From Buchnera aphidicola (Floraphis choui) (GTDB taxonomy: Bacteria > Pseudomonadota > Gammaproteobacteria > Enterobacterales > Enterobacteriaceae): 64,000 bases of DNA. Each line of letters begins with the position of its first letter. Position 1 is the first letter of the stretch. The position numbers and the translations under genes are program-made. Under the pieces are notes generated by a model that saw only the letters and a list, made by a program, of their open reading frames with translations, was not told where the DNA came from and did not search any database. The DNA is taken from NCBI GenBank assembly GCA_039830045.1, contig CP140044.1, positions 150,452 to 214,451 on the forward strand. The letters run 5' to 3'. Below are positions 1 through 64,000 of this stretch, in pieces.

Positions 1-71
1 CATGTTAAAATTGTTACATAATGTTGTTGTCACGAATTTATATAAAATATTGTGTATAGAGAATATATTTA

Positions 72-557
72 TTATATTTCTTTCATAAAGGTGTGAATGT
101 AAATTATTAGAATACTACCAAAAAAAATACTAATGTCTGCAATATTGAATACTGCAAAATGCCAGTTTTTGAAGTGAACATCAATAAAATCTATTACAAA
201 GCCAAAGTATAATCGATCGATTAAATTTCCAATTGCTCCACTGATGATTAGAGTGTATGGAATATTATAATAATTTGGATTTTTTAATATATAACATATG
301 ATTTTTAATATTATAACAATAGTTATAATATTTATTAGATATGAAAAATATTTATTTTCTTGATTAATTTCAGAAAAAATTCCAAATGCTAATCCATAGT
401 TTTGTATATGAACAATATTTAGCATTGAAGTAATTATTTTTTCTTCAAATAATGATAGGTTATTAATTACCCATCGTTTACTCAAACAGTCTAGCAAGAT
501 TACTAGACTAATAATACTTAATGAAATTATTATATTTAACAATATTGGTTTTTTCAT
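72..557 (-). CDS. lspA: lipoprotein signal peptidase II
   Basis: 161-aa ORF with multiple hydrophobic segments and LspA family motifs NYGLAFG and FNIADISI. Its ATG overlaps the ileS stop by 1 nt (TAATG). ileS-lspA order as in E. coli. Confidence 0.9.
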   Translation of the reverse strand: MKKPILLNIIISLSIISLVILLDCLSKRWVINNLSLFEEKIITSMLNIVHIQNYGLAFGIFSEINQENKYFSYLINIITIVIILKIICYILKNPNYYNIPYTLIISGAIGNLIDRLYFGFVIDFIDVHFKNWHFAVFNIADISIFFGSILIIYIHTFMKEI

Positions 558-3373
558 TATAAGAATTTACGTATTTCACCTTGCCCCGTTATGTTAGAGA
601 TACATCTTTTACATAATTTCAATTTAGTATCAATATTTTTAATATTAGGAATAATATGCCAACATCGCATGCATTTTTCTCCGTTTATTTTTGTAACGTA
701 TATTTTAAGATATTTTATTGATTTGCTTTTTATAGCATAATTAGGTGCAGAAGAGTAATTTTTTATTTGGATTTCTGATGTTAAAAATAAAAATTTTAAT
801 TCATCTTGTAATAATTCTAATTTTTTTCGAATATTATTATTGACGTACAAAGTAATTGATGATTCTAAAGAATTTCCTAATTTTTGATTTTTTCTTATGT
901 CATCTAATATCTTATTTACTTCATTTCTAATAATTAATAGTTCATTCCAATATTGATTATTCATAATGTTATCATCATTTAAATAAAATAATTGATTGAA
1001 CCATTCTTCGGTAAATACAAATTCATTCTTTTTTCCTGGTATATAATTCCATAATTCATCTGCGGTAAATGATAAGATAGGGGTGATCCATTTTATTAAT
1101 GCATTTAAAATTAAGTATATAGCACTTTGACAACTTTTTCTTGAAATATGGTTAGGTTTTATTAAATATTGTCTATCTTTAATTATATCTAAATAGAAAG
1201 AACTCATTTCTATAGAACAAAAATACATTATATGTTTCATTACATCATGAAAATTATAATTATTATAACTATTAATTATTTTATTTTGAGTCTCTAGTGC
1301 TTTTCCTACTGCCCATTGATCTAGTATTATCATATTTTTAGAAGATACAATTTCATTTTTAGGATTAAAATCATATAAGTTTGCAAGAAGGAATCGAGCT
1401 GTATTTCGAATTTTTCTATAAATATCTGATGTTTGTTTAAGTATATTTTCAGAAATAGTAATTTCTTTGCAATAATCAGTAGATGCTACCCATAATCTTA
1501 ATATATCTGCGCCAAATTTTTTTATTATATCATTAGGATGAATGGCATTTCCAATAGATTTAGACATTTTTTTCCCATTTTTATCTACTGTAAATCCATG
1601 TGTTATTACTCCATGATATGGAGAAGTAGAATTAATAGCAGTAGATATGATAAGAGATGACATAAACCAGCCCCTATGTTGATCTGATCCTTCTATATAT
1701 ATATCAGAAATATCATTATGATTAAATTTTTTATTATAGATATTAGAGAGCATAATAGATCCAGATTCAAACCAAATATCTAAAATATCTGTTACTTTAG
1801 TGTATTCGTTTGATTCATTTCCTAATAGTAGCTTTTTATCTATATCAAACCATGCTTGAACTCCATTTTTTTTTACATCTTTTATAATGTTATTAATAAT
1901 AGAAAATAATTTTGGATGTAGTTTTCCTGTATTTTTATGGAAAAAAATAGGAATAGGAACTCCCCACGTTCTTTGTCTAGATATACACCAATCGGGGCGA
2001 TTAGATATCATATCAATCATTTTTTCTTTTCCCCATTTAGGCATCCACTTTACTCTTTGTATTTGTTCTATACAATTTTTTCTTAAATTTTTATGATTCA
2101 TATTGATAAACCATTGCTGAGTAGCTCTAGAAATAATTGGTGTTTTGTGTCTCCAACAATGCGGGTAGCTATGATTGATAGTTTCTGTTTTTATTAAAGA
2201 ATTATTTTTTTTTAATAGTTCAATAATAATTTTTGTGGATTTTAAGATATTTATTCCATTTAATTTAGAGTGAATACCTGTTATATAATTTCCATTTCTG
2301 TCAATAGTTTTAGTTGCATTAATCCCATATTTTTTACTAACATTGTAATCGTCATTTCCAAATTCTGGGGCTGTATGTACAGCTCCTGTTCCTAAATCTA
2401 GAGTTACGTGTTCTGATAAAATGACTGGAATATCAATATTTAAAAATGGATGAGTGAATTGTGTATGTTCAAGAAGTTCTCCGAGTATTGTATTCAAAAT
2501 ATTCCATTTTTGAATTTTAAATTTTCTCATAGTTTTTTGAACTAATTCTTTTGCTAGGATAAATACTTGGTTTTTTGTTTGAATGAGTTGATAATATAAA
2601 TTAGGATTTAGTGTAATTGCTTTACTTGCTGGTAAACTCCAAGGTGTAGTAGTCCAAATTAACAAGTTTACATCGTCATTTAAATTAGTAATATTGAATA
2701 TTTTTTTTATAATTTTTTTGTTGGAAGATTTAAATGTTACAAAAGTAGAAATAGATGATTTTAAGTGATATTCAATTTCTGCTTCAGCCAATGCTGAACA
2801 ACAGCTTATACACCAATTTATTGGTTTAAAATCTTTATAGACATAACCAAGTTTAATCATTTTAGTAAGAGTTGTCATGATATTTGCTTCGTTTTTAAAA
2901 TTCATTGTTAAATATGCATTATTCCAATCTCCTAATATTCCTAACCTAATAAATTCATTTTTTTGCTTGTTTACTTGATTATTAGCAAATTCTCTACATT
3001 GTTTCTGAAAAGATTGTAAAGTTTTATTTTTTTTGCTTTTTTTGTTTATTTTTTCAATTTTGTGTTCAATAGGCAATCCATGGCAATCCCAACAGGGAGT
3101 ATATGGGGCATCAAAACCTGACATGTTTTTTGATTTTATTATAATATCTTTTAAAATTTTATTTACTGCATGTCCAATATGGATATTTCCATTAGCATAT
3201 GGAGGTCCATCATGTAAAAAAAATTTCTTATTACTTTTTTTAGTTGTTCTAATTATTTCGTAAATGTTGTTTTTTATCCATTTTTTGAGAATTTCTGGTT
3301 CTTTTTTAGATAAGTTTCCTTTCATAGAAAAGTTAGTATTAGGTAAATTTAGAGTTGATTTGTAATCAGTCAT
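557..3373 (-). CDS. ileS: isoleucine--tRNA ligase
   Basis: 938-aa ORF with class I HIGH motif ([11 protein letters not shown]), KMSKS motif (GKKMSKS) and C-terminal CxxC...CxxC zinc knuckle. Colinear with E. coli IleS. Confidence 0.97.
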
Positions 3374-3399
3374 TATTTTTCTCTTTTTATAAAGTATTA

Positions 3400-4344
3400 T
3401 TAACTTTTATTATAGTAGTTATTAAAATATGAATTAGCTTGTTTAATGTCGTATTTAATTTGTTGTTGTAAGCTTTTTATAGAAGAAAAGAATATTTCAT
3501 TTCGAATTTTTTTAAGAAATATTACTTCTATATGTTCTTTATACAAATTTATTGAGACATTTATCAAATGTACTTCAAGTTTTTTTTCTATTCCAAGCAT
3601 GGTGGGTTGAGTACCAATATTTGCTACCCCAAAAAATGTTTTTTTTGTTGAAAAAACAAATACTTTTACTATAAAAACTCCATTAATTAGCATTCTTTTT
3701 TTGCATAAAATAATATTAGCTGTTGGAAACCCTATCATAGTTCCGTTTTGTTTTCCATAAGTAACCTTTCCAGATATACTAAAAGAACGTCCTAATAGCA
3801 TTTTAGCTAGTTTTAAATCGTGATTTTTTAGTGCTGTTCTAATAGCTGTACTACTTATTTTAATTCCATTAATTTTAAGTATTTTAGTTGTATAAACTTC
3901 AAAATTATGAGTTTTTCCCATGTCTTTTAGTAGAGTAACGTTTCCTTTCCTATGTATTCCGAAACGAAAGTTTTCTCCAATTGCTAAAAAACTAACATTT
4001 AATTTTTTAAGTATTATTCTAATAACAAAATCTATGGGATTTAGTAAGGAAAAACTATGGTTAAAGTAAATGCATAATATAGAATCGATATTCCAGTTAG
4101 ATAAATATCTTACTTTTTCTCGAAATTTCATCAAACGAATAGGAGGATCGTTAGGACAAAAAAATTCTTGAGGTTGTGGCTCAAAAATAGCAACAGTTAT
4201 TGGTTTGTTGTATTCTTTTTTTTTCTTACATACCAAATTTAGTAATTTTTGGTGACCTAAATGTACTCCATCAAAATTTCCTATAGTTAATATACAAGAG
4301 TTATCTTGAAGTTTTAGATTATTTATATTTCGTATTAGTTTCAT
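3400..4344 (-). CDS. ribF: bifunctional riboflavin kinase / FMN adenylyltransferase
   Basis: 314-aa ORF. N-terminus MKLIR...[10 protein letters not shown] and C-terminal riboflavin kinase region ([16 protein letters not shown]) are colinear with E. coli RibF. Located upstream of ileS as in E. coli. Confidence 0.95.
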
Positions 4345-4555
4345 ATTAATAAATAATGAATTGTGGTATAGATTTTGTTAAAATTAGAGAAACAATGTTT
4401 TGAATTATTGATAATTTTTTGGTAATTATTTAGAATCATAATCTATTATGTCAAAATAATATATGAGATATAATAAATATATATTTTATTTTTTTATATT
4501 ATGTTTATAAATGAATTTTTAATTATTTATATAGGGCAATTTAGGAGTATATATT

Positions 4556-4819
4556 TTGGCAAATTTAAAGTCATCTAAAAAAAGTGCAATAAAATCTAAA
4601 CATAGGAAGTTTTGTAATTCTAGTAAACGATCTAAAATTAGAACTTTTATAAAAAAAGTGAATATTAAAATATTATCAGGAAATAAAGAACAAGCTAAGT
4701 TAGAGTTTGATAAAACTTGTCCTATTTTAGATAGATATGCTACTAAAGGTTTAATTCATAAAAATAAAGCAGCAAGGCATAAATCAAATTTAAAACGTAA
4801 GATAAAATTATTAGCATAA
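4556..4819 (+). CDS. rpsT: 30S ribosomal protein S20
   Basis: 87-aa highly basic ORF (MANLKSSKKSAIKS...). Starts with TTG at 4556-4558, as E. coli rpsT does. Divergent from ribF as in E. coli. Confidence 0.95.
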   Translation: MANLKSSKKSAIKSKHRKFCNSSKRSKIRTFIKKVNIKILSGNKEQAKLEFDKTCPILDRYATKGLIHKNKAARHKSNLKRKIKLLA

Positions 4820-4854
4820 AGTTTTTAAATAATAAGTAAAAATGTATATTTTTT

Positions 4855-4894
4855 AAAATTTGCTTCCATACTATTTTATATAGAAGCAAATTTT
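4855..4894. terminator. bidirectional intrinsic terminator hairpin between convergent rpsT and dnaJ
   Basis: Perfect 12-bp stem aaaatttgcttc (4855-4866) / gaagcaaatttt (4883-4894) with a 16-nt loop. Two further T follow the stem on the + strand, so the stem ends in a run of six T (4891-4896). On the - strand only the four T inside the stem are available, followed by A residues, so a dnaJ-side U tract is weak. Lies 36 nt after the rpsT stop and 8 nt after the dnaJ stop. Confidence 0.6.
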
Positions 4895-4901
4895 TTAAGA
4901 T

Positions 4902-6047
4902 TCATTTAGTAAGATCGTCAAAAAATTTTTTTACTCCTTCGAAAAATCGTTTTGATCGAGGAGGGCTATTTTTTTCTCCCTTAAATCCTCCAAAGCTTTC
5001 TCCTAATTTATGTAAAAGAAATTTTTGTTGTTCGTTAAGATTTACTGGTGTTTCTACTATTACTCGGCACAGCAAATCACCTTGGTTGCGGTCTCTAATA
5101 GACTTTACTCCTTTATTTTTAATTCTAAACAGTTTTCCTGATTGTGTTTCTGATGGAATTTTTAATTTGATTTTTCCGTCTAGTGTTGGTACTTCAATTT
5201 CTCCGCCTAAAGCTGCTGTAGAAAAGTTTATTGGCACTTCGCAATATAAATTATTTTCTTCTCGTTCGAAAATGGGATGTTTTTTTACCGTTATTTGAAC
5301 ATATAAGTCTCCAGAAATAGCTCCATTTTCACCAATTTCTCCTTCGTTATTTAATCGGATTTGATCGTTTGTATTTACTCCTGGAGGTATTTTAACTGAT
5401 AAAATTTTAGATTTCTCTATTCTTCCGTTTCCGTGACAAGAATAACATGGAAATCGTATTATATTTCCTTTACCTTGGCATTGTGGACATGTTTGCTGAA
5501 CAGTAAAAAATCCTTTTCGTGTTTGTATTTGTCCATTTCCATGGCACATATTGCAGTTTTGAGGTTTAGATTTAGATTGAGTTCCATGTCCATAGCATGA
5601 TGGGCAATTTTGTAAAGTTGGAATACGGATTTCTTTTATGACTCCTCGAACAGATTCTTCTAAAGTTAAACTCATGTTATAATGTAAATCTGATCCTTTA
5701 GAAGATTTTCGAGTTCTACCTCCACTAAATATATCTCCAAATACGTCCCCAAATATATCACCAAAGTCTGAGTTAGTACTAAAGCTATGAGTAAATGTGT
5801 TATTATTTCCTGAATTTCCTTGTTCGAATGCAGAATGTCCATATTGGTCATATGCAGCTCTTTTTTTTGAGTCGTTTAGAACTTCATACGCTTCTTTTAT
5901 CTTTTTAAATTTTTCTTCAGCTATTTTATTGCCTTGGTTTCTATCAGGATGGTATTTCATAGCTAGTTTTTTATAAGCTTTTTTTATGTCTCTTTCGTCA
6001 GATGATTGACTAACCCCTAAAATTTGGTAATAATCTTGTTTTGACAT
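4902..6047 (-). CDS. dnaJ: chaperone DnaJ (Hsp40)
   Basis: 381-aa ORF with J domain HPD motif (KYHPDRN), a G/F-rich linker and four CxxCxGxG zinc repeats ([32 protein letters not shown]). Confidence 0.97.
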
Positions 6048-6074
6048 TCGTTCTTTTCCTGATTTACATATGTT

Positions 6075-6103
6075 ACGAGCATAATAAAGTACTTTATGCT
6101 CGT
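6075..6103 (-). other. intercistronic stem-loop in the dnaK-dnaJ spacer
   Basis: 10-bp stem acgagcataa (6075-6084) / ttatgctcgt (6094-6103) with a 9-nt loop, within the 97-nt gap between the dnaK stop (6145) and the dnaJ start (6047). No U tract follows on the transcribed strand. Confidence 0.4.
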
Positions 6104-6144
6104 TTTGTTGTTTATTTTAATTTTTTTGAGTCAATAAATAAACA

Positions 6145-8055
6145 TTATTTTTTAGGATCTTTTACTTCTTCAAATTCTGCATCTACAACGTTTTCTTCAG
6201 TTTTAGAAGAAGTGTTATTATTAGGGGAATTAGGTTGCGAGTTATTTTTAGAATTTTCTACTAATTTGGAAGAAAATTTTAATAAATTTTGTATTTTTTC
6301 TTCTATATCAGTTTTATTTTCACCTTTTAAAGATGCATCTAATTCATTTAAAGCTTTTTGAATATCTTCTTTATCTTGTTTATTTATAGTTTTTTCTAAG
6401 TTTTGTAATTGTTTTTTAGTGCTATGGGAAATTTGGTCTCCTTGATTTCTGACTTTTACTAATTCTTCAAATTTTTGATCAGATTCAGAATTTGCTTCTG
6501 CATCAGAAACCATTTTCTTTATCTCGGATTCGCTTAATCCAGATGATGACTTAATTGTAATTTTTTGTTCTTTTCCTGTGTTTTTATCTTTTGCTGATAC
6601 GTGTAATATACCATCTGCATCTATATCAAATGTTACTTCAATTTGTGCCATTCCTCTTGGGGCTGGTTGGATTCCATCTAAATTAAATTGGCCCAATGAT
6701 TTGTTATCTATTGATCTTTTTCGTTCTCCTTGAAGTACATGTATTGTGACAGCTGATTGATTGTCTTCTGCAGTAGAAAATATTTGACTGTGTTTTGTTG
6801 GAATTGTTGTATTTTTATTAATTAATGTAGTCATTACACCACCCATAGTTTCAATCCCTAATGATAATGGTGTTACGTCTAATAATAGTACATCTTTTAC
6901 TTCTCCAGATAATACACCTCCTTGTATTGCAGCTCCAACAGCTACTGCTTCATCCGGATTAACGTCTTTTCTTGGTTCTTTTTTAAAAAAATCAGCTACC
7001 TTTTTTTGTACTAAAGGCATTCTTGTTTGTCCACCAACTAAAATAACGTCATTAATGTCTGAAACAGATAATTTTGCATCTTTTAAAGCTGTTTTTAAAG
7101 GTTCAATAGAACGAGTAATTAGGTCTTCTACTAAAGATTCTAGTTTTGATCTAGTTACTTTAATATTTAAGTGTTTAGGTCCACTTGAGTCTGCTGTTAT
7201 ATATGGAAGATTGATATCAGTTTGTTGTGCAGAAGATAATTCGATTTTTGCTTTTTCTGCTGCTTCTTTTAGACGTTGCATAGCTAGTGGATCATTTCTT
7301 AAATCAGTTCCTTGATCTTTTTTAAACTCTTCTGACAAATAATTTATTAATCTGCTATCAAAATCTTCTCCTCCAAGATGAGTATCTCCATTAGTTGCTA
7401 ATACTTCAAAAGTTTTTTCTTGGTCAACATTATCAATTTCTATTATTGAAATATCAAATGTCCCCCCTCCTAAATCGTATACAGCTATAACTTTGTTACC
7501 TTTGTCTTTGTCTAACCCATAGGCTAATGCAGCAGCTGTTGGTTCATTAATAATTCTTTTTACATCTAATCCTGCGATTTTTCCTGCGTCTTTTGTTGCT
7601 TGTCGCTGTGCATCATTAAAATAAGCAGGAACAGTTATAACTGCTTCAGTTATTGATTCTCCTAGATAATCTTCTGCAGTTTTTTTCATTTTTTTTAATA
7701 CTTCTGCAGAAATTTGTGGAGGAGCTAATTTTTGTTTATTAACATTAATCCATGCGTCTCCATTTTCTGATTTAATAATTTTGTATGGCATTATTTTAAT
7801 GTCGCGTTGTACTTCTTCATCAACAAATTTTCTTCCAATTAAGCGTTTTATTGCAAATAACGTATTGTTTGGATTTGTTATAGCTTGACGTTTAGCAGGT
7901 TTTCCTACTAATGTTTCTCCGTTTTGAGTATATGCTATTATTGATGGTGTTGTTCTATCGCCCTCTGCATTTTCTAATACGCGTGGTTTGTTTTCATCCA
8001 TAATTGCAATACAAGAGTTAGTAGTTCCTAAGTCAATACCAATAATTTTACTCAT
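6145..8055 (-). CDS. dnaK: chaperone DnaK (Hsp70)
   Basis: 636-aa ORF with Hsp70 signatures [17 protein letters not shown] and [11 protein letters not shown]. Colinear with E. coli DnaK. Confidence 0.98.
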
Positions 8056-8162
8056 TATATTTTCCTTTTATGAATATATTAAGTTTAATAATATAATTGG
8101 TTTTATAATTGATTCCATCATTCTTTAAAATACATTTAAAATTATATAGTTTGATAATAAAT

Positions 8163-8192
8163 AGATGGGGTCAATTTTTTAATCATCAAGGT
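8163..8192 (-). promoter_or_regulatory. sigma-32 (heat-shock) promoter of dnaK-dnaJ
   Basis: The minus strand reads aaCCTTGATgattaaaaaattgaCCCCATcTat. CTTGAT (8185-8190) is followed by 14 nt and then CCCCAT (8165-8170), the same hexamers and spacing as my recollection of E. coli dnaK P1 (CCCTTGATGACGTGGTTTACGACCCCATTTAG). About 105 nt upstream of the dnaK ATG. Confidence 0.7.
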
Positions 8193-8299
8193 TAAAAAAA
8201 AACTAATTTAAAATATTAAAATATTTTATTTAAATAGAAAGTTTGTGGTTTTTAGTTTAGTATATTTATACTTTAGTTGATATACTATGTTAATAAACA

Positions 8300-8707
8300 A
8301 TGTCTTCTATAAATTCATTTTATAATACTCAGTGTTGGGCTTTTTTTACGTTTTTCTTAGCATCTGTTGGAATTTGCTTATTGATGTTAGCATTAAGTTT
8401 TGTGTTAGGTGGAAGATCTAGATCTAGGAATAAGCATACACCGTTTGAATCAGGAATAGATCCAGTTGAGAGCTCTCACTTAAATGTATCTGTTAAATTT
8501 TATTTAATAGCGATATATTTCGTTTTTTTTGATGTTGAAGCATTGTATTTATATTTATGGTCAATAAATATCATTGAAATAGGTTGGATAGGTTTTGTAG
8601 AAATTGTATTTTTTATTTCTTTTTTACTTTCTGGATTAATTTATTTAATTCGTTTGAATGCGTTTAATTGGGGATTAAAATATCCTTTAAAAAATATTAA
8701 TGTTTAA
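8300..8707 (+). CDS. nuoA: NADH-quinone oxidoreductase subunit A
   Basis: 135-aa membrane ORF with the conserved FESGI and FDVE motifs. First gene of a colinear nuoA-N cluster. Confidence 0.93.
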   Translation: MSSINSFYNTQCWAFFTFFLASVGICLLMLALSFVLGGRSRSRNKHTPFESGIDPVESSHLNVSVKFYLIAIYFVFFDVEALYLYLWSINIIEIGWIGFVEIVFFISFLLSGLIYLIRLNAFNWGLKYPLKNINV

Positions 8708-8723
8708 ATAGAGAACTTATTTT

Positions 8724-9398
8724 ATGAAGTATACGTTAACTAGAATAGATAATACAGAAAAAAGTAAGAATTATCCTGCTCATAAACAAGATATCGTATC
8801 TGATCCTATTAAAAATTACGTAAACAAAAACGTTTATATGGGAAAGATTAGTAAATACATTCATAATTTAGTAAATTGGGGTAGAAAAAATTCTTTATGG
8901 CCTTATAATTTCGGGTTATCTTGTTGTTATGTAGAGATGGTAACTTCATTTACTTCTATACATGATATTTCTCGATTTGGCTCAGAAGTTTTACGTGCAT
9001 CTCCCAGACAAGCTGACTTTATGGTTATAGCAGGAACGCCATTTATTAAAATGGTTCCTATTATTCAGCGTTTATACGATCAAATGTTAGAACCAAAGTG
9101 GGTTATTTCTATGGGTTCTTGTGCTAATTCAGGAGGGATGTATGATGTTTATTCCGTTGTTCAAGGTGTAGATAAGTTTTTACCTGTAGATATTTATATT
9201 CCTGGTTGCCCTCCCAGACCTGAGGCATATATAGAAGGATTGATGTTATTACAAAAGTCTATTTCTAAAGAACGTCGTCCATTATCTTGGATAATGGGAG
9301 AGCAAGGGATTTATCGAGCTAATATGCCTTCAGAAAAAAGTCAACGTCGAAAAAAATATATTTCTATTAAAAATCTCCGTTCGCCAGATCGAATTTAA
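8724..9398 (+). CDS. nuoB: NADH-quinone oxidoreductase subunit B
   Basis: 224-aa ORF with N2 cluster ligands ([22 protein letters not shown]). Confidence 0.96.
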
Positions 9399-9494
9399 AA
9401 CACTATAATAAAATTATTTTTTGTAGAATATGAATTTTGTTTTAGTAGTTTTATTTTATTTTGTTTTTATTTAACAAGACAATATAAGATTATT

Positions 9495-11303
9495 ATGAAA
9501 TTTATGAAAACGAATGTTTTAGTAAGAGATAATGTGGTACAAAATGATTTTAACAAGCGTATTGATGATAATATTTTAAAAGAATTATCTAAAAATTTTG
9601 GAAAGGACCAGTTTGTTCTTCAATCAACTTTAATGGGAATTATTGTATTATGGATAGATAGTAGTTTATTATTAGAGGTTGGAAAGTTTTTACTTAGTAT
9701 AGATAATCCATATACAACATTGTTTGATCTTCATGGTATAGATGAAAGATGTCGATCTTATCGTTATAATTTACCTAAAGCTGACTTTTCAGTATTTTAT
9801 CATTTCATTTCTTTTTCTCGAAATAGTGATGTAATATTTAAAATCGCATTATTTGATAATAAACTTAGTGTTCCTACATTAACTGGGTTATATCCAAATG
9901 CTAATTGGTATGAACGTGAAACATGGGAAATGTTTGGAATTGTTTTTAATAATCATCCGAATTTAGTTCGTATTATTATGCCGAGAAATTGGAAAGGCCA
10001 TCCATTACGAAAAGACTATTCTTCTAGAGCTACTGAATTTGATTTCTTTACGTTAAATCAGTATAAGGAAGATACGGAAATGGATTCATTAAAATTTCGA
10101 CCAGAGGAATGGGGGATGAAAAAGCAAAGTCAAAATGTTCATTATATGTTTTTGAATTTAGGTCCAAATCATCCTTCTGCACATGGAGCTTTTCGTATTG
10201 TTTTACAGTTAGATGGAGAAGAAATAGTTAATTGCGTTCCAGATATTGGATATCATCATCGTGGAGCTGAAAAAATAGGAGAACGCCAAACCTGGCATAA
10301 TTATATTCCATATACTGATCGTATTGAGTATCTTGGAGGTTGCGTTAATGAAATGCCCTATATATTAGCAGTAGAAAAATTAGCTGGAATTATAGTTCCA
10401 AAAAAAGTGGAAGTAATTCGCGTTATGTTATCAGAGTTATTTAGAATTAATAGTCATCTATTATATATTTCTACTTTTATTCAAGACGTTGGAGCCATGA
10501 CTCCTGTCTTTTTAGCATTTACCGATCGTCAAAAAATTTATGATATTATTGAAGCAATTACTGGATCTCGTATGCATCCAGCATGGTTTAGAATTGGCGG
10601 GGTAGCCCATGATTTACCTAAAGGATGGAATAGATTATTAAAAGAATTTCTTGTATGGATGCCACATAGATTAACTAAATATATTAATGTTTCATTGAAA
10701 AATAGTATTTTAATAAATAGGTCAAAAGGTATAGCTGAATATAATAAATGTGATGCGTTAAAATGGGGAGTTACGGGATCTGGGTTGCGTGCTACTGGTT
10801 TAGATTTCGACGTTCGAAAAAAAAGACCGTATTCAGGTTATCATAATTTTGAATTTGAAATACCAATAGGTAGTGGAATTAGTGATTGTTATTCTCGAGT
10901 AATGTTAAAGGTAGAAGAAATTTGGCAAAGTCTTTCTATTTTAAAGCAATGTTTAAATAATATGCCGGAAGGTCCTTTTAAAGCAGATCATCCTTTAACT
11001 ACTCCTCCACCTAAAAGACAAACGTTTCAACATATTGAAACTATGATTACTCATTTTTTACAAATGTCTTGGGGTCCAGTAATTCCTCCTAATGAAAGTT
11101 TTCAAATGATTGAAGCTACTAAAGGGATAAATAGTTATTATTTAATTAGCGATGGTAATACTACAAGTTATAGAACTAGAATAAGAACTCCTAGTTTTCC
11201 CCATTTGCAGCAAATACCATCAGTTATTCGTGGCAGTTTGATATCAGATTTAATAGTTTATTTAGGAAGTATTGATTTTGTTATGTCTGATGTTGATCGC
11301 TAA
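9495..11303 (+). CDS. nuoC: NADH-quinone oxidoreductase fused subunit C/D
   Basis: 602-aa ORF colinear with the E. coli fused NuoCD ([14 protein letters not shown]; [25 protein letters not shown]; C-terminal [12 protein letters not shown]). Confidence 0.97.
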
Positions 11304-11323
11304 TACAAAATAGTGTTAAAAAA

Positions 11324-11806
11324 ATGTTAGATGATACTTTTACATTAAGCAATGAAGAAAAAAGACAAATATTAAACAAAAAAGATGATTATGAAGATAC
11401 TCGATCAATTTCTATAGAAGCATTAAAAATTGTTCAAAAAAGAAGAGGTTGGATTTCTAAAAAAGCTATTTGTGAAATTTCAAAGATACTTAGAATATCT
11501 GAAAGTAATTTAGAAGAAGTTGCTACATTTTATAGTCAAATTTTTAGAAAACCAGTTGGTCGAAATGTAATACGCTATTGCGATAGTGTAGTATGTTATA
11601 TGTATGGTTGTGAAGACATAAAATCAATTCTAGAGAATGAGTTGAATATTGTTATTGGTGAAACAACTAAAGATTTATGTTTTACTTTGTTACCAACATG
11701 TTGTTTAGGGAATTGTGATAAAGCTCCTACTATAATGATCAACGATGTTACTTATTCCTGTTTGACTCCAAAGTCAGTAGTTAAATTATTAGAGTTATAT
11801 AAATGA
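11324..11806 (+). CDS. nuoE: NADH-quinone oxidoreductase subunit E
   Basis: 160-aa ORF with the 2Fe-2S cysteine pattern (YCDSVVC...[10 protein letters not shown]). 4-nt ATGA overlap with nuoF. Confidence 0.94.
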
Positions 11807-13119
11807 AGAAAATATTACGCACTCCAGAAACTCATCCGTTAACTTGGTGGTTAAATAAACATGAAGATACAGTTTGGATTAAAGAATATATAAAAAAAGG
11901 CGGCTATCTTGCTTTTGAAAAAGCAGTTAAAACTATTCATTTTAAGACAATTATAGACATTATTAAAAATTCGGGATTAAAAGGACGTGGTGGAGCCGGT
12001 TTTTCTACAGGAACGAAATGGAGTTTAATGTCTCAAGGAAAAAATTCTGATATTCGATATTTATTGTGTAATGCTGATGAGATGGAACCGGGAACGTATA
12101 AAGATAAGTTTTTAATGGAAAAAATTCCTCATCAATTGATTGAAGGTATTTTAATTAGTTCATTAGCTTTGCAAGTTAGTAGAAGTTATATTTTTTTAAG
12201 ATATGAATATAATAAAGTTGAAGATATTTTAAACAAAGCTATTCATGAAGCAAAACAGTACGGATACATAGGAAAGAATGTTTTAAAATCAGGTTTTAAC
12301 TTTGAAATTATATTACATAGTGGTGCTGGTCGCTATATTTGTGGAGAAGAAACAGCATTAATTAATTCTTTAGAAGGTAAACGAGCTAATCCTAGGTTTA
12401 AACCTCCTTTTCCTGCTTCTGTAGGAGCTTGGGGAAAACCTACTTGTGTAAATAATGTAGAAACATTATCTAATGTACCATTTATTATTTTAAATGGTGT
12501 TGAATGGTATAAAAATTTGTCGAATAGTGTTGATACTGGTACTAAGATAATGGGTTTTTCTGGAAAAGTCAATAATCCTGGTTTATGGGAATTACCTTTT
12601 GGAATTACTGCTCGTGAAATATTAGAAGATTATGCCGGTGGAATGAGTAATGGGCTTCAATTAAAAGCATGGCAACCAGGAGGGGCCAGTACAAATTTTT
12701 TGACACCTGAACATATTGATTTACCTATGGAATTTGTTAGTATTCAAAATGCTGGTAGTCGTTTAGGAACGGCAATTGCTATGGTAGTAGACAATACTAT
12801 AAATATGGTTTCTTTAGTTAGAAATATTGAAGAATTCTTTTCTCGTGAATCATGTGGATTATGTACTCCATGTCGTGATGGTTTACCTTGGATTGTATCA
12901 ATTTTAAAATCTTTAGAAAAAAAACAAGGACAAATAGATGATATTGACATTTTAGAACAATTATCCTATCAATTAGGGCCAGGAAAAACTTTTTGTGCAC
13001 ATGCACCAGGAGCTATTGCTCCATTAAAAAGTGCTATTAAATATTTTCGTTCAGAATTTGAATGTTGTATTAAAACATCTTCAACAATTAATGTAAAATT
13101 TATAGATGGAATTCAATAG
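11803..13119 (+). CDS. nuoF: NADH-quinone oxidoreductase subunit F
   Basis: 438-aa ORF with FMN/NADH site [13 protein letters not shown] and 4Fe-4S motif [10 protein letters not shown]. Confidence 0.97.
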
Positions 13120-13243
13120 AATAATAAAATTACTAAATAAAATATACTAAATAGCGCTTCTTTAAATAAGAAAAATGGGATTTGTTATATAAATTATTGT
13201 ATAACTTCATAAAAATTTCATCAAATGGAAATAAAGATTGTTT

Positions 13244-15973
13244 ATGACTATAATTTTTATAAATGATAAAAAATACAATGTTAATAGTACAAGTAATTTA
13301 TTACATATTTGTTTATCATTAGGTTTTGATATACCATATTTTTGTTGGCATCCAGTATTGGGAAGTATTGGAGCATGTCGTCAGTGTGTTATTAAACAGC
13401 ATTATAGTTTTGAAGATAAAACTGGTAGATTAGTAGTATCTTGTATGACTCCTGTTACAGATGGTTTAATAGTTTCTACTAATGATAGTGAAGCAGTAAA
13501 TTTTAGAAAAGGTATTATCGAATTATTAATGACTAATCATCCACATGATTGTCCAATTTGTGAAGAGGGTGGGAATTGTCATCTTCAAGACATGACTGTG
13601 ATGACTAAGCATTATGTTCGTCGTTATCGATTTTCTAAAAGAACTCATAAAAATCAATATCTTGGTCCTTTTATTAAACATGAAATGAATCGATGCATTT
13701 CTTGTTATAGATGTGTTCGTTATTATAAGGATTATTCTGATGGTATAGATTTTGGAGTGTATGGAATTAGTAATAATGTTTATTTTGGAAGATTAGAAGA
13801 AGGAGCATTAGATAGTGAATTTTCTGGTAATTTGATAGATATTTGTCCTACTGGAGTTTTTACTGATAAAATTCAATCAGAACATTATACAAGAAAGTGG
13901 GATTTACAATATGCTCCTAGTATTTGTCAACATTGTTGTATTGGATGTAATATTAGTGTAGGTGAAAGATATGGAAAAGTGTGTAAAGTAGAAAATAGAT
14001 ATCATGAAAATATTAATCGTTATTTTTTATGTGATTTAGGTAGATTTAGTTATGGTTATTCTAATTTAAGGGATAGACCAAAACATTCCTTTTATCGAAG
14101 TAAAAATAAAAAATATATTTTTAATAGTTTAGAAGATTCTATTGAATTAGTAACTAAACGTTTAACACCTCTATCTAAGATAATAGGAGTTGGTTCGAGC
14201 CGTGCTAGCTTAGAAAGTAATTATGCTCTTCAGAAGTTAGTGGGAGTAGAAAATTTTTCGACTGGAATATTACAGAAAGAATTAGATTGTGTTAAGTTAA
14301 TTATAAAGATTTTAGAAGATAGTGGTATTTATGTTCCTACATTACGGGAAATAGAAAACTATGATACGATTCTTATTTTAGGTGAAGATGTTACAAAAAC
14401 TTCTCCTATGATGGCTTTATCAATTCGACAGGCAATTAAAAGCAAGTCTAAAGAAATAGCATTATCCAATAATATTCCTGAGTGGCATTCATTAGCTGTT
14501 AAAAATGTTTCTGGAAATTTAAAGAATACGTTATTTATTATTAGTACTTATAAAACTAAATTAGATGATATTTCTGAAGAAAGTTATTATTTTACGATCA
14601 ATGATCAAGCACGGCTAGGTTTTGAAATTGCTAATAAAATTGATAGTAATTCTCCTAATGTTAATAATTCAAGTATTAATTTTACTGAAATAGTACAAAA
14701 AATTGTTTTTGCATTGTTGTCGTCTAAACGTCCTCTTATCATTTCAGGCTCTCATTCTAATAGCATTGAATTAATTCAATCAGCTCATAACATAGCAAAA
14801 GCGCTAAAAAATATAGAAAAAAAAGTAGGACTGGTTTTGCTTGCATCTAATTCTAATAGTTTAGGTGTAGGTTTATTAAAAGGAATGTCCTTAGAACAGG
14901 CTGTTAATAATTTGTTAGAAACAAAATATGATTCTTTAATAATTTTAGAAAATGATTTATATCGTTATTTATCACGATCTTGTGTTACAAAATTATTTAA
15001 TATCGTTAAAAATGTTATAGTTATAGATCATCTTAATACTGAAACTATAAAGAAAGGAAAAATAATATTTCCAGCTGCTAATTGTTTCGAGAGTTCAGGA
15101 ACGATTGTAAATTATGAAGGTCGAGCACAACGATTTTTTCAGGTATATGATCCAAAATTTTATGATAGTAGTGTACATATTTTAGATAGTTGGATATGGT
15201 TGCATCGTATAGAGTGTAAATTGTACAAAAAGTCTCGAATTTGGTATAAGTTAGATGATGTTATTTATAGTATGTCATCTGAGAATATTAATTTTCATCA
15301 ATTAAAGTATGTAGCACCAGATTCAAACTTTAGAGTTTGTGGACAAAAATTAGCTAGATCTCCACATCGCTATAGTGGTAGAACTGCAATGAGATCTAAT
15401 ATTAGTGTTCATGAAGTTAGTCAACCTAAAGATAAAAATTCTATGTTTTCTTTTTCTATGGAAGGTTGTCAACAATCTTATAAATATTCTTCTTACATAC
15501 CTTTTGCTTGGGTTCCAGGTTGGAATTCTATACAAGCATGGAATAAATTTCAAAAAGAAATTAATGGAGAATTATATTGTGGAGATTCTGGCAAACGTTT
15601 GTTATCATATGATGTAAATAAATCGTTACCTTGGTTTGAAGTTATGTTAGTTGATAATATTGGCAACGATTATCATATCGTTCCATATTATACTTTATTT
15701 GGACATGAACAATTATCACAGTTATCTCTAGTCATCAAAAAAAATATTCTGAAATATACTATAGGAATTATAAGTCAGTATGATGCAAATATTTTGTCTA
15801 TTCGATCTGGATCTAAAATAGGTTTTAGTTATTGTGGCATAAAATTTACGATTTTAGTTCATATTGCTTCTGAAATTCAACCTGGACAATTAGGATTGCC
15901 TTTAGGTTTTCCTGATTTTCCTCTTATTTTATCTAGAAAAAAAATTGCAGATTTACAAAAGATAATTGTATGA
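13244..15973 (+). CDS. nuoG: NADH-quinone oxidoreductase subunit G
   Basis: The tracked ORF starts at TTG 13238. ATG 13244 (MTIIFINDKKY) aligns with E. coli MATIHVDGKEY. Fe-S motifs CRQC and HPHDCPICEEGGNCHLQ. Colinear with E. coli NuoG to the C-terminus. Confidence 0.95.
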   Translation: MTIIFINDKKYNVNSTSNLLHICLSLGFDIPYFCWHPVLGSIGACRQCVIKQHYSFEDKTGRLVVSCMTPVTDGLIVSTNDSEAVNFRKGIIELLMTNHPHDCPICEEGGNCHLQDMTVMTKHYVRRYRFSKRTHKNQYLGPFIKHEMNRCISCYRCVRYYKDYSDGIDFGVYGISNNVYFGRLEEGALDSEFSGNLIDICPTGVFTDKIQSEHYTRKWDLQYAPSICQHCCIGCNISVGERYGKVCKVENRYHENINRYFLCDLGRFSYGYSNLRDRPKHSFYRSKNKKYIFNSLEDSIELVTKRLTPLSKIIGVGSSRASLESNYALQKLVGVENFSTGILQKELDCVKLIIKILEDSGIYVPTLREIENYDTILILGEDVTKTSPMMALSIRQAIKSKSKEIALSNNIPEWHSLAVKNVSGNLKNTLFIISTYKTKLDDISEESYYFTINDQARLGFEIANKIDSNSPNVNNSSINFTEIVQKIVFALLSSKRPLIISGSHSNSIELIQSAHNIAKALKNIEKKVGLVLLASNSNSLGVGLLKGMSLEQAVNNLLETKYDSLIILENDLYRYLSRSCVTKLFNIVKNVIVIDHLNTETIKKGKIIFPAANCFESSGTIVNYEGRAQRFFQVYDPKFYDSSVHILDSWIWLHRIECKLYKKSRIWYKLDDVIYSMSSENINFHQLKYVAPDSNFRVCGQKLARSPHRYSGRTAMRSNISVHEVSQPKDKNSMFSFSMEGCQQSYKYSSYIPFAWVPGWNSIQAWNKFQKEINGELYCGDSGKRLLSYDVNKSLPWFEVMLVDNIGNDYHIVPYYTLFGHEQLSQLSLVIKKNILKYTIGIISQYDANILSIRSGSKIGFSYCGIKFTILVHIASEIQPGQLGLPLGFPDFPLILSRKKIADLQKIIV

Positions 15974-15993
15974 TTATGTTTTAAATAATTTTA

Positions 15994-16944
15994 ATGGAAA
16001 TTAAGGTGTTAGTCTTAGAATCTTTTTTAGTATTATTTTTTATTTTAATTTTTGCAACAGCAATGAGTGTTATAGAGCGAAGACTATTAGGATTATTACA
16101 AAATCGCTATGGACCTAACAGAGTTGGTTGGCAAGGAATATTACAAATTGTAGCAGATATGATTAAAATATTATTTAAAGAAGATTGGATTCCCATATTT
16201 AGTAGAAAAGTAATATTTGTTATTGCTCCAATATTAGGATTTATATCTTTACTATTAGTAATGGCAGTTATACCCATTAATTCTAATTTAGTTATTATTA
16301 ATTTAAATATAGGTATTTTGTTTTTTTTAATGATGGCTTCATTGTCTGTATACTCTGTTTTATTTGCAGGTTGGGCTAGTAATAATAAATATTCATTATT
16401 AGGAGCTATTAGAGCTACAGCACAAACTTTATCATATGAAGTTTTTTTAGGTTTGTCTTTGATGGGAGTAGTAGCTCGTGCACGATCTTTTAATATGATC
16501 GATATTGTTAATAGTCAGGTATTTTTATGGAATTGTATTCCTCAATTTTTTGGATTTGTAACTTTTTTAATAGCTGGTTTAGCATTATGTCATAGGCATC
16601 CTTTTGATCAACCAGAGTCAGAACAAGAATTAGCAGATGGTTATCATATTGAATATTCAGGTATGAAATTTGGTTTGTTTTTTATTGGAGAATATATATC
16701 TATTATAGTAGTATCAAGTATGATTACTACTATTTTTTTTGGTGGTTGGTTGGGTTTTAGTTTCTTTCCAGTTTTATCATTTTTTTTAAAAACTATGTTA
16801 TTTGTATTTTTATTTGTTTTAATTCGAGCTTCATTACCTCGTCCTCGTTACGATAAAATAATGTTATTTGGATGGAAATTTTGTTTTCCGTTGACGTTAA
16901 TAAATTTAATTTTTACTGCTATTGTTATGTTATGTGAAGCTTAA
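15994..16944 (+). CDS. nuoH: NADH-quinone oxidoreductase subunit H
   Basis: 316-aa polytopic membrane ORF with conserved [18 protein letters not shown] and [18 protein letters not shown]. Confidence 0.96.
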
Positions 16945-16961
16945 ATAAAGAAGAGTAATTT

Positions 16962-17504
16962 ATGAGTATTGTAAAGATGATATATATATTAATTAGCCAA
17001 ATACGTAGTATTTGGCTGACTTTTATTAATATTTTTTCAAAACGTGAAACTATAAAATACCCCGAACAACCTGTTTATCTTTCTCCAAGATATAGAGGTA
17101 GAATTATATTATCTCGTAATTTAAAAGGAGAAGAAAGGTGTGTTGCTTGTAATTTATGTGCAGTAGCATGTCCTGTAGGTTGTATCTCTCTAAAAAAGTC
17201 TGTTTTGAAAAATAATCGTTGGTATCCTATATTTTTTAGAATTAACTTTTCTAGATGTATATTTTGTGGATTATGCGAAGAGGCTTGCCCGACAGCTGCT
17301 ATTCAATTAATTCCTGATTTTGAATTATCAGAATATAAAAGACAAGATTTAGTATATGAAAAAGAAGATTTATTAATTTTAGGACCTGGAAAGTATCCTG
17401 ACTATGATTTTTATCAATTTTCAGGTGTAGAGATTGAAGGAAAGAAAAAAGGTGATTCGGATCATGAATTACATCCAATTGATGTAAAAACATTATTACC
17501 TTAA
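16962..17504 (+). CDS. nuoI: NADH-quinone oxidoreductase subunit I
   Basis: 180-aa ORF with two 4Fe-4S ferredoxin motifs, [12 protein letters not shown] and [12 protein letters not shown]. Confidence 0.96.
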
Positions 17505-17514
17505 GGATAATACT

Positions 17515-18024
17515 ATGGAACTAGCTTTTTATGGTTTTGGAATAATATCAATCATATTTACTGTATTTGCAATTCTTAGTAAAAATCCAATGTATTCATT
17601 AATATATTTAATAATATCATTTTTATCTACATCTGGCGTGTTATTTTCATTAGGTGCTTTTTTCGTAGCTGCATTAGAAGTTATAATTTATGCAGGTGCT
17701 ATCATGGTATTATTTGTATTTATTATTATGATGTTTAATGTTAGAAATTCTACTTATTGTTTGATTATATCTAATAAATCTAAAGTTAAATTATTTCTGT
17801 TTTTTATATTGTTTTTAGTATTAATTTTTTCCGCAATTTTTATGTTGTCTAGTTTAGATAAAAAATACATATTTAATTCGGTAACTAACATACATGAAAT
17901 TGGAATAAAATTATTTAGTGATTATATTTTAATTGTTGAATTAGCATCAATATTATTATTAAGTGCTTTAGTAATTGTATGCCACGTTGGACAGAATAAG
18001 AAGAAACGTAGTAAACTTTATTAA
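17515..18024 (+). CDS. nuoJ: NADH-quinone oxidoreductase subunit J
   Basis: 169-aa hydrophobic ORF in the nuoJ position of the cluster, with a conserved EVIIYAGAIMVLFVF segment. Confidence 0.9.
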   Translation: MELAFYGFGIISIIFTVFAILSKNPMYSLIYLIISFLSTSGVLFSLGAFFVAALEVIIYAGAIMVLFVFIIMMFNVRNSTYCLIISNKSKVKLFLFFILFLVLIFSAIFMLSSLDKKYIFNSVTNIHEIGIKLFSDYILIVELASILLLSALVIVCHVGQNKKKRSKLY

Positions 18025-18043
18025 TTTATTAGGATAATTATTT

Positions 18044-18346
18044 ATGATTTCTTTATTTCATGGTTTAGCATTATCGTCTATTCTATTAATTTTGGGTTTA
18101 ATATCTTTACTAATACATAAAAATGTATTATTTATGTTGATTAGTTTAGAAATTATGATTAATGCAGTAGCGTTGGCATCAGTAGTAGTAGGTAGTTATT
18201 GGAATCAAGTAGATGGACAAATAATGTATATTTTAATCATAACTTTTGGTGCTTCAGAATCAGGAATAGGTTTGGCACTTTTAGTACAATGTTATCGACA
18301 GTTTAGAACTTTAAATATTGATAAGTTAAGTGAGATGCATGGATGA
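18044..18346 (+). CDS. nuoK: NADH-quinone oxidoreductase subunit K
   Basis: 100-aa three-helix ORF ([10 protein letters not shown]..., [10 protein letters not shown]). 4-nt overlap with nuoL. Confidence 0.93.
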
Positions 18347-20184
18347 ATATTATATGTTCGATAATTCTATTTCCATTGGTCAGTTGTATTTTATTATTTA
18401 TTTTAAAAGATATTTTTTCTGGTAACCAACTTGTAAAAATTTCAATTGGATCTGTTTTCATATCAATGTTACTTTCTTTATATTTAATGATAATTTTTTC
18501 TTATCAAAGTAAAAATATATTGATTGAAAAATTGTGGACGTTTATATTTATAGATGATTTTAAAATTAATTTCGGATTTTTGATAGATGGTTTATCGCTT
18601 GTTATGTTAATTATGGTTACTTGCATAGGTTTTTTAGTTCATATGTTTTCTATTTGGTATATGCGTAATAGAAATGATTTATCAAATTTTTTTGCATATA
18701 TGAATTTGTTTATTGCAAGTATGATTTTGTTGGTTTTATCTGACAATTTAGTTTTTATGTTTATAGGTTGGGAAGGAGTTGGGTTATGTTCGTATTTATT
18801 AGTAGGGTTTTATTACAATAATGCTAGTTTTGGATATGCCGCTTTAAAAGGATTTATTATTACTCGTATTGGAGATATTTTTTTATTGTTATCAATTTTT
18901 TTTATTTATAGAGAGTTTGGTACTTCAAACTTTGAAGAATTAAAATTAATTTTAAAAACGGCTATAATACAAAATAATGTAGAACCATTGCAATGGATTA
19001 CTCTATTTTTATTATTGGGTGCTATAGGAAAATCTGCCCAAATTCCATTGCAAACTTGGTTAGCTGATGCCATGGTAGGTCCAACTCCAGTATCTGCTTT
19101 AATTCATGCTGCTACAATGGTAGCAGCTGGTGTTTATTTAATTGCAAGAACTCATTTTTTATTTTCATTATGTCCAGGAACATTGTATACATTAGGAATA
19201 ATAGGTAGTGGAACTTTAATTATTTCTAGTTTTTCAGCATTAGTTCAAACTGATATAAAACGTATATTAGCATACTCAACTATGAGTCAAATTGGTTATA
19301 TGTTTATTGCGTTAAGTATGCAAAATTGGATTGCCGCAATTAAACATCTAGTTGCTCATGCAATTTTAAAATCTCTTCTTTTTCTTGCTTCTGGATCAAT
19401 TATTACTTTATTAAAGAATGAAAAAAACATTTTTAAAATGGGCGGACTTAAGAATCAACTTCCCTTTTTATATATGTCATTTTTAATTGGTGGAGCTTCT
19501 TTATCATCGTTTCCAATTATTACATCTGGATTTTATAGTAAAGGAGAAATTTTATTATCTGCTTGGGAAAATAGCTACATAGTTTTTTTAATATCTGGTT
19601 TGTTAGGTTTTTTATTAACTACAATATATACGTTCAGAATGATTTTTGTAATATTTCATGGAAAAGAAAAACATAATTGTGTTCCTTCAAAAGAGTTTAA
19701 TCATAATTTTCCGTTAATATTATTAATAATATTTTCTACTTGCATTGAATCTTATATTGTTTTTCCATTATTTCACGTTTTTCCAAAAGAAAAAACGTTT
19801 ATTTACTCTAATTTATTTTTAGAGATGATATGTAGTTCTATATCTTTTTTTGGTATATTTTTATCTTATTATTTATGGGTAGTAAATAAAACAATAATTG
19901 ATAAAATATTATGTACTACAATTGGATTACGTATAAATTCTTTTCTTTTCAATGCGTGGGGTTTTGATTATTTATATAATATATTATTCGTAAGATCTTA
20001 TTTATATATTTCTAAAGTTTTGTCTTCTGATCCTATTGATACTATTATTTGTTGTCGTAAGAGTTTATTGTATTTTCTATATCATAAATTAAGATTAATT
20101 CATAATGGATATTTGCGTACTTATCTTTTATTGATTATCGCTGGATGTTTGATGTCGTTGACAATTATAACGTTTTTTAGTTAG
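18343..20184 (+). CDS. nuoL: NADH-quinone oxidoreductase subunit L
   Basis: 613-aa antiporter-like membrane ORF ([41 protein letters not shown]). Confidence 0.95.
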
Positions 20185-20262
20185 TAAAATTAATATTCAA
20201 TTGTTATATGTATATTATCAAACTTATTTAACTAATGAACTGAAATAAGGAATATAATTAGT

Positions 20263-21801
20263 ATGTTACTGCCTATTTTTATTATGATTCCTTTTTTAGG
20301 TGGAATATGTTGTTGGTTCTTTGACCAATATAATGTCAAAATTTCTCATTATGTTGCTTTATTCTCAATGAGTATAGTACTTATTCTGTCTATTTCATTG
20401 TTATTTTATGATTTAACAGCTTACATTTCAAGTTTACACGCATCTTATTGGAACATTGAATATGAAATGTCTTGGATGCCGCAATTTGGAATTACATTTC
20501 ATTTAGCTGCCGATGGATTATCTATTTTAATGTTAGTTTTAACTAGTATTTTAGGAATAATATCTATATTTTGTGCATGGGACAAAATTAAAAATAAGAT
20601 CGGGTTTTTTTATTTAAATTTATTGTGGATTTTAAGTTTTTCTATGGGAATATTTCTTTCTGTAGATCTTTTTCTGTTTTTCTTTTTTTGGGAAATAGTA
20701 ATATTCCCGGCATATTTTTTAATGATATTGTGGGGATACAAAGTTGATGGTCAAAGTTTATGCTTGAAGAGATATACTGCTGCTAATAAGTTTTTTATGT
20801 ATTCTCAATGTTCTGGTTTAATTTTATTATTTTCAATATTAATTTTAGTATATTCTTGTTATACGTCTACTCATGTTTTAAGTTTTAGTTATGATGTATT
20901 ACATAATACTGATTTAAATTTTTTTTTAGAAACTTGTATTATGTTAGGTTTTTTTTTAGCATTTTCTATTAAAGTGCCTATTGTTCCATTTCATGGTTGG
21001 TTTTCAGATTTTCATACTTATTCACCTATTTTAGGTTCTTTAGATATTTCTGGAATTTTGTTAAAAACAGCTATCTATGGTTTATTGCGATTTAATATTG
21101 ATCTTTTTCCTCGTTCTTCAGCTATTTTTTCAAATTTTTTTATTTTTTTAGGAGTTGTTACTATATTTTATACTGCATTAGCTGCTTTTTCTCAAAAAGA
21201 TATTAAGCGTTTAATTGCTTATACATCTATATCTCATACAGGTTTTATATTGATTGCCATTTATAGTGCTAATCAAATAGCTTATCAAGGTATAATAATA
21301 CAAATTTTTTCTTATGCTTTGTCTACTTCTGCTTTATATTACCTTATAGGTCAATTATTTCAATATACTTATACTCGTGATATGACAAAAATGGGTGGAT
21401 TGTGGTCCAATATAAATTGGATACCAGGATTTTTTTTATTTTTTTCAGTAGCAAATTTAGGAATGCCAGGAACTGGAAATTTTGTTGGTGAATTTATGAT
21501 ATTATTAGGCGCATTTGATAGTAATACTTTGTTAATTAGTATTGTTTCCTTTTCTTTAATTATTTCAGCATTATGTTCTCTAATTATGGTACAAAAAACG
21601 TTTTTTGGTCCTATTACTAAACATAATAATGTCGTCGTTGTTAGGAATATTTCTTTTAGCGAGATTATTATATTAGTATTATTATTGTTAACGTTAATAC
21701 TGATTGGACTTTACCCAAGTATAATTTTAAATATATCAGAGCATCCATTAAATAATATTCGAACTATTTTTTCTAATTTTATTTTAACTACAAGGTTATA
21801 A
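20263..21801 (+). CDS. nuoM: NADH-quinone oxidoreductase subunit M
   Basis: 512-aa antiporter-like membrane ORF in the nuoM position (AFSIKVPIVPFHGW, KRLIAYTSISH). Confidence 0.93.
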   Translation: MLLPIFIMIPFLGGICCWFFDQYNVKISHYVALFSMSIVLILSISLLFYDLTAYISSLHASYWNIEYEMSWMPQFGITFHLAADGLSILMLVLTSILGIISIFCAWDKIKNKIGFFYLNLLWILSFSMGIFLSVDLFLFFFFWEIVIFPAYFLMILWGYKVDGQSLCLKRYTAANKFFMYSQCSGLILLFSILILVYSCYTSTHVLSFSYDVLHNTDLNFFLETCIMLGFFLAFSIKVPIVPFHGWFSDFHTYSPILGSLDISGILLKTAIYGLLRFNIDLFPRSSAIFSNFFIFLGVVTIFYTALAAFSQKDIKRLIAYTSISHTGFILIAIYSANQIAYQGIIIQIFSYALSTSALYYLIGQLFQYTYTRDMTKMGGLWSNINWIPGFFLFFSVANLGMPGTGNFVGEFMILLGAFDSNTLLISIVSFSLIISALCSLIMVQKTFFGPITKHNNVVVVRNISFSEIIILVLLLLTLILIGLYPSIILNISEHPLNNIRTIFSNFILTTRL

Positions 21802-21806
21802 TTTTT

Positions 21807-23300
21807 ATGGTAATAACTATACAACAGTTAATAGCATTTTCTCCATTATTAATTTTATTATTAACTGTAATAATTATAATTTTATTTATTTCATATAATC
21901 GTAATCATTTTTTTACTTTTTTATGTTCTATTATAGGTTTAACATTATCTTTATTGTCGCTGCATGTGACTCAAAATAGTATACCAATAGACGTTACTAT
22001 ATTATTTCATATAGATAAATATTCATTATTTTATATTTTTATAATTATTCTATCGAGTATGATTTCTTGTATATTTTCATATTTATGGTTAAAAAATTGC
22101 TTTTATAACTGTGAAGAGTTTTATTTATTATTGTTATGTTCTACAGTTGGTTGTATTACTTTAGTTATTGCTAATCATATGTCTGCTTTATTTATTGGTA
22201 TGGAGTTATCATCTTTACCAATTTTAGGATTAATTTCGTATACACATTTTAAAAAAAATTCTTTAGAAGCAGCTATAAAATATATGATTTTGTCTTGTTC
22301 TATATCAGTATTATTTTTATTTGGTATTACTTTAATATATTCCATTACAGGAAGTCTTACATTTTCTAGCTTAATATATGAGTTAATAATATCTATTTCA
22401 CAACCAGATTGTATTTTATTATGTGGTTTAGGACTAATTATTGTAGCATTTGCTTTTAAATTATCTGTTTTTCCATTTCATATATGGACTCCAGATGTAT
22501 ATAATGGTACTCCTTCAGCAGTGTTGATGTATTTATCTACTGCGGTAAAAATTGCAGTATTTAGTTTGTTTTTTAAAATTTTTATTTTTTTGACGTTTTT
22601 TCATATAAATTTTTTTAATAGTATATTGGAAATTATGTTATGTTTTTCTATCTTTTTTGGAAGTTTTATGGCTTTATTTCAAACTAGTATGAAAAGATTT
22701 TTGGGATACTCTTCTATTGCTCAGTTTGGATATTTATTTGTATCTTTGTTGACTTCTAATAATTTTAGTTTTTCTTTAGAAACAGTAGGCATATATTTGG
22801 TAAGTTATTTATTATCTAATATTGGTATTTTTGGTTTAATTAGTATTATGTCTAATGTAGATTGTAAATTTCAATATGATACTATTGATTTTTATCGCGG
22901 TTTGTTTTGGAGAAGTCCAATTCTGTCAGTTATTATGGCGATAATGTTATTTTCTTTATCTGGAATTCCAATAACTATTGGTTTCATTAGCAAGTTTTAT
23001 TTGTTATTTTTGATAGTTAAAGAGCATTTTTGGTTTTTAGGAATTGCTTTTATAGTAGGATCAATGGTTAGCATATATTCTTATTTAAGAATTATTACTT
23101 ATTTGTATTCAGAACCGGTATACAACAGTAGCACAAGAAAAATTGTTTTAGATGAAAATAACAAAAAATGTGTATTTATATTACTTGTAATATCATTATT
23201 AATATTAATATTAGGAGTTTTTCCCGACATGATTATACATGTTATTTCTATATCTAAGCCTGTTTTATTTAATAATGTTATATATTTTAAAAATTTATAA
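21807..23300 (+). CDS. nuoN: NADH-quinone oxidoreductase subunit N
   Basis: 497-aa antiporter-like membrane ORF, last in the cluster (FKLSVFPFHIWTPDVYNG, KRFLGYSSIAQFGY). Confidence 0.93.
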   Translation: MVITIQQLIAFSPLLILLLTVIIIILFISYNRNHFFTFLCSIIGLTLSLLSLHVTQNSIPIDVTILFHIDKYSLFYIFIIILSSMISCIFSYLWLKNCFYNCEEFYLLLLCSTVGCITLVIANHMSALFIGMELSSLPILGLISYTHFKKNSLEAAIKYMILSCSISVLFLFGITLIYSITGSLTFSSLIYELIISISQPDCILLCGLGLIIVAFAFKLSVFPFHIWTPDVYNGTPSAVLMYLSTAVKIAVFSLFFKIFIFLTFFHINFFNSILEIMLCFSIFFGSFMALFQTSMKRFLGYSSIAQFGYLFVSLLTSNNFSFSLETVGIYLVSYLLSNIGIFGLISIMSNVDCKFQYDTIDFYRGLFWRSPILSVIMAIMLFSLSGIPITIGFISKFYLLFLIVKEHFWFLGIAFIVGSMVSIYSYLRIITYLYSEPVYNSSTRKIVLDENNKKCVFILLVISLLILILGVFPDMIIHVISISKPVLFNNVIYFKNL

Positions 23301-23678
23301 GTTAATATTCTAAGGTTATAATTTTAATTCGTTTAAAACTATAGATAATTTGTTTGTATAACATTAAAGAATACAATAAAATAAATGTTGTTGTATTTCA
23401 AAAAATATAATTTAACTATTGATAAGTGGCTACGTGATTATAAAATATAGTTGATTATACTATAAATTGTATAGATATTATAGCTACTTTAAAGTAATCA
23501 TGTTTTTAAAACTTTAAATTAAATAGTTTTATATTTATTTTATATTCATTTATATAGTTAAATAATGTTATATTAACATCGAAATTAGCTGTATTAAATT
23601 TTTTATTATTTGAATGTATGTAAAAATCAGTAACATATAATTTTTTTAAATGAATAATAATTTTAGTGGTTCTATAAA

Positions 23679-24929
23679 ATGCACAATAATGTAGTTAAAT
23701 CTTTTTCTTTTGTTGAGTGGTTAGATTATATAAAAAAATTTGGTTTGAGTATTCGATGTAGCAACTTTAAAAATGTGATTTATATTGCTAAGAAATTAGG
23801 TATATTAAAGTTGGATGCATTTATTTATATGGTAGGAGGAACTAATGGAAAAGGAACTACATGTGTTGTATTAGAAAATATATTTTTAAAACTTGGTTAT
23901 CGAGTAGGATTGTATACTTCTCCGCATCTATTTAACTATACTGAACGAGTTCGTATTAATGGATTTGAATTAGAAGAATATTTACATGTTCTTTCTTTTT
24001 CTAATGTTGAAAATGCACGCAATTCATTGCCGTTAACTTATTATGATTTTATTACTTTATCAGCTTTATACTTATTTAGACATAGTCAGTTAGATATAGT
24101 TATTTTAGAAGTTGGTTTAGGAGGTAGATTAGATGCTACTAATGTTATAAATCCAAATGTTTCAATTGTTACAAATATACAAATGGATCATATAGAAACT
24201 TTAGGAAATGATCGAAACTTAATTGGAATTGAAAAAATTGGAATTTTTCGAAAAAATAAAATTGCAATTATTTCTGAAAAAAATATCCCGAATATTGTAA
24301 AACATATTATTTATAAAAATAATATTGATATAAAATTAATAAATCGTGATTGGAATTATAAGCGGTTCAAGAACATTTGGGCTTTTATTAGTACAAACTG
24401 TTGCTTTTTAAATCTTCCTCTTCCAAAGGTATCGTTAATTAATACTGCTACAGCGTTAGCTGCTGTTACTGAATCACAATTTTCTATAAATAAAAAAGTA
24501 ATTGAATATTGTATTGATAAAGTATCACTTCTTGGACGGTGTCAGATATTTTCCGATAATCCTAAAGTAATTTTAGATGTAGCACACAATAATCATGCTA
24601 CAAAATATTTATCTAAGAAATTAATGAATATGAAGGGATCTGGTAAAATATATGCTATAGTTGGAATATTAAAAGGAAAAAATATTTTAGGTATTGTTAC
24701 TCCTTTAATTTCAATAGTAGATTTTTGGTATTGCAGTAAATTAAAAACAAATCGAAGCGTTTTTGCTGAAGAAATTGTGCAATATTTGCCAATTCATTGT
24801 TCTAAAGTTGTTATTAGTGTTGAACAAGCTTGGATAGAAATAAGGAGTTTAGTTACTGTAAAAGACATTATTGTAATATTTGGTTCATTTTTTACAGTAA
24901 AAGAAATTTACAAGATTTTAAATGCTTAA
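23679..24929 (+). CDS. folC: bifunctional dihydrofolate synthase / folylpolyglutamate synthase
   Basis: 416-aa ORF with Mur-ligase P-loop GGTNGKGTT, then YTSPHL and LEVGLGGRLDATN. Colinear with E. coli FolC. Confidence 0.94.
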   Translation: MHNNVVKSFSFVEWLDYIKKFGLSIRCSNFKNVIYIAKKLGILKLDAFIYMVGGTNGKGTTCVVLENIFLKLGYRVGLYTSPHLFNYTERVRINGFELEEYLHVLSFSNVENARNSLPLTYYDFITLSALYLFRHSQLDIVILEVGLGGRLDATNVINPNVSIVTNIQMDHIETLGNDRNLIGIEKIGIFRKNKIAIISEKNIPNIVKHIIYKNNIDIKLINRDWNYKRFKNIWAFISTNCCFLNLPLPKVSLINTATALAAVTESQFSINKKVIEYCIDKVSLLGRCQIFSDNPKVILDVAHNNHATKYLSKKLMNMKGSGKIYAIVGILKGKNILGIVTPLISIVDFWYCSKLKTNRSVFAEEIVQYLPIHCSKVVISVEQAWIEIRSLVTVKDIIVIFGSFFTVKEIYKILNA

Positions 24930-24989
24930 ATAAACGTGTTTTAAAAAACATGTTTAAGACTCTGTGTTTAAATAAAAAATAAAAATTTT

Positions 24990-25466
24990 ATGAATACAAT
25001 AGATTATATTTCAATAATTATAATTATAGTTTCTACTATAATGAGTTTTTTTCGTGGATTTTTCCAAGAAATTATTTCTATTTTTGTTTGGGTAATAGGA
25101 ATGTACGTGTATTTTAGATATCATTATTTATTTTCTTTTTTTTCAATTTATATTCATAATATAATTATAAAATATATTATCAATTTTATATTATTTTTTA
25201 TTTTTTTATTATTCATTAAATTTGTATTGAATTATATAATGATAATTTTTGTGAAACAATTTCACTTATTTATATTTAATCAGGTTTTTGGAATATTATT
25301 CGGTTTTATAAGAGGTATACTAATTACTTGTATAATATTGTTTTTTTTAGAGTTTTCAACTAATTTTACAAATAGTAAAAGTTTTAGAAATTCGATATTA
25401 ATTCCTTATTACAATTATTTTATAAAAATATTTCTAAGAATTTTTATAAAAAATATTTTTATGTAA
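24990..25466 (+). CDS. cvpA: colicin V production / membrane integrity protein CvpA
   Basis: 158-aa four-helix membrane ORF. The N-terminus (IDYISIIIIIVSTIMSFFRGFFQE) parallels E. coli CvpA (IDYAIIAVIAFSSLVSLIRGFVRE). Downstream of folC as in E. coli, but with dedD missing. Confidence 0.85.
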   Translation: MNTIDYISIIIIIVSTIMSFFRGFFQEIISIFVWVIGMYVYFRYHYLFSFFSIYIHNIIIKYIINFILFFIFLLFIKFVLNYIMIIFVKQFHLFIFNQVFGILFGFIRGILITCIILFFLEFSTNFTNSKSFRNSILIPYYNYFIKIFLRIFIKNIFM

Positions 25467-25545
25467 TATTATATGTAATATAGTGTAAATATTTTTAAAA
25501 AATAATTGTAATCGTATAAGTAAAATAGAACAATTAAAATTCATT

Positions 25546-25588
25546 ATTTGAGTACAAGTAAATGACGTTTAAAATTTATTGTACTCAA
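25546..25588. terminator. hairpin between convergent cvpA and prs
   Basis: 11-bp stem tttgagtacaa (25546-25556) / ttgtactcaaa (25578-25588), extendable by 5 more A-T pairs after a 1-nt bulge. It is the only strong secondary structure in the 153-nt convergent spacer. Confidence 0.55.
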
Positions 25589-25619
25589 AACTTTGTATTG
25601 TCAAAAATGATAGTAGATA

Positions 25620-26567
25620 TTAATGTTCAAACATAGCAGATATAGATTCTTCATTGCTAATTCTACGAATAGCTTCTGCTAACATTCCAGCTAATGTTAG
25701 AGTCCTAACATTGGAAAGCATTTGAATGGTTGTTGGTAAAGGAATTGTGTCACATACTATTACTTCATCAATATTTGAATTTTTTAAATTTTTAGCTGCA
25801 TTTCCTGAAAAAATAGGATGTGTTGCATATGCAAACACTCGCTTTGCTCCTCTATCTTTTAGTGCTTCGGCTGCTTTACATAATGTTCCACCTGTATCAA
25901 TCATATCGTCTACTAAAATACAATCGCGATTAGCAACATCTCCGATTATATGCATGACTTGAGATACATTAGTATTAGGTCTTCGTTTATCAATAATCGC
26001 CATATCTGTATCGTGCAATAGTTTTGCAATAGCTCTAGCTCTAACTACTCCTCCAATGTCTGGAGAGACAATTATAGGATTTTTAAGATCTATTTGTAAC
26101 ATATCTTCTAACAGAATTAAGCTTCCAAATACATTATCAACAGGAACATCAAAAAATCCTTGAATTTGTTCAGCATGAAGATCTACTGTTAGTACTCGAT
26201 CTATTCCAATACTAGAAAAAAAATCAGCGATTACTTTTGCAGTAATTGGAACTCGAGATGATCGAACTCGACGATCTTGTCTAGCGTATCCAAAATAAGG
26301 AATGACAGCTGTAATTCGCCCCGCAGATGCTCGTCTTAAAGCGTCTACCATTACAATTAGCTCCATAAGATTATCGTTAGTAGGATAACATGTGGATTGA
26401 ATGATAAATACATCATTTCCACGAACATTTTCGTTAATTTGAACACTAATTTCGCCATCACTAAATTTTCCAACTAATGCATTTCCTAATTTCATGTATA
26501 ATCTGTTGGCAATAGACTTTGCTAAATTTGGAACAGAATTTCCAGAAAATAATTTCATATCAGGCAC
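25620..26567 (-). CDS. prs: ribose-phosphate pyrophosphokinase
   Basis: 315-aa ORF nearly identical in long blocks to E. coli Prs ([31 protein letters not shown], ends ISAMFEH). GTG start giving (M)PDMKLF as in E. coli. Confidence 0.98.
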
Positions 26568-26625
26568 GAGAAAACCTCAGTATGTAAGATATAATCTTGA
26601 TAATTATAATATTAAAATATAGAGT

Positions 26626-27491
26626 TTAAAATAAATAATATGATTTCAATTGTCTATTTAATATTGAAGTATTAGTACTACTTGCAATAAATCCATAAAC
26701 GTTTTTAGGTAGTATTGAAAGAATTTTATTTGCATCTTGTTTTGAATGAAATTCAGAAAAAATACAAGATCCTGTTCCTGTTATACGAGAAGGTGCATAT
26801 TGAGACAACCATGCAATTAAATTATTTATTTTATAAAATTTTTGTTTTATAAGCTTTTCACAATCGTTTTTAAATGGATCCTTCAATAATGAATTAATAC
26901 ATTTTTTTGGAGAGTTTCTTATTAATTGTGGATGAGAAAAAATTTGTTTAGTAGAGATTTTAATTTTTGGATAAGTAATCAAGTACCATCGTTTTTTTGT
27001 TGTTATAGGATGTAGTATATTCCCTATACCCTCTGCTATTGATGTTTTTCCTATTATGAATAAAGGAATATCTGCTCCTAACTCTTTCCCGATGTTTATT
27101 AATTGTGAAGGTTTAAATTTTATATTCCATAATTCGTTTAATGTAAGTAAAATTGTTGCAGCATTAGATGATCCTCCTCCTAATCCTCCTCCTATTGGTA
27201 TATTTTTTTTTATATAAATGTTAGCTCCCAATTTTGATGAATAATTTTTTAAGCTTCGTGCTTTTTTTTTAGTAATTTTGCAGCATGAATAATTATATTT
27301 TGAGAATGAGGTATATGAGGTATATATGTTAATAAATTTATATTTCCACTATTATTTGGAGTTATATGTATTATATCTCCATAATTTAGTAATTGAAATA
27401 GTGTTTGAATATTATGATAACCATCAGAACGCATTTCTGTAATATTTAAAAAAAGATTGATTTTTGCTGGAGAAAACCAAATAGTTTGCAT
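26626..27491 (-). pseudogene. ispE: 4-diphosphocytidyl-2-C-methyl-D-erythritol kinase (IspE), reading frame broken at an A9 tract
   Basis: N-terminal ORF from ATG 27491 ([14 protein letters not shown]...) stops at 27249. The body (GANIYIKKNIPIGGGLGGGSSNAA... to stop 26626) lies in another frame. The frames meet at T9 on the + strand (27262-27270), and A10 would restore an IspE colinear with E. coli. It may still be functional through slippage. Confidence 0.9.
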
Positions 27492-28066
27492 TACTTTAAA
27501 ATCCACTTATTAATATATAAAATGATAGAATTCTATTCTTGTACTATTTTAATTAAATTTGGAAAAAATGGAATAGTTTTATTTTTATAATATAAATATG
27601 TAATGCTTCATAGTTTTTTATAAATATATTTCTATGTTCTTAGATAAGAATATTTTTTAAAAGTATATTTATGTATTTCGTCAGGTAACTTAGTAATCCA
27701 TTGGTTAAAATAGTTTAATGGTATAATTAAACCGGTTATTTTTAATAAAGTTATTTCTGGCTTTTTACTAATAGATAGTAACTTTTTGTTATCTATAACT
27801 TGAAGGGTATTTTCAATAATAATTTTGAATTATATTTGCCTAATGAGATCAATAAATATTATTGAATAGTGTTGGAGGGAAGATTGTTCAAAATAGCTGA
27901 AAATTTTAATTCGATTTGACAAAAATAATAAACAACTATTAATTTGAATATTATTTATTTTTTTGAGATCGTGTTGTTGATTATTCCATAAATAATTATT
28001 TTTTAATATTTTAGGTATTATAGAACAGGTATTATTTAATAAACTGAGTGTTATAATAAAAAATTT
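27491..28066 (-). pseudogene. lolB: outer-membrane lipoprotein receptor LolB, pseudogene
   Basis: One continuous minus-strand frame of 191 codons is colinear with E. coli LolB. Matches include lipobox-like LLNNTCS; LWNNQQHDLKKINNIQ vs QWRQHQQDVRNLNQYQ; ITGLIIPLNYFNQWI vs LTGMPIPLNSLRQWI; and terminal NKWILK* vs DNWIVK*. It is interrupted by in-frame TAA (27830-27832), TAG (27632-27634), TGA (27608-27610) and TAG (27533-27535). No start codon follows the upstream stop at 28067-28069. Confidence 0.85.
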
Positions 28067-28249
28067 TTAGATTGTATATGATAAAAAAATAACATATTTT
28101 AATTATATTATAATAAATTTTATTTTTTTAAAACATGAGTTATTAATTAAAAATCAATTTTAAATAATTTATTTTAAGTTTTAAATTTAAAAAAGTATAT
28201 TATGTATATAATTATTTTGAGACTAATTGAATAAAAGGCATATCAAAAA

Positions 28250-29344
28250 ATGAAAAGTTCTATTCTAAAAAAATTAGAAGCTTTACATAAAAGATATAAA
28301 GAAATAGAGCTTATGTTGTCTGATGTTAATATCTCTTCTGATCAAGATGCATTATGTAAGTTATCTAAGGAATACTTAAAATTATCTGATATTAATCGTT
28401 GTTTCGTTAATTGGAAAAAAAATGAAGATAATAAGAATGCAGTTATGAATTTATTAAAAGATGTTGAATTTAGTGATATAGCTGAAGAAGAGCTAAAAAT
28501 ACTTCATTCTAAAAAAATTGAATTAGAGCGAAAATTAGAAACATTATTATTACCTAACGATCTATTTGATAACAAAAGTTGTTTTATTGAAATTAGAGCG
28601 GCAACAGGTGGAGATGAAGCTGCTATATTTGCTGGTAATTTATTTAAAATGTATATTAGATATTCAGAAATACGTAATTGGAAAACAGAAATTATAAATA
28701 TTACTAATAGTGATCAGGGTGGATTTAAAGATATAATAATTCAAGTTACTGGAAAAGGAGTATGCGGAAGATTAAAATTTGAATCTGGAGGTCATAGAGT
28801 TCAAAGAGTACCAAAAACAGAATCTCAAGGTAGAATTCATACTTCAACATGTACAGTAGCAATTATTCCTGTAGTTCCAGAAAAAGAAATAGAAAGCATT
28901 AATTTTAATGATTTAAAAATTGATACTTTTAGATCTTCTGGAGCAGGAGGACAGCATGTAAACACTACAGATTCTGCTATTAGAATTACGCATATCCCAA
29001 CTGGTCATGTAGTAGAGTGTCAAGACGAACGTTCTCAGCATAAAAATAAAGCCAAAGCATTATCTGTTTTAGTTTCACGTATTCAGGCGACACAATTATC
29101 TCAACGTCGTGAAGAAAATGCTGTTATGCGTCGTGGTCTTTTAGGTAGTGGAACACGTTCAGATCGAAATAGAACATATAACTTTTCAAAGAATAGGGTA
29201 ACTGATCATAGAATTAATTTAGTATTATATTCTTTAGATAAAATATTAAATGGAAATTTAGATTTATTGATTGAACCGATTATTCAAGAATATCAAGCTA
29301 ATTATTTGTCTAATTTTTATAAAAGTACTGATAATGAATATTGA
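28250..29344 (+). CDS. prfA: peptide chain release factor 1
   Basis: 364-aa ORF with GGQ motif ([14 protein letters not shown]) and RF1-type PxT tripeptide (PKT) in [14 protein letters not shown]. Confidence 0.97.
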
Positions 29345-30167
29345 ATCTTGGTTAAATTTAGCAATTTTACAACTTAATAATTTAGATAATATTAATTCTA
29401 GATTAGATGCAGAAGTATTATTAAGCCATATTTTGAATAGAAGTATTAGTTGGATAATCTGTAATAATTCTTATATTATATCTGATAATGACCTTAAACA
29501 ATTAAATAATTTAATAAAACGTAGGTTAAATAGTGAACCTATTGCTTATTTAATTGGAAAAAAGGAATTTTGGTCCTTATCTTTAATTGTATCACGTTCA
29601 ACTTTAATACCTCGCCCGGATACTGAAATTTTAGTAGAACAAGCGTTAATGAGATTAGAAAATACTAATTTTAAGACAGTATTAGATTTAGGAACAGGTT
29701 GTGGCTGCATAGCATTAGCTTTAGCTAGTATGAAATCGAATTGTTACGTTATAGGAATAGATTGTATACAAGAGTCTATTAATATAGCAAGGAAAAATGC
29801 AGAAAATTTACATTTAGACAATATTACGTTTTTTAATAGCTTTTGGTTTTCTTCTGTTAATCGGAAGTTTGATATTATTGTTAGTAATCCTCCTTATATT
29901 AGTTTGAAAGAAATTGATATTTTAGAAAAAGAATTATTATTTGAACCGATGATAGCGTTAATTTCTACAAGTAGTGGATTAGGTTCTATTAATTATATTA
30001 TCAAAAGATCTAAAAAATATTTAAATAATAAAGGTTGGTTATTAATAGAACATAGCTGGATGCAAAAGGTACGAGTACAAAAATTATTTAAGAAATATGG
30101 TTTTATAAATATAATTACTTATCCAGATTATTCTGGACATGATAGGATTACTGTAGGTCAGAAATGA
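29334..30167 (+). CDS. prmC: release-factor glutamine N5-methyltransferase
   Basis: The ORF track starts at 29271, but ATG 29334 ([14 protein letters not shown]) aligns with E. coli PrmC (MEYQHWLREAISQL) and overlaps the prfA stop by 11 nt. SAM motif DLGTGCG and catalytic NPPY are present. Confidence 0.92.
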
Positions 30168-30332
30168 TAAATTTGAATTTTATTATTTTGATACAATAAC
30201 TATATAGTTGCTTTTAATGAATTACAATTATTTCATGTTATAATGATTTTACGTTGATATATAATTAAATAATCATATTTAGTATTATTACTAAATAATA
30301 AATGTTTATTATAAAATTTTCTTGGAAATGAT

Positions 30333-31142
30333 ATGACTTCTTTTTTTAGTTGTGATATTTCTAAATTACCGTTATGCGAATCTATTATTGCTACATTACG
30401 TCTTATTCGGTTAGATTTTCCTGCTGATATTGTTATTAAAGAATTAAAAAATAGAGTAGAAGAAGCTAGATCTTATATAGAATCTGAAAAAAATATACAT
30501 TATAAATTAAAAAAATTAATAGAACTATTTTATGATCATTGGAAATTTGGTGGAGCTACTGGAATTTATAAGTTATCTGATGTTTTATGGTTAGATAACG
30601 TTTTACAAACTCGTAAAGGTACTGCAGTATCATTAGGAGTGATATTGTTACATATTGCTCAACAGCTTTGTCTTCCTCTTATGCCTGTTACGTTTCCTAC
30701 TCAACTTATTTTGCGTTCTGATGAATTTAATAAAAAAATGTGGTTAATAGATCCATTTAATGGAGAAACATTGAGTGAACATATTTTAAAAGTTTGGTTA
30801 AAAGGAAATATTAGCCCTACAGCAGAATTATATGAAAATGATTTAGATACAGTTCAATATTCAACAGTTATTCGAAAAATGCTTGATACATTAAAGAATG
30901 CATTAATAGAAGAAAAAAAAATAGAGTTAGCATTAAATGTTAGTAACGTTTTATTAAAAATAAATCCTAATGATCCTTATGAGATACGTGATCGAGGATT
31001 AATATATGCTCAATTAGAATGTAATCATGTTGCATTAACTGATTTGATTTATTTCGTAGAGCATTGTCCTGAAGATCCTATTAGTGAAATAATTAAGATT
31101 CAAATTCATTCGATAAAAAAAAAGCAAATGGTATTACATTAA
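30333..31142 (+). CDS. sirB1: SirB1/YchA family protein (transglutaminase-like N-domain plus TPR-like C-domain)
   Basis: 269-aa ORF of the same length as E. coli YchA and colinear with it (PTQLILR, NPFNGE, WLKGNISP, DPYEIRDRGLIYAQL, VEHCPEDPISE). Follows prfA-prmC as in E. coli. Confidence 0.85.
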   Translation: MTSFFSCDISKLPLCESIIATLRLIRLDFPADIVIKELKNRVEEARSYIESEKNIHYKLKKLIELFYDHWKFGGATGIYKLSDVLWLDNVLQTRKGTAVSLGVILLHIAQQLCLPLMPVTFPTQLILRSDEFNKKMWLIDPFNGETLSEHILKVWLKGNISPTAELYENDLDTVQYSTVIRKMLDTLKNALIEEKKIELALNVSNVLLKINPNDPYEIRDRGLIYAQLECNHVALTDLIYFVEHCPEDPISEIIKIQIHSIKKKQMVLH

Positions 31143-31390
31143 ATAGCTACCTATTTTATTTTTTATAAATATAATTTAAAATATATTATATTTTAAATAC
31201 ATATTATATAAACACTAATGTTAGTAAGTATATTTAAATTGTTTTTATTAAAAAATAAAAGTTTGTTTTTTAATACAAACAAATTGGTTATGTTATTTAT
31301 ATTAATTAATTATTTTAAAGTAATTTTAGTTTTTAATTTAAGTGATATTAAACATAAAATATCTTAAGATTTATTATGAGAATAAAGCTA

Positions 31391-32230
31391 TTACACATTG
31401 TTAAGAATATATCGTGACAATGTATTAGGTGTTATTGGCATATGACGTTTATGTTTAGTGTTTATGAAGTATTTTTCAATTATTAGTTGGCTTCTTTTAT
31501 TAATTTTTTTTCCTTCTAGATAAGAATCAATATCAAGATAGGTAATTCCTAAAATTTCTTCATCAGTTTTGTATGGATATGTATCTTCTAAGTTTGCTCT
31601 AGGTGATTTAAGATATAAGTGAGGCGGGCATTTTAGTTCCTTTAGCAAAAGTTTTCCTTGTTTTTTATTTAATTCTGAAATGGGATTAATATCTGATCCT
31701 CCATCTCCATATTTTGTAAAAAACCCAGTAACAGCTTCTGAGGCATGATCAGTTCCGATTACTATTCCGTTATTTATACTTGCAATATTGTATTGTATTT
31801 TCATTCTTTCTCTAGCTTTATTATTTTCTCGCATATGATTAGATATACTTACTCCAGCATTTTTTAATGATTTTTCAGTACTCAGTACAGAATTTTTAAT
31901 ATCAATATTTAACGTTGTTTCTGGTTGAATAAAATTTATTGCATCTTGGCAATCTTGAAAATCTATGTGTTTTCCATATGGTAAACATAGTAAAATTAGT
32001 TTATAAATTTTATTATTTTTGTGTTTATTTAAATCTTGTATAGTTAGTTGACATAACTTTCCGGTTAATGTAGAGTCTTGTCCACCACTAATTCCTAGAA
32101 CTAATGTTGTTATATTTGTATAATTTAGTAAGTATGTTTTAATGAAGTTGATTATTCTATAAATTTCATATTTAGGGTTAATAGTAGATTTTACACCTAA
32201 ATCTCTAATAATTTTTTGTTGTAAACTCAT
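31391..32230 (-). CDS. nadE: NH3-dependent NAD+ synthetase
   Basis: 279-aa ORF with PP-loop LGISGGQDST, then GTDHASEAVTGFFTKYGDGG and a C-terminal KHKR motif. Colinear with E. coli NadE. Confidence 0.95.
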   Translation of the reverse strand: MSLQQKIIRDLGVKSTINPKYEIYRIINFIKTYLLNYTNITTLVLGISGGQDSTLTGKLCQLTIQDLNKHKNNKIYKLILLCLPYGKHIDFQDCQDAINFIQPETTLNIDIKNSVLSTEKSLKNAGVSISNHMRENNKARERMKIQYNIASINNGIVIGTDHASEAVTGFFTKYGDGGSDINPISELNKKQGKLLLKELKCPPHLYLKSPRANLEDTYPYKTDEEILGITYLDIDSYLEGKKINKRSQLIIEKYFINTKHKRHMPITPNTLSRYILNNV

Positions 32231-32407
32231 AATTAATATTTTGTAATATGCGTATAATTATTTAAAATAATATATTATATATAATATTTTTGGAATTTCA
32301 AACTTAATTGTTGAAGATTATATCTTGAAATTTTAAAAAATATTTTAATAAATCTGATAAAATATATATTGTATAATACAATAAATTTTGTAGATTGGAA
32401 AATCATT

Positions 32408-33616
32408 ATGCCTAATTCGTTAGTATTAACGCTTAATTGCGGTAGTTCTTCTTTAAAGTTTTCTGTTATAGATCCAAAACAAAATGAAATAGTACTATCG
32501 GGAATAGTAAATCTTTTGTGTTCTTCTAATATAAGTATTTCGTGGAAAATTGGTATTAATAAATATAATAGTTTCTTAAGTAAGAAAACAAATTTTAAAG
32601 AAATTATTAAATTTATTTCAAATCATATTTTAAAAAATAATTTAAACATTTTTAATAATATTTCATGTATAGGACATCGTGTTGTTCATGGTGGATCGAA
32701 AATAAATAAATCAGTGATAATAGATCAAAGTATAATACAACATATTAAAAATGTTTCACTTTTTGCTCCTTTGCATAATCCTATAAATTTATTGGGTATA
32801 AAATCTTCTTTTGATGTTTTCCCTCATTTAAAAAAAAAAAATGTGGCTGTATTTGATACAGCATTTCATAGTACTATACCGAAAATATCTTATTTATATG
32901 CTATTCCTTATAGTTTTTATAAGAATCATGGAATTCGAAGATATGGAGCACATGGCATTAGTCATTTTTATGTAATGACTAGGACATCTAAAATCTTAAA
33001 AATTCCTACAAGACAATTAAATATTATTACTTGTCATTTAGGACATGGTGCGTCGATATCAGCTATTCGAAATGGTATATGTGTGGATACTTCAATGGGT
33101 TTAACACCATTAGAGGGATTAGTTATGGGTACTAGAAGTGGAGATATAGATCCTTCAATTATTTTTTTTATGTACAACGAATTAAAAATGAGTATGAAAG
33201 ATATTGAATATGTTTTGATGAAAAAATCTGGATTATTAGGATTAAATGGAATCAGTAGTGATTTTCGTTATTTAGAAAATAAATATGTTTCTGATAATAA
33301 TATAAAGTTGTCTATTGACATATTTTGTAATCGTTTGTCTAAATATATTAGCTCTTATACTGTATTGATGAAAGGAAAATTAGATGCTATTGTTTTTACC
33401 GGAGGAATCGGAGAAAACTCTTGCTTAATTAGGACTCTTACTGTTTCCAAATTATCTTTAATAAATTGTAGAGTTCATGAAAAGTTAAATGCGTTAATGA
33501 AATTAGGTAAGGAGGGCATTATTAGTACAAAACATAGTGTTTCTATATTAGTAATACCAACTAATGAAGAATTAGTAATAGCAAAAGAAGCAATATCGGT
33601 AATTCGTTGTTGTTAA
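32408..33616 (+). CDS. ackA: acetate kinase
   Basis: The ORF track starts at TTG 32369, but ATG 32408 (MPNSLVLTLNCGSSSLKF) matches E. coli (MSSKLVLVLNCGSSSLKF). Other matches: VAVFDTAFH, GIRRYGAHGISH, FTGGIGENS, IPTNEELVIA. A perfect TATAAT lies at 32372-32377. Confidence 0.95.
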   Translation: MPNSLVLTLNCGSSSLKFSVIDPKQNEIVLSGIVNLLCSSNISISWKIGINKYNSFLSKKTNFKEIIKFISNHILKNNLNIFNNISCIGHRVVHGGSKINKSVIIDQSIIQHIKNVSLFAPLHNPINLLGIKSSFDVFPHLKKKNVAVFDTAFHSTIPKISYLYAIPYSFYKNHGIRRYGAHGISHFYVMTRTSKILKIPTRQLNIITCHLGHGASISAIRNGICVDTSMGLTPLEGLVMGTRSGDIDPSIIFFMYNELKMSMKDIEYVLMKKSGLLGLNGISSDFRYLENKYVSDNNIKLSIDIFCNRLSKYISSYTVLMKGKLDAIVFTGGIGENSCLIRTLTVSKLSLINCRVHEKLNALMKLGKEGIISTKHSVSILVIPTNEELVIAKEAISVIRCC

Positions 33617-33658
33617 ATACAATTGTTTAGAAAGTATTTATAATTTATGGAGTAAATT

Positions 33659-35797
33659 TTGACACGTACTTTAATGTTAGTTCCTATAGGAATAAATGTT
33701 GGATTAACGTCGGTTAGTATAGGATTAATTCAAAAAATACAAAATAATAATTTTGATGTAATGTTTTTTAAGCCAATTTTTGATTGTGTAAATTATCATA
33801 AAAAACTCGATCACACTACAGAAATTTTAAAAAATATGAGTTCTATTTCATGTCTTGATCCAATTAAAATTAATAATTTGAGTGATTTTTTGATAGAAGA
33901 TCGAAAACAAAGCATCATAGAAAGTATTTTATTAAAAATTGATTCTAATGTAAAGGGTAATGATATCCTTCTATTAGAAGGAATATATTTAGAATCTTCA
34001 ATAATGTTATCTAATATAATAAATTACGACATTGTACAGGCAATAAATGCAGAAGTTATTTTTGTATGTACTTTAACAAAATGTAATACAGTTAATATAA
34101 ATGACATAATGGAAATTATTAAGAAATATTTTTTAAAAAAAAAGAACATAGATATTAGAGGTATTATAATTAATGAATTCAAAATGACAAAATTAAATAT
34201 ATTTAAAGATTTTATACATATTTTTGATAAATTTAAAATGGTAAATAGAAAAAAAAGAGTTGATTGTATTGATGTAACTGCATCATGTCAACGTTACGAT
34301 CTCTCGATATTAGGAAATATCCCATGGAATAGTAAATTATTAGAACCAACATTAGAAGAGTTACGTTTATATTTTCAAGCATACATTATTAATAAGCATG
34401 ATTTAAGTTCTATCTTTATTAAATCCATTATTATTTATAATAAAAATGATTTTTTTCAATATAATAGTCGTTCTTTTTCTCGTATTATGTTAATTCTTTC
34501 GTCAGATTGTCTTTTTAATTTTAAAGATATATGGAAAAATGTAAGTAAAAACAATTCCATTGTTTCTATATTATTAACTGATAGTAATGAGTTTTACATA
34601 AATTTTTTGAAATCTCATGCTTTTATAGAAACAATAAATATTCCTATTCTTTTGGTTCAGAAAAATATATTTCAAATAATTTTATTATTGAGACGATTTA
34701 ATTTTAAAATCTCTATTAAAAACTTTAAAAAATTTAACGAAGTAAAAAAATATATTTCATTTAATATTAATGATAATTTAATAGTTTCTTTAAAAAGTAA
34801 ACATATATGTAAATATCAAATATGTCCGTCAGTATTTATTTATAATTTACGAAATTTAGCTAGAAAAAAGATAAAAAAAATTATTCTTCCTGAAGGTAAT
34901 GAATTACGTATTATTCGAGCTGCTTCTATTTGTTCACTTCAAGGTATAGCACGTTGCGTTCTTTTAGGGAATCCCGGAGAAATTCGAAAACTTGCTAAGT
35001 TAAATAATATTAAATTTAATTCTAATATAGAAATTTTAAATCCAATACTAATAAAAGATGATTACATTAAGCGTTTTGTACAATTACGGAGTAAATATGG
35101 AATAACTGAAATACATGCAAAAAAAATTCTTAATGATTATTCTATTTTATCTACTTTAATATTAGAATCAAATAAAGTAGATGGATTAGTATCAGGGTCG
35201 ATAAATACTACTTCTAGCACTATTCTTCCTGCTCTACAGTTGATTAAAACTTCTGAATCTACTTCTTTAATATCTTCTGTTTTTTTTATGTTATTACAAG
35301 ATCATGTATTGTTATATGCTGATTGTGCTATTAATCCTAATCCTAATTCTAACCAATTAGCAGAAATTGCAATTCAATCGGCTAATACTGCTATTTCATT
35401 TGGTGTTATTCCAAAAATAGCAATGCTATCTTATGCAACTGGGATATCAGGTAGTGGAACTAAGGTAGATAAAGTTAAAGAAGCTACTGATATAGTTCGT
35501 AATAGATGTCCTAATCTCATTATAGAAGGTCCTATTCAATATGATGCAGCAATAGATAGTACAGTATCAAAGTTGAAATGTCCTAATTCTTCTATTAATG
35601 GAAGTGCAACAGTATTTATATTTCCTGATCTTGATTCTGGAAATATAGCTTATAAAGCAGTTCAGAGATCTACTAATTCTATTTCTATCGGTCCAATATT
35701 ACAGGGTATTAAAAAACCAGTTAATGACTTGTCTAGAGGAGCTTCAGTACAAGATATAGTTTATACTATTGCTATAACAGCAATACAATCTGAATAA
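33659..35797 (+). CDS. pta: phosphate acetyltransferase
   Basis: 712-aa ORF. N-terminus (M)TRTLMLVPIGINVGLTSVS matches E. coli MSRIIMLIPTGTSVGLTSVS. The C-terminal PTA domain is conserved. Apparent TTG start at 33659, 8 nt after the GGAG at 33648-33651; the next ATG is at 33674. Confidence 0.93.
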   Translation: MTRTLMLVPIGINVGLTSVSIGLIQKIQNNNFDVMFFKPIFDCVNYHKKLDHTTEILKNMSSISCLDPIKINNLSDFLIEDRKQSIIESILLKIDSNVKGNDILLLEGIYLESSIMLSNIINYDIVQAINAEVIFVCTLTKCNTVNINDIMEIIKKYFLKKKNIDIRGIIINEFKMTKLNIFKDFIHIFDKFKMVNRKKRVDCIDVTASCQRYDLSILGNIPWNSKLLEPTLEELRLYFQAYIINKHDLSSIFIKSIIIYNKNDFFQYNSRSFSRIMLILSSDCLFNFKDIWKNVSKNNSIVSILLTDSNEFYINFLKSHAFIETINIPILLVQKNIFQIILLLRRFNFKISIKNFKKFNEVKKYISFNINDNLIVSLKSKHICKYQICPSVFIYNLRNLARKKIKKIILPEGNELRIIRAASICSLQGIARCVLLGNPGEIRKLAKLNNIKFNSNIEILNPILIKDDYIKRFVQLRSKYGITEIHAKKILNDYSILSTLILESNKVDGLVSGSINTTSSTILPALQLIKTSESTSLISSVFFMLLQDHVLLYADCAINPNPNSNQLAEIAIQSANTAISFGVIPKIAMLSYATGISGSGTKVDKVKEATDIVRNRCPNLIIEGPIQYDAAIDSTVSKLKCPNSSINGSATVFIFPDLDSGNIAYKAVQRSTNSISIGPILQGIKKPVNDLSRGASVQDIVYTIAITAIQSE

Positions 35798-36113
35798 AGG
35801 ACAATTAAATATTTTAAATAGAGTTTATAAATTTCAAAAAAGATAAAATCTTATTTAGATATTATATTTAATATTATTATAAGTCGTGGTAGTAATGAAA
35901 ATATATTTTTTATAACGTGAGATTAAAAAATTTTTATAAGAACTTTATTTGTTAACAATTTAATTTTATGTATATCATAATAAGTTAATCTCAATAGATA
36001 TTTATATATAATAAAAAATGTAGTTAATTGAAAAAATACGTTACTTTAGTATTTAACTTAAAATTAATAATATTCTTATTATTAACTTAAATAATCATTA
36101 AATATGATAATAT

Positions 36114-37244
36114 CTATAATTTAAATTTATTAAATTCGATATTGCTAACTTCAGAATCAATTTGTCCTACTAAATAAGAACTAACAGAAGTTTCTTGAGG
36201 TGCTACTTGAATATTGTCTGATGCTAACCAGGAATTTATCCATGGAATAGGATTAGAAGTAATTAAAAAAGGCCTAGGCAATCCAATGGCATTCATACGA
36301 ATATTAGTAATATACTCAATATATTGTGATAAAATTTCTTTATTTAATCCTAACATAGATCCATCTCGAAATAAGTATTTTACCCATTCTTTTTCTTGGT
36401 TTGATACAGAAATAAACAAGTTATAGCATTCTTTTTGACATTCTTGAGAAATTTCAAACATCTCTTCATTATTTTTTTTATTTTGTATGATATTTAAAAT
36501 ATACTGTGTTCCAGTAAGGTGTAAAGCTTCATCTCTAGCAATTAATCTAATGATTTTTGCATTTCCTTCCATAATTTCTCTTTCTGCAAATGCAAAAGAA
36601 CAAGCAAAACTTACGTAAAATCGAATAGCTTCTAATGCGTTAACACTCATCAGGCAAAGATATAATAATTTTTTAAGTTCATGTAAATTAATCGAAATTT
36701 TTTTTCCGTTGATTATGTGTATTCCTTCTCCTAATAAATGCCAATAACTGGTCATAGTAATAAGATTATCATAATATTTAGAAATGTCTCGTGCTCGATT
36801 TGCTATATTTTTATTATGTACTATATCGTCAAAAATTAATGAAGGATTATTTATTATATTTCTAATAATATGTGTGTAAGATCTAGAATGAATAGTTTCT
36901 GAAAATGACCATGTTTCTATCCATGTTTCTAATTCAGGAAGTGAAACGATTGGTAGAAAGGCGATATTAGGGCTTCTTCCTTGAATTGAATCTAATAATG
37001 TTTGATATTTTAGATTACTGATAAAAATGTGTTTTTCGTGATCTAAAAGATTTTTAAAATCAATTGAATCTTTTGATAAGTCTACTTCTTCTGGTCTCCA
37101 AAAAAAAGATAATTGTTTTTCTATTAATTTTTCGAAAATTTCATATTTTTGTTGATCATATCTAGAAATGTTAACTGGTTGTCCGAAAAACATTGGTTCA
37201 AAAAGTTGGTTGTTATTTATTCTAGAGAAAGTAGTATATGTCAT
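36114..37244 (-). CDS. nrdB: ribonucleoside-diphosphate reductase 1 subunit beta
   Basis: ATG 37244 ([25 protein letters not shown]) matches E. coli [25 protein letters not shown] and gives 376 aa as in E. coli. Di-iron and tyrosyl-radical motifs [13 protein letters not shown] and ARDEALH are present. The longer tracked ORF (to 37379) runs into nrdA. Confidence 0.96.
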
Positions 37245-37299
37245 TAAATTATTCCTGTATGAGATATTAAATTTAATTATATTTAGATTGAATGAAAAT

Positions 37300-39585
37300 T
37301 TATATTTTACATGCCCCATTATCACAATTATCATTATTAGTAAATGTTGAAAATTCAGTTTGATAATCTTTTGCATCATCTCTAGTATTTTGATAATACA
37401 ACGTCTTTAAACCTAATTTATAAGCTGTTAATAAATCTATTATTAATTGCTTCATTGGTATTTTCCCATTAGTAAAAGATTTAGGATCATAGTTAGTATT
37501 AGTAGAAATTGATTGATCTATAAATTTTTGCATAATACTAGCTAATTGTAAGTAGCCCACATTATTTGGAATATTCCATAATAATTCATAATATGATTTT
37601 AATTTTTTATATTCAGGAACAACTTGTCTGAGCATTCCATCTTTTGATACTTTTATACTAACAAATCCTCTAGGTGGTTCTATTCCATTAGTAGCATTAG
37701 AAATTTGAGAAGATGTTTCTGAAGGCATTAACGCTGATAGTGTAGAATTTCGTAATCCATATTTTTTTATTTTTTGTCTTAGTAATTCCCAATTTAAACG
37801 TAGTGGTTCGTTACAAATATTATCTACTTCTTTTTTATAAGTATCTATAGGCAAAATTCCCTGGTAATATGTTGTTTGATTGAACCAAGCGCATGCTCCT
37901 TTTTCTTTTGCTAATTTACATGATGCATTTAGCAAATAATATTGTATTGCTTCAAATGTTTTGTGAGTGATAGAATTGGCACTTCCATCTGAATAGCGTA
38001 CTTTATTTTTAGCTAAATAATATGCATAGTTAATTACTCCGATTCCTAATGATCTTCTAGATAATGCTGATTTTTTAGCTCCTATAATAGGATAGTTTTG
38101 ATAATCTAATACTGAATCTAATGCTCTAACTATTAAATTTGATAGTTTTGATAGATCTTTTAAATTTTTTAAAGAACCTAAATTGATAGCAGATAATGTG
38201 CATAATGCAATTTCTCCATTAACATCATGAATGTCGTTTAATGGATTGGTTGGTAATGTAATTTCTAAACATAAATTAGATTGTCTAATAGGTGCCAATT
38301 TTGGATTAAAAGCACTATGTGTATTACAATGATCTATATTTTGTATATAAATTCTTCCAGTAGAGGTTCGTTCTTGCATCATTAAAGAAAATAAGCTGAT
38401 TGCTTTAATTTGTTTTTTTCGAATTGTTATATCATTTTCGTATTTAATATATAAGAATTCAAACTTTTCTTGATTAGAAAAAAAATAATTATATAAGTTC
38501 GGAACATCTGATGGACTAAATAAAGTGATATATTGTCCTAATATCATTCGTTGATACATTAATTTATTGATTTGTATTCCATAATCCATATGTCGAACAC
38601 GATTTTCATCTACTCCTCTATTATTTTTTAGTACTAATAAATTTTCTACTTCAAGATGCCAAATTGGATAAAATATTGTAGCAGCCCCACCTCTAATACC
38701 TCCTTGAGAGCATGATTTTACAGCGCTTTGAAAATGTTTGTAAAATGGGATACATCCGGTGTGAAATGCATCTCCTTTTCTAATAGGACTTCCTATAGCT
38801 CTAATTCGTCCGGCATTAATTCCAATTCCAGCACGTTGAGAAATATATTTTACAATTGCACTAGTAGTAGCATTGATAGAATCTAAATTATCATCACATT
38901 CGATTAAAACACAAGAACTAAATTGGCGTGTAGGTGTTCTTAATCCTGCCATAATTGGAGTGGGTAAAGAAATTTTAAAAGTAGATATTGCGTTATAAAA
39001 GTTTTTTACATATTTCATTCTTGTTTTTTTTGGATATTTGTGAAATAGACATGCTGATATCATAATATATAGAAATTGAGCACTTTCATAAATTTTTTTA
39101 GTAATTCTATTTTGTATTAAGTATTTTCCTTCTAGTTGCTTTACTGCGGCATAAGAAAAATTCATATCCCGACAATGTCTAATAAAAGAATCCATTTGTG
39201 TGTATTCTATTTTAGAATAATCTTCTAATAAGTGTTTATCATATTTTCCTAATTTTACCATTTTTTGTACGTACTTGTATAAAGCAGGAGGATTAAATTG
39301 ACCAAAAGCTTTTTTTCTAAGGTGAAATATAGCTAATCTAGCAGCCATATATTGATAATCAGGAGAACTTTCAGAAATTAAGTCTGCTGTAGCTTTTATA
39401 ATAGTTTTATGTATAGTGGTCGTTTTTATATTATTATAAAATTGTATTCTAGATTTCAATGCTACTTGAGATATAGAAATATTGTCTAGGTCTTTTGCTG
39501 CCCAGTGTAATACTCGGTGAATTTTTTCTAAATTAATCAATTCTTTTTTTCCATTTCTTTTAGTAACTAATAATGTTTGATTCAT
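37300..39585 (-). CDS. nrdA: ribonucleoside-diphosphate reductase 1 subunit alpha
   Basis: 761-aa ORF of the same length as E. coli NrdA, with an ATP-cone N-terminus, active-site region SNLCLEI, and a C-terminal CDNGACKI redox tail. Confidence 0.97.
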
Positions 39586-39900
39586 CCCATCTTTCCTAAT
39601 CTTTCATATATATTTAGCGTTGTTATTTAATATAAATTAATTAGATATTTTATTGGTAATATTAATTTTATAGTTGTGAATTATTTAGTAGTAATAAAAT
39701 GTAAAAAGTTTGCAATAATTAATTTACAAATCACATTTTATAATAGTTTATTATTGAATATAAAGTTGTATAATTTTAGTTGTATAAAATTTATTTCAAT
39801 TATGTATTTTCTTAAAATATATTTATAAATTATATATTCTATACTTATGAAAATATAAAATGATTATATGTTTTGGAAAACTAATTATTTATAAGATGAG

Positions 39901-42459
39901 TTATAAAAGTGATTCATTTGCTTTTTGTACAGCAACTACTTTTTCTTTTTCTGCAGTTCGAATCAAAATAACACCTTGTGTATTTCTTCCAAGTATACCA
40001 ATTTCTGATATTCTAGTTCTAACTAGCGTCCCGGCATTGGTTATAATCATAATTTGATCTTTTTCTATAACTTGCATAGCTCCAATCATTATTCCGTTTT
40101 TTTTAGTTATTTTTATGGCAATAGTTCCACGAGTGGCTCTAGATTTAATTGGAAATTCGCAAATTTCTGTTCGTTTTCCGTATCCATTTTCAGTTACAAT
40201 TAATATATTACCAGTTCCTTTAGGTACAACTAAAGAAACAACTTTATCTTGTTTGTTTATTGCTATTCCTTTCATTCCAGAAGTATTTCTTCCCATTGTT
40301 CTCACTGATTTTTCAGAAAAATGGACAGCTTTCCCTATTGCAGTAAACAACATGATTTTATCTTTTCCATTGGTGAGAGATACCCCGATCAGTTCATCGT
40401 CATTTTTTAATTTAATAGCAATAATACCTGCTGTTCTTGGTTTTTTAAATTCACAGAGATTAGTTTTTTTTACCATTCCTTTAGCGGTAGCCATAAAAAT
40501 ATTTATACTATCTTTGTATTCTGAAATAGGTAATATTGCTGTTATTCTTTCTTGTGTGTTAAGAGGTAAAAGATTTACTATAGGACGCCCACGAGCATGT
40601 CTACTAGCTTCTGGTAATTGATAAACTTTCATCCAATATATTATTCCTCGACTAGAAAAGCAAAGGATCGTATCATGTGTATTAGCTACTAACAAGCTTT
40701 CTATAAAGTCTTCTTCTTTCGTTTTTGCTGCTGATTTCCCTTTTCCGCCCCGTTTTTGTGCTTCGTAAGTAGAAAGTGGTTGATATTTTACGTATCCTGA
40801 ATGCGATAAAGTTACTACAACATCTTCTTGATTTATCATGTCAGAAATATTAATATCTTCGTAATTTTTAGCAATTTGTGTACGTCTTTTATCTCCAAAG
40901 TAATGTTTTATATTAATTAATTCTTTTTTCATAATATTAATTAATGTATTAGCATTATTTAATATATCATCTAATATTATAGAAGACATAGTAAGTTTTT
41001 TGTGTTCTTTAATAAGTTTGGAAAGTTCTAAATTAGTAAGTTTTTGAAGTTGTAATTCTAATATTGAATTTACTTGTATTTTTGTAAGAAATAATGTATT
41101 GCTATTATTTTTATTAGATTGTAAAAAGTGGGATTTCATACTATTATTTTTTAATATGTTCTTATATTTTGAAGCATCTGAATACCAATTTTTAGATAGC
41201 AATAACTTTTTTGCTTCCGATAGTGAAGTGGAATTTTTAATTAATGAAATAATAATATCTATATTTTCTAAAGATATTACTAGTCCTTCAATAACGTGTA
41301 TTTTTTTTTGTATTTTTTTTAATTCGAATAGACTTCGTTTAGTGATTATCGTTTTACGATGAGATATAAACGCTTTTAAAATGTCTTTTAAAGACATTAT
41401 TTTAGGTTTCCCATGTGTTAAAGCGACCATATTAATGCCAAAAGAAATTTGTAATTGAGTTAAAGTATATAATTTGTTAAGGATAATTTCTGATTTTGCC
41501 TCTCTTTTTATTTCGATTACTATTCTCATACCTTCTTTATCTGATTCGTCACGAAGACCACTAATGCCTTCAACTTTTTTTTCTTTTATTAATTCAGCAA
41601 TTTTTTCGATTACTCGTGATTTATTAACTTGATAAGGTAATTCGAAAATAATTAAAGATTCTTTTTTTGTTTTTTCTTGAACTTCTATCTTACTTTTTGC
41701 TCTAATTTGGATTTTTCCTTTTCCTGTTTGGTATGCCTCTGCAATACCCTTACATCCATTAATTATTCCAGCAGTAGGAAAATCAGGACCTGGAATATAT
41801 TCCATAAGTTTTGTTAGCGTAATTTCGTTATTGTCTATAAGAGCTAGACACCCGTTTATTATTTCGTTTATGTTATGAGGCGGAATGTTAGTTGCCATTC
41901 CTACTGCAATTCCAGATGAACCATTTATAAGTAAATTAGGTATTTTTGTGGGTAATACTTCAGGAATTTTTTCTGTCCCATCGTAGTTTGGAATGAATTT
42001 TACTGTTTCTTTATCTAAATCATTTAGTAATTCATATGCAATTTTAGACATTCTAATTTCGGTATATCTCATAGCTGCTGCAGAATCTCCATCTATTGAT
42101 CCAAAATTTCCTTGTCCATCAATAAGTGTATATCGCAGTGAAAAGGATTGTGCCATTCTTACTATAGCATCGTATACAGCAGTATCTCCGTGCGGGTGAT
42201 ATTTTCCAATAACATCTCCTACTATCCTAGCTGACTTTTTATACAATTTATTCCAATCATTACTCAGTGATTTCATAGCGAATAATATTCTTCTATGAAC
42301 TGGTTTTAATCCATCTCTTACGTCTGGCAAAGCCCGTCCGATAATAACTGACATGGCATAATCTAAATAAGAGTTTTTAAGTTCATCTTCAATATTAATA
42401 TTTATAATTTCTTTTGCAATTTTATCCATAGTTGAATTATTCTTTTTTGTAATATTCAT
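39901..42459 (-). CDS. gyrA: DNA gyrase subunit A
   Basis: 852-aa ORF with active-site AAMRYTE (catalytic Tyr), [14 protein letters not shown] and C-terminal beta-pinwheel repeats. The second ATG at 42429 (MDKIAKEI vs E. coli MSDLAREI) may be the true start. Confidence 0.96.
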
Positions 42460-42972
42460 AATGATGATATCATAATGAAAAATTTGATTAACATAAAATA
42501 TTTTATATAAAAATTATTTTAAATTTGTGATATAGTGATTTACTGTAATTTTAGTTATTTAGAAATATAAGTAATTTTATTACAGAAATAAATTTTTATT
42601 TATAAATTTTAAAGTGAGTAATACTAAATATGGAGTATTAATTCCATAAAATGATTAATTAAACAGAGTAGTTATATAAAAATTATATTTTCATATTTTT
42701 TGAAAATTTTTTCAAAAATGCATTTTAATTGATAAAAATGTCATTTTATAATATTATGTAGTGTATTCTTGTTCTTAATAATATAATCAAACTGAATAGT
42801 ATAGTTTTATTATTATATATATTGTAAACTAAACATTATTGTGCTTATATATATTACTTTATTTTTAATATTTTGTTTTATAATACTATTTTATATTGTT
42901 AGTATTTTAAAGTGGTATTTGAATTTAATATATAATAATATTATTTTATAATGTAAGTGTACGAGGTTTATT

Positions 42973-43707
42973 ATGAATAATAACGAAAAACAGTTAATAG
43001 AAAGCTTATTTTCTCGATTACATAAAACTGAAATTGAATCTTCTGATCGAGATAATGTAGCTGAAAAATTAATTAAAGATTTATTAGAAAAATACCCGAA
43101 TTCACCTTATTACATGGCACAAACGATTTTAATTCAAGAAACGGCAATAAAGAAATTAAACGAACAAATTTCTTTGTTAGATAGTAAATCTGATAAAAAT
43201 CAGAAAGACAAAAAAGATACGTCATCTACAGGTTTTTTATCTAGTTTATTCGGATCAAAAAAAACCCAAAATGTCTTGGATTCGCATTCAAATAACACTT
43301 TAAATAAACCTTATAACAAAATTCAAGATTCTAATGTTAGTTCTTTTCCTTCACAAGTTCACTCTAGTGCTATACCTCAATCGGGAACTATAAATAATAC
43401 AAATGGATTTCTTAGTGGAGCACTTCAAACTGCTGCAGGTGTTGCTGGTGGTGTTGTTATGGCAAATATGTTAATGAATCTTTTTCAGAATAAAAAACCT
43501 GAAGAAGAGATAATAGATGCAGTACATCATATTGACTCTTCTCATACGGGATTAAATTCTACAGATAGTGATCCTATACATAGTCAATATATTAGTGATA
43601 ATAATAGTACGCATGTAGATGATAACATTGAAGATTATAATCGATCAGATTATGATGTTAGTGATGATGATGACTGCAATGCTTTTGAAGACGATAATTT
43701 TATTTAA
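42973..43707 (+). CDS. conserved protein of unknown function, DUF2076-like
   Basis: 244-aa ORF. The N-terminal about 65 aa (EKQLIESLFSRL...SPYYMAQTILIQETAIKKLNEQI) resemble my recollection of the DUF2076/COG3416 family. It continues with a polar low-complexity linker, a Gly/Ala-rich hydrophobic segment (GFLSGALQTAAGVAGGVVMANMLMNLF) and a very acidic tail. The family assignment comes from memory only. Confidence 0.6.
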   Translation: MNNNEKQLIESLFSRLHKTEIESSDRDNVAEKLIKDLLEKYPNSPYYMAQTILIQETAIKKLNEQISLLDSKSDKNQKDKKDTSSTGFLSSLFGSKKTQNVLDSHSNNTLNKPYNKIQDSNVSSFPSQVHSSAIPQSGTINNTNGFLSGALQTAAGVAGGVVMANMLMNLFQNKKPEEEIIDAVHHIDSSHTGLNSTDSDPIHSQYISDNNSTHVDDNIEDYNRSDYDVSDDDDCNAFEDDNFI

Positions 43708-43750
43708 ATTTTTAAGATATTTTTGTAATAAGTTTTTTATTGAATAAATA

Positions 43751-43781
43751 AAACCAGCAATAAATTTTTCTCTGCTGGTTT
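43751..43781. terminator. bidirectional terminator hairpin between the DUF2076-like gene and ahpC
   Basis: 9-bp stem aaaccagca (43751-43759) / tgctggttt (43773-43781) with four G-C pairs and a 13-nt loop. A T-rich run follows on the minus strand. It lies in the convergent spacer. Confidence 0.6.
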
Positions 43782-43826
43782 ATATCATTAATTTTTAACT
43801 CTTAATATATTTTATATAAAATTATT

Positions 43827-44426
43827 TTATTTGGTGTTATATAAGTTTTTAAAATATTGTTTGACCCCACTTGAAGTTGCTGTCATTCCATTTTTTCCCG
43901 GTTTCCAATTAGCTGGACAAACTTCTCCATATGTTTCATGGAAATGAAGAGCATCTATCATTCTTATTATATCAGAAATGTTTCTTCCAAAAGGTAAATC
44001 GTTAACTATTTGATGGCGAATTATTCCATGTTTATCAATTAAAAATGATGCTCTTAATGCTATACCTAGTGTAGGATGTTCAATTTTATATAATTTTTGT
44101 ATTTCTCTTTTTATATCAGAAACTATTATATATTTTATCTTTCCAATTCCTCCTTGTTTAGGATCAGATTGACGCCAAGCATGATGTACGTATATTGAAT
44201 CGATAGACACTCCTATAACTTCTGTATTTCTTTTTATAAATTCAGATAGAGATCTATCGAATGCTATAATTTCTGAAGGACAAACAAATGTAAAATCCAT
44301 AGGCCAAAAAAATAGTACAGTGGTTTTCCCATTAATATGACTTCTGAAATTAAAGTTATCAACGATATCATCGTTATGGTAGATAGCGGGTGCAGTAAAA
44401 TCAGGAGCTGGATAGGTTATTAACAT
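43827..44426 (-). CDS. ahpC: typical 2-Cys peroxiredoxin (alkyl hydroperoxide reductase C-type)
   Basis: 199-aa ORF with peroxidatic Cys motif DFTFVCPSE and resolving Cys motif GEVCPANW. Confidence 0.93.
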   Translation of the reverse strand: MLITYPAPDFTAPAIYHNDDIVDNFNFRSHINGKTTVLFFWPMDFTFVCPSEIIAFDRSLSEFIKRNTEVIGVSIDSIYVHHAWRQSDPKQGGIGKIKYIIVSDIKREIQKLYKIEHPTLGIALRASFLIDKHGIIRHQIVNDLPFGRNISDIIRMIDALHFHETYGEVCPANWKPGKNGMTATSSGVKQYFKNLYNTK

Positions 44427-44611
44427 TTTTATTCCTATATTTGTATAGAAAATTAATTTAAATTATTTATTTTATGAATATTTAACTTTTTATTTAAAAT
44501 ATTTATAGTTACTAACTTTAAATTATGTTACCAATTAACAAAACAATATAGTATGTTTAAAATCATTTAAACAATATTATTATGTTAAAGTAAGTAGAAA
44601 ACATAAAAAAT

Positions 44612-45292
44612 TTGGAATATCTTGATGAAAAATTGTATCATAAACTGGAAGGATGTGTTAGAACAAGAAAAAAAAAATTGTATTTTATTAACATTATTAA
44701 ATATCTTTCTAATGCTAGAAAAACTAAAGTAATTTATCCTCCCAAACACGAAGTGTTTAATGCTTTTGTATTAACAAAGTTTTTTGATATTAAAGTAGTT
44801 ATTATAGGTCAAGACCCGTATTTTAAAAAAGGTCAAGCGCATGGATTAGCATTTTCTGTTCGAAAAGGTATTAAAATTCCTCCCTCTTTGTTGAATATAC
44901 AAAAAGAATTGATTAGTGATATGAAATATAATGTTCTATTTAATCATGGTTGTCTTGAAAATTGGGCTAATCAGGGGGTATTTTTATTAAATTCTATTTT
45001 AACAGTAGAATCAGGTAAGCCTGGCTCTCATGCTAATTTAGGATGGGAGATTTTTACTAACCAAGTGATAAGAATTATCAATGAATATCATTCGGGAATT
45101 ATTTTTCTATTATGGGGGTCATATGCTAAAAAAAAGATAAAAGAGATCTGTATTCACAAACATCATGTTTTATTGGCATCGCATCCATCACCATTGTCAT
45201 ATTATCAAGGTTTTTTTGGATGCCGCCATTTTTCAAAAACGAATATTTTGTTAAAAAAACAACATAAAATTCCAATTAATTGGCTTTTATAA
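44612..45292 (+). CDS. ung: uracil-DNA glycosylase; conserved N-terminus is encoded in another frame upstream of an A10 tract
   Basis: The 226-aa ORF from TTG 44612 carries the Ung core (IGQDPY, GLAFSV, PPSL, LLNSILTV, HPSPLS). The first about 20 codons have no Ung similarity. ATG 44625 in the +1 frame encodes MKNCIINWKDVLEQEKK, matching E. coli ...[11 protein letters not shown]. The frames meet at A10 (44668-44677). Confidence 0.88.
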   Translation: MEYLDEKLYHKLEGCVRTRKKKLYFINIIKYLSNARKTKVIYPPKHEVFNAFVLTKFFDIKVVIIGQDPYFKKGQAHGLAFSVRKGIKIPPSLLNIQKELISDMKYNVLFNHGCLENWANQGVFLLNSILTVESGKPGSHANLGWEIFTNQVIRIINEYHSGIIFLLWGSYAKKKIKEICIHKHHVLLASHPSPLSYYQGFFGCRHFSKTNILLKKQHKIPINWLL

Positions 45293-45376
45293 CTTATTTT
45301 ATATTTTTATAAGTATATTATATTGTATTATTTTAAAGTAAATATTTTAATGAATTTAATTTATGTTGTTAAACTA

Positions 45377-45940
45377 TTATATTTCTTTTTTGATTTTTAC
45401 TATAGCTTTTCGAATTATTTTTCCTTGACATATATAACCATCTCGAATTATTGAAGATACATAGTATGTATCAGTATCATTTATTATTTCATTAGATTCA
45501 GTTTGATGTAATGATGTGTTAAATTTTATATTTTTTTCTTTTTCTATAATTAGATCAAATTTTTGAACTATATTGAGTAATGATTTTAATGTTAATGAAA
45601 TTCCTTCAATAATTTTGTTATGTTTAATATTTAGTTTATATGCAATATTTTTTATATTTTTTAAGCTATCCAATATTGGAATTAGATGAGTACAAAAATA
45701 TTGTAATTGCGTTTTTTTGATTTCGTGTATTTTTTTATTAACGTTTTTTTTTATATTTTCTATTTCAGCTTGTTCTCGTAACTTTATATTAATAATATCT
45801 TTTTTTATATTGAGTATTGTATTATTTAATTGGTTAATATCGTTAAAAGAATTGCATTTATGCGTATTAATTTTTTCTTTTTTTGTAATATCTTTTTTAT
45901 CACTTTGGATAGAATCTAAATTTTCGTTTTTATGATTCAT
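45377..45940 (-). CDS. grpE: nucleotide exchange factor GrpE
   Basis: 187-aa ORF with a coiled-coil N-half (REQAEIENIKKN) and a C-terminal beta domain ending GKIIRKAIVKI, the typical GrpE architecture. Highly diverged and Lys/Asn/Ile-rich. Confidence 0.85.
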   Translation of the reverse strand: MNHKNENLDSIQSDKKDITKKEKINTHKCNSFNDINQLNNTILNIKKDIINIKLREQAEIENIKKNVNKKIHEIKKTQLQYFCTHLIPILDSLKNIKNIAYKLNIKHNKIIEGISLTLKSLLNIVQKFDLIIEKEKNIKFNTSLHQTESNEIINDTDTYYVSSIIRDGYICQGKIIRKAIVKIKKEI

Positions 45941-46056
45941 AAATTTTACCTGTATTTAAGTATTTGTATTTATTAAATTTTAAGAATGAAAATGAATTAT
46001 TAAGTATTATATATTAAATTAACAATATATAATTTTATTATAAAGGAACTAATTTC

Positions 46057-46926
46057 GTGAAACAATATTTTCATTGCATTGGAATAGTAGGTTATCCTCG
46101 TCATTTTAGTGCATTATCTACACATAAAATTCTTTATCATTGGTTAAAAAAAAATTATCATGTTATTATTGAAGACAAAGTAGCAGGTCAGTTAGGTTTA
46201 AAAAATATTAATATTGATTCGCTATCCAATATAGGAAAACAATGTGACTTAGTAATAGTTGTGGGTGGTGATGGAAATATGTTATATACTGCTCGTATAT
46301 TATCTTCTTATAAAATAAAAATTATTGGCATTAATAGGGGAAAATTAGGTTTTCTAACCGATTTAAACCCTGATACTGCATTAAAACAGTTATTGTGTGT
46401 TTTGTCTGGAGAATATATTCAGGAAAATCGTTTTTTATTAGAAGTAAAAGTAGTTAAAAAAAATGGATTATTTTCAATAAGTAAAGCTATTAATGAAATA
46501 GTATTACATGCTGAACATGTAGCGCATATGATAGATTTTGAAGTATATATTAACGGTGATTTTGCTTTTTCTCAACGTTCAGATGGTTTAATTATTTCTA
46601 CTCCTACGGGATCAACTGGGTACTCACTTTCTGCTGGTGGTCCAATTTTAGTTACTTCATTAGAAGCTATTGTACTAGTTCCTATGTTTCCTCATACTTT
46701 ATCGTCTCGTCCTTTAGTTATTAATAGCACTAGTACAATTCATTTAAAATGTATGGAAACTACATCGAAATTAAAAATTAGTTGTGATAGTCAGATAATA
46801 TTGTCAGTAGATAAACATGATATAATTGTGGTTAAAAGAAGTAATGATTTTTTGTGTTTGATACATCCTAAAAATTATAGCTATTTTAAAATGTTAAGTT
46901 CTAAATTAAATTGGTCAAAAAAATAA
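46057..46926 (+). CDS. nadK: NAD kinase
   Basis: 289-aa ORF with a GTG start. Motifs [15 protein letters not shown] and [19 protein letters not shown]-terminus [10 protein letters not shown] matches E. coli LSTKLGWSKK. Confidence 0.95.
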
Positions 46927-47103
46927 TCTTTTAATATTTAAACAAATTGTATATTAATAATAATAGAATTTTAATATAAAATATGCTCCTAAATATATTT
47001 AGATAAAATAATTTTATCTTAATTAAAATTTTTATCTATTTTTTATAGAATGTTATTCTATTTTAAAAGTAAAAAGATTTGAGTTTATACTAGTTTTTAT
47101 TTG

Positions 47104-47466
47104 TGGAGCTGGCGGGATTCGAACCCGCGTCCAAAATTTTTACGACTTCAGTACTACATGCTTAGTCTATTACATTGTTGTTTTTATCTATAAACGTATA
47201 GACGCGCTATAGATTTTCGCTTATTATAATTTTAACGATTAAAGTAATAAGCATAACTTTAATTCGCGATCTCTTTCTAATTAACCTCTAACTTTTTTAT
47301 TTTAAGAGAAAAATAAAAAATGAGGGCTTTAAATTCAGTTTATTAAGCTGCTAAAGCATAAGTTTTATTTTTTGCTATTATAATTTTACGGCTTTTAACG
47401 AGGCAAACCGCTCCTCGGCATGCACTTTTAGTTTTCAATAATTTTGTCGAATCCAAAATCAGCCCC
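47104..47466 (-). ncRNA. ssrA: tmRNA (SsrA)
   Basis: The minus strand starts GGGGCUGAUUUUGGAUUCGAC and ends GGACGCGGGUUCGAAUCCCGCCAGCUCCA (tRNA-Ala-like acceptor and T arm). Tag ORF GCA AAA AAU AAA ACU UAU GCU UUA GCA GCU UAA UAA at 47375..47340 encodes AKNKTYALAA. The genomic sequence after the discriminator is CAA, so the CCA end is not fully encoded. Confidence 0.93.
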
Positions 47467-47590
47467 TCTTAAGGATTATATAATAAAAAATAGCTATAAT
47501 CTAGTAGTAAATTTTCGATATTTAAAATATAAACAATAATTATGTAATTTTAATGTTGTAATTTTCAAAAATATATAGGAATAAAGTTAT

Positions 47591-47905
47591 ATGAATACTA
47601 TAAAAAAAATTCAAGATCAAATTAAAAAAAATCCTATTCTAATTTATATAAAAGGATCTCCTGAATCTCCTAGTTGTGGTTTTTCTGCTCAAGCTATTCA
47701 AGCTTTATCTTCATGTTGTGAAAAATTTGCATATATTGATATTCTTAAACACTCAGACATTCGAATTGAATTACCAAAATATGCTAATTGGCCAACTTTT
47801 CCACAATTATGGATAAATGGAAAACTTATAGGTGGTTGTAATATTATTTTAGAATTATTTAATAGTGGAGAATTAAAACGTTTAGTTACAGAAGCAACTA
47901 AATAA
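47591..47905 (+). CDS. grxD: monothiol glutaredoxin 4
   Basis: 104-aa ORF with the CGFS active site (SPSCGFS) and WPTFPQLWING motif. Confidence 0.95.
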   Translation: MNTIKKIQDQIKKNPILIYIKGSPESPSCGFSAQAIQALSSCCEKFAYIDILKHSDIRIELPKYANWPTFPQLWINGKLIGGCNIILELFNSGELKRLVTEATK

Positions 47906-48026
47906 TTTCATTATATTTAATAAAATATTGAAAATATTAAAATACGATCATTCTAAAAGATCAATAATCTTATTTAATAAAAAAGTAAGTTTAATGATAA
48001 TTGTATGTTTTAATTTAAAACATTAA

Positions 48027-48665
48027 TTATTGATTATTGGGTGGCCATCCACCCAATTTTTTCCACTGGTTTACTATTTTACAAAATAAATTAGCTGTTT
48101 TTTTTGTGTCATATAAAGCTGAATGTGCTTGATTATTATCAAATTTTAATCCAATTGCTTTACATGCTCTTGCTAAAACTGTCTGTCCCACTGCGAGCCC
48201 ACTTAATGTAGCAGTATCAAAGATGACAAATGGATGAAATGGATTATTTTTTATTTTATTTCTTTCAATAGCAGCCATAAGAAAATTATAGTCAAATATT
48301 GCATTATGAGCTACAATAATACTTTTGCTACATTTTTGTTTTTGAATTCCATTATGAATTAATTGAAATATAGAATTTAATGCTTTATATTCACTAATAG
48401 CACCACGTAATGGGTTAAAAGGATCAATTTTATTAAATGCAATAGCATTAGGATCAATAATTGATCCTACGAAAGGTTTTATATGATAGTGTAGTAAAGT
48501 TTCTTGTTCTAATAATCCTAGTGAATTCATTTTTAGTGTAATAACGGCAATTTCTAGTATTGCATTTATTTTTGAATTAAATCCAGAAGTTTCAATATCT
48601 ATAACTACAGGATAAAAAGTTCGAAAGCGTTTTTTTAAGAAGTATTTTTTTTTAGTTGTACACAT
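48027..48665 (-). CDS. rnt: ribonuclease T
   Basis: 212-aa ORF with DEDDh exonuclease motifs ([26 protein letters not shown]). Confidence 0.93.
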
Positions 48666-48890
48666 TAGGTTTTTGTTTTATTATTAAATATATTTAATTC
48701 TTTGTTATTTTCTGTATAATATAGCATTAAGTTGTTTATATTTTATAAATAATTATTACAAGTGTAATACATGATTTCGACGTTAAATCGTTAACTTATA
48801 ATTATATTGTATTTTAGTAATTAAAACTGTGAAATTTCTAAAATAAAATTTTTTAAAACATAAATACATTATTATCTATAGGATTATAAA

Positions 48891-49502
48891 ATGAGTTATA
48901 TTTTGCCGTTACTTCCTTATTCTTATGATAGTTTAGAACCATATTTAGATGAAAAAACGATGAGAATTCATCATACTAAACATCATCAAGCATATATAAA
49001 TAATACAAATGATATATTATATGATAGCGATTTTGTGAATTTATCTATTGAAGACTTAGTTTCCAAATTAAATTCTATAAACGTTAGTAATAAAATAGGG
49101 TTACGAAATAATGCAGGTGGACATGCAAATCATAGTTTATTTTGGAAGATATTAAAAATCGGAACTGTTTTAAAAGGTAATTTTAAAATTGTTCTTGAAA
49201 ATAATTTTGGTTCTATTGAAAACTTTAAAAAAAAATTTGAAACAGTTGCTATGAGTCATTTTGGCTCTGGTTGGGTTTGGTTGGTTAAACAAAATAAAAA
49301 GTTATTTATTTCTACTACTATGAATCAAGATACTCCATTGATGGGAAAAGATATATCTGGAATATCTGGTTTTCCTATATTTGGTCTAGATATTTGGGAA
49401 CATGCTTATTATTTAAAGTACCAAAATAGACGGATAGATTACATACGTGCTTTTTGGAATATATTAGATTGGAATGAAGTTAGTAACAGATTTAATGGGT
49501 AA
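48891..49502 (+). CDS. sodA: superoxide dismutase (Mn type)
   Basis: 203-aa ORF with [19 protein letters not shown] and [13 protein letters not shown] metal-ligand motifs. Confidence 0.95.
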
Positions 49503-49643
49503 TAAATTTAATTTTATAAGAAATTATGTTTTTTAGAAAATGTAATTTTTAAAATTAAAAAGATTTATTAGTGTTTTTTAAATAAATGTGTAATTAAAAT
49601 ATGCATTTGTTAAAGTTTAATAATTTTATATTATGGAATTAAG

Positions 49644-50234
49644 TTGAAAAACATTAAATTGATAGCTGGATTAGCTAATCCGATTATCAAGTATGATAAT
49701 ACTAGGCATAATGTAGGTTCTTGGTTTATTCGGAGTTTAGCTAATTATCATAATCAAGTTTTAAAAAAAAATAAAAAGCTTTCAGGATATACTGCATCTC
49801 TTGTGTATTTTAATTGTAAAGTACGCTTATTTATTCCTAATGAATTTATGAATTTGAGTGGTAGGTCTATTTTAACGGTTTCTGATTTTTATCAAATTAA
49901 ATTAGATGAAATTTTAATTATTCATGATGAATTAGATTTAAATCCTGGATTAATTCGACTAAAATTAGGTAGTGGACATAATGGTCATAATGGAATAAGA
50001 AATATTATTAATGTGTTATCAAAGAAGAACAATTTTTTAAGAATACAAATTGGTATTGGTCGTCCTGATAAATTAGTAGAAATATCTGATTTTGTTTTAT
50101 CTTCTCCAACATTAGAAGAAGAATACTTAATTAAGAAATCTATATTGAGCGCGATCGATGTGGTTCATATCTTAATAAAAGAAAGAGACATTTTGATAGC
50201 ACAAAAATTTTTAAAAAATAAAGTTAAGCGTTAA
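49644..50234 (+). CDS. pth: peptidyl-tRNA hydrolase
   Basis: 196-aa ORF. (M)KNIKLIAGLANP...TRHNVG matches E. coli MTIKLIVGLANP...TRHNAG, and HDELDL and GHNGHNG are present. Only a TTG (49644) is available as an in-frame start; the nearby ATG 49634 is out of frame and terminates at once. Confidence 0.92.
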   Translation: MKNIKLIAGLANPIIKYDNTRHNVGSWFIRSLANYHNQVLKKNKKLSGYTASLVYFNCKVRLFIPNEFMNLSGRSILTVSDFYQIKLDEILIIHDELDLNPGLIRLKLGSGHNGHNGIRNIINVLSKKNNFLRIQIGIGRPDKLVEISDFVLSSPTLEEEYLIKKSILSAIDVVHILIKERDILIAQKFLKNKVKR

Positions 50235-50308
50235 ACAATGCATTAAAAAACAAAATGTAAATTTTAAAATGAAATGTTTCTTATCTTTTAATAAGGTAAA
50301 CAATTGTT

Positions 50309-51397
50309 ATGAGTTTTAAATGTGGTTTAGTAGGGCTGCCAAATGTTGGTAAATCAACTATATTTAATAGCTTGACAAATCTGAATGCTCTAGCAGAAAA
50401 TTTTCCATTTTGTACTATTAAACCTAATGTTGGGATAATTTTGGTTTCTGATAATCGTTTAAATATTATTTCTAATATAGTTAATTCTAACTGCATTATT
50501 CCTACATATATAGAATTAGTAGATATAGCTGGATTAGTTCAAGGAGCGCATAAGGGAGAAGGACTAGGTAATAAATTTTTAAGTCATATAAGACAAACAG
50601 ATTTAATTATTCATGTAGTTCGAGGGTTTAAAAATGATAGAATTATTCATATTTATGGCCGAATAAATCCTATTGATGATATCGAAATAATTAATTTAGA
50701 GTTAACATTGTCTGATTTTGAAATTTGTAAGAATAGAATAAATAAACTTAAAAAGGATCATTTATTACGAAAAATTATTGTAGATCAAGAATTAGAAATA
50801 TTGTATCGTTGTTTAAGTTGTTTACAAAAGAATAAGTTTTTAAAACTATTAGATTTAACTATAGAAGAAATATTTGTTATTGATCATTTAAAATTTATTA
50901 CATTAAAACCTATGATTTATGTTGTTAATGTTAGTCGAAATTCTCATAATAATGTATGTATAGAAAATATTTATGATTTATCAAAAAAACAGAATGCTAG
51001 TGTTTTAGTAGTTTTTATGGATTTTTTTCGCGGTAATTTTGCAAAGAATGATAAAAGTGAAAAATTTAAAGTCTTAGAATCAGATTTAGAGGAATCAGGT
51101 TTAAGTTCTATTGCTGCTCTTGGACACAAATTACTAAAATTGAAGACATTTTTTACTGCTGGGAAAAAAGAGGTTCGTGCATGGACAACGATTAGTGGCA
51201 TTGAAATTTTCAAGTCAGTAAGGTGTATTCATACAGATTTAAGTAAAGGTTTTATTCGAGCTCAAGTAATTTCATATCCTGATTTTATACGATATGGAGG
51301 AGAAAAGAATTCTAAAAAGTTTGGAAAAATGAGAATCGAAGGAAGACAATATCATATTCATGATGGAGATATCATTCACATTCTGCATAAAATATAA
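50309..51397 (+). CDS. ychF: ribosome-binding ATPase YchF
   Basis: 362-aa ORF with P-loop GLPNVGKST and a C-terminal TGS-like domain (FTAGKKEVRAWT, FIRAQVI). Follows pth as in E. coli. Confidence 0.95.
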   Translation: MSFKCGLVGLPNVGKSTIFNSLTNLNALAENFPFCTIKPNVGIILVSDNRLNIISNIVNSNCIIPTYIELVDIAGLVQGAHKGEGLGNKFLSHIRQTDLIIHVVRGFKNDRIIHIYGRINPIDDIEIINLELTLSDFEICKNRINKLKKDHLLRKIIVDQELEILYRCLSCLQKNKFLKLLDLTIEEIFVIDHLKFITLKPMIYVVNVSRNSHNNVCIENIYDLSKKQNASVLVVFMDFFRGNFAKNDKSEKFKVLESDLEESGLSSIAALGHKLLKLKTFFTAGKKEVRAWTTISGIEIFKSVRCIHTDLSKGFIRAQVISYPDFIRYGGEKNSKKFGKMRIEGRQYHIHDGDIIHILHKI

Positions 51398-51461
51398 ATA
51401 TATATTATTTCTTAAAAAAATGTTTTAAAAGATATAATAAATATTTACGTTTTTAGTATTT

Positions 51462-51494
51462 TGTATATAGAGAGCAGATATTTCTCTATATACA
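51462..51494. terminator. hairpin between convergent ychF and thrC
   Basis: 12-bp stem tgtatatagaga (51462-51473) / tctctatataca (51483-51494) with a 9-nt loop. It is the only strong structure in the 106-nt convergent spacer. Confidence 0.5.
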
Positions 51495-51503
51495 TGTAAT
51501 ATT

Positions 51504-52796
51504 TTATTTTTTTAATAAAAATTTTTTCAGTATTGAAAAGTTAGGGCGAATATTATAAGATAAAATTGGTAATTTGATTCGATTCGATAATTCTTCTGGT
51601 AAAGATAAAGTTATTTTTAATATTTTTTCTACAGTATTTTTAAATTTAGATGGATGCGCAGTACCTAGGAATAACCCAAATTCATCATCTTTCAATTGAG
51701 CTTTTAATAAATTATATGCTATTGCTGCATGTGGTTCAGAAATATAACCTTGTTGTTTTAGATCTTTTAAGCTTTCTTCTGTTGATTTGTCAGAGACACT
51801 ACCAAATCTTAGTTTGTTCAACGACCATTCTTTTCTTTTATATAATTCTTCTACTCTTGGCCAATTATTCGGTTGGCTGATGTCCATAGCATTAGAAATT
51901 GTTGATACAGTATTCTTAGGTAGCCATTTTCCTGTATTAAGAAATCTTGGAACTGTATCATTAGAATTAGTAGCAGCTATAAATGATTTTATAGGGAGTC
52001 CTAAGGATTTTGCTAGTAAGCCTGCAGTAATATTTCCAAAATTTCCACAAGGAATAGATATAACTAAATTTTTTTTTTGTTCATTAGTAATTAAAGAAAA
52101 AGCTTCGAAGTAATAGCATATTTGTGCAAATAATCTACTAATATTAATTGAATTAGCAGAGTTAAGTCCAATCAACTTTTTAAGTTCATAATCTTTAAAT
52201 GCTTGTTTAACTAGATTTTGGCATTCGTCAAAACTACCGTTAACTGAAATAGTTATTATATTTTCTCCTAATGTACAAAATAATTTTTCTTGTAATTCGC
52301 TAATTCTTCCTTTAGGATAAAGAATTATTACTCTAACGTTTTTCATATTATAAAATGCATGAGCTACTGCTGCTCCTGTGTCTCCTGACGTTGCTGTTAA
52401 AATTGTTATGGTTTCATTTTTATCATGATTTAGAAAAGAAATGACTTGAGCCATAAATCTTGCTCCAAAATCTTTAAAGGCAAGTGTAGGTCCATGAAAA
52501 AGTTCACAACAAGATATGTTTTGTGAAATTGGTATAATAATTGGTGTGGTACAAGAAAAGGCTGAATTAACTTGTTCTTCTAAATCAGAAGCGCAAATTT
52601 CATCTCCTATAATAGTAGATAATATTTTACTACTTCGTTTTAAAAAATTCATTTCTAACAATTCTAAAAGTTCTTCACGTGGAATTACTGGTAGTTCTTT
52701 TGGAAAAAATAAACCCTGTTTTTTTCCTAATCCTAATTTTACAGCTGTAGAAAAATTAATTTCTTCTTTTTTATCTTTTAGATTATAAAGTTTCAT
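51504..52796 (-). CDS. thrC: threonine synthase
   Basis: 430-aa ORF with the PLP-lysine motif FHGPTLAFKD and ATSGDTGAA. Colinear with E. coli ThrC. Confidence 0.95.
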   Translation of the reverse strand: MKLYNLKDKKEEINFSTAVKLGLGKKQGLFFPKELPVIPREELLELLEMNFLKRSSKILSTIIGDEICASDLEEQVNSAFSCTTPIIIPISQNISCCELFHGPTLAFKDFGARFMAQVISFLNHDKNETITILTATSGDTGAAVAHAFYNMKNVRVIILYPKGRISELQEKLFCTLGENIITISVNGSFDECQNLVKQAFKDYELKKLIGLNSANSINISRLFAQICYYFEAFSLITNEQKKNLVISIPCGNFGNITAGLLAKSLGLPIKSFIAATNSNDTVPRFLNTGKWLPKNTVSTISNAMDISQPNNWPRVEELYKRKEWSLNKLRFGSVSDKSTEESLKDLKQQGYISEPHAAIAYNLLKAQLKDDEFGLFLGTAHPSKFKNTVEKILKITLSLPEELSNRIKLPILSYNIRPNFSILKKFLLKK

Positions 52797-52798
52797 AT

Positions 52799-53728
52799 TT
52801 ATCCTATTTGACGAGTACCTATAGCATCTAATTTACAAATATGTACAAATCCTTGTTTAGTTTGTAAGTAATTATCATTAAGCCACTTTTTTATATTTTT
52901 TGCAGTTTTTAAGTTATCAGAAATAGCAAAAATTGTTGGTCCAGATCCTGATATTCCACATCCTATAGCTCCTAGTTTTTTTATTTCTTTTTTTGTTTTT
53001 AAAAAATTAGGTAATAATTTAATTCGATATGGTTCAGCAATAACATCATTCATGAGTTGTGAAGCTAATTTTGGTTGCTCTGTATATAAGGAATGAATAA
53101 ATCCAGCTAAATAACGACTATGTTTTATGCAAATATCTTTACTATATTTTGGAGGTAGTATTGTTCTAGCATCTGCTGTTGTTATTTTAACTCCAGGCCA
53201 AGCAATGGTCCACAACCAATTTTTAAATATTGGTAGTTTTTGACATATAATATTATTTTTATTAATTATCAATTGCAATCCTCCTAAAAAACATGGTGCG
53301 ACGTTATCATAATGTATACTTCCAGATATTGAACCTTCTAAGTTTCCCATAAGGAGTAATAGTTCTGTTTTTTTAATAGGATAATTTAAGTATGTATTCA
53401 TAGCAATAATAGAAGCAACAACAGAACAGGCGCTGGATCCCAATCCAGATCCAATCGGCATATTTTTTTCAAGAATAATAGTTATTGGAATATTTTTATT
53501 AAGAAAAGAACAAAAATAATTCCAACATTTCCAAACTATATTTTTTTGAATATTGGTTGGTAGTTGATTTGAAAATATTCCTTTACTTATTAAATTAAAA
53601 GTATTTGAAGGAACAATTGTGACAATATCTCCTAATAATGATCCATCTATTGGTTCAATTGCAGCACCTAATACATCGAATCCAACTCCTACATTTCCAA
53701 TTGATGCAGGAGAGTAAATTTTTATCAT
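52799..53728 (-). CDS. thrB: homoserine kinase
   Basis: 309-aa ORF with GHMP kinase motif [12 protein letters not shown]. Lies between thrA and thrC. Confidence 0.95.
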
Positions 53729-53742
53729 TATTTAAACTCTTT

Positions 53743-56190
53743 TTATGATAGTATTCGTAATATATCGGAAAATACTCCAGCGGCAGTTACGTTATTTCCT
53801 GCACCGTATCCTCTTAATATTAATGGAATTGGTTGATAATATTTGCTATAAAAAGCTAATGCGTTTTCTCCATTTTTAATTTCGTATAATGGATCATTCT
53901 TGTCAACTTCATCTAATTTTACTTGACATTGTCCTCCTTTATTAATGATTCCAATAAATCTTAAAGTTTTTCCTAAAATTTTTGCTTTCCTTATTTTGTT
54001 AGAAAAAATTTGGTCTAGTTCTTTAAGTCGCATCATAAAATGAGTGGAATTTGAGATACAATTAAAGTCATCAGGTAATATAGGTTCAATTTTAATATCT
54101 TGTAGTTCTAAATCTAATCCACTTTCTCGAGCTAATATTAGCAATTTTCGTGCTACATCTATTCCAGAAAGATCATCTTTTGGGTTAGGCTCAGTAAATC
54201 CTAATTGTTGTGCTTGATTAGTAGCTTCAGATAGCAGTACATTTTCTTCTAATCGTCCAAAAATAAAAGATAATGATCCTGATAAAATTCCTCTGAAATG
54301 TATTAATTTATCACCAGAATGAAGTAAGTTTTTTAAATTTTCTATTATAGGTAGCCCGGCTCCAACATTTGTTTCATATAAAAATTTTTTATTAGAGCGT
54401 AATGAAGCTAATCTAATTTCTCGATAGTATTTTAAACTAGATGTATTAGCTTTTTTATTAGATGCAACTATGTTAAATCCGTTTGTAAGTAACTTAGGAT
54501 ACTGATTAGCTATTGTTTGATCGGAAGTACAGTCAATAATAATTGGATTAAGCAAATTATTATTTTTAGATAATTTTATTAAATTATTTATATCGAATAA
54601 TTCAGTAGACATAGAAAAACTTTTTTTCCAGCTATTTAAATCAATTCCATCTAAGTTTTTAAGAAATATTTTTGAGTTTGCAATTCCACAAACTTGTAAA
54701 TTAATATTTTGTGATTTCAACCGGTTTTTTTGCTGATTTAATTGATTAAGTAAAGTTTTTCCTACTCCTCCAATTCCAATTAAGAATAGCTCAATGACTT
54801 TATTATTATTAAATAAAATGTGGTGAATTATTTTAATTCCAGGTATAACAGAATCGTTTTTTACTACTATTGAAATAGAATTATTGGATGATCCTTGCCC
54901 AATAGAAAGTATATGTATGTTAGTTTTAGCTAGTGCTAAAAATATTTTAGAAAAAATGTTGTTTTGAATTTTTATTTTTGATCCTATTATAGATAAAATA
55001 GCTAATTTTTTAATTATTTTTATTGGCATTAATATTTTATTATTTAATTCTAATTTAAATTCGTTTTCTAATATATCATGAGTTTGTTGTACGTAATTAT
55101 TAAGTATACAAAAATTGATATTAAATTCTGAAGAAGCTTGTGTAATTAATATTATCCAAATTCCACTTGAAGATAGAACAGACAAAATTCGTGATGTAAT
55201 TGTAATTCTATCATGTATCCACGGTCCTGAAATATTAAACATAGCTATATCATTTAGATGAGCAATTCCTTTTATAGGCGTTGTATCGTCGTTAGGGTAT
55301 TCACATATCATAGTTCCAATAGCATTTGGATTTGCAGTATTCTTAATTAAGCATGGAATTTGAAATTGAGCAATGGGGGCAATAGTTTTTGGATGTAATA
55401 CTTTTGCTCCAAAATAAGATAGCTCCATGGCTTCTGTATAAGAAAGAGATTTTAGTAGCTTAGCATTTTCTACTTGTTTTGGATCACATGTATATATTCC
55501 ATCTACGTCAGTCCAAATTTCACAAATATTTCCTTTTAAACACACGGATAAAATCGCTGCAGAATAATCAGACCCATTACGTCCTAAAACAACTAATTCG
55601 TTGTTTTTATTTCCAGCAATAAATCCAGCCATTAATATAATATGATTTTTAGGTATGTTGATTGAATTAATTCTTTTTTTAGAAGTTTGAATGTCGATAG
55701 TAGAATCTAAATAACTTCCTATTGCTAGAAGATTTTTTGTAGGATCAATAGTGGTAACATTATGAAACATAGATTTGAGAATATTTTTCATAATAGTTAT
55801 AGATAACAATTCTCCACAACAAATTATTTTTGCACGGATGTTATCAGGACATTGATTTAATAAACTTATTCCATTAAAAATACTTTTTAACTTTAAAAAT
55901 TTTTTATTAATAGTTTCTTCAATATTTTTGTATGGAAAATTATTTTTTTGTTTTTGTAGATCATAAATTAGCTTAAGTAATATATTTTTTATTAAAGTTA
56001 TATTAGGCAATACGTTTTTATTTTTAATGGCTTGTTCAATTGTATCATTTAAAAAATTAGTAATTTTTTCAGGTGCAGACAGAACAACAGCTATTTGTTC
56101 TTTTTTAAAGCTATTTTCAATGATATTAGCTACAGATAAAAATTTTGTTGCGTTTGCAAGTGAAGATCCACCAAATTTAAGTATTTTCAT
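53743..56190 (-). CDS. thrA: bifunctional aspartokinase I / homoserine dehydrogenase I
   Basis: ATG 56190 ([14 protein letters not shown]) matches E. coli MRVLKFGGTSVANA and gives 815 aa. Aspartokinase, ACT and homoserine dehydrogenase regions (GIGGVG...) are present. The tracked ORF extends 30 non-homologous codons upstream to a TTG. Confidence 0.95.
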
Positions 56191-56631
56191 ATTTAGAGAA
56201 TTTCCTAAAGTAATATATAAGAAAAGCCCACACTTGACGAAAGGGTAAGCTCTTTTTATACATGTATAGTTTAATTTCAACTAATTTTAAATATATTATT
56301 TGAAATAAATATATTTTTGAATAAAAATTATATATTTTAGTTTTTAAATAAAGAATTTTATCTTATAATAATTTTAAATTTAAAGCATATTTGAATTATT
56401 ATTATCGTATATGATAAATTTATTACTTAATATATTATCATATCTATAATAAAATATTTTTATTTAATTAAATATGTACAATATTTAATTAAATATATTT
56501 TACATGATAAAAAAATATTTATCTTTGAATTTTTTTTAAATTACTATGATATAGTATAATGATAGTTTGGACATTAATTGTTAGTAATTTCATTAAAATT
56601 TTAATATGTTTATTGTGATAAAAGTAATATA

Positions 56632-57165
56632 ATGAAAAATACCGTTCAGGTTATTATTTCTCAATCAGAATTACACGCACGTATTAATGAGTTAGGTAAA
56701 GAAATTAGCAAACGTTATCAAGATAGTAGTAATAAAATGGTTTTAGTAGGACTATTGCGTGGTTCATTTATTTTTGTAGCTGATTTATGTCGAGCTATTA
56801 ATATTGAACATAAAATTGATTTTATGATTGTTTCTAGTTATGGAAATAATGTTGTTTCGAGTAAAAAAATAAAAATTTTAAAAGATTTAGACGAGAATAT
56901 TTATCAGAAAAATGTCCTCATAGTAGAGGATATTGTTGATTCAGGATTTACTTTGAGTAGAGTGTTAAAAGTGTTAAAATTGCGTCAACCAAAATCTGTA
57001 GCTATTTGTGTTCTATTGGATAAATATGAATGTAGAGAAGTTAAGATTCATGTAGATTATGTTGGATTTCCTATTCATAATGATTTCATGGTAGGTTATG
57101 GAATCGATTGTGCTCAGTCTTATCGTCACCTTCCTTACATTGGAAAGGTAATTAAATCAAAATAA
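56632..57165 (+). CDS. hpt: hypoxanthine phosphoribosyltransferase
   Basis: 177-aa ORF with PRPP motif [11 protein letters not shown] and C-terminal [11 protein letters not shown] as in E. coli Hpt. Confidence 0.95.
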
Positions 57166-57245
57166 CTTCAAACTTTTAAAATAAACAATACTAGAATATT
57201 TTGTTAACATAGAATTTACGTAATGTGTATTAATATAAAATTAGA

Positions 57246-57270
57246 GTGAAACGGGGAAAATCCCGTTCAC
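57246..57270. terminator. GC-containing hairpin between convergent hpt and dksA
   Basis: The sequence gtgaaacgggg-aaaa-tcccgttcac forms 5 + 4 bp (GTGAA/TTCAC and CGGG/CCCG) with a 1-nt bulge. A T-rich tract follows on the minus strand (CTCTAATTTTATATT). It lies 29 nt after the dksA stop. Confidence 0.6.
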
Positions 57271-57298
57271 TATAATATTAATTATACTATAAAAGAAA

Positions 57299-57754
57299 TT
57301 ATCCTAACATTTGTTTTTCTCTGATTTCTGCTAATGTTTTACAATCTATACATAGGTTAGCAGTAGGTCTGGCTTCTAGTCTACGTATTCCGATTTCTAC
57401 TCCACATGAATCACAGTATCCAAAATCATTTTCTTCGACTTTTTTTAAAGTTTGTTCTATTTTATTAATCAATTTTCTTTCCCTATCTCTATGGCGTAAT
57501 TCAAAACTAAATTCTTCTTCTTGTACGGCGCGATCAATGGGGTCTGGAAAATTTGTAGCTTTTTCTTGTATATATGGTTTTTTTTTAGGTATATCATTTT
57601 TTAATTGAGTAGCCCAAGCAAGAAGAATTTTTTTAAAGTGATTAATTTGCTTTGTGTTCATGTATTTTTCGTCTTTTGTATTTTCGTAAGGTTGTACTCC
57701 TGCCATAAATAGTATACTTAAAGAAGATCTTTTTTTGTTTTTTTCTTTTTGCAT
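57299..57754 (-). CDS. dksA: RNA polymerase-binding transcription factor DksA
   Basis: 151-aa ORF with coiled-coil tip motif [11 protein letters not shown] and C4 zinc finger CDSCGVEI...CIDC. Confidence 0.95.
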
Positions 57755-58051
57755 GATGTATGCCCTAAAATATGCTGTATTAAAAGTAAAATATAATATT
57801 ATAATTTTTAATAAAATATTGTAAATTTAGTATATGAGTATTGTTTTATGTTACTTGCCTTTTTTGATATGTCGATAATATCAAAATATAAATTTATTGT
57901 AAATTTTATACTTTTTAAAAGTAAATTTTTTTATTATTTTGAGTAGAAGTTTTATTTTAGGTATTTTTAATTTCTATAAACAATCTTAAGATAATTTAAA
58001 ATTGAAATAGTATTTTATACATTTTACATCTTTATTTAGAGTGATTTTTTG

Positions 58052-58855
58052 ATGAACAATATAATTAATTATAAAAAAATTGCGTTAGGTATTGAATATC
58101 AAGGTACCAATTATCATGGATGGCAATATCAAAAATCTGTTTCAAATATTCAAGAAAAAGTAGAAAAAGCATTGTCAATTATAGCAAATCATACAGTTAA
58201 TGTTTATTGTGCAGGTAGAACTGATACTGGTGTGCATAGTACTGGACAAGTAATTCATTTCTATACTTCTTCAATAAGGAATTATAATTCTTGGATTTTT
58301 GGAGTTAATCGTTATTTACCGAAAGATATTTCTATATTATGGAAAAAAGAAGTACCAGAGTTCTTTCATGCACGTCATAGTGCTTTATCACGTAGATATC
58401 GTTATATAATTTATAATCATAAGTATCGTTCATCTATTTTTTTTAAAGGATTATATAATTTTTATAAAAAATTAGATGTATTTAAAATGAATCGTGCTGC
58501 TCAATATTTAATCGGTGAGCATGATTTTACTTCATTTAGAGCTATTAAGTGTCAATCTGCTACTCCTATTAGAAAAATTATGTTTTTAAAAGTTTTTAGT
58601 ATGCATAGGTTAGTAGTTATAGATATTACAGCAGATGCTTTTTTATATCATATGGTACGTAATATTGTAGGATGTTTAATTGAAATAGGTGTGTCCAAAC
58701 ATAATGAATTTTGGATAAAAGAGTTATTATTATCTAAAAATAGGAAACTAGCAGCTTTTACAGCTAAGCCTGAGGGTTTGTATTTAGTTCAAGTAACATA
58801 TCCTAAGATTTTTAATTTACCTAACTCTTCTATTGGCCCATTTTTTATATATTAA
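58052..58855 (+). CDS. truA: tRNA pseudouridine(38-40) synthase
   Basis: [17 protein letters not shown], the catalytic-Asp motif [10 protein letters not shown] and RRYRYIIYN are all present. ATG 58052 immediately follows the TTG (58049) used by the ORF track. Confidence 0.94.
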
Positions 58856-58962
58856 AAACATAATGATGCAAGCATTATAAATGCGTTATTTATATTTATA
58901 TATATTTATATATTAACATCATATTAAAATTTTTGTATATAAAACCTAAAAGGTTATTAGTA

Positions 58963-61191
58963 ATGTATAGAGTAAATATTAAATTTAACATGTCTTTTTT
59001 AGCAAAAACATCTTTTTTATTATGTTCTTTAATTATAATATATGGACTTTTTTTGTATTTTAAAATTAGTTTTTTTATAAATGGAAAAATCTGGGAATTT
59101 CCTATATCAATATATAGTCGAATAATTACTCTAGAGCCTGGAAATCGTTATACCAAAAAAGAAATGGTTTCTATATTAAAAGGACTTCGATATCAGTATG
59201 TATCTATTTTAAAAGCTCCTGGAGAATTTCATGTAGAAAAAAAAAATATAACATTAATAAGACGGCCTTTTAATTTTCCTAATGGAAGAGAAGGAAAAGT
59301 CTTTATTAAATTACATTTTAAAAATAGAATATTAACAAAGATTGAAAATTTATCTAATAATCGTAGTTTTGGTATATTACAATTAGATCCTCAATTAATT
59401 ACTATGCTTCATTCCCCGAATGGGGAGCAGAGGATTTTTTTGCCTATACGATATTATCCAAAAATATTAATTGATACATTGTTAGCTGTAGAAGATCAAC
59501 ATTTCTACAATCATGATGGAATAAATATTCATTCTATCATTCGTGCTTTTCTAACTAATGTCAGTGTTGGTTATACTGTTCAAGGTGGAAGTACTTTAAC
59601 TCAACAATTAGTAAAAAATTTGTTTTTAACTAATACTCGATCATTATGGAGGAAAGTAAATGAAATATATATGGCATTAATTATGGATTGGAAATATAGT
59701 AAAGATCGAATTTTAGAATTATATTTAAATGAAGTGTATTTGGGTCAAGATGGTAATAAGCAAATTCGAGGATTTCCGTTAGCTAGTTTATATTATTTTG
59801 GTCGCCCTATAAATGAATTAAGTCTCGACCAATATGCATTATTAGTAGGTATGATGAAAGGAGCTTCTTTATATAACCCATGGAATAACCCTATATCAGC
59901 GTTACATAGACGTAATGTAGTATTATATATGTTATTAAAGCATAATATTATTAATAATAATTTTTATAACTCTCTTTTATTAAAACCGTTAAATGTTCAA
60001 TTTCGAGGGAATGTTATTTCTTCTCAAACAGCGTTTATACAAATTGTTCAGAAAGAATTAAGAGAAAAATTAGGTGATAGAGTTAAATATTGGTCAGGAA
60101 TAAAAATTTTTACTACATTAGATCCAGTATCTCAATTTTCTGCAGAACATGCAGTTAAAAATATTATACCTTTGTTAAAAAAAGAAAGAAATCTTAAAGA
60201 TTTAGAAGCAGCTGTAGTTATTATAGATAGGTTTAGTGGAGAAATTCAAGGTATTTTAGGTAGTTCTAATCCTAAAGTATCAGGATATAATCGAGCAATT
60301 CAAGCGCGTCGTTCAATTGGTTCATTATCTAAACCCATAACATATTTAACTGCTTTATCTCAACCAGAAAAATTTAATTTGAATACTTGGATTGCAGATA
60401 AACCGGTTATTATAAAACTAATGAATGGAAAATTGTGGAAACCTCAAAATAATAATTTTAAATTTGTAAAAAAAGTGATGTTAATTGATGCTTTAGCATA
60501 TTCTATTAATATTCCTACAGTTAATTTAAGTATGCAGTTAGGATTAAAAAAATTGATAAGAACTTGGATAAAATTAGGTTTAAATTATAATCAAGTATTA
60601 GAAATTCCATCTATATCGTTAGGATCAATTAATTTAACTCCTATAGAAGTAGCTAGAGTTTTTCAAGTTATAGCTAGTGGAGGTAATAAATCACGCTTAT
60701 CTTCTATTCGTTCAGTAATTTCAGAAGATGGTGTGACATTATATAATAGTTTACCTCAATCAGAAAAAGTAACATCAATGCAAGCTGCATATTTGACTTT
60801 GTACGCAATGCAATCAGTAGTTAAATATGGTACAGCAAAACAATTAGGAACGTTATTTGAAGATGTTTATTTAGCAGGAAAAACGGGAACAACAAACAAT
60901 TTAGTTGATAGTTGGTTTGTTGGAATTGATGGAAAGCAAGTAGTTATTATTTGGATTGGAAGAGATAATAATAAATCTTCGAAGTTATATGGATCTTCTG
61001 GTGCAATGCAAGTTTATCGTAATTATTTAAAACTTCATAAACCTCAACCTTTGATTTTAACTCTTCCTACAAATGTTAATATGTTTAGTATTAACTTTCA
61101 AGGTAATATAGTATGTAATGGCAATTTTGATAATAAAATTTATCGTTATCTACCAATATGGAATAAAAATGAAGTAATTTATTGCAATTAA
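58963..61191 (+). CDS. mrcB: penicillin-binding protein 1B (glycosyltransferase/transpeptidase)
   Basis: Glycosyltransferase motif EDQHFYNHDG, transpeptidase SIGSLSKP and KTGTTNN. Colinear with E. coli MrcB but lacks the long charged N-tail and the C-terminal extension. The start is uncertain: TTG 58933, ATG 58963 (preceded by aaagg) or ATG 58990. Confidence 0.9.
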   Translation: MYRVNIKFNMSFLAKTSFLLCSLIIIYGLFLYFKISFFINGKIWEFPISIYSRIITLEPGNRYTKKEMVSILKGLRYQYVSILKAPGEFHVEKKNITLIRRPFNFPNGREGKVFIKLHFKNRILTKIENLSNNRSFGILQLDPQLITMLHSPNGEQRIFLPIRYYPKILIDTLLAVEDQHFYNHDGINIHSIIRAFLTNVSVGYTVQGGSTLTQQLVKNLFLTNTRSLWRKVNEIYMALIMDWKYSKDRILELYLNEVYLGQDGNKQIRGFPLASLYYFGRPINELSLDQYALLVGMMKGASLYNPWNNPISALHRRNVVLYMLLKHNIINNNFYNSLLLKPLNVQFRGNVISSQTAFIQIVQKELREKLGDRVKYWSGIKIFTTLDPVSQFSAEHAVKNIIPLLKKERNLKDLEAAVVIIDRFSGEIQGILGSSNPKVSGYNRAIQARRSIGSLSKPITYLTALSQPEKFNLNTWIADKPVIIKLMNGKLWKPQNNNFKFVKKVMLIDALAYSINIPTVNLSMQLGLKKLIRTWIKLGLNYNQVLEIPSISLGSINLTPIEVARVFQVIASGGNKSRLSSIRSVISEDGVTLYNSLPQSEKVTSMQAAYLTLYAMQSVVKYGTAKQLGTLFEDVYLAGKTGTTNNLVDSWFVGIDGKQVVIIWIGRDNNKSSKLYGSSGAMQVYRNYLKLHKPQPLILTLPTNVNMFSINFQGNIVCNGNFDNKIYRYLPIWNKNEVIYCN

Positions 61192-61525
61192 TGTTTATTT
61201 AATTAGTAAGATTTTTGTTTTGATAATTAATATAAGTAATTTTATATTTTATAGTTTTGATGAAATATATAAATTAACTTAATAATATTATTAAGGTGTT
61301 AAAATATATTTTTAATTTTAACAAGAATTAGACAATTATTTAATTTAAATATAACAAGTGTATTAAATTAAAATTTTAAATTTTATTAATGTTATTAATT
61401 GATTTTAATTTTAAATGTTTATAAGATTTACAATCTTATTATTTTAAATGAAAATTATTATTTAATTTTTATAAATTTTATATAAAGTTATAATGTTTTG
61501 ATATTCTGTTTAAACTTGAGTATAA

Positions 61526-64000
61526 ATGAATATGATAATTAAATTTTTTAGTAAATTATTTAGTAATCGTAATGATCGGATATTAGAACAAATTCAAAAA
61601 ATAATAGAAGACATTAATAATTTAGAAAAAAGATTTGAAAAATTGTCGGATCAAGAATTAAAAAATAAAACTAAATTTTTTAAGCATTGTTTAAAAAATG
61701 GTTATGAATTGAATAGTTTGTTATCTGAATCATTTGCTGTAGTAAGAGAAGCTAGTAAGCGAGTATTTGGTATGCGTCATTTTGATGTTCAACTATTAGG
61801 TGGAATTGTATTGCATCACAGATGTGTTGCAGAAATGAGAACGGGTGAAGGAAAAACTTTAACAGCAACATTACCTGCTTATTTAAATGCTTTAGAAGGA
61901 AAAGGTGTTCATATTGTAACTATGAATGATTATCTTGCTCAAAGAGATGCTGACAATAATAAAAGTTTATTTAATTTCCTTGGATTAACTGTTGGTGTAA
62001 ACATCTCGGGAATGTCTTCTGAGTTAAAAAGACAAGCTTATTATTCTGATATAACATATGGTACTAATAATGAATATGGATTTGATTACTTAAAAGATAA
62101 TATGGTTTTTTATAAAGAAGATAGAGTACAAAGAGGTTTAAATTTTGCGCTTATTGATGAGGTAGATTCAATCTTAATAGATGAAGCTCGTACGCCATTA
62201 ATAATTTCTAGAGATTTAGAAGATAGTTCTGATTTATATTGTAAAATTGATAAAATCGTCCATAAGTTAATACTTCAAAAAGAAGAAGACTCAGATATAT
62301 TTTCTGGAGTGGGACATTTTTTAGTTGATGAAGAGCAACGTCAGGTAAGTTTAACTGAGAGAGGTTTGATAAAAATTGAAAAGTGGCTAGTTAAAGAAAA
62401 GTTAATAAAAAATGAAGAATCTTTATATTCGTCTAATAATATTGTATTAATGCATCATGTTATAGCTGCTTTGCGAGCTCATAACTTGTTTTTTAAAAAT
62501 ATAGATTATATTATAAAAAATAAAAATATAGTTATTGTAGATGAACATACTGGTAGAACAGTGGAAGGAAAAAGGTGGTCGGATGGTCTACATCAAGCAA
62601 TAGAAGCTAAAGAAAAAGTAAAAATAAAAAGTGAAAGTCAAACGTTAGCATCAATTACTTTTCAAAATTACTTTCGACTATATGATAAATTATCAGGAAT
62701 GACTGGTACTGCTATTACGGAAGCATCTGAATTAAATTCTATTTATAATTTAGATACAATTATTATTCCAACTAATCAAGTCATGATACGTAATGATATG
62801 CCTGATTTAGTATATATGACAGAATTAGAAAAGATAGATGCAATTATTGAAGACATTAAAAAGTGTATTAAAAAAAATCAACCTGTATTAGTAGGAACAG
62901 TGTCTATTGAAAAATCTGAATTAATTTCTAATCGCTTAGTGAAATTAGGTATTAAGCATAATGTTTTAAATGCTAATTTTCATTCTAAAGAAGCTGAGAT
63001 TATTTCTCAAGCTGGAAAACTAAGAGCGGTTACTATCGCTACTAATATGGCAGGGAGAGGTACTGATATAGTTTTAGGTGGTAATATAAAATTTAATTCA
63101 AGTAAAACAAAAACGTTTAGTAAAGTAAAAATACAAAAACTTAAAGAGGAATGGAAAAGAGAACATGATCTTGTTTTAAAATCTGGTGGATTACATATTA
63201 TAGGAACAGAACGACACGAATCTAGAAGGATTGATAATCAATTGAGAGGGAGATCTGGTCGTCAAGGGGATATTGGTTCATCTAGATTTTACTTATCTTT
63301 AGAAGATTCTTTAATGCGGATTTTTTCTTCTAATCGTATTATTAGAATTATGAGAACATTGGGAGTAAAGAATGGAGAAGCTATTACTCATTCTTTTGTA
63401 ACTAAAGCAATTTCTAATGCTCAGAAAAAGGTAGAAAATCGTAACTTTGATATTAGAAAGCAATTATTAGAATATGACGATGTTGCAAATGAACAGCGTC
63501 GTATTATTTATCACCAAAGAAATTGTATAATTGATTCTAATGATATTAGTATTTTTATTAAAAAAATTTTTTGTAGCGTATTTACTAATGTTGTTAACAA
63601 ATATATAAAAAAAAATTCGTTAAAAGAAACTTGGAATATCTCTAAATTAGAGTCGTGTTTATATAATAAATTTAATTTAGTATGTCCAGTTTTTAAATGG
63701 TTAGATGAAGATAACATGTTATATGAAGAAAAATTAATCAAAAAAATTTTAAAATGTGCAAACATAAGTTATCAACTTAAGCGAAATTCTATTGGATTAA
63801 ATAACATAAATAAACTTGAGAAATCAGTAATGATTAATACGTTAGATATGTTTTGGAAAGAACATTTATCAGATATGGAGTATTTGAGACAAGGTATTCA
63901 TTTAAGAGGATATGCGCAAAAAGATCCTAAACAAGAATATAAAAAAGAATCATTTTTAATGTTTTCTGCTATGTTAGAATCGTTAAAATATAAAGTAATT
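61526..64000 (+). CDS. secA: preprotein translocase ATPase SecA (3' end beyond the window)
   Basis: Not in the ORF track because no stop is reached. The frame from ATG 61526 (or 61532, [16 protein letters not shown] vs E. coli MLIKLLTKVFGSRNDR) is consistent with the last codons of the window ([22 protein letters not shown] vs E. coli [23 protein letters not shown]). Walker [22 protein letters not shown] and [10 protein letters not shown] are present. Confidence 0.95.

What the first reader, a model, noticed from the sequence alone, without database searches (positions are those of the whole stretch)
27249..27272. ispE is split exactly at an A9 tract; one extra A restores a full-length kinase
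On the minus strand the N-terminal ORF (ATG 27491, [14 protein letters not shown]...[12 protein letters not shown]) terminates at 27249-27251. The GHMP-kinase body (GANIYIKKNIPIGGGLGGGSSNAA..., stop at 26626) continues in another frame. The two frames meet at nine A residues in mRNA sense (T9 on the given strand, 27262-27270). Reading the tract as A10 gives ...[35 protein letters not shown].... That has the same 14-residue spacing between LL and GAN as E. coli IspE as I recall it (...[32 protein letters not shown]...). I saw no other lesion in either half. This is the signature described for Buchnera and Blochmannia, where RNA-polymerase slippage on long poly(A) tracts yields a fraction of in-frame transcripts that rescue a frameshifted gene. 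IspE is a required step of the MEP isoprenoid pathway, so the gene is either being lost or is kept alive by slippage.
Basis: partly seen in the sequence, partly recalled or inferred. Interest (0 to 1): 0.7.

Follow-up and report, generated by a model that had tools for sequence, protein, structure and literature searches.

The report
Slippage-rescued frameshifted ispE in Buchnera
An aphid symbiont's isoprenoid-pathway gene (ispE) is broken by one missing A in a run of A's, yet related symbionts carry the same break in an otherwise intact gene, so it is probably still read through by polymerase or ribosome slippage, a trick already known in such bacteria.

Summary
The window is Buchnera aphidicola from a Floraphis gall aphid. 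On the minus strand, ispE (ATG 27491, stop 26626) changes frame at an A9 tract (27262-27270). The 0-frame stop is at 27249-27251. Adding one A gives a 288-aa IspE that matches TIGR00154 end to end and aligns without gaps to solved E. coli-type IspE.

Orthologous loci changed the picture. The same A9 sits at the same site in Buchnera of Kaburagia (2 assemblies), Schlechtendalia chinensis-type (4 datasets, two from outside that study) and Nurudea yanoniella (2). S. peitan has A10, and Melaphis has AAAAAGAAAA, both in frame. N. shiraii is in frame there but is shifted at a different A9 tract. In every broken copy one extra A restores a 282-288-aa protein with no other lesion, and dN/dS is 0.15-0.28, as for intact copies.

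Truly dead genes look different. The neighbouring lolB has 4 stops. ispE in the Baizongia symbiont is shredded, and in Chaetogeoica it is deleted.

An assembly error is therefore unlikely, and so is a plain pseudogene. The best reading is a tolerated genomic frameshift rescued by transcriptional slippage. The in-phase A_AAA_AAG heptamer could add -1 ribosomal frameshifting. This is a new member of a known kind and has no expression data yet.

The parts
26626..27491 (-). ispE, frameshifted. It is full length (288 aa) if the tract is read as A10.
   Evidence: TIGR00154 scores 276 bits against a 138.7 cutoff. Catalytic K10, D141 and the PIGGGLGGGSSNAA motif are conserved in alignment A2.
27262..27270 (-). 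A9 tract in the mRNA (T9 on the + strand) where the frame changes. The ancestral or orthologous state is 10 nt (A10 in S. peitan, A5GA4 in Melaphis).
27261..27267 (-). A_AAA_AAG heptamer in the 0 frame (codons CTA AAA AAA AAG). This is a dnaX-type -1 slippery site, and its shifted product is identical to that of an A10 mRNA.
   Evidence: codon phasing. The same phasing occurs in Kaburagia, S. chinensis and N. yanoniella.
27249..27251 (-). 0-frame stop codon TAA, three codons after the tract. Unshifted translation ends here in an 80-aa peptide.
   Evidence: The stop is at the same place in all A9 lineages.
27252..27491 (-). N-terminal segment of IspE (80 codons in the 0 frame). It carries the catalytic Lys10.
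   Evidence: (TIGR00154 positions 1-78).
26626..27231 (-). IspE body in the shifted frame: GHMP motif, Asp141 and C-terminal domain. The listed TTG start is not conserved (TTA in relatives).
   Evidence: (TIGR00154 positions 87-293).
27203..27211 (-). Second A9 tract, in frame within the IspE body (IKKN). It is conserved as A9 in intact orthologues.
27494..28063 (-). lolB pseudogene immediately upstream (ancestral operon lolB-ispE-prs). It has 4 in-frame stops and serves as a local example of true decay.
   Evidence: lolB is intact in Melaphis and S. peitan.
25620..26567 (-). prs, the intact downstream gene, used to identify the organism and to fetch orthologous loci.

Best explanation
The genome of this Buchnera really carries A9 where its ancestor had a 10-nt tract, so ispE is out of frame in the DNA. 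The gene is nevertheless still functional and under purifying selection.

Full-length IspE would be made from the fraction of expression events that add one base's worth of frame at the tract. The main route proposed is backward slippage of RNA polymerase on the T9 template. This yields A10 mRNAs, and also A13, which adds one lysine in a linker whose length varies among homologues.

A second route may contribute. The tract forms the heptamer A_AAA_AAG in phase, so a -1 ribosomal slip would give the identical peptide ...[11 protein letters not shown]....

Unshifted ribosomes stop three codons later and release an 80-aa fragment. Catalytic Lys10 lies before the shift. Asp141 and the ATP-binding GLGGGSSNAA loop lie after it. 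Only the fused chain can therefore be active.

Shown here: the lesion, its repeated occurrence in relatives, and the intactness and constraint of both halves. Inferred: that slippage supplies the protein, and how much of it.
For: **The lesion is real, not an assembly error**
- The identical A9 at the identical site occurs in K. rhusicola x2, S. chinensis CP140041, CP140039, the independent S. chinensis assembly CP011299, a JGI metagenome contig, and N. yanoniella x2.
- The same study's pipeline (Illumina 2x150, SPAdes) assembled A10 at this site in S. peitan.
- It also assembled in-frame A10, T10 and A12 tracts in this window.

**Every broken copy has a single lesion**
- In all broken copies one added A restores 282-288 aa with no other lesion.
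- N. shiraii is in frame at this tract (AAGAAAAAAG) but is shifted at another A9 tract, nt 648. Logan contigs from raw reads reproduce that shift.

**Selection**
- dN/dS is 0.15-0.28 for all pairs, including pairs where both copies are A9.
- For the out-of-frame body it is 0.19-0.25, against 0.28 for the intact pair Melaphis vs S. peitan.
- Floraphis dN to the outgroup (0.244) is no higher than that of the intact copies (0.255 and 0.267).
- The two A9 Kaburagia copies differ by 6 synonymous and 3 non-synonymous changes. The binomial p is 0.004 against neutrality.

**Neutral expectation**
- About 54 new stop codons are expected per unit of neutral distance.
- P(no stop) is below 0.005 at distance 0.1, whereas lineages differ by dS 0.5-1.0.

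**Dead-gene controls at the same locus**
- lolB has 4 stops here and is nearly unrecognisable in Kaburagia, Nurudea and S. chinensis.
- ispE of Baizongia Buchnera is spread over 3 frames with about 10 stops.

**Literature**
- Frameshifts in poly(A) tracts of Buchnera and Blochmannia are conserved between species and give mixed mRNA pools (PMC3017870, citing Tamas 2008 and Wernegreen 2010).
- 12-50% of transcripts were reported corrected (PMC5009743).
- In Buchnera, transcription insertions concentrate in A/T runs and rise exponentially with run length (PMC5574713).
Against: - There are no RNA or protein data for this organism.
- Traverse and Ochman found no frame-restoring transcription error in Buchnera of A. 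pisum (PMC5574713).
- ispE is dispensable in some Fordini Buchnera. It is deleted in Chaetogeoica and degraded in Baizongia.
- The adjacent lolB is dead in this genome.
- dN/dS between lineages averages over time spent before any frameshift arose. The backbone of the Melaphidina tree is unresolved with my data (bootstrap 7-24%). I therefore cannot tell an ancient shared A9 from 3-4 parallel deletions.
- The second Floraphis assembly could not be fetched.
- Whether the rest of the MEP pathway is intact in this genome was not tested.
Confidence: 0.65

Rival explanations
1. -1 ribosomal frameshifting is the main rescue route, not RNA polymerase slippage. On the A9 mRNA, tandem tRNA-Lys slippage on A_AAA_AAG moves ribosomes into the body frame and gives the same protein.
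For: - The heptamer is in the correct phase (CTA AAA AAA AAG) here and in Kaburagia, S. chinensis and N. yanoniella.
- A_AAA_AAG is the E. coli dnaX slippery site (PMC1851650).
- The shifted product equals the A10 product.
Against: - No Shine-Dalgarno-like sequence lies upstream.
- No structure lies downstream. The fold z-score is 0.33 and the consensus fold energy is -1.9 kcal/mol. In dnaX both stimulators are needed for high efficiency.
- The N. shiraii frameshift sits at A_AAA_AAT followed by T6. From general knowledge this is a much weaker -1 site, but it is an equally good polymerase slippage site.
- The G after the tract is in any case fixed by the conserved Ala codon.
Confidence: 0.12
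2. A plain, recently inactivated pseudogene. ispE has just been knocked out in the Floraphis lineage and will decay as it did in Baizongia and Chaetogeoica symbionts. Any slippage product is irrelevant.
For: - ispE is deleted in Chaetogeoica and degraded in Baizongia.
- The neighbouring lolB is dead here.
- Homopolymer indels are the usual first step of gene erosion in these symbionts (PMC3017870).
- Most Eriosomatinae Buchnera have lost peptidoglycan genes, which are a major isoprenoid consumer (PMC9116674).
Against: - It requires five lineages to be caught independently in the brief one-lesion stage. The mean neutral waiting time to a stop is about 0.02 substitutions per site, against branches of about 0.3.
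- dN/dS is not raised and the Floraphis rate is not accelerated.
- The Kaburagia pair shows constraint after the shift.
- mrcB (PBP1b), a lipid II user, is intact in this window.
Confidence: 0.15
3. A sequencing or assembly homopolymer error. The true genome has A10 and the gene is simply intact.
For: - The source is a metagenome-derived Illumina/SPAdes assembly.
- The window has a single such break.
- The second Floraphis assembly could not be inspected.
Against: - The same A9 appears in nine other sequences. These include CP011299 from another project, a JGI metagenome contig, and separately collected hosts.
- The same pipeline produced A10 at this site in S. peitan.
- It also kept the A10, T10 and A12 tracts in frame in this window.
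Confidence: 0.04
4. A split enzyme. The 80-aa N-terminal peptide and a separately initiated 201-aa body associate to form an active kinase.
For: A TTG at 27231 opens the body ORF.
Against: - That codon is TTA (Leu), not a start codon, in Kaburagia, S. chinensis and S. peitan.
- No ribosome-binding site precedes it.
- The residues between the 0-frame stop and that codon ([11 protein letters not shown]) would be lost, yet they remain open and conserved in the shifted frame.
Confidence: 0.01

Closest known systems
Poly(A)-tract frameshifted genes of Buchnera and Blochmannia rescued by transcriptional slippage (Tamas et al. 2008 PNAS; Wernegreen et al. [quoted passage not shown] I read these only through PMC3017870 and PMC5009743.
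   Same: - A single 1-nt indel inside an A run of 9 nt or more in mRNA sense.
- The gene is otherwise intact.
- The same frameshift is seen in different species.
- There is no rate acceleration.
- The host is an AT-rich obligate insect endosymbiont.
   Different: - The gene (ispE) and the clade (Rhus-gall aphid Buchnera) do not appear in the papers I could read. The genome paper does not mention ispE, frameshifts or pseudogenes.
- The site toggles among A9, A10 and G-interrupted forms within one subtribe.
- One species carries a second-site A9 frameshift, and the sister subtribe has lost the gene outright.
- No transcript data exist here.
E. coli dnaX programmed -1 ribosomal frameshift (A_AAA_AAG)
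   Same: The slippery heptamer is identical and in the correct phase, and the shift direction is the same (-1).
   Different: - No upstream Shine-Dalgarno stimulator and no downstream hairpin.
- Here the shifted product is the only useful one. In dnaX both products are used, and the shifted one is the shorter.
Thermus thermophilus dnaX and IS-element transcriptional slippage on A9/T9 runs (Atkins et al. 2016 review, PMC5009743; Baranov et al. 2005, PMC1088944)
   Same: RNA polymerase realignment on a run of 9 A/T produces mRNAs with extra bases and so gives access to another frame.
   Different: Those cases are programmed to make two products. This one looks like a tolerated or compensated lesion in a housekeeping enzyme gene.
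Eroded ispE of Buchnera str. Bp (Baizongia pistaciae) and the lolB pseudogene in this window
   Same: Same locus and same clade. The likely first step is also a homopolymer indel or point lesion.
   Different: Those carry many stops and frame changes. The Floraphis ispE carries exactly one repairable lesion.

Membership tests
IspE (CDP-ME kinase, GHMP superfamily, TIGR00154) | Full-length match above the curated cutoff | tested here: met
   After +1 A the protein scores 276 bits against a cutoff of 138.7, covering model positions 1-293 of 294. E is 1e-88 with a gapless alignment over residues 1-281 to solved IspE chains 8qc7 and 1oj4.
IspE (CDP-ME kinase, GHMP superfamily, TIGR00154) | GHMP phosphate-binding motif and catalytic Lys10 and Asp141 (E. 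coli numbering, from general knowledge of the 1OJ4 structure) | tested here: met
   K10, D141 and G103-A112 are invariant columns in alignment A2.
IspE (CDP-ME kinase, GHMP superfamily, TIGR00154) | Uninterrupted reading frame in the genome | tested here: not met
   The A9 tract shifts the frame, and the 0-frame stop is at 27249-27251.
IspE (CDP-ME kinase, GHMP superfamily, TIGR00154) | Conserved synteny lolB-ispE-prs | tested here: met
   The window has prs, ispE and a lolB pseudogene in that order. The arrangement is the same in Melaphis and S. peitan.
Slippage-rescued poly(A) frameshift genes of insect endosymbionts | Single indel inside a homopolymer of 9 or more A in mRNA sense, gene otherwise intact | tested here: met
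Slippage-rescued poly(A) frameshift genes of insect endosymbionts | Frameshift shared by divergent strains or species without further degradation | tested here: met
   A9 is at the same site in four host lineages (10 sequences). Every copy is repaired by one A.
Slippage-rescued poly(A) frameshift genes of insect endosymbionts | Purifying selection persists in frameshifted lineages | tested here: met
   dN/dS is 0.15-0.28. The Kaburagia A9 pair has 3 non-synonymous against 6 synonymous changes, p = 0.004. Floraphis shows no rate acceleration. Caveat: the age of each A9 state is not resolved.
Slippage-rescued poly(A) frameshift genes of insect endosymbionts | Mixed transcript pool containing frame-corrected mRNAs | not testable with these tools
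   Needs cDNA sequencing of Floraphis bacteriocytes.
Slippage-rescued poly(A) frameshift genes of insect endosymbionts | Full-length protein produced | not testable with these tools
   Needs proteomics or a reporter assay.
Programmed -1 ribosomal frameshift (dnaX type) | X_XXY_YYZ slippery heptamer in the 0-frame phase | tested here: met
   A_AAA_AAG lies within CTA AAA AAA AAG.
Programmed -1 ribosomal frameshift (dnaX type) | Upstream Shine-Dalgarno-like stimulator about 10 nt 5' of the site | tested here: not met
   The upstream sequence CATGCTGCAAAATTACT has no GGAGG-like element in any lineage.
Programmed -1 ribosomal frameshift (dnaX type) | Downstream stem-loop or pseudoknot 5-8 nt 3' of the site | tested here: not met
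   The minimum free energy is -4.2 kcal/mol with z = 0.33. The consensus structure energy is -1.9 kcal/mol.
Plain decaying pseudogene | Multiple disabling lesions and/or dN/dS near 1 | tested here: not met
   There is one lesion only, and dN/dS is about 0.2. Contrast the local lolB and ispE of Baizongia Buchnera.
Plain decaying pseudogene | Gene dispensable, as shown by loss in related lineages | tested here: met
   ispE is deleted in Chaetogeoica and degraded in Baizongia Buchnera.

The most novel reading that the evidence does not exclude
The A9/A10 tract is not just a tolerated lesion. It is a selected, heritable dosage switch for the MEP pathway. Replication slippage toggles the gene between full expression (A10 or G-locked) and low expression (A9, dependent on slippage). 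Lineages that dismantled envelope biogenesis (lolB lost) have settled on the low-expression allele and kept it for millions of years. On this reading ispE in Melaphidina Buchnera would be a true recoded gene with an attenuator function.
Probability: 0.15. Interest if true: 0.65.

Novelty: new member of a known kind. Interest (0 to 1): 0.45.

Why it matters
- **Annotation.** ispE is not called as a gene in any of the A9 assemblies I inspected, and the genome paper's main text never mentions ispE, frameshifts or pseudogenes. Metabolic reconstructions would therefore wrongly score the MEP isoprenoid pathway as broken in most Rhus-gall aphid Buchnera.
- **Evolution.** One site shows A9 in four lineages, A10 in one and G-interrupted forms in two. 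There is also a second-site A9 frameshift and complete loss in the sister subtribe. This gives a compact natural series for asking how long a slippage-dependent allele can persist and what decides between rescue and loss.
- **Mechanism.** The tract is both a polymerase slippage site and an in-phase dnaX-type heptamer. It is a clean test case for separating the two contributions in an endosymbiont.

Tried and rejected
- **Exact look-ups of the window's prs and prfA.** They found no indexed contig, so neither Floraphis assembly (CP140044, CP140037) could be fetched. Whether both carry A9 remains untested.
- **Absence of an IspE protein in the database.** I first took the lack of any >77% identical IspE as evidence that both Floraphis assemblies are frameshifted. 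I dropped this argument. cvpA is intact in the DNA yet uncalled in many of the same assemblies, so missing gene calls there are not informative.
- **Phylogeny to polarise A9 against A10.** The backbone is unresolved (bootstrap 7-24%), so the ancestral state is undecided.
- **Tamas 2008 and Wernegreen 2010.** They are not in the held library and are cited only through papers that describe them.
- **Search for -1 frameshift stimulators.** Nothing was found.
- **Promoter scan.** It found fewer sites than chance and is uninformative.
- **Literature on the isoprenoid pathway in Buchnera of Fordini.** Nothing usable was found.
- **Split-protein idea.** Rejected because the TTG start is not conserved.

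Full report
**1. What is in the window**

The window has 25.8% G+C. Its prs product (25620-26567, minus strand) is an exact match to the protein deposited for Buchnera aphidicola (Floraphis choui) in two assemblies. The genes I identified are all typical of Buchnera. They are lspA, ileS (by position), ribF, dnaJ, folC, cvpA (by homology), prs, ispE, prfA, prmC, sirB1, nadE, ackA, pta, nrdBA, gyrA, ahpC, ung, grpE, nadK, a Grx4 glutaredoxin, rnt, sodA, pth, ychF, thrCBA, hpt, dksA, truA and mrcB.

The source study sequenced whole aphids with Illumina NextSeq 2x150 and assembled with SPAdes. It reports two Floraphis symbiont genomes: CP140044 from F. choui and CP140037 from F. meitanensis (PMC11188193). 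Its main text does not mention ispE, frameshifts or pseudogenes.

**2.

- On the minus strand, ATG 27491 opens [14 protein letters not shown]...[12 protein letters not shown], and the stop is at 27249-27251.
- The GHMP-kinase body runs in another frame to the stop at 26626.
- The two frames meet at T9 on the + strand (27262-27270), which is A9 in the mRNA.
- Reading the tract as A10 gives one 288-aa ORF, and A7 gives 287 aa. A8 and A11 do not restore the frame.
- The restored protein scores 276 bits on TIGR00154 (cutoff 138.7) over model positions 1-293 of 294. The two fragments cover positions 1-78 and 87-293.
- The restored protein aligns without a gap over residues 1-281 to solved IspE chains 8qc7 and 1oj4, with E = 1e-88.
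- Lys10, Asp141 and the GLGGGSSNAA loop are invariant columns in a 13-sequence alignment. Lys10 lies before the shift and the other two lie after it.

**3. An assembly artefact is unlikely**

The window holds 23 homopolymers of 9 nt or more. Only this one sits where two long frames meet. The A10, T10 and A12 tracts are in frame inside intact genes.

The same lesion is also present in many other assemblies (section 4). These include S. chinensis CP011299 from another project and a JGI metagenome contig. At this very site the same pipeline produced A10 in S. peitan.

I could not fetch either Floraphis assembly. The tract length in the second Floraphis genome is therefore untested.

**4. Orthologous loci**

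I used prs homologues as handles and fetched the prfA-prs interval from related Buchnera.

| Host lineage (sequences) | State of the tract at nt 222 of ispE | ispE reading frame |
|---|---|---|
| Floraphis (this window) | A9 | shifted |
| K. rhusicola rhusicola, K. r. ensigallis | A9 | shifted |
| S. chinensis CP140041, CP011299, JGI 3300009471; CP140039 | A9 | shifted |
| N. yanoniella (2 individuals) | A9 (nt 225, one extra codon upstream) | shifted |
| S. peitan | A10 | intact |
| Melaphis rhois | AAAAAGAAAA | intact |
| N. shiraii | AAGAAAAAAG | in frame at this tract; shifted at an A9T6 tract at nt 648 |

Two Logan contigs assembled independently from raw reads reproduce the N. shiraii frameshift at nt 648.

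In every frameshifted copy, adding one A restores a 282-288-aa IspE with no further stop or shift. The codon phase is the same in all A9 lineages (..A AAA AAA AAG). In each, the 0-frame stop falls three codons after the tract.

**5. Evidence for constraint**

- After repair, pairwise dN/dS is 0.15-0.28 for all pairs. A9-A9 examples are Floraphis-Kaburagia 0.17 and Kaburagia-N. yanoniella 0.15.
- For the body that is out of frame in the DNA, dN/dS is 0.19-0.25. The intact pair Melaphis vs S. peitan gives 0.28.
- Floraphis dN to an outgroup copy (0.244) is not higher than that of the intact copies (0.255 and 0.267). This holds for both halves of the gene.
- From the distances, the S. chinensis (A9) branch is faster than S. 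peitan (A10) in both dN and dS. Its ratio is not raised (about 0.18 against 0.29, my arithmetic).
- The two Kaburagia copies both carry A9. They differ by 6 synonymous and 3 non-synonymous changes, where neutrality predicts about 79% non-synonymous (binomial p = 0.004).
- About 6% of possible point substitutions in this gene create a stop. A neutral copy would therefore gain roughly 54 stops per unit distance. P(no stop) is 0.07 at distance 0.05 and 0.005 at 0.1, whereas the lineages differ by dS 0.5-1.0.

**6. What true decay looks like at this locus**

- lolB lies immediately upstream (27494-28063) and has four in-frame stops at 47-51% identity to the intact LolB of Melaphis and S. peitan.
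- lolB is reduced to faint nucleotide traces in Kaburagia and N. yanoniella, and I could not detect it in S. chinensis.
- In Buchnera of Baizongia, ispE is spread over three frames with about ten stops.
- In Buchnera of Chaetogeoica, ispE is deleted, leaving a 340-bp spacer between lolB and prs.

So ispE can be lost in this tribe, and when it is lost the evidence is obvious.

**7. Mechanism**

The literature available to me says the following.

- Poly(A) frameshifts in Buchnera and Blochmannia can be conserved between species without degradation. Full-length product arises from a mixed mRNA pool made by transcriptional slippage (PMC3017870, describing Tamas 2008 and Wernegreen 2010).
- 12-50% of transcripts were corrected in the cases examined, and runs of 9 A/T suffice for slippage in bacteria (PMC5009743).
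- In Buchnera, transcription insertions are concentrated in A/T runs and rise exponentially with run length. That study saw no frame-restoring event (PMC5574713).

Backward slippage adding one A is the event needed here.

The tract is also an in-phase A_AAA_AAG heptamer, the dnaX -1 slippery site (PMC1851650). A -1 ribosomal shift gives exactly the same peptide. However, I found no upstream Shine-Dalgarno-like element and no downstream structure (z = 0.33, consensus energy -1.9 kcal/mol). The N. shiraii site (A_AAA_AAT followed by T6) is a good polymerase slippage site but, from general knowledge, a poor -1 ribosomal site.

I therefore rank polymerase slippage first and ribosomal slippage as a possible contributor.

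The tract lies in a linker that varies in length and is poorly conserved among homologues (alignment columns 84-92). Products from A7, A10 or A13 mRNAs should therefore all be tolerated. This last point is an inference.

**8. What remains open**

- The deep branches of the Melaphidina tree are unresolved with the three flanking genes I had (bootstrap 7-24%). A9 could be ancestral with three restorations, or derived three to four times in parallel. Either way the site has changed at least three times, and the A9 state has repeatedly persisted without secondary damage.
- I could not examine the other MEP genes of this genome.
- The need for IspE rests on indirect points. mrcB (PBP1b, a lipid II user) and lspA are intact in the window. 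A survey reports near-complete loss of peptidoglycan genes in Eriosomatinae Buchnera generally (PMC9116674).
- In the lineages sampled, intact lolB coincides exactly with uninterrupted ispE: 2 of 2, against 0 of 5 where lolB is lost. The exact test gives about 0.05 (my calculation). I cannot explain this. It may reflect lowered demand for the operon once envelope biogenesis was reduced.

**9. Verdict**

This is a real genomic poly(A) frameshift in an ispE gene that is still under selection. It is most likely expressed through slippage.

It is a new example of a known phenomenon, not a new kind of system. It is of moderate interest as an unusually well-replicated natural series, and as a correction to the gene annotation of these genomes.

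Noticed in passing
window 27494-28063 (-): lolB is a pseudogene with four in-frame stops and no frameshift. It is intact in Buchnera of Melaphis, S. peitan and Chaetogeoica, and almost erased in Kaburagia, N. yanoniella and S. chinensis.
   Followed up: yes
L002, L003 versus window, L005-L012: Within Melaphidina, intact lolB co-occurs exactly with uninterrupted ispE (Melaphis, S. peitan). Lost lolB co-occurs with frameshifted ispE in five lineages. The exact test gives about 0.05, and I have no explanation.
   Followed up: partly
L017-L019 (2661-3000) and L020 (about 2086-2930): ispE is completely deleted in Chaetogeoica Buchnera while lolB is kept. It is a multi-lesion pseudogene in Baizongia Buchnera (str. 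Bp). The gene is therefore dispensable in the sister subtribe Fordina.
   Followed up: yes
L008 (CP140039): The genome paper's Table 1 labels this assembly Nurudea ibofushi. At prfA-ispE-prs it is nearly identical to S. chinensis (CP140041, CP011299) and unlike the other Nurudea symbionts. This may be a sample or label mix-up.
   Followed up: partly
L005-L008, L010-L012 about 4100-4590; window 24990-25466 (+): cvpA is a clean 158-codon ORF in the DNA of every locus, but it is not called as a gene in many of the 2024 assemblies. The window's CvpA sequence is likewise absent from the protein collection. The annotation of these genomes has gaps.
   Followed up: partly
whole window (one search list): Of the 22 homopolymers of 9 nt or more that lie within genes, 20 read as poly(A) in the mRNA sense. 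All are in frame except ispE tract 1. The two exceptions are poly(U) tracts in a nuo membrane-subunit gene (20919, 20949). Each poly(A) tract is a potential source of out-of-frame transcripts.
   Followed up: partly
L012 2711-2740; L013, L014: The N. shiraii ispE frameshift lies at an A9T6 junction. An extra A or an extra T would both restore the frame. The extra A gives the better match to orthologues.
   Followed up: partly
window 42973-43707 (+): A 244-aa ORF between gyrA and ahpC has no NCBIfam match at E <= 1e-10.
   Followed up: no
window 47103-47466 (-): tmRNA gene with tag peptide AKNKTYALAA.
   Followed up: no
window 26603-26656 (-): Two promoter-like hexamer pairs lie just upstream of prs, inside or after the 3' end of ispE. 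They are consistent with prs being transcribed independently of ispE translation. The scan as a whole did not exceed chance.
   Followed up: no

Follow-up and report, generated by a model that had tools for sequence, protein, structure and literature searches.

A clade-wide break in the 5' poly(A) tract of Buchnera ung and its probable compensation by slippage

The ung locus and its two reading frames

The window, by which we mean the whole 64,000-nucleotide stretch of DNA analyzed here, has a G+C content of 25.8% and contains the gene order gyrA, a DUF2076 gene, ahpC (minus strand), ung (plus strand), grpE (minus strand), and nadK (plus strand). The ung gene lies in two pieces in different frames. 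Its body extends from 44678 to 45292 on the plus strand (LYFINIIKYL ... PINWLL, followed by the TAA stop) and belongs to a frame that is open from 44594 in the list of open reading frames. The TTG at 44612 to 44614, which opens the mechanical 226-amino-acid ORF (44612 to 45292), is a surrogate start and probably not the functional one. The ancestral start and leader are located on the same strand at 44625 to 44667, in the frame +1 to that of the body. They comprise an ATG (44625 to 44627), a further 13 codons (MKNCIINWKDVLEQ), and the first base (G) of the GAA codon that follows. Leader and body frames meet at a tract of ten A's by direct count (44668 to 44677, plus strand), flanked by G and T, which is the candidate slippage site; the body continues one base back from the leader frame. 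Read as it stands, the frame of the ATG encodes MKNCIINWKDVLEQEKK and remains out of register until a TAA at 44730 to 44732, so that uncorrected expression from 44625 would yield a 35-amino-acid peptide. With an eleventh A, ung reads MKNCIINWKDVLEQEKKKLYFINIIKYL... The leader-frame codons at the tract are GAA AAA AAA AAT, containing the heptamer A_AAA_AAA, and an ancestral A11 tract codes for Glu-Lys-Lys-Lys at codons 15 to 18. A sequence-only reading had placed the TTG at 44612, the ATG at 44625, the A10 tract at 44668 to 44677, the TAA at 44730, and the ORF end at 45292, and all of these positions were borne out. A scan for promoters and terminators was uninformative, with 10 promoter-like sites, compared to 9.3 expected, and no terminator.

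The identity of the gene product is clear. The 226-amino-acid ORF matched the Pfam family PF03167 (UDG) with an E value of about 5e-17 to 6e-17 and 62.6 bits, the cut-off being 24.3, and all catalytic residues of a family-1 uracil-DNA glycosylase are kept, namely, the water-activating GQDPY motif (Asp64 and Tyr66), Phe77, Asn123, His187, and the HPSPLS leucine loop. These columns are invariant in an alignment of 20 sequences and also align to the E. coli and Vibrio cholerae enzymes, so that the Ung core motifs claimed for the long ORF are indeed there. The body is colinear with solved Ung structures. Residues 6 to 221 of the A11-corrected product aligned with residues 5 to 221 of E. coli Ung (1lqg and 1eug) with an E value of 1e-76, and the junction is gapless (INWKDVLEQEKKKLYFINIIKYL); the match in sequence and spacing to the E. 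coli N-terminus that the sequence-only reading had given was thus right. Only the A11-corrected product is colinear with solved Ung over its full length, the N-terminal W-x-x-V-L helix included, and this N-terminal segment lies within the region that is colinear across all solved family-1 UDG structures. The leader itself aligns with E. coli Ung residues 5 to 18 and with the in-frame Buchnera relatives described below. Since it agrees at 14 of 17 positions with the uninterrupted N-terminus of the closest annotated relative, the Buchnera symbiont of Nurudea yanoniella (MKNYIINWKNVLEKEKK), this match is not due to chance.

The best matches of the corrected protein were Ung proteins of Buchnera aphidicola, with identities of 77% to that of the N. 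yanoniella symbiont, 73% to that of the Schlechtendalia chinensis symbiont, and 66% to that of strain Bp (Baizongia pistaciae). Judging from these matches, the window is part of a Buchnera genome allied to the symbionts of the Fordini (Rhus-gall aphids). A scan of genome contigs with the corrected protein gave no Buchnera locus, and exact-peptide patterns matched distant bacteria only.

Tract state, ancestry, and selection in related lineages

The tract was found to be G-A11-T and in frame in four related lineages represented by six assemblies: the Buchnera of N. yanoniella (L003; CP140036), SRR27216394 (L004), three assemblies of the S. chinensis type (L041 to L043), and strain Bp of B. pistaciae (L044; AE016826). 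Their N-termini are of the MKN.II.WK.VL..EKKK type. The sequence-only reading had noted that the two frames meet at the A10 and would be joined by one additional A, and had named as a refutation that relatives with an uninterrupted frame lack the N-terminus encoded by the leader. These relatives possess exactly A11 and the same MKN.IINWK.VL N-terminus. In contrast, two assemblies carry G-A10-T and are broken as in the window: SRR32023170 (L001; 141-kb contig) and SRR7796593 (L002; 74-kb contig). The ancestral ATG and leader are intact in both (MSNCIMNWKDVLKEEKK in L001 and MNNYIIDWKDVLEQEKK in L002). Two further Buchnera sequences are frameshifted at this tract, namely, those of Brevicoryne brassicae (L045; CP034882), in which an A10 at 3024 to 3033 needs +1 A like the window, and of Acyrthosiphon kondoi (L046; CP002645), in which A10-GA at 3016 to 3025 needs the opposite correction, -1. 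Both genes are annotated as ordinary uracil-DNA glycosylase, and in each the other frame still holds an intact ancestral leader (ATG...SWKDVLSQEKK). All five frameshifted lineages examined retain the ATG and the W-KDVL motif.

Gene calls at these loci start elsewhere. The L001 call uses a surrogate TTG within the leader (P0003, MERCIKRRKKK...), whereas that of L002 begins at residue ~55 (P0014), with the leader called as a separate 35-amino-acid gene. Ung clusters with a source naming Buchnera number 28, and 10 of them show a surrogate or truncated N-terminus at the tract (P0015, P0022, P0028, P0030, P0033, P0036, P0042, P0085, P0086, and P0118). Their N-termini are of the form MERC..RKKKYF or MFYLKKKKRYF or start 3' of the tract, and DNA confirms two cases (L045 and L046).

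An error of assembly or sequencing would make ung an ordinary intact gene with a genomic A11. Consensus indel errors occur most often in homopolymers of at least 10 bases, and ispE in the same window likewise needs one additional A. However, the same A10 is present in the two independent assemblies L001 and L002, which derive from other sequencing runs and are the closest relatives of the window. Frameshifts at this tract have also been deposited for other Buchnera (L045 and L046), and a -1A in ung has been tabulated for strain 5A. Moreover, the other three runs of at least 10 bases in the window, A12 at 32830, T10 at 52069, and A10 at 59237, are all in frame within ORFs of 433, 442, and 774 amino acids, respectively, which argues that the assembly is free of a systematic undercount of long runs. 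Published Buchnera genomes of Rhus-gall aphids were obtained from Illumina 2x150 reads assembled with SPAdes (PMC11188193), a statement that applies to the published genomes of the group. Given this evidence from several assemblies, an error at the ung tract appears quite unlikely.

Long runs are found at other genes of the group as well. The window contains 23 A/T runs of at least 9 bases, of which 22 are inside ORFs of at least 80 amino acids; in 20 of these 22 it is the sense strand that carries the A's, as lysine codons, and the remaining two are T9 runs at 20919 and 20949 that share one ORF. A frame is broken only by the runs of ung and ispE. The ispE gene (26629 to 27506, minus strand) is split at 27262 to 27270, a run of T9 on the plus strand and A9 in the gene, where an N-terminal part (...AAKLLKKK) and a C-terminal part (ARSLKNY...GGGLGGGSSNAA...) in different frames meet; one extra A restores K-L-L-K-K-K-A-R-S-L. 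The second +1 A case that had been noted for this gene is thus real. Another hot spot in the group is the 5'-proximal tract of nadK, which is an in-frame A9 in the window (46146 to 46154; codons W-L-K-K-N-Y) and out of frame in three relatives, namely, L001 (A12, 4517 to 4528), L002 (A11 then G, 4391 to 4401), and L003 (A11, 4531 to 4541). There, nadK is called from a downstream start (261 to 262 versus 289 amino acids) or, in the case of N. yanoniella, is uncalled.

A neighbour-joining tree based on the proteins of five or six neighbouring genes (874 to 1079 ungapped columns) grouped the window, L001, and L002 as a clade with 93 to 94% bootstrap support, and all A11 lineages were placed outside. 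Pairwise protein distances within the A10 clade are 0.24 to 0.30 and thus at least as large as that between the Buchnera of B. brassicae and A. kondoi (0.24). Since the A10 is shared by three sequences that group as a clade, the simplest history would be a single old A11-to-A10 deletion in the clade ancestor that was kept throughout diversification. Three independent A11-to-A10 events are possible since poly(A) tracts mutate fast, but less parsimonious; were the three deletions separate and recent, the integrity of the ORF would say less.

The body of ung is still under purifying selection in the A10 clade. Over 201 codons, dN/dS values were 0.21 to 0.26 at a dS of 0.55 to 0.66, compared to 0.18 to 0.19 for in-frame pairs and 0.10 to 0.44 for neighbouring genes. 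The value for the A10 clade is slightly above that of in-frame pairs (~0.24 versus 0.18), which would fit some relaxed selection. In a neutral simulation with the base composition of this genome, an AT-rich body of 204 codons was still open in 1.5% of the replicates at 0.1 substitutions per site, in 0.13% at 0.2, and in none of 3000 at 0.3.

The leader appears to be under selection as well, being conserved like coding sequence. The 43 nt that begin with the ATG and lead up to the tract are gapless in six related lineages, and nucleotide identity within the A10 clade is 81 to 88%, compared to 73 to 83% for the body and to 51 to 60%, with 26 to 54 gap positions, for the 150 nt directly upstream. 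Identities and gap counts relative to intergenic DNA were used here since dN/dS of the leader was too noisy, with several pairs saturated or undefined. Differences from relatives fall at third positions of the ancestral frame in 5 of 8, 3 of 5, 5 of 8, and 6 of 11 cases, 14 codons being too few for significance. Conservation of a leader whose frame ends 35 codons on would be sensible only if it is translated and joined to the body.

These data also bear on the view that ung is a decaying pseudogene from which no functional Ung is made. Gene erosion in Buchnera usually begins with a homopolymer frameshift (PMC3164680), reduced endosymbionts have often lost uracil repair, and the slightly higher dN/dS mentioned above points in this direction. 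An eroding gene is expected to show several disabling mutations or a dN/dS near 1, whereas ung has one lesion and values of 0.21 to 0.26. That lesion is a single indel in an A run with both sides open, the catalytic residues are complete, the leader is conserved, and the body remains open and constrained across the clade at a dS of ~0.6, where neutral drift would close it. We therefore regard a decaying ung as very unlikely.

Expression across the tract

Two ways of expressing this gene had been offered by the sequence-only reading: use of the ancestral ATG with a +1 A correction, or a shift of translation to the upstream TTG. The comparative data support the former and disfavour the latter. 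With a start at TTG 44612 or TTG 44678, Ung would be made without frame correction and its first helix would be missing or replaced by unrelated residues. The body frame is indeed open from far enough upstream for the 226-amino-acid ORF to exist, and gene callers and public annotations choose such starts in many Buchnera (e.g., MERC..RKKK and MFYLKKKK). However, TTG 44612 lacks conservation: in both sisters, a stop closes the body frame within the leader, so this codon is an accident of one sequence, and L002 has no ATG, GTG, or TTG start in the body frame before residue ~55. No SD-like sequence precedes TTG 44612, the segment that would be replaced belongs to the colinear region of family-1 UDG structures noted above, and the conserved leader, with its ATG and W-KDVL in the ancestral frame, is left unexplained. 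It is thus hardly probable that a surrogate start is used. An exact look-up of the 226-amino-acid ORF gave no product on record with the TTG-start N-terminus, and a look-up of the window's GrpE likewise gave no exact match. Re-initiation at TTG 44678, directly 3' of the tract, was also weighed and dismissed, as the corresponding codon is TTA in L001 and TCA in L002.

The reading that we favour, and consider probable though well short of certain, is a real and long-lived homopolymer frameshift that is compensated by +1 A slippage of RNA polymerase, possibly helped by -1 ribosomal slippage. According to this proposal, the ancestral A11 lost one base in the common ancestor of the window and its two sister lineages, and the deletion was retained. 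Translation would begin at the ancestral ATG 44625. RNA polymerase would slip backward on the T10 template and add an eleventh A in a fraction of the transcripts, giving rise to full-length Ung, and a -1 slip of the ribosome on A_AAA_AAA, which would give the identical protein, may contribute. Uncorrected messages would yield only the 35-residue peptide, so that this allele would be a knock-down and not a knock-out.

That slippage is the source of the correction, and at what level, is suggested by the literature on Buchnera and Blochmannia. In frameshifted genes of both genera, 12 to 50% of the transcripts were reported to be corrected at long poly(A) runs, as summarized in PMC5009743, which cites Tamas et al. 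(2008, PNAS). A value of about 30% full-length transcripts from frameshifted genes is given in PMC3017870, together with the statement that certain frameshifts are shared across species and have not decayed. A genome-wide survey of transcription errors in Buchnera placed 151 of 157 insertions within homopolymers, exclusively A or T runs, with an exponential rise in frequency as the runs lengthen to 11 nt (PMC5574713). The same survey reported no error that restores a reading frame, which points the other way as far as rescue by slippage is concerned.

The correction might instead be made mainly by the ribosome, via a tandem -1 slip of two tRNA-Lys on A_AAA_AAA that leads to the same EKKKLYF protein. 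The leader frame contains a perfect X_XXY_YYZ heptamer, the shift required is -1, and in the window an SD-like GGAAGGA (44649 to 44655) is located 14 to 21 nt upstream of the tract. On the other hand, no stimulatory hairpin or pseudoknot was detected downstream, where 83 nt fold at -6.3 kcal/mol (z = -0.37) and 66 of 200 shuffles fold as well. The SD-like string corresponds to the W-K-D codons and is the weaker GGAAAGA in L001 and L002. In addition, the published heterogeneity at poly(A) frameshifts of endosymbionts was found at the transcript level (PMC3017870 and PMC5009743). Ribosomal slippage as the main source was consequently ranked second, given the lack of a downstream structure and the apparent lack of a conserved upstream stimulator, and is considered unlikely, though less so than an assembly error, a surrogate start, or a pseudogene. 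The spacing of the GGAAGGA recalls the dnaX stimulator, for which about 10 to 14 nt would be expected; with the conserved Trp-Lys-Asp codons and the GGAAAGA of the sisters, it is probably incidental.

The case matters for both annotation and biology. The start assigned to ung in this window, as in many deposited Buchnera genomes, is a surrogate one that masks a frameshift, so gene-content tables that score Ung as simply present or absent are inexact. A DNA-repair gene with clade-level persistence and constraint joins those endosymbiont genes that appear to depend on slippage. Ung removes the uracil that results from cytosine deamination, and a permanent knock-down could therefore feed the C-to-T pressure behind an AT-rich and homopolymer-rich genome; this link is speculative. 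A bolder proposal, which we consider unlikely, is that the 5' poly(A) tract of ung acts across Buchnera as a long-lived attenuator of uracil-repair dosage that recurs in the genus and is either tolerated or selected. It is based on the observations that roughly one in three of the named Buchnera Ung clusters has an N-terminus that is out of frame or truncated at the tract, that shifts of at least two opposite kinds are present, and that one allele persists throughout a clade. If Ung were held at slip-through levels in this manner, the tract would link the infidelity of the polymerase to C-to-T pressure and thereby to the AT bias that creates such tracts.

Relation to known systems

The phase-variable contingency loci of Neisseria and Haemophilus resemble ung in that a homopolymer near the 5' end of the gene sets the frame. 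In contrast to free switching, the state of the ung tract follows phylogeny, with an A10 clade and A11 relatives, and its host genome is that of a clonal, vertically inherited symbiont without evident use for on/off switching. Another system with a related element is dnaX of E. coli, where a lysine-codon slippery heptamer (A_AAA_AAG) with an upstream SD-like element and a downstream hairpin directs a -1 shift. The heptamer and the direction of the shift are alike in ung, whereas the downstream hairpin is missing and a conserved upstream stimulator is apparently missing as well. Furthermore, the shift in dnaX leads to a second, shorter product, whereas that in ung would restore the only functional one.

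The closest parallels are the poly(A) frameshifts with transcriptional slippage of Buchnera and Blochmannia (Tamas et al. 2008, PNAS), as summarized in PMC5009743 and PMC3017870. Like ung, these cases involve an obligate insect endosymbiont with an AT-rich genome and a gene that is intact except for a single-base indel in a run of about 10 A's on the sense strand, to be corrected by one extra A. A frameshift common to diverged lineages without further decay is another shared feature (for Blochmannia, references 15 and 16 of PMC3017870). Neither ung nor the clade allied to Rhus-gall-aphid symbionts is among the published examples found in these accounts. A further difference is that the break in ung, known here from DNA, lies only 14 codons from the start, which is why a surrogate start conceals it from annotation.

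The same genes, kind of lesion, and genus appear in Table S3 of Degnan, Ochman & Moran (2011; PMC3164680), which lists ung as "-1A (12A)" in Buchnera-Ap 5A and "-2T (4T)" in Sg, and ispE as "-1A (10A)" in Buchnera-Ak. Those events are single-strain cases scored as recent inactivations, whereas the lesion described here is clade-wide and accompanied by measurable purifying selection. Ung of Buchnera-Ak was scored as intact in that table, yet its N-terminus was found to be out of frame here (L046). Among the papers searched, none discusses an ung frameshift that is conserved across a clade of Buchnera. The phenomenon as such was already described for Buchnera and Blochmannia in 2008 to 2010, so ung and ispE are not new to it, and the known mechanism is left unchanged. 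What is added here is modest: a frameshift in ung that is shared by a whole clade, with constraint quantified on both sides of the break, and a clear case of a surrogate start that masks such a lesion from annotation.
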